The position numbers and the translations under genes were made by a program. Shown here piece by piece: positions 1 to 32,000 of a stretch of DNA of 32,000 bases. Position 1 is the stretch's first letter; each line of letters starts with the position of its first letter. The stretch lies in assembly GCF_018398935.1 (NCBI RefSeq), contig NZ_CP074694.1, positions 4,140,001 to 4,172,000 on the forward strand, written 5' to 3'. The notes beneath the pieces are model-generated. The model was not told the DNA's origin, searched no databases, and was given only the letters and a program-made list of their open reading frames with translations. Source of the DNA: Telmatocola sphagniphila. GTDB lineage: Bacteria; Planctomycetota; Planctomycetia; Gemmatales; Gemmataceae.

Positions 1-420
1 TCTCAGGCCCGACTGCTTCGGATCGCCGTATTTTACTGGCAAGACGACTTTTCGCTCGATTGGAGTGGAAGCCGGAGGAGCATCCTCAACCACCTTTTGC
101 TGATCCTTCGCCTCGCTATTCTTGGGTTTCTGAGCTGCTCGAGTCGGATTTGGTCGCGGACCGACTTTCGGTAAATCCTGCTGAATACAAACTTCAACCG
201 GCCCTTGGACCACGCCATCGACTGAATAGGTACCATCGTTGCGGAGTTTTACGAGGGTAGTTTTTTTATCCTGAGTCAGAAAGACCACGGTGGACTCTGT
301 CAGCGGCTTACCATTCAGCGTGATTTTGCCGTGTACTCGGGAGCGAGGAAGATCCCCACCGCATCCTGCAAGAGACAGGAGTGCGATAGAGATGATTCCA
401 AAGGAATAATGCAAACGCAT
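1..420 (-). CDS. Lipoprotein with carboxypeptidase-regulatory-like domain (typical DUF1559 partner); 3' end cut by window edge
   Basis: This gene is absent from the ORF track because it has no stop inside the window. Manual minus-strand translation from the ATG at 420 gives MRLHYSFGIISIALLSLAGCGGDLPRSRVHGKITLNGKPLTESTVVFLTQDKKTTLVKLRNDGTYSVDGVVQGPVEVCIQQDL...LPVKYGDPKQSGLR. It stays open for 140 codons down to position 1. It has a signal peptide with lipobox LAGC. It starts 22 nt downstream of the DUF1559 stop on the same strand. Confidence 0.75.
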   Translation of the reverse strand, partial: MRLHYSFGIISIALLSLAGCGGDLPRSRVHGKITLNGKPLTESTVVFLTQDKKTTLVKLRNDGTYSVDGVVQGPVEVCIQQDLPKVGPRPNPTRAAQKPKNSEAKDQQKVVEDAPPASTPIERKVVLPVKYGDPKQSGLR

Positions 421-442
421 GGGAAAGTCCATTATTCGATGA

Positions 443-1345
443 TTACCAATCGGAGCCGAGAATTTCGCCTTGATCGGGAGTGCAGGCAGCCCACCAGGTC
501 TGGGGAGAGACGCCGGATCCCACAAATCGCACGCTGCCATCGGCCATTCCTACGAGAATGCCGGAGGAGCGAAATGTGCTCGCCAAACGGGGGTCGCAAT
601 TGGCATTCGCTCCGGTAGTGATGGGATTCACCTGAAACAGGGAAGCGACTCCTGTCAGCTGGTATTCGAAGACGGGATTCCACTCTTTCCAGGCGGTGCG
701 ACCATAAGCCCAGATGTTGTAGTAATTGGGATCACCCTGAATTGCCGAATCGAAATAGTTGGAATTCTGACAGACGGTAATCTTCTCCGAGAGGAAAATC
801 GTGTTCGAAGTTCCGTCGGTGATGCTCGCCATGTTTCGAATTTTCTGGGTGGCGTCATTGAGGAAGTAGCCGAGGCTCTGGTAATTTGCCGCGTAACCGG
901 TCACACCGTAAAGTGCCCCGTAATCGTTTTCGAGGCCATTCGCCGGAGTTGTGGGATCGCCCGGATTGAGATAAGTTTTCACGGGATAGTTAGTGTAGAC
1001 CGACCAGAAATAGGTCGGCGTTTTTGCCGCCAAAGCGCTTTGTTCGATGTAGGCGAGAATGAAGTAATGCGTCGAACCGCAATGATTGTACCAGGTGGGA
1101 TTATAATCCGAATCCCAATCGACGAATGCGGGCGGAAAATGCCCGATCGCGTCGTGATAAGAATGCGTTGCCAGGGCCATTTGCTTCAGATTGTTCATGC
1201 TCTGCGTGCGAGCGGCCGCATCGCGTACTTTTTGCACTGCGGGCAGTAACAGGCCAATCAAGATGGCAATGATTGCGATGACGACTAGCAATTCAATCAG
1301 TGTGAATGCGGTGCGCGATACTCGAGTTGCCCGATAGTGAGTCAT
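443..1345 (-). CDS. DUF1559 domain protein with prepilin-type N-terminal cleavage/methylation motif
   Basis: 300-aa ORF. The N-terminus [36 protein letters not shown] is the type IV pilin-like methylation motif plus hydrophobic helix. The C-terminal end ...[10 protein letters not shown]... is typical of the DUF1559 (H-X9-DG) family. An SD-like GAGGTGG lies 5 nt upstream of the ATG. Confidence 0.95.
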
Positions 1346-1564
1346 TTTCCACCTCTACAGGAAGATCAATTCGAAGGAATACGATAATCACGTCGGGTAC
1401 AGTTTAAATACTGTCGGTGATGGATCGAAGTTCGCGGGATAAAGCTTTAGTGAAGACTGCAAACGACAAGAAATGTCCGCAAAAACTGCTACCGATTAAT
1501 AGAAATCCTGAGCTTTTAGTGACTCTTTAGAAGTGCTATTTTTTGTCCGACTGAACGATTTAGG

Positions 1565-1599
1565 CGAGGCACTGCCTTCTGAGGAATTGCAGTGCCTCG
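1565..1599 (-). terminator. Hairpin about 80 nt downstream of the esterase gene (possible terminator, no U-tract)
   Basis: Perfect 11-bp inverted repeat: cgaggcactgc (1565-1575) and gcagtgcctcg (1589-1599), with a 13-nt loop. No T-run follows on the minus strand. Confidence 0.3.
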
Positions 1600-1677
1600 A
1601 TTGGATATATGAGCCTGGAATACGAGAAAGGCTAGCCACTCGGATAGCTTTTCCAACTTGGCTCCTGAAGAAGAGGG

Positions 1678-2643
<966 letters not shown>

Positions 2644-2875
2644 TTATCGCGAGAAATGCATCTCACCACGGCAAAAAAATCGCGGATTTCTGCTTCTTTT
2701 CCCAGTAAACGATGGATTTTTGCGTCGAGATATTTCTCCCTCAATTAAAATTTGCAAATGGAAAACACGTCATAAAATGCTTGGGTTCTCCCTAGGTTCA
2801 ATCTCCTACCGGCAAGCGATCTCTCGCAGACGTGAGCGAGAGACTTGGCAAGATTTAGCGGCGAAAGTCTTCGGC

Positions 2876-4066
2876 ATGAAAAATACAGGGTTGGAGTTGA
2901 TTCGCGGCTTAGCGGCTCTGATGGTGCTCCTTTGTCATCTGTTACTTTTGGACGGCAGTCGGGAAGCTCTGGGATTCTTGGCTCTGGCGTTTAACTGGGG
3001 TTCCACGGCGGTAATCACTTTTTTCCTGCTCTCGGGCACCGTTATCCGTCTCAGCTATGATCGCAATCCCAAAAGTCGCAAACAGTTCTGCATCGATCGT
3101 GTAATTCGCATTTTTCCGCTCTACTACATCGCCCTGACCTTCGGAATCCTGGTCGAATGCTTCACACTTGGCCCTCCTACCCTAAAAGTCATTCTGGGGA
3201 ATGCGTTGTTCGTCGATACCACCGAAGAGGTTTGGATCAAATCGCTGTGGACCAATGCGGCTCTCTGGAGCATCAGCTTTGAGATGTTCTTCTACGCTAT
3301 TTTCGCTCTGACCATCGGGTCGCATCAAAAACTCTGGCTGAAACTCTGGGCTATCACCTCCCTGGTGAGCGCCGTGCTGATCGAAATCTATACTCCGGAA
3401 GGACCGGGGGGCCATTTCCTCTTAATGAATGCCTACTCCTGTGTCTGGTTGTTGGGCTATTATCTGATCGATCTGAAAAAAGTGATCTTTCCGAATCGAA
3501 TTATGGCGATCGGTTGGTTGGCGATGTTGCCAATGGCGGATCGACTGGCACTGAGTACTCAGTTCTATTCGGCCTTAAGTGCCCTACTCTCCTCACTCAT
3601 GATCGCACCGCTGTTTATTCGCTTACTCCAAAAGGAAACGGCTCGGCGATCCTTGCGGCGAGTCTCCTGGAGGGAGTTGATCGCTTTTATCGGGTTCTAT
3701 TTGCTGTTTGTTTATCTGATCCAGCACAGCCCTTCGACACGCCGGGCGATTCTTATTTACACAATCTTGCCCCTTTTCGGACTGCTAGCCGCTTTCTGTT
3801 TTCGAAACCTCGAACTTTTCCAGTCTAAAGCTGTCGAACGGATTTCCTTACTTCTCGGAAGATTGTCGTTCTCAATCTACATCATCCATCTGCCGTTCAA
3901 TCGCTTAGCTAACGAACTGCCGACCGATTCCTTCCCACTGAAAGCCCTATTTTTCCTCTCTACGAGTATCCTGGCGGCCATCTTCCTTGAATTTTATGTC
4001 CAACCAATTGCCTCGAGATGGCTCCGGACAATCTTTAAAAATCGAAAAACCGCTGCACCATCTTGA
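2876..4066 (+). CDS. Acyltransferase family 3 (OafA-like) integral membrane protein
   Basis: The ORF track entry starts at 2504 and overlaps the esterase gene. The family-typical N-terminus MKNTGLELIRGLAALMVLLCHLL begins at the in-frame ATG at 2876. Further family motifs are FFLLSGTVI and RVIRIFPLYY. The protein has many predicted TM segments. Confidence 0.85.
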   Translation: MKNTGLELIRGLAALMVLLCHLLLLDGSREALGFLALAFNWGSTAVITFFLLSGTVIRLSYDRNPKSRKQFCIDRVIRIFPLYYIALTFGILVECFTLGPPTLKVILGNALFVDTTEEVWIKSLWTNAALWSISFEMFFYAIFALTIGSHQKLWLKLWAITSLVSAVLIEIYTPEGPGGHFLLMNAYSCVWLLGYYLIDLKKVIFPNRIMAIGWLAMLPMADRLALSTQFYSALSALLSSLMIAPLFIRLLQKETARRSLRRVSWRELIAFIGFYLLFVYLIQHSPSTRRAILIYTILPLFGLLAAFCFRNLELFQSKAVERISLLLGRLSFSIYIIHLPFNRLANELPTDSFPLKALFFLSTSILAAIFLEFYVQPIASRWLRTIFKNRKTAAPS

Positions 4067-4159
4067 AGCCTTCGAAAAAATGAGATTTTGCAATTTTTCC
4101 GTGCTGGAATTCCCCGAGTTCCGTTACTATCTGGGTTAACTTCAATTGGGGAGATGTCG

Positions 4160-5278
4160 ATGAGCCAAATGATCTTAGAATCGCCGCAGACTTCAAACAC
4201 CTCCGGCAGAAAATCTCTGGCACTAGTCCTCACACTGGCAATTACCGGCTCCGCGATTTACGGGTTGAGCAACGATAATTCTCCCCGACTGGAGATTGAT
4301 GATAAAGTGACGGGATCGCCTACCAGTCGAGCGGTCACGGCGGCCAACGCCTTTTTGGAAGCCTTGGATGATAAACAGAAAGAAAAGACTCTGTTCGACT
4401 TCACCAGCGGCAAAAAATCAAACTGGTCCAATCTCCCCGCCTCTTTCGTTCCCCGCAACGGAGTAAAATTAGGCGACCTCTCGAAGGATCAACGGGCTCT
4501 GGCCTTTAAGGTTCTGGCTTCAGTCCTCAGCAAAAGCGGTTTCCAGAAGATGATCGACATCATGGAGGGCGATCAAAGATTGCTCGATAACAACCCAGGC
4601 AAGGGAGGCAAAGGCGGCGGGAAAGGCGGCGGCGGCCCTATGTTCGGCTCCGATCTCTATTTCCTGGCGATCTTCGGCAAACCTTCTGAAACCCAACCCT
4701 GGATGCTGCAATTCGGCGGCCATCACCTTGGCCTGAACGTGAGTATCGTCGGTAAACACTTCATTTTAACCCCCACACACACCGGATCCCAACCCGCTCT
4801 CTACAAACGGGACGGTAAAGAAGTTCGTCCACTGGGCTTGGAAAATGACACGGCTTTCAAATTGGTGAATTCGCTGGACGAAAAGCAGAAGGCCGCGGCC
4901 ATCCTCAGCAGCCGTCCTCAACAGGAATTGCTGCTCGGGCCAGGCCGGGATGGAAGAAAGATTGAAGCGAAAGGAATTAAAGGATCCGCACTGACGGACG
5001 AGCAGCGGACTATGCTACTGGATGTCATCGCGGCCTGGATCGATATTACGGAACCCGATTCCGCGGCCTTGCGAATGGCGGAGATTAAGGAGAAGGTCGC
5101 TGATACTTACTTCGCGTGGAGTGGACCGACGGAAAAAGGGAGCGCCGCTTACTTCCGCATTCAGGGCCCCAGCATTGTCATCGAATATGCGCCGCAAGGC
5201 AGTGCCGATCATATTCACACGGTCGTTAGAAATCCCGCGGACGATTATGGCGTGGGAACGGCCAAGGATATGAAGTAA
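4160..5278 (+). CDS. DUF3500 domain protein with N-terminal signal-anchor
   Basis: The core ...LYFLAIFGKPSETQPWMLQFGGHHLGLNV... matches the DUF3500 signature. The start is ambiguous among ATGs at 4154, 4160 and 4169. I chose 4160 because GGAG at 4150-4153 sits 6 nt upstream. The TTG at 4088 in the track is unlikely. Confidence 0.85.
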   Translation: MSQMILESPQTSNTSGRKSLALVLTLAITGSAIYGLSNDNSPRLEIDDKVTGSPTSRAVTAANAFLEALDDKQKEKTLFDFTSGKKSNWSNLPASFVPRNGVKLGDLSKDQRALAFKVLASVLSKSGFQKMIDIMEGDQRLLDNNPGKGGKGGGKGGGGPMFGSDLYFLAIFGKPSETQPWMLQFGGHHLGLNVSIVGKHFILTPTHTGSQPALYKRDGKEVRPLGLENDTAFKLVNSLDEKQKAAAILSSRPQQELLLGPGRDGRKIEAKGIKGSALTDEQRTMLLDVIAAWIDITEPDSAALRMAEIKEKVADTYFAWSGPTEKGSAAYFRIQGPSIVIEYAPQGSADHIHTVVRNPADDYGVGTAKDMK

Positions 5279-5326
5279 GGAATGGAGTTCTCGCGAGGAC
5301 GACGATTATTCCGAAGCTGGCGAAGA

Positions 5327-5938
5327 TCATCTCTTACTCTGCCAAGTCAACTCACAGCGGTAAGGGCATTTGCAGCGCCAGATGCCCGCTTTAGGCCGCT
5401 TCATGCGATAATGCACCGTCTGACATCCAATGCAGGTAGCCGACCAGCGAATCGAACGGTCGGGTTCTGCCAGCATTCGCGCTTTTTGTTTCGCATCGCC
5501 GCGAAATTCGAAGGTTAACGGCGAACGTCCCGGGCAGCGACACCGATAGCCGGTCAAACTCATCGGCCTGCGGTAGCGATGGAAGGTGGTTTGACAGGCC
5601 GGGCAGAACGCCTGCCACACTCCCGGTTCCATGACGACATTATCCGATTTTTCGCAGGCGCGCGGCTTCGCGCCGAGCCGAATCGCGACGACTTTCCAGG
5701 CGGGTCCGTGCCGAGCGGCAGGTCCGGCTATGGCATGCGCAATCTCGTGCAAAAGCGTATCGATGACAGATTCTCGATTGCTGTGCTGGGCGTAATAGCG
5801 GGCGATTTCGATTCTCTTGTGCTTGTACTTGCAGGCACCCAACCGTCGCTTCGTATCGGAAAAGCCAAACGTCCATCCGACGAGATTGTGTTTAGCCAGT
5901 TCGCGTTGAGCGATCGCTTCCAATTCCTTCAAATCCAA
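5327..5938 (-). CDS. SprT-like zinc metalloprotease domain protein with two C-terminal zinc-ribbon repeats
   Basis: 203-aa ORF. It carries HEIAHAI (HExxH) preceded by ...RRLGACKYKHKRIEIARYY..., which is typical of SprT-like proteins. Two CxxC...CxC units follow. Confidence 0.85.
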   Translation of the reverse strand: MDLKELEAIAQRELAKHNLVGWTFGFSDTKRRLGACKYKHKRIEIARYYAQHSNRESVIDTLLHEIAHAIAGPAARHGPAWKVVAIRLGAKPRACEKSDNVVMEPGVWQAFCPACQTTFHRYRRPMSLTGYRCRCPGRSPLTFEFRGDAKQKARMLAEPDRSIRWSATCIGCQTVHYRMKRPKAGIWRCKCPYRCELTWQSKR

Positions 5939-6126
5939 GAGATCGCTCCGTCGTAGTGCGAATAGATTCCCAAGAGTGTCCTGACACGAGAGTAGAACTC
6001 TTCCGGTTCAGATCGACCGTTGAAATTCTACAGGTCACAGCCAAATCCTCGCTCGCTTTTTTGGGAAAACTCTTCTGTTTTGCGCGCGCTTTGTTCCTCA
6101 ACATCGTTTCTATTATCGGAACGCCT

Positions 6127-6720
6127 ATGAGTGAACAAGAAACGTCACTGGTCCGACGAGCCCTATCAGGGGATTCGTCCGCCTTCGAAGAACTCATCCG
6201 TCGAACTTCGCGGCTGATCTTCGCGCGCTTGTATCTCGATACCGGGAACTCTCATCTGGCGGAAGATTTGCTTCAGGAAGTTTGGATCAAAGCGTATCGC
6301 TCGCTCCATCAATTGCGCAATCCCGATGGTTTTCGAGCCTGGGTATTGACCATTGCCAAGACGGTGCATTTGGACTGTGCGAGAAACGCGGGGAGACAAA
6401 AAAGAACGCAGCCCGAAGCCCGGATTGTTTCTTGGGCAGATTTGAGCGCTGCGGGACCTGATCCTCAATTGGAAGCTCAACGGGAGGAATCGCGACTGGC
6501 CGTGTTGCAAGCTCTGCGTTCCTTACCCGAGGAATATCGAATGCCCATCACGCTCCGGTATATCACCGGGGCAGATTACGAAACTATCGGTACTCAGCTC
6601 GGTCTGACCAACGGTTCGTTGCGCGGATTATTGAATCGCGGCATGAAAATGCTTCGCGATCAGCTGGCGTCCGGCTTCCTGGAGAAGGATGACGAGGTGG
6701 TGAATCATGAACGAACATGA
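6127..6720 (+). CDS. ECF-type RNA polymerase sigma-70 family factor
   Basis: The in-frame ATG at 6127 gives MSEQETSLVRRALSGDSSAFEELI.... Region 2 is EDLLQEVWIKAYRSLHQLRNPDGFRAWVLTIAK. Region 4 is the HTH LPEEYRMPITLRYITGADYETIGTQLGLTNGSLRGLLNRG. The track ORF start at 5956 is an upstream extension. Confidence 0.9.
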   Translation: MSEQETSLVRRALSGDSSAFEELIRRTSRLIFARLYLDTGNSHLAEDLLQEVWIKAYRSLHQLRNPDGFRAWVLTIAKTVHLDCARNAGRQKRTQPEARIVSWADLSAAGPDPQLEAQREESRLAVLQALRSLPEEYRMPITLRYITGADYETIGTQLGLTNGSLRGLLNRGMKMLRDQLASGFLEKDDEVVNHERT

Positions 6721-9331
6721 TTGGATAATCGAAAACATCGAAACCTATGTGGCGGGCGGATTGGATCGTTCCGAGATTGAGCGATTTGACCTGCATGTGT
6801 TGAACTGCACTGAATGCCAGAAACTATTAGCCGAATCCCGAACTTGGGATTTCAACCTGAATTCCCTATTTGCGCCGATCCGACCCGATCCAGCGCTGGA
6901 GGACCGTATGATCAAAGCCATTTCCTGGAAACGTGATATTCAATCCGTTTCAAAGCGTGCCTGGAAGCGCCCTCTGTTCTTCGGCATCGCTGCTTCGGTG
7001 GGCATTTTCGGCATCGGCTTAACGGGTCTGGTCGCGAGCCAGTCCATGAACCCGGAACGATTGCCATTTCCCGGTTCGGTCTCCTTTGCAAATGTTTTTC
7101 AATCCGAACCCATTGCCACATTTACCCTCGGAATTGACAATTCCGAATCTATTCTTGAATCGAGAATCGATTCGAGGAAAGTGCTAGCCAGCGATGGCAT
7201 TGTTCAAGACCGACCTTCCAAACTGTCAGAAAGTGGTCAGTCAGAATATCGGAAGCCGTATTCCTACCAAATTGAAGGTATGGAAGAAGCCGTCAAAAGA
7301 ATGCCTGAACAATCCGGAAACGGCATTCCGAAGCCCGTCACAACTTTGGATACTGGAGCTTCCAGCAATGGGTCTAGTAGCGACACGCTTAGCTTGCCGC
7401 AATTAGGTTACGTCGCCAACGGCATAAACAGGTATAGCGATAAAGTCAAAGACCTGAAGCCATCCAACAATTTCGATTTCGGTGGGACACCCGCAGATCA
7501 AAGAAATGGCAAAAGTAACAATGTTTTATACGTCGAGCAAACTCCCCCGTCCGGCACGGCGAAAGTCAACGAACCATTCAATCGACCTCGACAAGCAATA
7601 GACGGAATAAGTTATCGCCCAAATGAACCCCAGAATCCTCAAGCTGATCCGGTCGCTTCCCAGCAGTCCCGCAAGATCATCATCCGCACGGGCGAAATCG
7701 AATTTGTAATCGACTCCTTCGATTCGGCCGTGGCGACAATCACGAAACTCCTAATTCCCATCAAGGGGGGATACATCGGAACGGTCAACAGTGAGAAGCT
7801 GAGCAACGGCAAAATGAAGGGTTCGCTGGTGGTTCGAATGCCGCCCGAAGCACTCGATAGTTTTGTGCTCGATCTCCGCGAGAAACTTGGAAAAGACGGT
7901 GAACTGAAAGGCCAGCGCATTGGCAGCCAGGATATCACCAAGCAATACACCGACCTGGAAAGCCGGCTCAAGGCGGCCCGAACGATGGAACAGCGACTAC
8001 TGAACATCATCAAGGAAGGCAAAGGCGAGATCAAACAACTGCTGGAGGCCGAAAAGGAACTCGGAATCTGGCGAACCAAGATCGAAGAATACGAAGGCGA
8101 ATTGCGTTTCTACGCCAATCAGGCCGCGTTGAGCACTCTTACTATCACTCTTACGGAAAAAGAAATTCGCTCCGCAATCGGCCTAACGGAACGCGAACGC
8201 GTCCAGACCGGCATCGAAGTCGAAGACGTCGATAAATCGTTGCAGCAAGCGATTGCCGCCGTGACGGAATTGAAAGGGCGAATCAGCAAATCGGAATTGA
8301 AGCAGTTGACCGCCGGGCAGTTTAATGCGGTGCTGCAATTTGAAGTCCCGCCCGATCAATCGGGGCCGATGCGCGATCGACTCAAACAGATTGGTCGGCT
8401 CGCCCGGCTCGAAATTGATCGCGTGACCACTTCCGACGGAGGCACTCCGCAGGCCGATTCGAAGGTGAAGCGCGGCGATGCGATCTTTGCCGTCCAGATC
8501 TACAATCTCGCGGCCATCGCACCTCGCGAAACTACGACCCTGCAAATCGCCGTGACCGATGTTGCCGCCGGTTATCAGGCTCTGAAAGACGCGGTGAGTA
8601 AAGCAAATGGCCGCGTGCTGAGTGGCAGCGTCAACGCCAATGATCGACAAAACATCACGGCCCAAATCGACTTCGAAGTGCGTCGAACCGAAGAAAGCGC
8701 GTTCCAGACTTCTTTGGGTAGTATTGGTGAGATATTCGCTCGAACGGTCAGCCGAGCACCCGAATCGGATAATGTCACCGACACAAAAGTTCTCTATCGG
8801 GCCACTCTGATAAATGCCTCCAAGATAAAACCGCGCGAGACCACGAATCTGGTTGTTGAGGTCGAGGATGCGGAAAACGCCGCGACACTCATCAACGCTC
8901 AGGTCAATGAATTGAAGGGGCATCAGGTCGATGTTCAGATTAGCAAGGAACGCAACGGCAATGTCACTGCCAAGCTGATTTACGACGTTCCGCTGGCCGC
9001 ATCCTCCGGTCTGATCGAACGCATTAAATCGCTCGGAACCGTGCGAGTCAATCAGAACAGTCGGGATCCGCAGGCCAGCGATGGCCGATATGCGATTGGC
9101 CGAATCGACGTGCAGTTAACCAATATTGCTTCCATAGTACCCAAGGACGAGGGCTTATGGCCGCAGGTCCGCAAGGGACTGTCCTACAGCGCTTCGATGC
9201 TGCTGTTGAGTGTCACCTGGCTGATCTTTGGCTTGTGTGTGCTCGTCCCCTGGACATTGGTTGGGTTGGGCGGCTATCGAATTGCTAAATCGGTCTTTCG
9301 AAAATCGCAGACTCCCGATAAGACCGTTTAG
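6707..9331 (+). CDS. Anti-sigma factor (zf-HC2) fused to an expanded DUF4349-like extracytoplasmic region, with N-proximal and C-terminal TM helices
   Basis: 874-aa ORF that overlaps the sigma gene by 14 nt. HVLNCTECQ matches H-x3-C-x2-C. The first TM helix is LFFGIAASVGIFGIGLTGLVA. An S/N/P-rich linker follows. The DUF4349-like block is IIIRTGEIEFVIDSFDSAV...DLESRLKAARTMEQRLLNII...LSTLTITL. The C-terminal TM helix is LLLSVTWLIFGLCVLVPWTLVGLGG. Confidence 0.85.
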   Translation: MNEHDWIIENIETYVAGGLDRSEIERFDLHVLNCTECQKLLAESRTWDFNLNSLFAPIRPDPALEDRMIKAISWKRDIQSVSKRAWKRPLFFGIAASVGIFGIGLTGLVASQSMNPERLPFPGSVSFANVFQSEPIATFTLGIDNSESILESRIDSRKVLASDGIVQDRPSKLSESGQSEYRKPYSYQIEGMEEAVKRMPEQSGNGIPKPVTTLDTGASSNGSSSDTLSLPQLGYVANGINRYSDKVKDLKPSNNFDFGGTPADQRNGKSNNVLYVEQTPPSGTAKVNEPFNRPRQAIDGISYRPNEPQNPQADPVASQQSRKIIIRTGEIEFVIDSFDSAVATITKLLIPIKGGYIGTVNSEKLSNGKMKGSLVVRMPPEALDSFVLDLREKLGKDGELKGQRIGSQDITKQYTDLESRLKAARTMEQRLLNIIKEGKGEIKQLLEAEKELGIWRTKIEEYEGELRFYANQAALSTLTITLTEKEIRSAIGLTERERVQTGIEVEDVDKSLQQAIAAVTELKGRISKSELKQLTAGQFNAVLQFEVPPDQSGPMRDRLKQIGRLARLEIDRVTTSDGGTPQADSKVKRGDAIFAVQIYNLAAIAPRETTTLQIAVTDVAAGYQALKDAVSKANGRVLSGSVNANDRQNITAQIDFEVRRTEESAFQTSLGSIGEIFARTVSRAPESDNVTDTKVLYRATLINASKIKPRETTNLVVEVEDAENAATLINAQVNELKGHQVDVQISKERNGNVTAKLIYDVPLAASSGLIERIKSLGTVRVNQNSRDPQASDGRYAIGRIDVQLTNIASIVPKDEGLWPQVRKGLSYSASMLLLSVTWLIFGLCVLVPWTLVGLGGYRIAKSVFRKSQTPDKTV
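8189..9136 (+). repeat. Three tandem protein-level repeats of about 103-110 aa inside the anti-sigma CDS (diverged, not DNA-identical)
   Basis: Repeat starts are ERERVQTGIEVEDV (8189), APRETTTLQIAVTDV (8519) and KPRETTNLVVEVEDA (8828). All three share the layout strand-helix-(ELKG/ANG)-strand-...-strand with the first DUF4349 module at about 7667. Confidence 0.6.
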
Positions 9332-9958
9332 AATCCTCCTGGCAATAACGACTGAACCTCTATCTCCTAGTAGAGGACCCAGATTCGTCGTCACTTCCCA
9401 AGACGTATCGATTTCAAAGATCCCAATTTCATCTCGTTGAGATCCTACTTTTCGTTGTTAAGTTTCTGTCAAAAGACTTCTGCTAGTTATCAAGATTTCA
9501 TCAATTTCAATCGCGATGGTCATTTCCCTCTTTTCAAAGCAAGACCCGAAGTGTAGATGGAATGCTACTTCTGGCAGTAGCGGCCGAGCGACCCGGTTAA
9601 AATGATCGGCGATCGGATGCGAATAAGAAGGTAATCTTCCCTCTCGCCAATGAGTCCCAGTTGCGAGAAGCGAAGCACAAGGATTTGCGACAGCAAATCG
9701 AAGGTTCCCTGTGAAACACCTCAAAACTTCCTCACGACGACTCTGTCTACAATCGGAATGGGTTTCACCACCCTGAGATTTTGAGTTTCGGTTCGTATTT
9801 GAAATCCCGCGAATTATTAACTTCAAAACGACGAGTTCGCCGAAGTCGCGCGAACCTCAAGTAAGAGCTTTATTGGAAGGCCGCGCTGGCCTGCTCGCCG
9901 CGCCAGGGCATTCGAATTATGCTCGAATTTAGAATTTCCGATTCTTAAAGGATGAATC

Positions 9959-11899
9959 ATGGACCCTGCAAATCTCTACTCGATCGTGGCACTAGCCTTA
10001 GTCCTAGTTGTCTTGTTGATCTCAGTCTTTTTGGTAGCCCGCTACCTACCGAATAATAAAGTCGGTATCGTTGAAAAACTCTGGTCCAACCGGGGATCGC
10101 TCGGCGGCGGCCAAATTGTCGCGCGGAATGGCGAGGCCGGTTTCGAACCCGATGTGCTGCGCGGCGGCATCCACTTCGGCTATTGGCGCTGGCAATACAA
10201 AGTCCATCAACGCCCTCTGATTACCATAAAGCAAGGAAAAATGGGCTACGTTTTTGCCAGGACCGGCGAAGCGCTTGGCCCCAGCCAAACTTTGGGACGC
10301 GTGGTCGAATGCAATCACTACCAGGATGTGGAAGCTTTTCTGGAGCACGGTCAGAAGGGTCGGCAGCGAGCCATTCTTCGCGAAGGGGTTTATGCCATTA
10401 ACCTAGCCGTCTTCAGTGTGATAACCGAGGACGGCGTGTTCGCAATCGACGTGGCACAGGACGCCGCCAAGTGGCATCGCCACCTGGCCGAGATCAATGG
10501 TTTCGATCCCGTGGTGATTGGCAGTTCGACCGAAAAATTGATGGACGATATCGGTATCGTCACGACGCACGATGGCCCCTCGCTGGAGCCCGGGGAAATC
10601 ATCGCACCGCCGGTAGGTAATGAAGTCGACAACCCGAACTATCACAACAATTACCAGGATATTGAGGCTTTTCTAAAGGCAGGCGGACGGCGGGGTAAAC
10701 AGTATGCCCCCCTCGTCGATGGCACGTATTTCATCAACCGTTGGTTCGCCACGATCGAACTCATTCCCAAGGAAGTGATTACCATTGGAGAAGTGGGGGT
10801 TGTAGTGAGTTACTACGGTAAACAAGGCAACGACACTTCCGGCGCCACCTTCCGCCACGGCGAGCGCGTGCATCAGGGTCAACGCGGAGTTTGGGAAAAC
10901 ACGCTGGGTCCTGGCAAGTATCCGTTCAATACTTACGCAGGTCAGATTATTCGCGTGCCGACGACCAACTTCGTGTTGCATTGGATAACTGGCAAAACTG
11001 AAGGGCACAAGTACGACGAAAGCCTGAGATCGATCGACCTGATTACCAAGGATGCCTATGAGCCGATTCTGCCGTTATCGGTGGTGGTTCACATCGATTA
11101 TCAGAAAGCCCCGAATGTGATTCAACGCTTTGGCGATGTCAAGAAATTGATTACCCAGACGATCGACCCCATGCTGTCGGCTTACTTTCGAGACGTGGCT
11201 CACAAACGAACCATGTTAGAATTGGTGCATGATCGCGACGATATCCAGGCACAGGCTCGCATGGAACTCAGCTTGAAGTTCGAGCAGTTCGATATCCAGT
11301 GTGTCGACGTGCTGATTGGAAAACCGGAATCTCAAGGAGATGATGGAAAAATCGAAAACTTACTGGAGCAGTTGCGCCTGCGACAACTCTCGCTGGAGCA
11401 GATTGAAACTTACGGAAAGCAAGAAGTTGCCGCAGGGAAAAAGCAAACGCTGAACGACGCCAATGCGAAAGCCGAGATGCAGGCACAGCTGACGCACTCG
11501 GCGATTCAGATCAGCATACAGACAAACGAAGCGGAAGCGGCACTTGCCCGCGCCCGCAAGGATGCGGAACGAATCGTGGTGACGGCCAAGGCCGCCAGCG
11601 AAAGCGTTTCACTCGAAGGTCAGGGGCTTTCAGAGAAAGTGAATCTGGTCGGGAAAGCCGAGGCCGAAGTGCTCCAGAAGAAAGTGGAATCGTTCGGCGA
11701 TTCCCGACTCTACGCGATGTCTCTGATCGCCGAGTCGCTCGCGCAGAGCAAACAGCCTCTTGTTCCCGAAACGATGTTTGCCGGGGGCGGTGATCAGGGA
11801 TCGGGCCTGCTGGGGACCTTAATGTCTCTGCTGGTCGCCGAGAAGATGGGGATGAAGCTTCCTGCTCGAACTATCGCGGAAGAGAAAGCCCCCCGTTAA
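9959..11899 (+). CDS. SPFH/Band-7 (flotillin-like) membrane protein with extended N-terminal region
   Basis: 646-aa ORF with N-terminal TM helix LYSIVALALVLVVLLISVFLVA. The SPFH core is at about aa 330-460 (…IDLITKDAYEPILPLSVVVHIDYQ…). A flotillin-type Ala/Glu-rich coiled coil (EAEAALARARKDAERIVVTAKAA...) sits at the C-terminus. An SD-like AAGGA lies 6 nt upstream. Confidence 0.9.
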   Translation: MDPANLYSIVALALVLVVLLISVFLVARYLPNNKVGIVEKLWSNRGSLGGGQIVARNGEAGFEPDVLRGGIHFGYWRWQYKVHQRPLITIKQGKMGYVFARTGEALGPSQTLGRVVECNHYQDVEAFLEHGQKGRQRAILREGVYAINLAVFSVITEDGVFAIDVAQDAAKWHRHLAEINGFDPVVIGSSTEKLMDDIGIVTTHDGPSLEPGEIIAPPVGNEVDNPNYHNNYQDIEAFLKAGGRRGKQYAPLVDGTYFINRWFATIELIPKEVITIGEVGVVVSYYGKQGNDTSGATFRHGERVHQGQRGVWENTLGPGKYPFNTYAGQIIRVPTTNFVLHWITGKTEGHKYDESLRSIDLITKDAYEPILPLSVVVHIDYQKAPNVIQRFGDVKKLITQTIDPMLSAYFRDVAHKRTMLELVHDRDDIQAQARMELSLKFEQFDIQCVDVLIGKPESQGDDGKIENLLEQLRLRQLSLEQIETYGKQEVAAGKKQTLNDANAKAEMQAQLTHSAIQISIQTNEAEAALARARKDAERIVVTAKAASESVSLEGQGLSEKVNLVGKAEAEVLQKKVESFGDSRLYAMSLIAESLAQSKQPLVPETMFAGGGDQGSGLLGTLMSLLVAEKMGMKLPARTIAEEKAPR

Positions 11900-11911
11900 T
11901 AGTTGATTAGT

Positions 11912-11951
11912 GAACGAACGGGAAATTTCTCAATCGAGTTCCCGTCCGTTC
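11912..11951. terminator. Hairpin between convergent genes (candidate bidirectional terminator)
   Basis: The arms are gaacgaacgggaa (11912-11924) and ttcccgtccgttc (11939-11951), with 12 of 13 bp complementary and a 14-nt loop. It sits in the 92-nt gap between the stops at 11899 (+) and 11992 (-). Confidence 0.45.
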
Positions 11952-11991
11952 GCCTTACATTCAGCCGAGCTAAAGAACATCCTGGGAAGAA

Positions 11992-13341
11992 TCACTTGAC
12001 CGCGATCAAGCCGGTGCTGATCTCGATCGCGGTCGCACCTTCCGAATTTTTCTGAATTTCCAGCCGCAGCAGACTGGCTTTTTGAAAAAATTGGTAGTTG
12101 GCCCGACCACGGGCTTCGAGTTCCTGCCAGCCGAGTTTTTTCAGTTCGGTCTTAAAGAATTGCACGGTATCTGGTTCGGACAATGTGGTCTTGGAGTTGA
12201 ATGTGTCCGCCCGCTCCGGGGGAATCTCCGTGCCGGAGGGATACGGCAATTGACGGAGATCGACATTCCCCTGATTCACGATGCCGATTTGAACGTCTTC
12301 CTTCATCTTTTGAGATAAACCGACCGCCACGCGGTAGCCCTGTTTCTCGAATAGCATACTTATTTGATTGGGGATGGCAGTGTCGGTTTGTACTTCGCGC
12401 CAATCGTTCTCCACCATCTGCTTGCGATAGAAGTGGATTGCCTCCTCCAAGGTGCCATGTGCCTGACATTGAACGGTCGTTGAGCTGGCAATCGGCTCGA
12501 TCTGCCGATCTCTTTTCTTTGCATCCTTAATCAGGGGAAGCTTACGAAGGTCCAGAAGGGCCAGGTACTCTTTTTCATTGGCGGCGACTGCGACCTCTTT
12601 GGGTGTTAAAACTTTTCTGACTTCGCTGGCGTCAAAGGTCTTACGAACGCCACTGCTAATGGTCACTTCGGTTAGGCCCGATGCATTTTTTGCGGAAATT
12701 ACGCTAATTTCCATGGCATTTTGCAGAAACCGAAGAAGGATGCGGCCTTGCTTGGCAAAAAAAATAGCCGAGTCCGCGGGAGCTTCCTTCCAGCCATTTT
12801 TCTCCAGCGCCTTTCGACAAAAATCGGCCGCTTGTTCGGGACTGGACGCCGTCGTGTACAAAGCGACTGACCGGCCATTATTCAAAAATTTTGCATCCGA
12901 GGGCTTGGCAAGTTTCCGCAGATCCACATTCCCCAGATTGGAGATCGTGATGCTGACCGGGCGGGCGGGATCCAGTCGGTAGCCGCTGATCGACAACCGA
13001 ATTCCCCCTTTATCGAAATTCAGAAAAAGGAAGGATTTCTGATCGATGCCGGGGATCGGAGTCTGATCTTCTTTCCAGCCAGCGCTGGGCAGATTCTTTT
13101 GAAAGAATGCGGCGAGTTCCTGAAAGTTCCCGGAGACCTCCAAGGAGTACATCGAGAGACCGATCCGTCCCGGCTTTGCGCCGGCGGGAAGGGGTAATTT
13201 CGACCAGTCTATCGCGTCTCGGATTTCCGTCAGTGTTGCCGCCTTGTCGAGAGTGGAGGATTCCTGGGAGATGCTGGATGGTGTGCGACAAGTAATCAGA
13301 AGAAGCAGGGCGACTGCATTCCGCAAGTGAGACCAAATCAT
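11992..13341 (-). CDS. Secreted hypothetical protein built of four tandem alpha/beta modules
   Basis: 449-aa ORF with an N-terminal hydrophobic signal (AVALLLLITC). GGAG lies 5 nt upstream of the ATG. I recognise no family. Confidence 0.8.
   Translation of the reverse strand: MIWSHLRNAVALLLLITCRTPSSISQESSTLDKAATLTEIRDAIDWSKLPLPAGAKPGRIGLSMYSLEVSGNFQELAAFFQKNLPSAGWKEDQTPIPGIDQKSFLFLNFDKGGIRLSISGYRLDPARPVSITISNLGNVDLRKLAKPSDAKFLNNGRSVALYTTASSPEQAADFCRKALEKNGWKEAPADSAIFFAKQGRILLRFLQNAMEISVISAKNASGLTEVTISSGVRKTFDASEVRKVLTPKEVAVAANEKEYLALLDLRKLPLIKDAKKRDRQIEPIASSTTVQCQAHGTLEEAIHFYRKQMVENDWREVQTDTAIPNQISMLFEKQGYRVAVGLSQKMKEDVQIGIVNQGNVDLRQLPYPSGTEIPPERADTFNSKTTLSEPDTVQFFKTELKKLGWQELEARGRANYQFFQKASLLRLEIQKNSEGATAIEISTGLIAVK
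11995..13212 (-). repeat. Four protein-level tandem modules of about 90-125 aa (aa 44, 139, 263, 360)
   Basis: Each module opens with [IVL]D[WL][SR][KQ]L(P/A)-x-P and contains a helix ending in GW/DW 45-51 residues later: PSAGWKED, EKNGWKEA, VENDWREV, KKLGWQEL. Confidence 0.65.
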
Positions 13342-13497
13342 ATTAGCTCCGGTAATGGGTAATGCGGACGGATACCGGTAGCTTAGTTAGTCCTCAGTAA
13401 AACACAATTATGATCGCTGGCGTCCTAAGTTCCGAATTCAAAATTGGCAACGAATTCGAATCCTGCTCCAGGAGAATGGCCTGCCGAATTGAGGCCG

Positions 13498-13530
13498 AAA
13501 AAAATCGTCCTGTTTTGGTCCAGAACGATT
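13498..13530 (-). terminator. Candidate rho-independent terminator downstream of the transglutaminase-like gene
   Basis: The stem is aatcgtcctg (13503-13512) and cagaacgatt (13521-13530), 9 of 10 bp, with an 8-nt loop. On the minus strand the stem is followed by a 7-T run (the A-run at 13498-13504 on plus). It lies about 100 nt after the stop at 13634. Confidence 0.4.
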
Positions 13531-13633
13531 GCTTTTCGCGGGGCTAATTTGCACAGAATAGACAACCGACTTTTCCATCGGGCCTTCACCGTCAAGGTGA
13601 AGGACTGTTTGTGTTCGATCCCAATCGGGAGTT

Positions 13634-15607
13634 TCAATTCTTCTTACGGGTGAAGGTCACCACGCCGCCAAACTCCGCGATTTCCAACTTCAGAATGTCG
13701 CCCTTCAATTCAAACGGCCTGACAACCGTGCCGGTCTTGTCTCCTTTGATCGTCAGCTTATTCCCGTTGATCGTCCAGGTGCCTGTATCATCGCTGGTTC
13801 GTTTGCCAGTGGCATCGTTTCGAACCCAGGCCCCTTCGAAGGCTCCATCCTGCTTGAAGAGTGCGGCTCCGCCTACGGTGCCTCCGTTGAGGTTGAATCG
13901 GGTTACCCACATGCCCACAATGGTGTCACCAGTACTGGGAACCGGGTTATTCTGATTCGGAGTCGGGTTGTTGCGATTCACCACGGCGGTGGGCATTTTG
14001 ATTCCCCATTTTTCCAGGGGATCTTCGCCCACTGGAGGCAAATCGATGGGAATGGCTCCTAATTTCTGATACTTGGACACGACAGCTTCATCGTAAGGCA
14101 TCGAACCGGCTCTAATAGGCTTCATGTGATTTTCGAACGCGTAGGCAACGGCTTCGTCGAAGCTACGTCGGCCGACCTGGGTGGCTTCCACGGGAATGAG
14201 CTTTCCGCTCTGGGGCAATTTCACGGCGGGAAAACAATGGCCCGGAATGTTATACAGCACCGCTTCCAGACCGACAGCCTGGCACAAACTGCCATAGAGA
14301 ATGGCCAAGTCGATGCAGGTACCGGCATGATTCTTCAGCACATCGCGGCCATATTTGACGTGCTGGATGAATTTCGTTTCGTTCTCGCCCGAGGGCGGAG
14401 TCTGATAGGCCACGTTCTCGCCAATGAACTGAAACGCCGCGGCCATGAACTTAAGAGCCGCTTCGTCACTTGCGGCCGCGTTGGTGCCGCCCGACCATTT
14501 CGCGATTCGACCCGCGGCCTGCTGAATAACGGTATCTTCGTGGGTTACAAACGAGGAAACCACAGCCCCGACCAGATTCATCCGGTCGTTCCAATCGACG
14601 CAATCGGCGAATTTCATGCTCGTGTAATAGACCTGATTGCGGCTCAGCAGAATGATTTCTTTGGATTCGGTCTCTTCCACCAGTTTCCCGTCGGAGCCCC
14701 TGTATTGATACTGGATTTCAATCGCGGCCCGGCTTTGGCCAGTGAGCCGGCCGATTCGTTCCATATCGAAGATCGGATAGTAGCCATCAACGACTGTCTG
14801 ACCCGCGACGACCAGTGGAGTCCCCTGCCAGGAACTCCACGTTGGGGCATATTCAGCGATGCGGAAGCGCACCCGGTAATCATTGAGAGTTACCGATCCG
14901 GTATTTTTGAATTTGCTGCGAGCGGTCCATAATGCACTGAACGATCTATTGCTCAGAGCCTTGGCCAGACTCGACATCACCTGGTCTTTGGCTTCCAGAT
15001 CAAATTCGACTTTGGAAGTCCCTGTCGTCGCGGCAGGTGCCGGCAGTTTATAGCTCAGGCGAGCGGGCGATTTCAGAGTTTTCACCTCAGTGGCCCCGGC
15101 GGGCATTGCTACCTTGATCGTGTTGGTCGCCACACCCATTCCCTGAATTTCCGCTGCCTGCGTCAGTACGGCGACGCCGTCCGCAACGGCCACCAGATCG
15201 GTATCCAAACTATCGATGAGCGGTAATTCCCAAGTCTCTCCTTTGTGAACACGTGCAACGCCGCGAGAGAGAAAACTGATTCGCAGTGTGCTCTCACCAT
15301 CGAGCCATTCCCCGTTGATACCTTCTACCGCGGCACTCTGATCGCTTAGACCGAGCTTGCGGATCATCACCGCCGTGTTGGGAGTGGTCTTTTTGAACAT
15401 GGTGTAGAGGGCTACGGGCAATTTGATTTCATATTGAAAGGAGCAATCGCCATTTGCGGAGAGCTTATTATTCTCCTTCAACTTCATCACGGGAGCGGAT
15501 TGCGCCGCCACCAATGCCGGGAATGCCAAGCTCAGGAGAAATAAAAGCGAGAGATACCGAAAGGATTTCCAGGGCTGAAAACAATTTCTTTGACTCGTTC
15601 CGGTCAT
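13634..15607 (-). CDS. Secreted transglutaminase-like (Cys-protease fold) protein with C-terminal lipocalin-like domain
   Basis: I chose the ATG at 15607 (MTGTSQRNCFQPWKSFRYLSLLFLLSLAFPALVAAQS, a signal peptide; GGAG 4 nt upstream) rather than the track start at 15682. The transglutaminase core is NHAGTCIDLAILYGSLCQAVGLEAVLYNIPGHCFPAV. The C-terminus GMWVTRFNLNGGTV...GTWTINGNKLTIKGD...LKGDILKLE resembles lipocalin-like beta-barrel domains. Confidence 0.8.
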   Translation of the reverse strand: MTGTSQRNCFQPWKSFRYLSLLFLLSLAFPALVAAQSAPVMKLKENNKLSANGDCSFQYEIKLPVALYTMFKKTTPNTAVMIRKLGLSDQSAAVEGINGEWLDGESTLRISFLSRGVARVHKGETWELPLIDSLDTDLVAVADGVAVLTQAAEIQGMGVATNTIKVAMPAGATEVKTLKSPARLSYKLPAPAATTGTSKVEFDLEAKDQVMSSLAKALSNRSFSALWTARSKFKNTGSVTLNDYRVRFRIAEYAPTWSSWQGTPLVVAGQTVVDGYYPIFDMERIGRLTGQSRAAIEIQYQYRGSDGKLVEETESKEIILLSRNQVYYTSMKFADCVDWNDRMNLVGAVVSSFVTHEDTVIQQAAGRIAKWSGGTNAAASDEAALKFMAAAFQFIGENVAYQTPPSGENETKFIQHVKYGRDVLKNHAGTCIDLAILYGSLCQAVGLEAVLYNIPGHCFPAVKLPQSGKLIPVEATQVGRRSFDEAVAYAFENHMKPIRAGSMPYDEAVVSKYQKLGAIPIDLPPVGEDPLEKWGIKMPTAVVNRNNPTPNQNNPVPSTGDTIVGMWVTRFNLNGGTVGGAALFKQDGAFEGAWVRNDATGKRTSDDTGTWTINGNKLTIKGDKTGTVVRPFELKGDILKLEIAEFGGVVTFTRKKN

Positions 15608-15910
15608 CGTCCGTCTCCGAAAAGTCGCGATAATAAAATCGGTATCGCTGATCTCATCGTCCTCATGCGTAAACGAAAACAAGAAAGTTGAACATTTCGG
15701 CGGGAATGAGAGTGAGATCGCTGATGCATTCCAAACACCCGCTAAGGTGGCCGGTATTTTGAAGGAATAGCTCAGAGAAATTTAAGTAATATGGCAAATT
15801 GAAAAGGATGAAAACGGAAATGCCGTTTAGTCACGGATAAACTGGAACAGATTTCAGAAATTCATTTCAGAAGTCCGTTCCATCTCTCTGGTTCGTCAAA
15901 ACTATTGCCT

Positions 15911-17176
15911 TTAGCGCTTCACTTCCAAAAACGCAACCATGCTCGGGTTCCCTACCGGCGTATACTGCCCGGTGAAATTGAGCCGGCCCGTCTTGCGGTC
16001 CACGCGAAAAACGGCGATATTATCGCCTCGCTGGTTGCAGCAGTACAAAAATTCCCCGCTGGGATCGAAAGAAAAACTCCGGGGATAGTTGCCGCGCGTC
16101 CACTCCTCCCCCACGTAAGTTAAAGTTCCGTTTTCACCCACCGCAAAAATGCCAATGCTATCGTGCAGCCGATTCCCGGCGTAGATATACCGACCATCCT
16201 TGGAAACGAGAATCTCCGAACAGAAATTACTGCCAGCAAAGCCTGGCGGCAAAGTCGATATAGTCTGTCGCGCTGTCAGCTTTCCGGTTTTGGCTTCGTA
16301 ATCGAACAGGATGATCGTCGAACCTTCCTCCTGAATGCAATAGAACCAACGGCCATTGGGATGAAACTGAAAATGACGAGGTCCATCGCCTGGTGGAACC
16401 GATACCGTGGGATTCTCGCTGGGAGCTAAGGTGCCGTTCTTTTCATTGAACTTCCAGACGTAAATCTTGTCCAATCCCAAGTCGACGTGGATAACGAATT
16501 GGCCAGTCGGATCGGCTTCAATCATATGAGCGTGGGTGTGATCATGTCCACTGAATGCAAAGCTGCCCAAAGGTGCATTCTTTGCCCGGGTCGGACCGAG
16601 GGTACCTGCATCGTTCTTGACGTCCGTCGCAGTGCCCAGCCGTCCATTATCTTGAATCGGTAGCACGGCCACGGAGCCGCCAAAGTAATTGGCGACGAAT
16701 AAATATCGACCCGAGGGGTGAATACTCACATAAGTCGGCCCCGCTCCGCCCGAGTTGACCGTATTTAGTAGATCCAACTTTCCGTCGGCCCGATTGATGG
16801 CGAACGCACTGACCGTTCCCTCTTTTTTTTCACCCACCTTATCGGTTTCGTTGGACGAGTAGAGTCTCGTACCGGCGGCGTTCACCGCCAGACAGCTCGG
16901 GCTAGTACCGAGTTCGAAAATCCCGACCGGCATTAAAGCGCCCGAAGTACGGTTCACCTGAAAGATATGTATCCCTCGGCCATTGCCCGGCGGCAAATCG
17001 ACCTGAGTTGGCAGCACGTCCTTTAAAGGTGAGCTGAAGGTGCCGACGTAGGCAAACAAAGTCTTATTGTCTGAATTCTGTCTCGCCAGCAGACTCCGCT
17101 TGAGAAGCGGAGAAGTTCCAGCCAGAGTGAGGGAGTTTTTGAGAAATAGACGACGGGAAGCAGGTAGTGCAGTCAT
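15911..17176 (-). CDS. Lactonase family protein (7-bladed beta-propeller, 6-phosphogluconolactonase-like) with Tat signal
   Basis: 421-aa ORF with twin-arginine motif SRRLFLKNSLTLAG. It shows the repeated propeller pattern typical of PF10282-type lactonases (...HPSGRYLFVANYFGGSVAV..., ...HPNGRWFYCIQEEGSTI..., ...DPSGEFLYCCNQRGDNIAVF...). Confidence 0.9.
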   Translation of the reverse strand: MTALPASRRLFLKNSLTLAGTSPLLKRSLLARQNSDNKTLFAYVGTFSSPLKDVLPTQVDLPPGNGRGIHIFQVNRTSGALMPVGIFELGTSPSCLAVNAAGTRLYSSNETDKVGEKKEGTVSAFAINRADGKLDLLNTVNSGGAGPTYVSIHPSGRYLFVANYFGGSVAVLPIQDNGRLGTATDVKNDAGTLGPTRAKNAPLGSFAFSGHDHTHAHMIEADPTGQFVIHVDLGLDKIYVWKFNEKNGTLAPSENPTVSVPPGDGPRHFQFHPNGRWFYCIQEEGSTIILFDYEAKTGKLTARQTISTLPPGFAGSNFCSEILVSKDGRYIYAGNRLHDSIGIFAVGENGTLTYVGEEWTRGNYPRSFSFDPSGEFLYCCNQRGDNIAVFRVDRKTGRLNFTGQYTPVGNPSMVAFLEVKR

Positions 17177-17384
17177 GAGAGATCGCGCCTTTCAAGCCCA
17201 GAGACAAATTGATTCGCAAGCGGGATGGTTGAAGAAGTCATTATCCATCATCGGGTTCACTTCTATGCCTTTAGGATATCGGTTCGCTGAAAGAAAAATG
17301 CATTTTCGCAACTCCGCTGGTATAGATTTTGCATTCTCTTTCGGAAGAAAAAAGAATCATTCCTGATTCAACCGGGAGCATACC

Positions 17385-17570
17385 ATGGCTAGGAAATACA
17401 GCAAATCGGCTGGCAAAAAGGTGGAAAAAGTCATGCACGAATTCAAGGAAGGAAAATTGGTCAGCGGTCGATCCGGCAAGAAAGTCAAGAATCCCAAACA
17501 GGCCATTGCCATCGGCCTTTCCGAGGCTCGCAAATCCGGCGCGAGAGTTCCCAAAAAGAAATCCTCCTGA
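17385..17570 (+). CDS. Small basic conserved protein (DUF6496-like)
   Basis: 61-aa protein MARKYSKSAGKKVEKVMHEFKEGKLVSGRSGKKVKNPKQAIAIGLSEARKSGARVPKKKSS. The motifs HEFKEGKL and KQAIAIGLSEARK.G match the family as I remember it. GGGAG lies 6 nt upstream of the ATG. The gene is nested inside a longer 221-aa ORF that is only the antisense shadow of the MFS gene. Confidence 0.8.
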   Translation: MARKYSKSAGKKVEKVMHEFKEGKLVSGRSGKKVKNPKQAIAIGLSEARKSGARVPKKKSS

Positions 17571-17573
17571 GGA

Positions 17574-18857
17574 TTATTTCGCCGGCTCCTGTTTTGGTAA
17601 GAGCTCATCGGCTTGCCGCAGGGCCGGAAAAAGTTTCAACCAAAGGCCGGTGACGAATATGGCCGCAAAGCCGCCAAAGGCCACAGCGCCTACGGGTCCC
17701 ATGAATCGGGCCGTGACGCCGCTTTCAAATTCCCCTAGTTCGTTAGACGCCCCGATGAAGAGAGTGGATACCGCGGAGACTCGGCCACGCATGCGATCCG
17801 GCGTGGTGATCTGTACCAGACTCTGCCGGATGAATACCGAGATCATGTCCGCCGCGCCCAAGACAGCCAGAGCCGCAATCGAAAGAATAAAAGATTGGGA
17901 AAACGCGAAGACCACCGTCATCAGACCGAAAACGCCCACGGCTATAAACATTTTCATCCCGGCTCGCTTTCGAATGGGCCGGGAACTCAGATAGGCGGCC
18001 ATGATCACCGCACCCGCCGCCGGCGAGGCTCGGAGGATACCAAAACCTTGCGGTCCCACTTCCAGAATATCGCGAGCGAAAACTGTTAACAAGCCAGTTG
18101 CACCGCCCAGAAGCACCGCAAAAAGATCCAACGAAATCGCTCCGAGTACGATTTTGTTCTGCCAGAGATAATCCAGCCCTTCCCGAATCTGTTGCGCGCG
18201 GGATCTCCCCGGTTCGATCACCGGCTTGGTATCGCCCAGAATGCCGCTAAAGCAAAGGATTGATCCAAAAAACAAGGCGATACAGAGGGCATAACCAATG
18301 ATAGGATTCAGTGCACAGACCAGCCCACCCAGCACCGGGCCAAGAATAATCGACAATTGCAGCATGAAGGAATTGGTTGCGATCGATCTAGGAAGTAACT
18401 CAATAGGCACCAGCTTTGGCCCGAGGGCACTCGCGGCCGGCTGAAAGAACGCTCGTGCGATACCGAAACATCCGGCCATCGCAAAAATGACGAGCATATC
18501 TCCTTGAAGATAGGAGCGAACCGTCAGAGCGATGGCTATCAACATTTGAACGAGAAAACAGGCAACCAGGATTTTTCGCCTATCGTGACGATCCGCCGTT
18601 TCACCCGCCGGTAAAGTAAAAGCGAATAGTGGAAGAAATTGTGCGAGACCGATCAGGCCCACACGCAACGACGCCTCATCGACGTTCATCGATTTCCGAG
18701 CCAACTCGTAAACTTCCCAGGCGATGACGACTGCCTGGCACTGAGTCGCCAGGGTTCCAAAGAATCGACCGAGCAGATAGAGTCGGTAGGGTTGGATCGC
18801 CAGAAGCTGCTGGAGTTCACTTTTCGGGCGAGACGGCTGAGATACATAGTTGATCAT
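17574..18857 (-). CDS. MFS transporter (MFS_3 / 'transmembrane secretion effector'-like)
   Basis: 427-aa ORF with about 12 hydrophobic segments. The N-terminus YRLYLLGRFFGTLATQCQAVVIAWEVYEL and ...PAGETADRHDRRKIL... are typical of this MFS subfamily. Confidence 0.9.
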   Translation of the reverse strand: MINYVSQPSRPKSELQQLLAIQPYRLYLLGRFFGTLATQCQAVVIAWEVYELARKSMNVDEASLRVGLIGLAQFLPLFAFTLPAGETADRHDRRKILVACFLVQMLIAIALTVRSYLQGDMLVIFAMAGCFGIARAFFQPAASALGPKLVPIELLPRSIATNSFMLQLSIILGPVLGGLVCALNPIIGYALCIALFFGSILCFSGILGDTKPVIEPGRSRAQQIREGLDYLWQNKIVLGAISLDLFAVLLGGATGLLTVFARDILEVGPQGFGILRASPAAGAVIMAAYLSSRPIRKRAGMKMFIAVGVFGLMTVVFAFSQSFILSIAALAVLGAADMISVFIRQSLVQITTPDRMRGRVSAVSTLFIGASNELGEFESGVTARFMGPVGAVAFGGFAAIFVTGLWLKLFPALRQADELLPKQEPAK

Positions 18858-18921
18858 GCCATCATTTTTAGTCGGGCACGCTCAGAAGAGGACCATCTTA
18901 AAAAAATGACTCTCGAAGGGA

Positions 18922-19266
18922 TCAATCCGGGTCTTCCAGCAGATCGTGCAGTGATTTCGGGGCGTTGTTCCGCCAGGCGTGAAGAAGCGCCGTTCTCAAA
19001 TCAGCCACCTTGACTGATTTCAGGTGAACTCGTGTGGCTCCTTTCAATCCCCAGCCTCCCGGCACCGGTTGAAAGGCCTTCGGGGAGGAAGCTACAAATC
19101 GTGCTTGTTGTTTGGGATTGAGTTTCACCATTGCGAACGTTTCGTCCGGATAGCCGAGGGTGGCAAAGATCTTTCCCTTCACCCGGAAGTCCGGGTGATT
19201 CATATGAGACGATTCGCTGGTCTCCGGCAGGGTCAGAGCCAGCTTGCGGAATTTGTCGGGAGTCAT
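18922..19266 (-). CDS. MmcQ/YjbR family DNA-binding protein
   Basis: 114-aa ORF. LALTLPETSESSHMNHPDFRVKGKIFATL matches the YjbR-family N-terminal signature. Confidence 0.85.
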   Translation of the reverse strand: MTPDKFRKLALTLPETSESSHMNHPDFRVKGKIFATLGYPDETFAMVKLNPKQQARFVASSPKAFQPVPGGWGLKGATRVHLKSVKVADLRTALLHAWRNNAPKSLHDLLEDPD

Positions 19267-19411
19267 GTTCTGAAGGTACCGGTCCCCAAGAGGCTTGTCA
19301 AATTCTGGTCCAGAAGATCGCTATCAGACACCTATTTGATTGGGTATCCATACAAAATCCTTGAGATCTTGATCGGACAGATATCTTGAATTGAGGAAGG
19401 TTTACGACCGG

Positions 19412-20827
19412 ATGTCGATCGGCACTCTCGCTGGCAAGGATCTGAGACTACTACGACGTGATGCGCGCTCGGCCGTGATACTTTTTGTCATGCCCCTGCT
19501 CTTCGTCGCCGTATTGGGAATGGCCGTCGGCGAAGGGTTTGGTCAAAAACCAGACGATCGCATTCGCATTTCCATTCTGAATCTCGATCAAGGCTTACCC
19601 CCAAACCCCGGCCCTTTCCCCAATCGCGCTTGGTCGGAAATCTTCCTGGATGATCTCTCCAACACGGCCGATCTCCGAATCGAACTGATTCCCACCCGCG
19701 AAGAAGCCGAGGCAATGGTTCGCCAGGGAAAGCGCTCCTGCGTTTTGATTCTGGAGCCGGAATTCAGCGTCCGACTTCACGCCTGTTCGTTCCTGTCTAA
19801 AACCGACCCTCCCGAGTTACCCCCTTTGAATCCGCTCTATCGGGATGGGGTGAATGTGAATGAATTGGGACTGACGATCTTGAAAGATCCCACCCAACAG
19901 GTCGCCGCCAGCATCATCGAGCAGGCCGCTCAAGTGACCATGCTGCGGGTTGTAATCCCCTGGATGATCGGGAAAGCCTTCGAGCGGGTTGGGGACGAGA
20001 AATTCATGGCGCGGATGGCCGAGGATATCCCGCTAATGAAACTCGTGCCCGGAAGCGTCCGCAAAGAATTGGGCCCCGGCGTACAGAAAGGTATCGCCAA
20101 GCTTTTCGACCGCTATAACTTCACGGCGAAGACCTGGGCCGGGCTGACCAAGAGTGAGCCTCGGCCCGGTAATCAAGGAAGCTATTCTCCCTATGTCTCG
20201 CAGGATGGCTCCGGCCTCCTGAAGCGAGGCGCTTTACGCTACCAAATCCTGGTTCCCGCCTACACGGTGATGTTTGCTTTTTTTCTGGTTCTGACGGTCG
20301 GCTGGCTGTTCGTGGCCGAGCGCAGACAGGGAACTCTCATCCGACTTCGAGCTGCGCCGATCTATCGCGGAGAAATTCTTCTGGGCAAAATGATCCCCTG
20401 TCTGGTCATCGCGGTCTTTCAGGGCTTTTTTCTTTTGCTTGCCGGAAAAATATTGTTTGGAATGTCCTGGGGCACGCAGCCCTGGGGATTGATTCCAGTG
20501 GTGCTCTCCACCGCTTTCGCAGCAGTCGGTATGTCGATGCTGATTGCGGGACTGGCTCGAACGGAAACGCAGGTCGCTGTTTATGGGACTCTTCTGGTTC
20601 TGGTTCTAGCCGGGATTAGCGGTTCGATGATGCCGCGCGATCTGATGCCGGAAGAGATGAAAAGCTTCAGCTACATCACCCCCCATGCCTGGGCACTGGA
20701 TGCCTATTCGCAACTTCTGGTGAATCCGATTCCCGCCTGGAATGTGATCGGATTATCCTGCGGAGTCTTGTGTCTGTTCGCTTTCGGGTTTATGATGCTG
20801 GCCTGGTGGCGAATCCAATTGGATTAA
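19412..20827 (+). CDS. ABC-2 type transporter permease (YhhJ/YbhS-like, large extracytoplasmic loop after TM1)
   Basis: I prefer the ATG at 19412 (MSIGTLAGKDLRLLRRDARSAVILFVMPLLFVAVLG) to the TTG at 19391. The C-terminal six-TM ABC-2 core is ...ERRQGTLIRLRAAPIYRGEILLGKMIP.... No ATPase gene is adjacent. Confidence 0.85.
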   Translation: MSIGTLAGKDLRLLRRDARSAVILFVMPLLFVAVLGMAVGEGFGQKPDDRIRISILNLDQGLPPNPGPFPNRAWSEIFLDDLSNTADLRIELIPTREEAEAMVRQGKRSCVLILEPEFSVRLHACSFLSKTDPPELPPLNPLYRDGVNVNELGLTILKDPTQQVAASIIEQAAQVTMLRVVIPWMIGKAFERVGDEKFMARMAEDIPLMKLVPGSVRKELGPGVQKGIAKLFDRYNFTAKTWAGLTKSEPRPGNQGSYSPYVSQDGSGLLKRGALRYQILVPAYTVMFAFFLVLTVGWLFVAERRQGTLIRLRAAPIYRGEILLGKMIPCLVIAVFQGFFLLLAGKILFGMSWGTQPWGLIPVVLSTAFAAVGMSMLIAGLARTETQVAVYGTLLVLVLAGISGSMMPRDLMPEEMKSFSYITPHAWALDAYSQLLVNPIPAWNVIGLSCGVLCLFAFGFMMLAWWRIQLD

Positions 20828-20934
20828 AAATTGATGAGCCCGAACTTGGGAGTCCGGCTTTCTATAGCTTATTTTCAACTTCCCCTGGAATAGATGCTCC
20901 CCCATTCCAACAAGTCTTACACCGAGGAGTCTCA

Positions 20935-23900
20935 ATGGTTCACCGCAGAAGAATCGGCTTGGGCTTATGCGTTCTCTTATTTGGATTTCTGAGTTTCGCC
21001 TCGGAAGTCCTCTCGCAACAGGACAAACAGGAAAAAGAAAAAGACAAGGTCCAAGACCAGCAACCGAGCAAGGATAAGAAAACCGAAAAAGCTAAAAATC
21101 CCGATGCGGAAGGCCCCGAAGGCGAGCAGAAAAAAGGGAGGAAGGGCGGTGGGGGAGGCTTCGGCTTCGGTCGCAACAAAGGCGAACCGAAGAAAGATTA
21201 CGGCCCGGGTGCACCGATGCCCCCCGAATTTGTGCGAACGATTTCCTGGCGCTGCCTGGGCCCGGCTGCCATGGGTGGCCGAATTACTGCACTCTCAATT
21301 TTCGAAGCCGACCCAACGACGTACTGGGTCGCCACGGCTTCCGGCGGTCTTCTCAAAACAATCAATAACGGAATCACCTTCGAGCATCAATTCGATCGCG
21401 AGGGCACCGTCAGCATTGGGGATGTGGCCGTGGCTCCCTCCGATCGCAATATCGTCTGGGTTGGTACGGGGGAAGCCAACCCGCGCAATTCCGTCAGCTA
21501 CGGCGATGGCGTCTATAAATCGACCGACGGCGGTAAAACCTGGACCAATATGGGTTTGAAGAAAAGCTTCCAGATCGGGAAGATCGTGATTCATCCCAAG
21601 AACCCCGACATCGTTTATGTCGGCGCACTCGGCCGATGCTACGGGCCCAATGAAGAGCGCGGACTGTTCAAAACTACTGATGGCGGCAAAACCTGGAACA
21701 AGATTCATTACGTCGACGATAAGCACGGCGTCATCGATCTGAAGATGGACCCTACCAATCCAGACACTCTGTATGTGGCGGTCTGGGCCCGACAAAGGGA
21801 TGAGTTCGATAACTACATCGGCGAAACCCTGCCCGATGGTCTGGACAGCTACGATCCTGTATTCAAATGGTCGGAAAAAGCCGGTATCTACAAAACAACC
21901 GATGGTGGTAAGAACTTCAAGAAACTGACGCAGGGACTACCCAGCGGCAAATATGGCCGTGTCGGATTGGATCTCTACCTGAAAGATCCGAAGACCCTGT
22001 TTGCCATCATCGATTGCGACAAAATTGGGATGGGAACCCCGCCCAAAAAAGACAACGCCCCGAAAGAGGCCGCCCCTTATCTCGGCGTTCGTGGGGAAGA
22101 CTCGGAGGATCCGCAAGGCGCCAAGTTGACGAACGTCGTCTCCGGCGGCCCCGCCGACATGGCCGGGTTGAAAATCGAAGACGTCATCACGCAACTCGAT
22201 GGCAAACTGGTCGATTCATACACGACTTTCGTCGAAATTTACCAAAAGCACAAACCGGGCGACAAGCTGAAACTGGCCTACACCAGCAACAACGAAAAGA
22301 AGATGGGCGAAATCACCGTTGGAACTGCTCCTAATCGAGCCGGTGGTGGTGGCGGAGGAGGTGGCGGTGGCCTGGCCAAGGGCGGGAATCCCAAACGGCC
22401 TTATACCGCTTTGTATGCGGGTCAGAGCCCCAACATTCAGGAGGAACAAGGCCCCAATAGCCACGAATATGGTGGCATCTACAAGAGCACCGATGGCGGC
22501 GAAAGCTGGAAACGAATCAACAGTCTCAATCCCCGACCGATGTATTTCAGCGTGATTCGCGTCGATCCCAGCGATGACAAGCATCTCTTTGTTACCGGCG
22601 TCAGCATGTATCACTCCAAAGACGGCGGCAAAACATTTACCTCCGATGCCAGTCGGGGTGTCCATGCCGATCAACATGCCTTGTGGATCGATCCCAAGGA
22701 TGGACGACATATGATCGTCGGCTGCGATGGAGGATTCTACGTCAGCTACGACCGGGCGCAGAATTGGGACCACCTCAACCATATGGCCATAGGCCAGTTC
22801 TACCATGTGGCCGTCAGTCCACAGCAGCCTTACTACGTCTATGGCGGGTTGCAGGATAACGGCTCCTGGGGAGGACCGAGCATCGGACTTAAAGGTGGAA
22901 GCGGACCCATCAACGAAGACTGGCTGAACGTCGGCGGCGGTGATGGCTTCGTGATGCGGGTCGATCAGAACGATCCCGATGTGGTTTATTCGGAAAGTCA
23001 AAACGGCCGCATCTCCTGGCGAAACCTGAAAACTGGCGAACGCGGTAACGTTGCTCCCACGCGCCGTCCCGCCGAGGGTAAGCCGTATCGCTTTAACTGG
23101 AACACTCCTTTTATTCTGAGCAGCTTCAACCAGCGTATCGTTTACTGTGCCGGAGAATATGTCTTCCGTTCCTACAATCGCGGCGAAGGCATGACGGCTA
23201 TTTCCCCGGAAATCACCCGGACTAAACGCGGAAGCGCCACCGCTCTTGCCGAGTCTCCGCTGAAGGCCGATGTGCTCTGGGTGGGTACTGACGACGGGGC
23301 CGTCTGGGTCACCAAAAACGGCGGTAAGGATTGGACGAATGTTACCGAAAAATTCGGCTTGAAGAAACCACTAGGCGTGGCCACTATTGAAGCTTCCCGC
23401 TTCATCGAAGGTCGGGCTTACGTCGCTTTCGATGGTCATCGTTCCGACGACGACGATCCTTATCTGTTCGTTACCGAGGATTACGGCACTACCTGGAAGC
23501 CGATTCGGAATAATCTTCCCATCGGTTCTTCCCGCTGCCTGCGCGAAGATATCGAAAATCCCAACCTGCTCTTCTGCGGCACCGAGTTCTCGATTTTTGC
23601 TTCGACGGATCGCGGCGGCAATTGGGTGAAACTGAATGCCAATCTTCCCACTGTGGCCGTTCACGAAATTGCTTTCCATCCCACTGCGGGGGAAGCGGTC
23701 ATTGCCACACACGGCCGAAGCATATGGATCGCGGATATTTCCGCCCTAAGGCAATTGGCTACAGACGTGATAAAATCGGAAAAACCGGTTTTATTGAAGC
23801 CGAATACGCTCACTCGTTATCCGAGAACGGTCGCCACGGGTGGAACCAATCGTCGCTACGCGGGCGAAAACCCCAAGCCGGGTCTGCCGCTGGTTTACAT

Positions 23901-24204
23901 CCTTCCCAAACGGGCCGAAAAAGTGTCGATAAAAATCTTCGATGTCGAAGGCAAAACGATCAGCGATACCAAGCTTCCGGGATTGGCGGGGATTCACAAA
24001 CAGACCTGGGATGTTTCCAGTAATGGCCGTCCTGTTCCGAGTGGAACCTATCGCGTCGTTCTGCAGGTGGATGACAAGGAATACTCGAAGCTGTTGAAGA
24101 TCGTGGGCGATGCGGCTGCCGGTCCGCGATTTGGTGGCGGCGAGGAAGACGAGGATGAGGATCGGGAAGAAGAAAACGAAATGGAGAAAGATAAGGACAA
24201 GTAA
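20935..24204 (+). CDS. Secreted BNR/Asp-box (sortilin/VPS10-like) beta-propeller protein with inserted PDZ domain and C-terminal Ig-like domain
   Basis: The ATG at 20935 (GAGGAG 6 nt upstream) gives signal peptide MVHRRRIGLGLCVLLFGFLSFASEV. At least 8 Asp-boxes are present (KSTDGGKTW, KTTDGGKTW, KTTDGGKNF, KSTDGGESW, HSKDGGKTF, TKNGGKDW, TEDYGTTW, STDRGGNW). A PDZ-like segment sits at 22078-22323 (...GAKLTNVVSGGPADMAGLKIEDVITQLDG...). A FlgD-Ig-like C-terminus follows (KVSIKIFDVEGKTI...SGTYRVVLQVDD). The track start at 20770 overlaps the upstream gene. Confidence 0.9.
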   Translation: MVHRRRIGLGLCVLLFGFLSFASEVLSQQDKQEKEKDKVQDQQPSKDKKTEKAKNPDAEGPEGEQKKGRKGGGGGFGFGRNKGEPKKDYGPGAPMPPEFVRTISWRCLGPAAMGGRITALSIFEADPTTYWVATASGGLLKTINNGITFEHQFDREGTVSIGDVAVAPSDRNIVWVGTGEANPRNSVSYGDGVYKSTDGGKTWTNMGLKKSFQIGKIVIHPKNPDIVYVGALGRCYGPNEERGLFKTTDGGKTWNKIHYVDDKHGVIDLKMDPTNPDTLYVAVWARQRDEFDNYIGETLPDGLDSYDPVFKWSEKAGIYKTTDGGKNFKKLTQGLPSGKYGRVGLDLYLKDPKTLFAIIDCDKIGMGTPPKKDNAPKEAAPYLGVRGEDSEDPQGAKLTNVVSGGPADMAGLKIEDVITQLDGKLVDSYTTFVEIYQKHKPGDKLKLAYTSNNEKKMGEITVGTAPNRAGGGGGGGGGGLAKGGNPKRPYTALYAGQSPNIQEEQGPNSHEYGGIYKSTDGGESWKRINSLNPRPMYFSVIRVDPSDDKHLFVTGVSMYHSKDGGKTFTSDASRGVHADQHALWIDPKDGRHMIVGCDGGFYVSYDRAQNWDHLNHMAIGQFYHVAVSPQQPYYVYGGLQDNGSWGGPSIGLKGGSGPINEDWLNVGGGDGFVMRVDQNDPDVVYSESQNGRISWRNLKTGERGNVAPTRRPAEGKPYRFNWNTPFILSSFNQRIVYCAGEYVFRSYNRGEGMTAISPEITRTKRGSATALAESPLKADVLWVGTDDGAVWVTKNGGKDWTNVTEKFGLKKPLGVATIEASRFIEGRAYVAFDGHRSDDDDPYLFVTEDYGTTWKPIRNNLPIGSSRCLREDIENPNLLFCGTEFSIFASTDRGGNWVKLNANLPTVAVHEIAFHPTAGEAVIATHGRSIWIADISALRQLATDVIKSEKPVLLKPNTLTRYPRTVATGGTNRRYAGENPKPGLPLVYILPKRAEKVSIKIFDVEGKTISDTKLPGLAGIHKQTWDVSSNGRPVPSGTYRVVLQVDDKEYSKLLKIVGDAAAGPRFGGGEEDEDEDREEENEMEKDKDK

Positions 24205-24227
24205 TTCCTTTTTTCGCTCCGGAGTAA

Positions 24228-24274
24228 CGCCGGGGACGCGGAGAAATTTCTGTTTCTTCGACTCGTCCCCGGCG
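24228..24274 (+). terminator. Hairpin 24 nt after the BNR-protein stop (candidate terminator)
   Basis: Perfect 11-bp inverted repeat: cgccggggacg (24228-24238) and cgtccccggcg (24264-24274). The 25-nt loop contains the palindrome gaaatttc. It is followed by cttt. Confidence 0.4.
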
Positions 24275-24542
24275 CTTTGATTGGCTCATTTCTCAGCAAA
24301 AATCAGAAATTAACGATTCTGTCGAAGTGTCCCACTTGCGCGTCTGCGCTGGGTTTGCTAGGCTACGAACTGCGCGCTCCAGTCGGCGTCGAAGGTGGGT
24401 ACGAACCGATAGATGATCCAATTGCAAATGTTTGTCTAGCTTTCCTGTATTACCGCGATCAGTCTATTTCGCTTAACCGTTTCAACCCGAAGCGAGTTAG
24501 GACAAAATGAAGTTTTTCAGTAAAGATCGGGATACAGCTTCG

Positions 24543-24571
24543 TTGACACCTTTTTACAATCGACGTAGACT
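24543..24571 (+). promoter_or_regulatory. Sigma-70-like promoter candidate upstream of the hydrolase-fold gene
   Basis: TTGACA (24543-24548), a 17-nt spacer, then TAGACT (24566-24571), about 160 nt upstream of the ATG at 24734. This is pattern matching only, and planctomycete promoter rules are poorly known. Confidence 0.3.
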
Positions 24572-24733
24572 TGCCGCGAATTGGAACGGGAACACGAAAC
24601 GGAAGTCTTGAACGGGTCAGTTTGCCGCGAGCGTAACTCGCAACCCGGCGAGGCGGATCGATGGCAAACGGCTCATCAGAAAAGACCCCCCAATGACTGT
24701 AAAAGTCTGGTGGGATTACAAAAGGTTGTCACA

Positions 24734-25480
24734 ATGCCGCGCAGTCCGATTTCTCTGCAAACACGGCCAATCGAAGGTTTTTATGCCTCCGAACTCACGA
24801 AGCCGCAGGTGCTTCCGGTTCGAACATTTCTCCCCACAGGTTACGAACCCAATTATCCCTACCCTCTGATCGTGCTGTTTCACCGACATGGCGGAAACGA
24901 TGATCAAGTGCTGAAAATCGCTCCCCGCTTGAGCCGACGGAACTACATCTGCATCAGTCTTCGCGGCCCTAAAGCTACGGGACTTCGGGAAGATGGACGC
25001 GAAGGTTACAGTTGGGGGGAATCGGGCGAGTTTGACGATTTTATCGAAGAATACATGCTGCGAGCCGTCGAAATGACCCGACGCAGCTACCATGTGCACT
25101 CCGAGCGGATTTTCCTGGCTGGTATCGAAGAAGGGGCTACCCAGGCCTACCGCCTCGGCCTCAAGATGCCCGAGAAGCTCGCAGGGCTGATTTCTCTGAA
25201 CGGCTCATTGCCCAAACCAGTGGAAGGCCAACCCCTCCTGAAGTATCCCGAAATACGTGGTATGCGAACCTTCATCGGTCACGGCAGCCTCAATGAGAAC
25301 ATTTCGATCAACGATGCGAAACGCGATTCTCGGCTCCTTTACAGTGCAGGTCTCGATGTCTCCTTCCAGAGTTACGAGACCAACCATAAACTGCACCCCC
25401 ATATGATGCGGGACCTCAACCGCTGGATCATGGACAACGTTTCCACGGAACTCGATAGCTGGATCGTCGAAGAAGTCTAA
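24734..25480 (+). CDS. Phospholipase/carboxylesterase-fold (alpha/beta-hydrolase) protein with non-canonical triad (probable pseudoenzyme)
   Basis: The ATG at 24734 gives MPRSPISLQTRP...PLIVLFHRHGGNDDQVL. The protein aligns by eye to the APT1/PF02230 layout. The nucleophile elbow reads GIEEG (25121-25135) instead of GxSxG. Confidence 0.85.
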   Translation: MPRSPISLQTRPIEGFYASELTKPQVLPVRTFLPTGYEPNYPYPLIVLFHRHGGNDDQVLKIAPRLSRRNYICISLRGPKATGLREDGREGYSWGESGEFDDFIEEYMLRAVEMTRRSYHVHSERIFLAGIEEGATQAYRLGLKMPEKLAGLISLNGSLPKPVEGQPLLKYPEIRGMRTFIGHGSLNENISINDAKRDSRLLYSAGLDVSFQSYETNHKLHPHMMRDLNRWIMDNVSTELDSWIVEEV

Positions 25481-25506
25481 TCCGTTCCTCTACTCCATAA
25501 CAACTC

Positions 25507-25537
25507 AACGCCAGTCAAAAGACTGGCGTTTTTTTTT
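25507..25537 (+). terminator. Rho-independent terminator
   Basis: The stem is aacgccagtc (25507-25516) and gactggcgtt (25521-25530), a perfect 10 bp with loop aaaa. A 9-T run follows directly. It lies 27 nt after the stop at 25480. Confidence 0.85.
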
Positions 25538-25584
25538 CGTCTGGGGGGATTCCGATTCGCGGGTTTCCTTCCCACTGATCGGCC

Positions 25585-25614
25585 TTGATGAAATAGGCAG
25601 TTTTCCGTTAGGAT
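25585..25614 (+). promoter_or_regulatory. Promoter candidate for the two-gene NTPase cassette
   Basis: TTGATG (25585-25590), an 18-nt spacer, then TAGGAT (25609-25614). It is followed by the strong SD GGAGG (25632-25636), 8 nt before the TTG start at 25645. Pattern matching only. Confidence 0.25.
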
Positions 25615-25644
25615 GCCGGAGCGAACTTCAGGGAGGAACCTCGC

Positions 25645-26355
25645 TTGGCCGACAGGGCAACGAAGCTGATTCTGGATGCGCTCACCCGCGCCAGCACCGA
25701 ACCGGATGGGATGCCGCTCTTTTCGAGCAAGTCCGAAGAGGGGTTATTTCCTTCCACGGCCGTTGCTAAAACTACGGCCGAACGCTGCCGGGAAGACGGT
25801 CTTTTCACTTTTCAAACCTCTTCGGGTAATCGGGAAGTTGCCACACTGAGCGAAAAAGGTCTGCAATATCTCCTCCACCACAGCAATCCGCGACAGGTGC
25901 TGGAAGATTTCGTGCGGATTCTCGAACAGCGCCAGCGGGAAGTGGACAGCATAAGCAATCATCTGCTGGGACTAAAAAAGACTATCGAGGGAATGCATTC
26001 CACGCTGCGAGAATTGAAGGTCAGATTCAGCACACCTTCCTCCGGCACGAACGGACATGTTGCAAAACTGCTGGAAAAATCGGACGATGCCGTCGAGACG
26101 CAACAGATCCTTCTTAAAAACTTGCAAGCCTGGCGAAATGAAAACGCCGCTCAGGATATTCCGTTACCGAAGCTGTATCAACAAACTATGAGCGAGCCCG
26201 ATAAGCTGGGCGCTTTCCATGATGCTTTGCGTAAGCTGCACGAACAGGGCAAGATTGCTTTGCACCCCTGGACCGGTCCGTTATACGCACTTCCGGAACC
26301 CGCTTTCGCCTTGCTCATTGGCCATGAAATCGCGTATTACGCCAACGTCATTTAG
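25645..26355 (+). CDS. Hypothetical helical protein, possibly winged-helix-like N- and C-terminal domains joined by a coiled coil
   Basis: 236-aa ORF with a TTG start supported by GGAGG at 8-nt spacing. The N-terminus is ...AVAKTTAERCREDGLFTFQTSSGNREVATLSEKGLQYLL. The central heptad-like region is QREVDSISNHLLGLKKTIEGMHSTLRELK. The C-terminus is ...LGAFHDALRKLHEQGKIALHPWTG.... I recognise no family. The next gene starts 40 nt downstream. Confidence 0.7.
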   Translation: MADRATKLILDALTRASTEPDGMPLFSSKSEEGLFPSTAVAKTTAERCREDGLFTFQTSSGNREVATLSEKGLQYLLHHSNPRQVLEDFVRILEQRQREVDSISNHLLGLKKTIEGMHSTLRELKVRFSTPSSGTNGHVAKLLEKSDDAVETQQILLKNLQAWRNENAAQDIPLPKLYQQTMSEPDKLGAFHDALRKLHEQGKIALHPWTGPLYALPEPAFALLIGHEIAYYANVI

Positions 26356-26395
26356 AAGAAGCTGAAATCGATCTTCATCAGGGAGGATGCAGATT

Positions 26396-28645
26396 ATGAT
26401 CACCGCAAGCCTGTCGCCCGCGCAATCGGCCCTCGAAGCCCTGCGTCTGGGGGGCAATCCGTTCCGAAATTACTTCGCTCGAAATCCGGATGATGATGTG
26501 TGCGCCCGGTATCACGTCCCAGAACTTTACTCGACCGAACGGGAAATGCTTTTCGCCGTCGTCGACCTCTATCGTCGCGATCCCAATACCCACTCCGAGA
26601 TCGTACCGATTCTGGGGAACAAAGGGGCTGGCAAGACACACTTGCTCCACTCCATCAAGCATGGTAGCGACAGCACCTGGCAGATGCTGGTGACCCCGGG
26701 CGTCTTCCAGAAGGATGCCGACTTCCTCGAATATCTCCTGTTCCAGATCATCGACACCTTACTGAGCGGGGGCGAACAGCGCGGCAAACGGCCCCTCCAA
26801 TACATCGGCGAGATGCTCACCCGACGATTGATGACGCTCGCCCTGCGGGATCTTTCACCGGAAGAGAAGCTCGATCTATTTCCGCCTCCGGGTCTGGGCC
26901 GATGGACTCGAAGGCTAGGCCTGGGCCATAGCCAGGCGCAGGAACGCTGTCAGTGGCTGATGGAGAATCTCAGCGGCACTTCCGGCAGCCGGTCTAATCT
27001 GCCGATCGACCAGGCAATTGAAGAGGCCGGGCTGACGGTCGAGCATGTCTACGAATTCCTGGGGGCCTATCTCGACCGCACCGAAGGGCATAGCACCTCC
27101 GGGCTGATGCGGCGGGCAATCTACCGCTGTGTGGTCAAGGCATTTCTGCTCAAGGATGAGTCAGAACTGGCAGAGTTTCTCACCTACGGCTTCGCCGAAC
27201 TCGATTTCGCGGTACGACCCACTCGTCAGGATCTCGTTCTGGCTCTCTTCAAAACACTCATGGAAGCCTTCCGGACCCTCAAAACGCCGGTGGTCATTGC
27301 CTTCGATCAGCTGGAAGATCTACTCCTGGCCCGACGCACCGATGACGCGCACCAGATCGCCGAGGCCTTCTTTGCGGGCATCGTGCGAATCATGCACCAG
27401 ATCGATGGGCTCTGTTTCCTGGTATTCGCCGAGCGAGGCCTGTGGAACCGCTTCGTTCCCTCACTCGACGGCTACATTCAGGATCGACTCAATAACCCGG
27501 TACACATTCCGCGCTTTGGAACCATCAAGGCGCTGCGTTTGGAAGCCCCTTCAGTCAATCTGGTGAAAAGAGTTGTGGAGGCTCGCATGAAGCCGGTACT
27601 CGCGGATCTTCCAAAAGTTGAAGGAATCCACACTCTGTTCCCGTTTACGAACGAACAGATCGAGCGGATTGCCAAGACCGAACCGACCCTACGTGATATG
27701 CTCCAGCAGTTCCGACAACTGTTCGATCACCTGGCAAATGAAGGCGAAACTTCCCGGCAGCTGGCGGCTCTTTTCGATGAAGCGCCGATCAGTGTAGTGG
27801 AAACTTCGAGCAGCTTCGAGGAAGAAAATCCGACGATCAAGTTCGAAGAAGCGGCCCGAGAATTGTCGAACCGCATCTCCGAGATGGATTCAACCATCGA
27901 AGGGGAATATGTCGTCAAATCGGTCGAAGTCGTGGAAACACCCGCAGCTGTCGAAACTCCTGTGGTTCTGAATGAGCCGGTGATGGCTCCTGTTCCGCTG
28001 ATCTCGCCGAGAACTCTTACTACTGAAATGATGGTCGAGTTGTGGGAGCAGGAACAGCGATCCGCCTTGCGAAAACTCGAACCGGAAGGTGCTCTCACTG
28101 GGGCAACCCGCGAGTTGCAGGCCGGCCTGGGAACTTTCCTGCGAATCTGCCACGAGCATGGTGTAAAATTCGGTCCCTGGCGTTTGCAGCACGTGGTGAC
28201 CGAGTATACCTTTGGCGATCACCCCACTTACGGGTGTGCGACGCTCGCGCATTGGGCCTGCAAAGATTCGCAACCCTGGCGCATCGGTATCGGCCTATTC
28301 ATGGCTCGGGCGGCAGGCAAACCGAAGGATCTGGAGATCAAACTGTCGCTGATGGAAGTCGAACCGGCTATCGTCGATCATCTGATTCTTTTGCGTCCGG
28401 AAGATGATTTGGCCATCACCGGTAAGAGTAAGACACTCTGGAATGAATCGGAGAAACGTGGTCGACATGCCCGCATGGAACCGGTGAGCGTGGATACATT
28501 CGCCATGCTCTACGCCTTCCCCCGCTGGGTCACGGCTTTGATGGAAGCACTGCCCGAAGGAAGTTCTCTGCCGAATCTAGCTGATCTGATTCAGGAATAT
28601 TGCGAAAAACTTCTGGAACAGGTCTGCATGCCCGTGCAGTCTTGA
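26396..28645 (+). CDS. Large P-loop NTPase (ORC/Cdc6- or STAND-like AAA+ features) with uncharacterised C-terminal half
   Basis: I prefer the ATG at 26396 (GGAGG 9 nt upstream) to 26387. Walker A is GNKGAGKT at 26615-26638. The Walker-B-like motif VVIAFDQLED is at 27290-27319. A sensor/lid-like stretch reads LCFLVFAERG...LFPFTNEQIERIA. An acidic low-complexity linker (…SSSFEEENPTIKFEE…VEVVETPAAVETPVV…) is followed by a roughly 200-aa C-terminal domain. Confidence 0.85.
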   Translation: MITASLSPAQSALEALRLGGNPFRNYFARNPDDDVCARYHVPELYSTEREMLFAVVDLYRRDPNTHSEIVPILGNKGAGKTHLLHSIKHGSDSTWQMLVTPGVFQKDADFLEYLLFQIIDTLLSGGEQRGKRPLQYIGEMLTRRLMTLALRDLSPEEKLDLFPPPGLGRWTRRLGLGHSQAQERCQWLMENLSGTSGSRSNLPIDQAIEEAGLTVEHVYEFLGAYLDRTEGHSTSGLMRRAIYRCVVKAFLLKDESELAEFLTYGFAELDFAVRPTRQDLVLALFKTLMEAFRTLKTPVVIAFDQLEDLLLARRTDDAHQIAEAFFAGIVRIMHQIDGLCFLVFAERGLWNRFVPSLDGYIQDRLNNPVHIPRFGTIKALRLEAPSVNLVKRVVEARMKPVLADLPKVEGIHTLFPFTNEQIERIAKTEPTLRDMLQQFRQLFDHLANEGETSRQLAALFDEAPISVVETSSSFEEENPTIKFEEAARELSNRISEMDSTIEGEYVVKSVEVVETPAAVETPVVLNEPVMAPVPLISPRTLTTEMMVELWEQEQRSALRKLEPEGALTGATRELQAGLGTFLRICHEHGVKFGPWRLQHVVTEYTFGDHPTYGCATLAHWACKDSQPWRIGIGLFMARAAGKPKDLEIKLSLMEVEPAIVDHLILLRPEDDLAITGKSKTLWNESEKRGRHARMEPVSVDTFAMLYAFPRWVTALMEALPEGSSLPNLADLIQEYCEKLLEQVCMPVQS

Positions 28646-28651
28646 TGAGCT

Positions 28652-28681
28652 ATCGGGAAGAGTGGAAAAGCTCTTCCCGAT
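28652..28681. terminator. Hairpin in the 43-nt gap between convergent genes (candidate bidirectional terminator)
   Basis: Perfect 11-bp inverted repeat: atcgggaagag (28652-28662) and ctcttcccgat (28671-28681), with an 8-nt loop. There is no clear U-tract on either side. Confidence 0.5.
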
Positions 28682-28688
28682 GAATTCG

Positions 28689-28967
28689 TCACATGCTCCA
28701 GGGATAAACTTGCTGTTTCCTATTGCAAGCCGGGCAGTAACAGACCCGGCTATTTTTATAAGCCATGTACCAGGGCGCGAGCATGGCACAGGCTATTCCG
28801 TAAAGGATGAAGCCGGCTAAGTCGGAAACGTAGAAGTGCAGCACTATCCCCAGCCCAATCAAGAATGTGCTCACTGCGAGGATGCCACCTGGGGTATCGA
28901 AGATCTCTAACGGGCCAGGATTCAACCAGTTTAACGGGAATTTGCGGCGGCATTTCGGGCAACGCAT
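28689..28967 (-). CDS. Small membrane protein with split zinc-ribbon (CxxC ... 2 TM ... CxxC)
   Basis: 92-aa protein MRCPKCRRKF...GGILAVSTFLIGLGIVLHFYV..LAGFILYGIACAMLAPWYMAY..RVCYCPACNRK. It has two hydrophobic helices flanked by CPKC and CPAC. Its own AT-rich 168-nt upstream gap contains TATAAT on the minus strand (29111-29106). Confidence 0.65.
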   Translation of the reverse strand: MRCPKCRRKFPLNWLNPGPLEIFDTPGGILAVSTFLIGLGIVLHFYVSDLAGFILYGIACAMLAPWYMAYKNSRVCYCPACNRKQQVYPWSM

Positions 28968-29135
28968 TTTTTTATTTTTCCGGGCCTAATACAAACTATG
29001 TCGGGTATTTTACTTCCTTACCCGAATCGCCATGTGTCTCTTACATCAGTTAAGATGCAAAATTTGTATTTGACCCATTTCGACCGCAAAAATCGGCAAA
29101 ATGCGATTATACTCCGGTGAATATCTGGGCAAATT

Positions 29136-30080
29136 TTATCCCAGTAGTCTTCGGCGAGTCCCATTGCTCAATTGGATCGGTTCGCTGTCGTCATACCAAT
29201 CCAGCGCCGGGGAGTTCGGAACGGACAACTCCAGATGCCGAAAACGCGGGGCAAATACTGGTTTAGTGAATTGAAGGGACTCTAGAGTCCGGCATATTCC
29301 GCCGTGTGGATCGGCGGGTATCCAGACTGCCGAAGCAATCGATAACCAATGCGAAATGGCTTCATATTCCGGCAAAAAGTGGACTTGTGTGTTCCCGGGA
29401 TTGATGGAGTTTTCAAATTGAATCAGCCGATTTTTTGCCAATCCTTCTCCAATTAAAACCAGGTGCAGGCATGGTTCCAATCGGCGAAGCACGTCGAAGG
29501 CCCACAAGAGTTGCACAAACGAATCGAAGCGATCCATCTGGCCATAGCTGACTAGGATTCGGGCATTCTCAGGAAGAGAGAGTGGCGTTAAATGACCACC
29601 CGTTACGGGTTCGCCCATCAAAACGGGAGCGTGCTCCTGGCAAGAATGCCATATTTCACCGTAGCCAGCGCCGGAAATTACGACAGCCTCGCACCCACGG
29701 AGACAGTAGCGATCCCACTGCGATATTTTTTCTCCGATAAGCGGATGGTAAGTCCAGCGTAGTTGTACTCGGCGAAATTTCCGAATTGCAATGAAAGCCC
29801 TCAAGGCACTTCGTCCCCAGACCTCAAGATGATCGAGGGATTCTGTCTTCAACCAATGGTAAAGCTCGAGCCAACCGGCCGGAGGGAGCAGGCGATTTTT
29901 ATGCGACAACGTGACCAGGGAATTATCGGGAAGCGCTTGGGCGAACGGCCCGCCACCCGCCAGAGAAAGTACGCGTGCTCTCGCCTGATTATTGTGAAGT
30001 TGCCGTGCCCGCAGCGTAACCTGTCGGGCGTGAAAGCGATACTCGAGATCCGGAATCAAAAAACCGCGCGTCATGAGCAT
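29136..30080 (-). CDS. Glycosyltransferase-like protein (GT-B / GT4-like C-terminal half, degenerate motifs)
   Basis: 314-aa ORF. ARILVSYGQMDRFDSFVQLLWAFDVLRRLEPCLHLVLIGEG resembles the GT4 C-domain start. PHGGICRTLESLQFTKPVFA aligns to the E-x7-E region but reads H-x7-E. The assignment is by eye. Confidence 0.6.
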   Translation of the reverse strand: MLMTRGFLIPDLEYRFHARQVTLRARQLHNNQARARVLSLAGGGPFAQALPDNSLVTLSHKNRLLPPAGWLELYHWLKTESLDHLEVWGRSALRAFIAIRKFRRVQLRWTYHPLIGEKISQWDRYCLRGCEAVVISGAGYGEIWHSCQEHAPVLMGEPVTGGHLTPLSLPENARILVSYGQMDRFDSFVQLLWAFDVLRRLEPCLHLVLIGEGLAKNRLIQFENSINPGNTQVHFLPEYEAISHWLSIASAVWIPADPHGGICRTLESLQFTKPVFAPRFRHLELSVPNSPALDWYDDSEPIQLSNGTRRRLLG

Positions 30081-30097
30081 CCTAGTCGGACAGGATT

Positions 30098-30634
30098 TTA
30101 GGGATCGACAACACCGCCAAGGATGCCAATGTAGGGCAGGTTCCGATATTCATCGTCGTAGTCGAGACCATAGCCCACCACGAACGCGTCGGGGATTTCG
30201 AAGCCGAAGAAATCGGGATCGAGGGGAATTTTCTGGCGACCGACTTTACGCAGCAGCACCGCCACTCGCACGGAGGCCGCGCCCAGTTTGTGCATATGAC
30301 CAACCATGTAGTGCAACGTCTGACCTGTATCGAGAATATCGTCGAGAATCAGCAGATGTTTGCCGCGCAGGTCTGGTAATAAATCGTCTTGAACTTTGAG
30401 TTGGCCGGAAGTGGTGGAGGTGCCCCGATAACTGGAGGCTTGTACCAGAGCGATTCGCAAAGGCATCTCGAGTCGACGAATGAGGTCGGCCAGAAACACC
30501 AGGCAACCGGTTAAAACACCGACGATGGTTATCGGTTGATCGCCATATACTTTGGTGATCTCGGCTGCGACTTCATCCACCCGCTTCTGAATCTCCGCCG
30601 CAGAAATCATCGTCTGAATCGGCCGATCGCGCAT
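30098..30634 (-). CDS. hpt: Hypoxanthine(-guanine) phosphoribosyltransferase
   Basis: The PRPP-binding motif is HLLILDDILDTGQTL. Other family motifs are TIVGVLTGCLVFLADL and VVGYGLDYDDEYRNLPYIGIL. I chose the ATG at 30634 (MRDRPIQTMISAAEIQKRV) over the TTG at 30661. Confidence 0.92.
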   Translation of the reverse strand: MRDRPIQTMISAAEIQKRVDEVAAEITKVYGDQPITIVGVLTGCLVFLADLIRRLEMPLRIALVQASSYRGTSTTSGQLKVQDDLLPDLRGKHLLILDDILDTGQTLHYMVGHMHKLGAASVRVAVLLRKVGRQKIPLDPDFFGFEIPDAFVVGYGLDYDDEYRNLPYIGILGGVVDP

Positions 30635-30713
30635 CGATTGCCATCCTCTCCCGGAAATCAATTTTAGCTATTGTATTTCCGGATCGGAGACAACGCAGAA
30701 CTGTATCCCGGAA

Positions 30714-31223
30714 TTAGGCTCGAACGCTCAAGGCGTGCATCAGATGGCTCGTGAGAGTGGGAAGATCGCCATTTTCGCGAGCCGATATCAGATTGTCGTC
30801 GACCACAACCGGTTCGTCCCGGTAGATGCCGCCGGCACTACGGATATCGTCTCGAATACCGGCGGCACAGGTCAAAGTTTTCCCATCGAGAGCACCGGCG
30901 GAAATCAGCAATTGCGCCCCATGGCCGCAGATGCAAACCAGGCGATCTTCCTGAATGAAGGTGCGAGCGATGTCGACGGCCTCCTCACGCAGGCGCAGGC
31001 GTTCGGGAGAGTGGCCGCCAGGAATGTAGAGCAACTGATATTCAGAGGGATTGATCTCGTGGATCGGCATATCCGGCTCGATGACATAGCCATGCAAGCC
31101 GGTGAGTTTGTGAGTCGTGGCCGCAGCCAGGGTTACCTGGGTGCGTTCTTCCCGCAACCGGTAAAGAATGTGGAAAACTTGCAAATCTTCAAAACCGTCC
31201 GACAGAAGAAATACGGCTTTCAT
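30714..31223 (-). CDS. DJ-1/PfpI family protein (atypical nucleophile elbow)
   Basis: 169-aa ORF. It aligns without gaps to the YhbO/PfpI layout (FEDLQ..., LLYIPGGHSPE, QLLISAG, DDNLISAR). The elbow reads ICGHGA instead of AICHGP. Confidence 0.88.
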   Translation of the reverse strand: MKAVFLLSDGFEDLQVFHILYRLREERTQVTLAAATTHKLTGLHGYVIEPDMPIHEINPSEYQLLYIPGGHSPERLRLREEAVDIARTFIQEDRLVCICGHGAQLLISAGALDGKTLTCAAGIRDDIRSAGGIYRDEPVVVDDNLISARENGDLPTLTSHLMHALSVRA

Positions 31224-31347
31224 GCAGGAGCCCTTAAAACAAGAATGCGAGATGGCGGCCTATAGCTCATTCTATCCCACTTGTCACGCCCAAGTGGGGA
31301 CAACCTGGGTGGTCATTTTTTCAGACTCGTACAAGCGTTCAAGGCAA

Positions 31348-32000
31348 CTACTTTGCGGCCGCCTGCTCCACGGCTCGCATCACTCGCAAAAGATTACTGC
31401 CCAACACCTTAAGGATTTCCTCCTTCTTATAGCCGCGGTTCAGCAGTTCCTGAGTGATCTTCGGATAAGTTGACACATCCTCCAATTGGGTCGGCACAGC
31501 ACTGATGCCATCGAAATCGGAACCCAATCCCACGTGATCGATCCCGGCGACTTTGATGATGTGCTCGATGTGATCCACCACGTCGTGGATGCTGCAGGGA
31601 GGGGTTTTCATCGCTTTCACGTGCTCTTTCCAGGCTCGCTCCAGTTCTTTCTCATCCTTGATTTTTTCTTTCATTTCCCGGTATTCCTCAAACATTCGCT
31701 GGCTCAATCGAGCCCCTTCCGGGGAAACAAATCCCGGGAAGAAATTGACCATCACCACACCGTTGTTTTTCTTGACCTCTTTCAGAACATCATCTGGAAC
31801 ATTACGGGGATGATCGGCGATTGCCCGAGCGGACGAATGAGAAAAGATGACGGGAACTTTGGTGATTCGCAGCACATGCCGCATGGTATCGGGCGAGACG
31901 TGGGAGAGATCGACCATCATACCTAGTCGATTCATCTCGTGAACGATCTCTTCACCAAAAGGTGAAAGGCCATTGTTTTTCGGCTTATCCGTGGCCGAGT
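31348..32000 (-). CDS. Membrane dipeptidase (peptidase family M19); 5' end beyond window
   Basis: The listed ORF begins at an internal Met (31935). The reading frame stays open to the window edge (...GLSPFGEEIVHEMNRLGMMVDLSHVS...). FSHSSARA and GLGSDFDG are M19 signatures. Confidence 0.9.
   Translation of the reverse strand, partial: SATDKPKNNGLSPFGEEIVHEMNRLGMMVDLSHVSPDTMRHVLRITKVPVIFSHSSARAIADHPRNVPDDVLKEVKKNNGVVMVNFFPGFVSPEGARLSQRMFEEYREMKEKIKDEKELERAWKEHVKAMKTPPCSIHDVVDHIEHIIKVAGIDHVGLGSDFDGISAVPTQLEDVSTYPKITQELLNRGYKKEEILKVLGSNLLRVMRAVEQAAAK

Follow-up and report, generated by a model that had tools for sequence, protein, structure and literature searches.

A two-gene operon of Telmatocola sphagniphila pairs an unclassified, putatively switch-type ATPase with a small protein of two winged helices

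Gene organization and expression signals

The cassette lies on the chromosome of Telmatocola sphagniphila, within the 32,000-nt stretch of DNA analysed as a whole (the window), and consists of two co-directional genes, both annotated as hypothetical, with a gap of 40 nt between them (Table 1). The first-pass annotation had placed a terminator, a promoter, two Shine-Dalgarno sites, both genes, the ATPase motifs and a downstream hairpin here, and all of these elements were recovered at the same positions; both gene products match the respective NCBI proteins. The surroundings in the window are ordinary in flanking genes and composition, the GC content is flat, and neither tRNA nor mobile genes were found around the cassette. 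We regard it as a genuine operon for an unclassified ATPase, putatively of the switch type, and a small double winged-helix partner.

Table 1. Features of the cassette and its borders (positions in the window).
Feature	Position	Strand	Remarks
Intrinsic terminator of upstream esterase gene	25507..25539	+	10-bp stem (25507-25530), 4-nt loop, T9 run; left cassette boundary
Sigma-70-like promoter	25585..25614	+	-35 TTGATG 25585-25590, 17-18 nt spacer, -10 TAGGAT ~25609-25614
First Shine-Dalgarno AGGGAGGA	25630..25637	+	7 nt before TTG start at 25645
Small partner gene KIH39_16650	25645..26355	+	236 aa; double winged-helix protein
Second Shine-Dalgarno AGGGAGGA	26380..26387	+	8 nt before ATG at 26396
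NTPase gene KIH39_16655	26396..28645	+	749 aa, identical to NCBI protein; AAA+ (STAND/ORC-Cdc6-type, AAA_16-like)
NPF motif, N-terminal (aa 21-23)	26456..26464	+	P22, F23 invariant family-wide
Walker A GNKGAGKT (aa 74-81)	26615..26638	+	G74, G77, G79, K80 invariant
All-helical insert, ~170 aa (aa ~130-296)	26783..27283	+	Between helix alpha-2 and Walker B strand; invariant R239
Walker B VVIAFDQLED (aa 299-308)	27290..27319	+	D304, E307 invariant
R364, candidate arginine finger	27485..27487	+	Invariant, just before predicted strand 5
Helical lid (aa ~386-461)	27551..27778	+	FPFTNEQIERIA motif aa 415-426; invariant R433 = candidate sensor 2
Acidic disordered linker (aa ~462-540)	27779..28015	+	Variable length
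C-terminal alpha/beta domain, ~200 aa	28016..28642	+	W550, YG (612-613), GxGxPxDLxxKL conserved
Perfect 11-bp hairpin	28652..28681	.	Arms 28652-28662 and 28671-28681, 8-nt loop; right cassette boundary

The upstream terminator had rightly been called strong, with a folding energy of -17 kcal/mol (z = -4.5) which none of 200 shuffled sequences equalled. The promoter-like element also held up in comparison: the motif TTG[AC]NN-N16-18-TANNNT precedes the small gene by 30-65 nt in 45 of 69 orthologous loci, compared with 1.3 +/- 1.1 in shuffled sequences. A generic promoter scan did not pick up the element in the window. The TTG start of the small gene agrees with the NCBI protein of the same 236 aa and with the homologues, which begin at the same residue, and orthologues carry a Shine-Dalgarno-like GGAGG or GGAAG at the equivalent position. 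For the ATPase gene, an ATG at 26387 is the less likely start, because it overlaps the Shine-Dalgarno sequence.

The downstream hairpin, located between the ATPase gene and a convergent gene of 92 aa, is as perfect as described (-22.2 kcal/mol, z = -5.8). It was rejected as a canonical intrinsic terminator, since a U-tract is absent from both strands. Within 70 nt past the ATPase stop codon a stable hairpin is found in 43 of 76 orthologous loci. With its conserved promoter and recurring downstream hairpin the cassette is an independent transcription unit.

The ATPase and its winged-helix partner

Judged by its sequence, the large protein belongs to the AAA+ NTPases of the STAND/ORC-Cdc6 type, an assignment that can be made only at the level of Pfam AAA_16. 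It had been described as an NTPase of no recognizable family, and no specific family could be assigned to it: the Pfam matches (AAA_16, AAA_22, NACHT and ORC-CDC6-like) are all marginal or sub-threshold, and the protein from the window stays under the gathering score of AAA_16 with 30.4 versus 32.6 bits. Among 50 family members, AAA_16 matched 48, NACHT 16 and ORC-CDC6-like seven, and the classic AAA profile PF00004 was never matched. Only one curated model, NCBIfam NF047389 ("P-loop ATPase, Sll1717 family"), aligns with distant members over a stretch that starts at Walker A and extends past Walker B (aa 69-364 against profile positions 22-241 of 454). The scores of 15-24 bits fall short of its cut-off of 75, and membership was rejected; a search for literature on Sll1717 returned nothing.

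The unusually distant Walker motifs noted before are 224 aa apart (K80 to D304), and G74, G77, G79, K80, D304 and E307 are invariant even in relatives of 22-38% identity, as are R364, P416 and R433 in the family. Across the insert which separates the two motifs, the AAA_16 profile aligns to the Walker B strand in one family member (P0339). The Walker B pattern hhhhD-x-x-E is devoid of the usual DE pair and thereby resembles the slow, switch-like STAND/NACHT NTPases, unlike motor AAA+ proteins. Further elements are the NPF motif, which is part of a 25-aa block invariant in Gemmatales, and the lid-like motif, whose FPF (aa 415-417) is conserved. The linker, correctly recognized as acidic and disordered, has pLDDT values below 50 at aa 462-537 and varies between 47 and 208 aa among orthologues, in which its net charge has a median of -14.5. 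For the C-terminal domain, which the first reading had left unassigned, no relatives outside the family could be detected.

The features of the ATPase and the placement of its insert fit the hallmarks listed for the STAND/ORC-Cdc6 clade (PMC12839542), from which the position criterion for the arginine finger was also taken. Shared with members such as MalT, AfsR and Orc1/Cdc6 are an N-terminal "HVPE...E..L" helix before the GxxGxGKT P-loop, a Walker B hhhhD whose +3 residue is acidic, an insert of helices after strand 2, a conserved Arg before strand 5 and a helical lid opening with an FPF/PY-like motif. The insert appears to occupy the position of the small post-strand-2 insert of the clade; it differs, however, in comprising about 170 aa, where the clade has a short helix-extension-helix. 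Past the lid a winged helix in cis could not be detected, repeat sensor domains (TPR, WD40, LRR) and a fused effector or HTH are likewise missing, and their place is taken by the acidic linker and the unique C-terminal domain. As the structural model of the ATPase is poor (mean pLDDT 64, core 55-60), strand numbering and the assignments of arginine finger and sensor 2 are provisional. AAA+ matches of the model in Foldseek are weak (E at least 0.027). The insert itself is predicted with a pLDDT of 75-96 and has no transmembrane or hydrophobic segment. The STAND-related KAP family of P-loop NTPases likewise has Walker A and Walker B separated by a large insertion. There it consists of transmembrane helices, whereas the insert of the present family is soluble, and the KAP_NTPase profile matched only one of the 50 members weakly (E 0.006).

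The small partner had been suspected to contain two helix-rich, possibly winged-helix modules and a coiled coil, and the AF2 model (pLDDT 88) and its fold matches resolve these into two winged helices joined by a long helix. A PadR/MarR-like winged helix (aa 1-79) is followed by the long helix (aa 82-129), a disordered linker (aa 134-144), a further helix (aa 146-167) and the second winged helix (aa 174-235) with its family-invariant GxFHDxLRxL helix and HPWTGPLYxLPEP wing. Foldseek matches were MarR, PadR and Sso10a (Sso10a-2), and profile searches yielded MarR 3f3x (E 0.0015) and PadR-like 3elk (E 0.0049). Pfam gave no PadR or MarR match, and some homologues are named PadR by the JGI annotators. 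The N-terminal half thus resembles PadR/MarR/Sso10a-type proteins in its winged helix and long helix, whereas a conserved "PGLFP" loop stands in the place of helix 2, another winged helix has been added, and pairing with an ATPase is obligate. Both winged helices could serve as protein-protein modules, because the partner is not basic (pI ~6.3, with a charge of about +2 for the N-terminal and -4 for the C-terminal winged helix).

Pairing, distribution and conservation

The pair co-occurs well beyond the genome of the window: the small gene was found directly upstream of the ATPase gene and on the same strand in all 79 Gemmatales loci and in all 15 distant loci with enough upstream DNA. These counts cover only genomes and loci in which a relative was detected; every related genome examined has kept both genes. 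In the distant loci the small partners are recognized at 26-28% identity with pairwise E values of 1e-21 to 1e-23, and stop and start codons overlap, so that the genes are translationally coupled.

Relatives are encoded in 221 GTDB species genomes. The 80 retrieved genomes are all of Gemmatales type, with planctomycete record titles in 75; five are titled "uncultured Alcaligenaceae", probably through mislabelling. Gemmatales relatives share 58-72% identity, and when both proteins are compared over one set of genome pairs, the ATPase is more strictly conserved than the adjacent FolC (65% versus 55%). Plasmids, phages and viral contigs (IMG/VR) yielded no relatives. The suggestion of a lineage-specific housekeeping pair fits this distribution, the conservation above FolC and the chromosomal location in DNA of ordinary composition. 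The phyletic distribution is housekeeping-like, but the pair is not part of a conserved syntenic block and its flanks vary among Gemmatales loci. A role as local transcription factor is unlikely, since no conserved neighbouring target gene lies beside the pair.

Relatives of 22-38% identity retain the same partner. In all of them but the one intermediate relative examined (38% identity) the pair is joined by a third gene, for a membrane-anchored protein, which is absent from Gemmatales loci. Outside Gemmatales this third subunit was detected in 20 loci, 19 of them through hmmsearch. It has a beta-rich domain in the cytoplasm and, at its C-terminus, one or two transmembrane helices; its gene is translationally coupled as well. 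The flanks of distant loci contain housekeeping genes and the planctomycete-specific families PSCyt1, PSD1, BBP7 and DUF1554, and wherever taxonomic hints are present they point to Planctomycetota, to which the complex so far appears to be specific. One distant locus adjoins McrBC and a DEAD/HIT/DUF3427 helicase, and another adjoins transposases and ThiF/UQ_con genes.

Possible role of the complex

We read the cassette as an autonomous, vertically inherited operon for a two-subunit ATP-switch complex, which appears to serve a housekeeping or regulatory purpose specific to its lineage and not to be a mobile anti-phage system; on the whole we give this reading somewhat less than an even chance of being right. 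The complex is probably DNA-associated.

The first-pass annotation had likened the pair to the architecture of many conflict or defence systems. Under this view an invader would be detected by the STAND-like NTPase, with the winged-helix protein serving as an adaptor or reading nucleic acids; abortive infection would be the task of the membrane protein in the three-gene relatives, and the Gemmatales pair would be a degenerate or repurposed derivative. The STAND/NACHT-like features of the ATPase, the coupled transmembrane protein of the relatives, the variable neighbourhood and the two distant loci with McrBC and helicase or with transposase genes are consistent with this. Defence genes, however, typically show the opposite of a broad, strongly conserved pattern. 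Within a single order the pair occurs in 221 species genomes without patchiness, its ATPase is conserved above FolC, and the pair is under strong constraint in Gemmatales even though it has no effector there. None of the three proteins has a significant match in PADLOC, the NCBIfam antiphage models or PHROG, plasmids, phages and viral contigs are without relatives, and the flanks are mostly housekeeping genes. The defence architecture is therefore unsupported and a defence role unlikely.

Equally improbable in our estimation is a machine of chromosome or nucleoid, in which an ORC/Cdc6-like DNA-loading ATPase acts with a Cdt1/WhiP-like double winged-helix cofactor, or a kleisin-like adaptor of winged helix, linker and winged helix bridges two ATPase subunits, in replication, segregation or DNA-membrane tethering of budding planctomycetes devoid of FtsZ. 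The housekeeping-like conservation, the membrane anchor of the relatives, the ORC-CDC6-like Pfam matches and weak P-loop matches to Orc1, DnaA, Hda and DnaI point in this direction, as does the location of the insert at the insert position of the initiator clade (PMC12839542). The partner is laid out like kleisins (ScpA, MukF/MksF, Rad21), with ~240 aa, a folded N-terminal module of winged helix and helix, a flexible disordered linker and a C-terminal winged helix, and is encoded beside its ATPase; it weakly matches the folds of the ScpA C-terminal winged helix (4i99_C, TM 0.82 on target), Rad21, ScpB and the chromatin protein Sso10a. All of these matches have E values of at least 0.005 (kleisin folds at least 0.06) and reflect generic winged-helix or P-loop similarity. 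Moreover, the ATPase is AAA_16-like and no SMC/ABC head (no match to SMC_N, AAA_23 or the signature motif), both proteins are acidic to neutral, and dnaA, par, smc and origin-type repeats are not linked to the pair in the window.

A chaperone for protein remodelling or assembly would dispense with DNA altogether: an AAA+ hexamer would work on a protein substrate with the double winged-helix protein as adaptor and the membrane protein as client or anchor. In Foldseek the ATPase model came closest to the classic-clade AAA unfoldases Cdc48, Msp1 and Thorase, neither winged-helix domain is basic, and the most conserved partner surface, helix and wing of the C-terminal winged helix, suggests a protein interface. 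These fold matches nevertheless come from a low-confidence model (TM at most 0.15 on the query), sequence profiles favour AAA_16, NACHT and ORC over classic AAA, and Walker B is without the DE catalytic pair typical of unfoldases, which makes this explanation highly improbable.

For the favoured two-subunit ATP-switch complex, the analysis established gene structure, motifs, domain-level folds, strict pairing, distribution, conservation and absence from mobile elements; complex formation, DNA binding, switch behaviour and biological role are inferred. The earlier idea that the winged helix of ORC/Cdc6/STAND ATPases may be supplied here in trans remains attractive. The highly conserved C-terminal winged helix of the partner would dock on the ATPase in place of the missing cis domain, the N-terminal one would touch DNA, and the long helix probably mediates dimerization. 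Binding of ATP would lead to oligomerization via the invariant R364, which in turn would gate assembly of the complex on its target or release from it. The complex would then correspond to a STAND regulator such as MalT/AfsR, or to an ORC-like assembly on DNA, divided between two proteins. In most non-Gemmatales relatives the third subunit may tether the complex to the membrane, and it was presumably lost in Gemmatales.

A related set of modules is known from BrxC/DUF499 of BREX and BREX-related systems, in which an ORC/Cdc6-type ATPase is combined with wHTH, alpha+beta, wHTH and coiled-coil modules (PMC12839542). The PADLOC models of BrxC and PglY did not match the cassette proteins, PglX, PglZ and BrxL are absent here, and the ATPase has a core-like phyletic pattern and 749 aa, compared with ~1200 aa in BrxC. 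The likeness is an architectural one only: the same kinds of modules are split over two proteins, with ATPase and alpha/beta domain in one and both winged helices, with the coiled coil between them, in the other.

Distribution and genomic context of the operon in Gemmatales

In a scan covering one genome per GTDB species, 221 genomes encoded a close relative of the ATPase. Eighty of these loci (L001-L080) were retrieved, from Fimbriiglobus, Limnoglobus, Zavarzinella, Gemmata, Urbifossiella, Frigoriglobus and further Gemmataceae and Gemmatales. The gene of the small winged-helix protein lies directly upstream of the ATPase gene and on the same strand in all 79 loci with upstream DNA. None of the other 21 genes of the window accompanies the pair in other loci. 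Its commonest neighbor is a gene encoding a FolC-type ligase directly downstream of the ATPase gene, which was present in only 24 of 81 loci (e.g., L007, L030, L054). When all three proteins were compared over identical genome pairs, identity was 65% for the ATPase, 55% for FolC and 46% for the small protein. Five loci with a Gemmataceae-type pair of 57-61% identity (L034, L038, L039, L066, L067) are titled "uncultured Alcaligenaceae bacterium"; these metagenome-assembled genomes are probably mislabeled.

The window is chromosomal DNA of Telmatocola sphagniphila (Gemmataceae, Planctomycetota). Its GC content is flat (0.49-0.56), no tRNA gene was detected in it and the genes around the pair are ordinary ones, encoding an ABC-2 permease, a sortilin/BNR-PDZ protein, an esterase, a glycosyltransferase, HPRT, DJ-1 and a dipeptidase. 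No relative was obtained by tblastn from 72,556 plasmids or 50,697 phages, nor by pattern scans of IMG/VR. A mobile element was thus rejected, there being neither a plasmid, phage or viral copy nor an anomaly in composition.

Positions of the operon, its regulatory elements and two neighboring genes in the window
Feature	Position	Strand	Details
Gene of 1144-aa protein	20770-24204	+	
Intrinsic terminator	stem 25507-25530		of upstream esterase gene (Abhydrolase_2); followed by T9 run; dG -17 kcal/mol, z -4.5
Promoter-like -35 element	25585-25590		TTGATG
Promoter-like -10 element	near 25609-25614		TAGGAT
Shine-Dalgarno sequence			AGGGAGGA, ahead of TTG start at 25645
Small protein gene	25645-26355	+	KIH39_16650; TTG start; 236 aa; NCBI "hypothetical", sequence identical to NCBI entry
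Second Shine-Dalgarno sequence			AGGGAGGA, within 40-nt intergenic gap, ahead of ATG at 26396
ATPase gene	26396-28645	+	KIH39_16655; ATG start; 749 aa; NCBI "hypothetical", sequence identical to NCBI entry
Downstream hairpin	28652-28681		perfect 11-bp; dG -22 kcal/mol, z -5.8; between ATPase gene and convergent gene
Convergent gene	28689-28967	-	92 aa

Every element that had been listed on first reading, i.e., the terminator, the promoter-like pair, the Shine-Dalgarno sequences, the two genes and the hairpin, was found in the window; the downstream hairpin lacks a U-tract. A promoter motif TTG[AC]NN-N16-18-TANNNT is located 30-65 nt ahead of the small gene in 45 of 69 orthologous loci, compared with 1.3 +/- 1.1 in shuffled sequences, and in 43 of 76 loci the ATPase stop codon is followed by a hairpin of very high stability. 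The recurrence of both across loci indicates that the regulatory elements exceed chance and that the cassette is a self-contained transcription unit.

Within 70 nt past the ATPase stop, many Gemmatales loci (e.g., L071, L035, L025, among L001-L080) carry perfect hairpins of great length (17-24 bp), unrelated in sequence and without an obvious U-tract; some of them consist of short repeats in tandem (CAGAATG three times in L071). In Fimbriiglobus-like loci (e.g., L024, L031, L048, L051) the 5' UTR of the small gene contains a GC-rich hairpin with an ACGGA(C) loop, and CACGGAAGC, which resembles this loop, is located at the ribosome-binding site; together they are a possible translational control element. 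The Rfam search revealed no riboswitch or leader, and its match to group-II-intron D1-D4 within the ATPase coding sequence (27714-27919, forward strand; 19.8 bits, E 0.43) was dismissed as chance.

Motifs, predicted structure and family assignment of the two proteins

The motifs of the ATPase were compared in 50 family members of 22-38% identity. In the Walker A motif GNKGAGKT (residues 74-81) G74, G77, G79 and K80 are invariant, as are D304 and E307 in the Walker B motif VVIAFDQLED (hhhhFDxLE), which has the pattern D-x-x-E in place of a DE pair. The remaining invariant residues are P22-F23 of an N-terminal NPF motif, R239, R364, P416 of an FPF motif, R433 and W550.

On the window ATPase, the Pfam profile AAA_16 reached 30.4 bits, below its cut-off of 32.6 bits, and AAA_22 matched as well. 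When the 50 members were scanned singly, AAA_16 was found in 48 (E < 0.01, best E 7e-10; 38.4 bits in the relative P0284), AAA_22 in 41, NACHT in 16 and ORC-CDC6-like in seven, and a few matched nSTAND5/6, TniB or KAP; in one member the AAA_16 alignment spans the insert up to the Walker B strand. No significant match was obtained with NCBIfam, PADLOC or PHROGs, and no curated family claims the ATPase. In PDB sequence-profile and Foldseek searches the matches stayed at the P-loop level or were weak ones to AAA+ proteins. When 1.84 billion representatives were searched exhaustively with a profile, only 453 relatives came up, many of them full-length (660-720 aa) and 22-38% identical, and a search of a set of 5.8 billion proteins with the distant alignment, swamped by common words, returned seven proteins. 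The ATPase is of a known kind at the superfamily level (STAND/ORC-Cdc6) and undescribed at the family level. Also undescribed are the giant insert and the C-terminal domain, the double winged-helix protein with which the ATPase is obligately paired, and the membrane subunit encoded by relatives. The NCBIfam family "P-loop ATPase, Sll1717 family" recurs weakly in the wider family (L099 10001-12058 and L083 2772-4844; 22-24 bits against a cut-off of 75), its match extending from Walker A past Walker B. Judged from these alignments, it may be the nearest curated family, perhaps likewise with widely spaced Walker motifs. No paper mentioning the pair's family or Sll1717 was found in the literature.

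The AlphaFold2 model of the ATPase, built on 40 close orthologs, is poor (mean pLDDT 64), and a more diverse alignment would be a better input. The low-confidence core comprises strand 1 with the P-loop (residues 69-81), strand 2 (97-99) and helix 2 (110-124). The stretch from helix 2 to the Walker B strand is occupied by an insert of about 170 residues (about 130-296) that is predicted as entirely helical, with a pLDDT of 75-96. Next come, again in the poor part of the model, the strand of Walker B (299-302), strands 4 (340-345) and 5 (369-371) and the lid, which is helical (387-461). In this model, R364 lies just ahead of strand 5 and R433 within the lid helices. Despite the weakness of the model the predicted secondary structure fits an AAA+ core. 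A helical insert after strand 2, at the position of the HEH or initiator-specific motif, is a clade criterion (PMC12839542), and on the predicted structure the ATPase provisionally matches all three hallmarks of that clade, its insert being about ten times the usual size.

No winged helix follows the lid within the chain: past residue 461 there is a disordered acidic stretch (47-208 aa in the family, median net charge -14.5) and then a domain without winged-helix signal. This C-terminal alpha/beta domain of 200 aa has no relative in PDB or Pfam. A PD-(D/E)xK nuclease was considered for it and rejected; its secondary-structure elements come in a compatible order, but the residues that would be catalytic lack conservation across the family, and PDB and Pfam give no signal. 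A Kyte-Doolittle scan of the whole ATPase revealed no segment of 1.6 or more. Ten cysteines and histidines (C36, H40, C585, H586, H588, H599, H609, H619, C622 and C744) are invariant or nearly so in 40 Gemmatales orthologs, H586 being kept in at least 90%; the set is not conserved in the wider family and may be a lineage-specific metal site joining the N-terminal peptide to the C-terminal domain.

The small protein is modeled confidently (pLDDT 88) as a winged helix (residues 1-79), a 48-residue helix (82-129), a disordered linker (134-144), a further helix (146-167) and a second winged helix (174-235). Foldseek matched its N-terminal half to MarR, PadR and Sso10a-type proteins and the remainder to generic winged helices including the C-terminal one of ScpA, all with E of at least 0.005; against PDB and BFVD nothing beyond such generic matches was obtained. 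The family profile has weak PDB-profile matches (E 0.0015-0.17), among them MarR 3f3x (E 0.0015) and PadR-like 3elk (E 0.0049), and neither Pfam PadR nor MarR matches at E <= 1. Family-wide conservation peaks in the C-terminal winged helix, at its third helix and its wing, with the stretch GxFHDxLRxL followed by HPWTGPLYxLPEP...GHEIAYYA. This domain is acidic (charge -4) and looks more like a protein-docking surface than a DNA reader; as to sequence-specific DNA binding by the small protein, its electrostatics are uninformative.

Distant relatives and a third, membrane-anchored gene

Beyond the 80 loci of the genome scan, 25 further loci (L081-L105) were collected; the metagenome scan with alignment A5 yielded 16 loci. 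In all 15 distant loci with enough upstream DNA a small-partner homolog lies directly upstream of the ATPase gene, and in most cases its stop codon overlaps the start codon of the latter. Twenty loci (19 by hmmsearch and additionally L105) have a third gene that immediately follows the ATPase gene and often overlaps its stop codon; apart from the intermediate type P0246 (L104, 38% identical), they make up every non-Gemmatales-type locus for which enough downstream sequence was available. The product of the third gene, 200-246 aa in length, consists of a soluble, beta-rich domain (about 140 aa) followed by one or two transmembrane helices and has no match in Pfam, PADLOC or NCBIfam. The gene is absent from this intermediate and from the Gemmatales-type loci, hmmsearch --max returning nothing from either; a hidden copy in the Gemmatales loci was rejected, as there was no match at E <= 10.

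The flanks in the wider family mostly encode housekeeping proteins (pseudouridine synthase, DHOD-B, ETF, DHQ synthase, DprA, Dus, PurU) and also hold the planctomycete-specific families PSCyt1/2, PSD1, BBP7 and DUF1554; from flanking PSCyt1, PSD1, BBP7 and DUF1554 genes we infer the phylum of the distant relatives. No Pfam family recurred among 48 pooled neighbors of distant loci, and defence-like or mobile neighbors were seen at two loci. One distant type (P0399) carries the NCBI label "Gemmataceae bacterium", the single organism label obtained for the distant relatives, which makes paralogy inside the order conceivable. On a contig of 70% GC (L084, 3882-9590, forward strand) an ORF of 1902 aa ends in a small-partner homolog, the remainder being without Pfam match; it may represent a true fusion of giant size or else a spurious ORF of high-GC DNA.

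Proposed role, alternatives and neighboring genes

The evidence points towards a stoichiometric complex that serves a conserved role in the cell and away from a mobile defence cassette, based on the strict pairing over very deep divergence, the translational coupling, a conservation exceeding that of the folate enzyme, and the chromosomal non-island context together with the absence from mobile-element collections. The domain logic would be that of a STAND/ORC-Cdc6-like nucleotide switch, presumably with the kinetics of a switch, whose in-cis winged helix would have been relocated onto a separate dimeric adaptor also bearing a PadR/MarR-like module; the ancestral three-gene form would be a membrane-tethered complex. 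We tentatively favor, at somewhat less than even confidence, an ATP-gated and probably DNA-associated regulatory or organizing complex.

The architecture of an NTPase with a small adaptor and no annotated effector had initially raised the suspicion of a conflict or defence system. The component matches in PADLOC 2.0, NCBIfam antiphage and PHROGs did not bear this out, the best being P-loop or coiled-coil matches of 9-18 bits. A recognizable effector such as a nuclease, TIR, Sir2 or pore/transmembrane protein is absent from the window and the Gemmatales loci, and relatives encode the transmembrane protein of the third gene, a possible effector. BrxC/DUF499 combines ATPase, wHTH, alpha/beta and wHTH in a single chain and is encoded beside PglX and PglZ, whereas the pair is split and its flanks are unrelated, with no PADLOC match to BrxC, PglX or PglZ. 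Conservation and distribution weigh heavily against defence, i.e., the occurrence in 221 species genomes, an ATPase better conserved than FolC, the lack of mobile copies, the flat GC content and the housekeeping flanks. A defence function is thus unlikely, and because conservation and phyletic pattern point the other way the operon is a useful negative example for defence mining, in which "NTPase plus small adaptor plus no annotation" is insufficient for a defence call.

Among the other systems compared, STAND and ORC-Cdc6 proteins carry the winged helix in cis after the lid, which the ATPase lacks. KAP P-loop NTPases have transmembrane helices between Walker A and B; this reading was ruled out, because the insert contains no hydrophobic segment. 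SMC-kleisin systems use an ABC/SMC-type ATPase with a long coiled coil and a signature motif, whereas the ATPase matches AAA_16, NACHT and ORC profiles and none of SMC_N, AAA_23, AAA_15 and AAA_21; an SMC/kleisin pair was therefore excluded. A dedicated chromosome, replication or segregation machine is improbable, and a protein-remodelling AAA+ ATPase with its adaptor very much so. Planctomycetes divide without FtsZ and have unusual membranes and nucleoids. A planctomycete-specific, membrane-tethered ATP switch composed of a STAND/ORC-like ATPase, a kleisin-like bridge with two winged helices and an ancestral membrane anchor, which would organize nucleoid or membrane (e.g., in DNA-membrane attachment or FtsZ-independent budding) and be essential in Gemmatales, is a decidedly doubtful extension.

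To our knowledge, the conserved lineage-specific genes of planctomycetes are mostly without assigned function. The operon is among the better-defined candidates, given a strictly linked pair (a trio in other lineages), a constraint stronger than that on a folate-pathway enzyme, and an undescribed family of switch-type ATPases with an adaptor that apparently supplies the winged helix in trans. It offers planctomycete cell biology a strongly constrained and well-delimited "conserved hypothetical" system, with no surprising function evident so far; if the split-STAND reading is true, it would be a natural system in which the nucleotide switch can be studied apart from its winged-helix latch.

In Telmatocola the position of the FolC-type Mur ligase is taken by the convergent gene, which is absent beside the pair in all other loci. 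In its product two predicted transmembrane helices are enclosed by a split zinc ribbon (CxxC ... CxxC), with a weak zf-LITAF-like match (E 0.026). The 1144-aa protein combines a sortilin/Vps10-BNR propeller with PDZ and FlgD-Ig domains and additionally carries a poly-Gly run and a tail rich in Lys, Glu and Asp.
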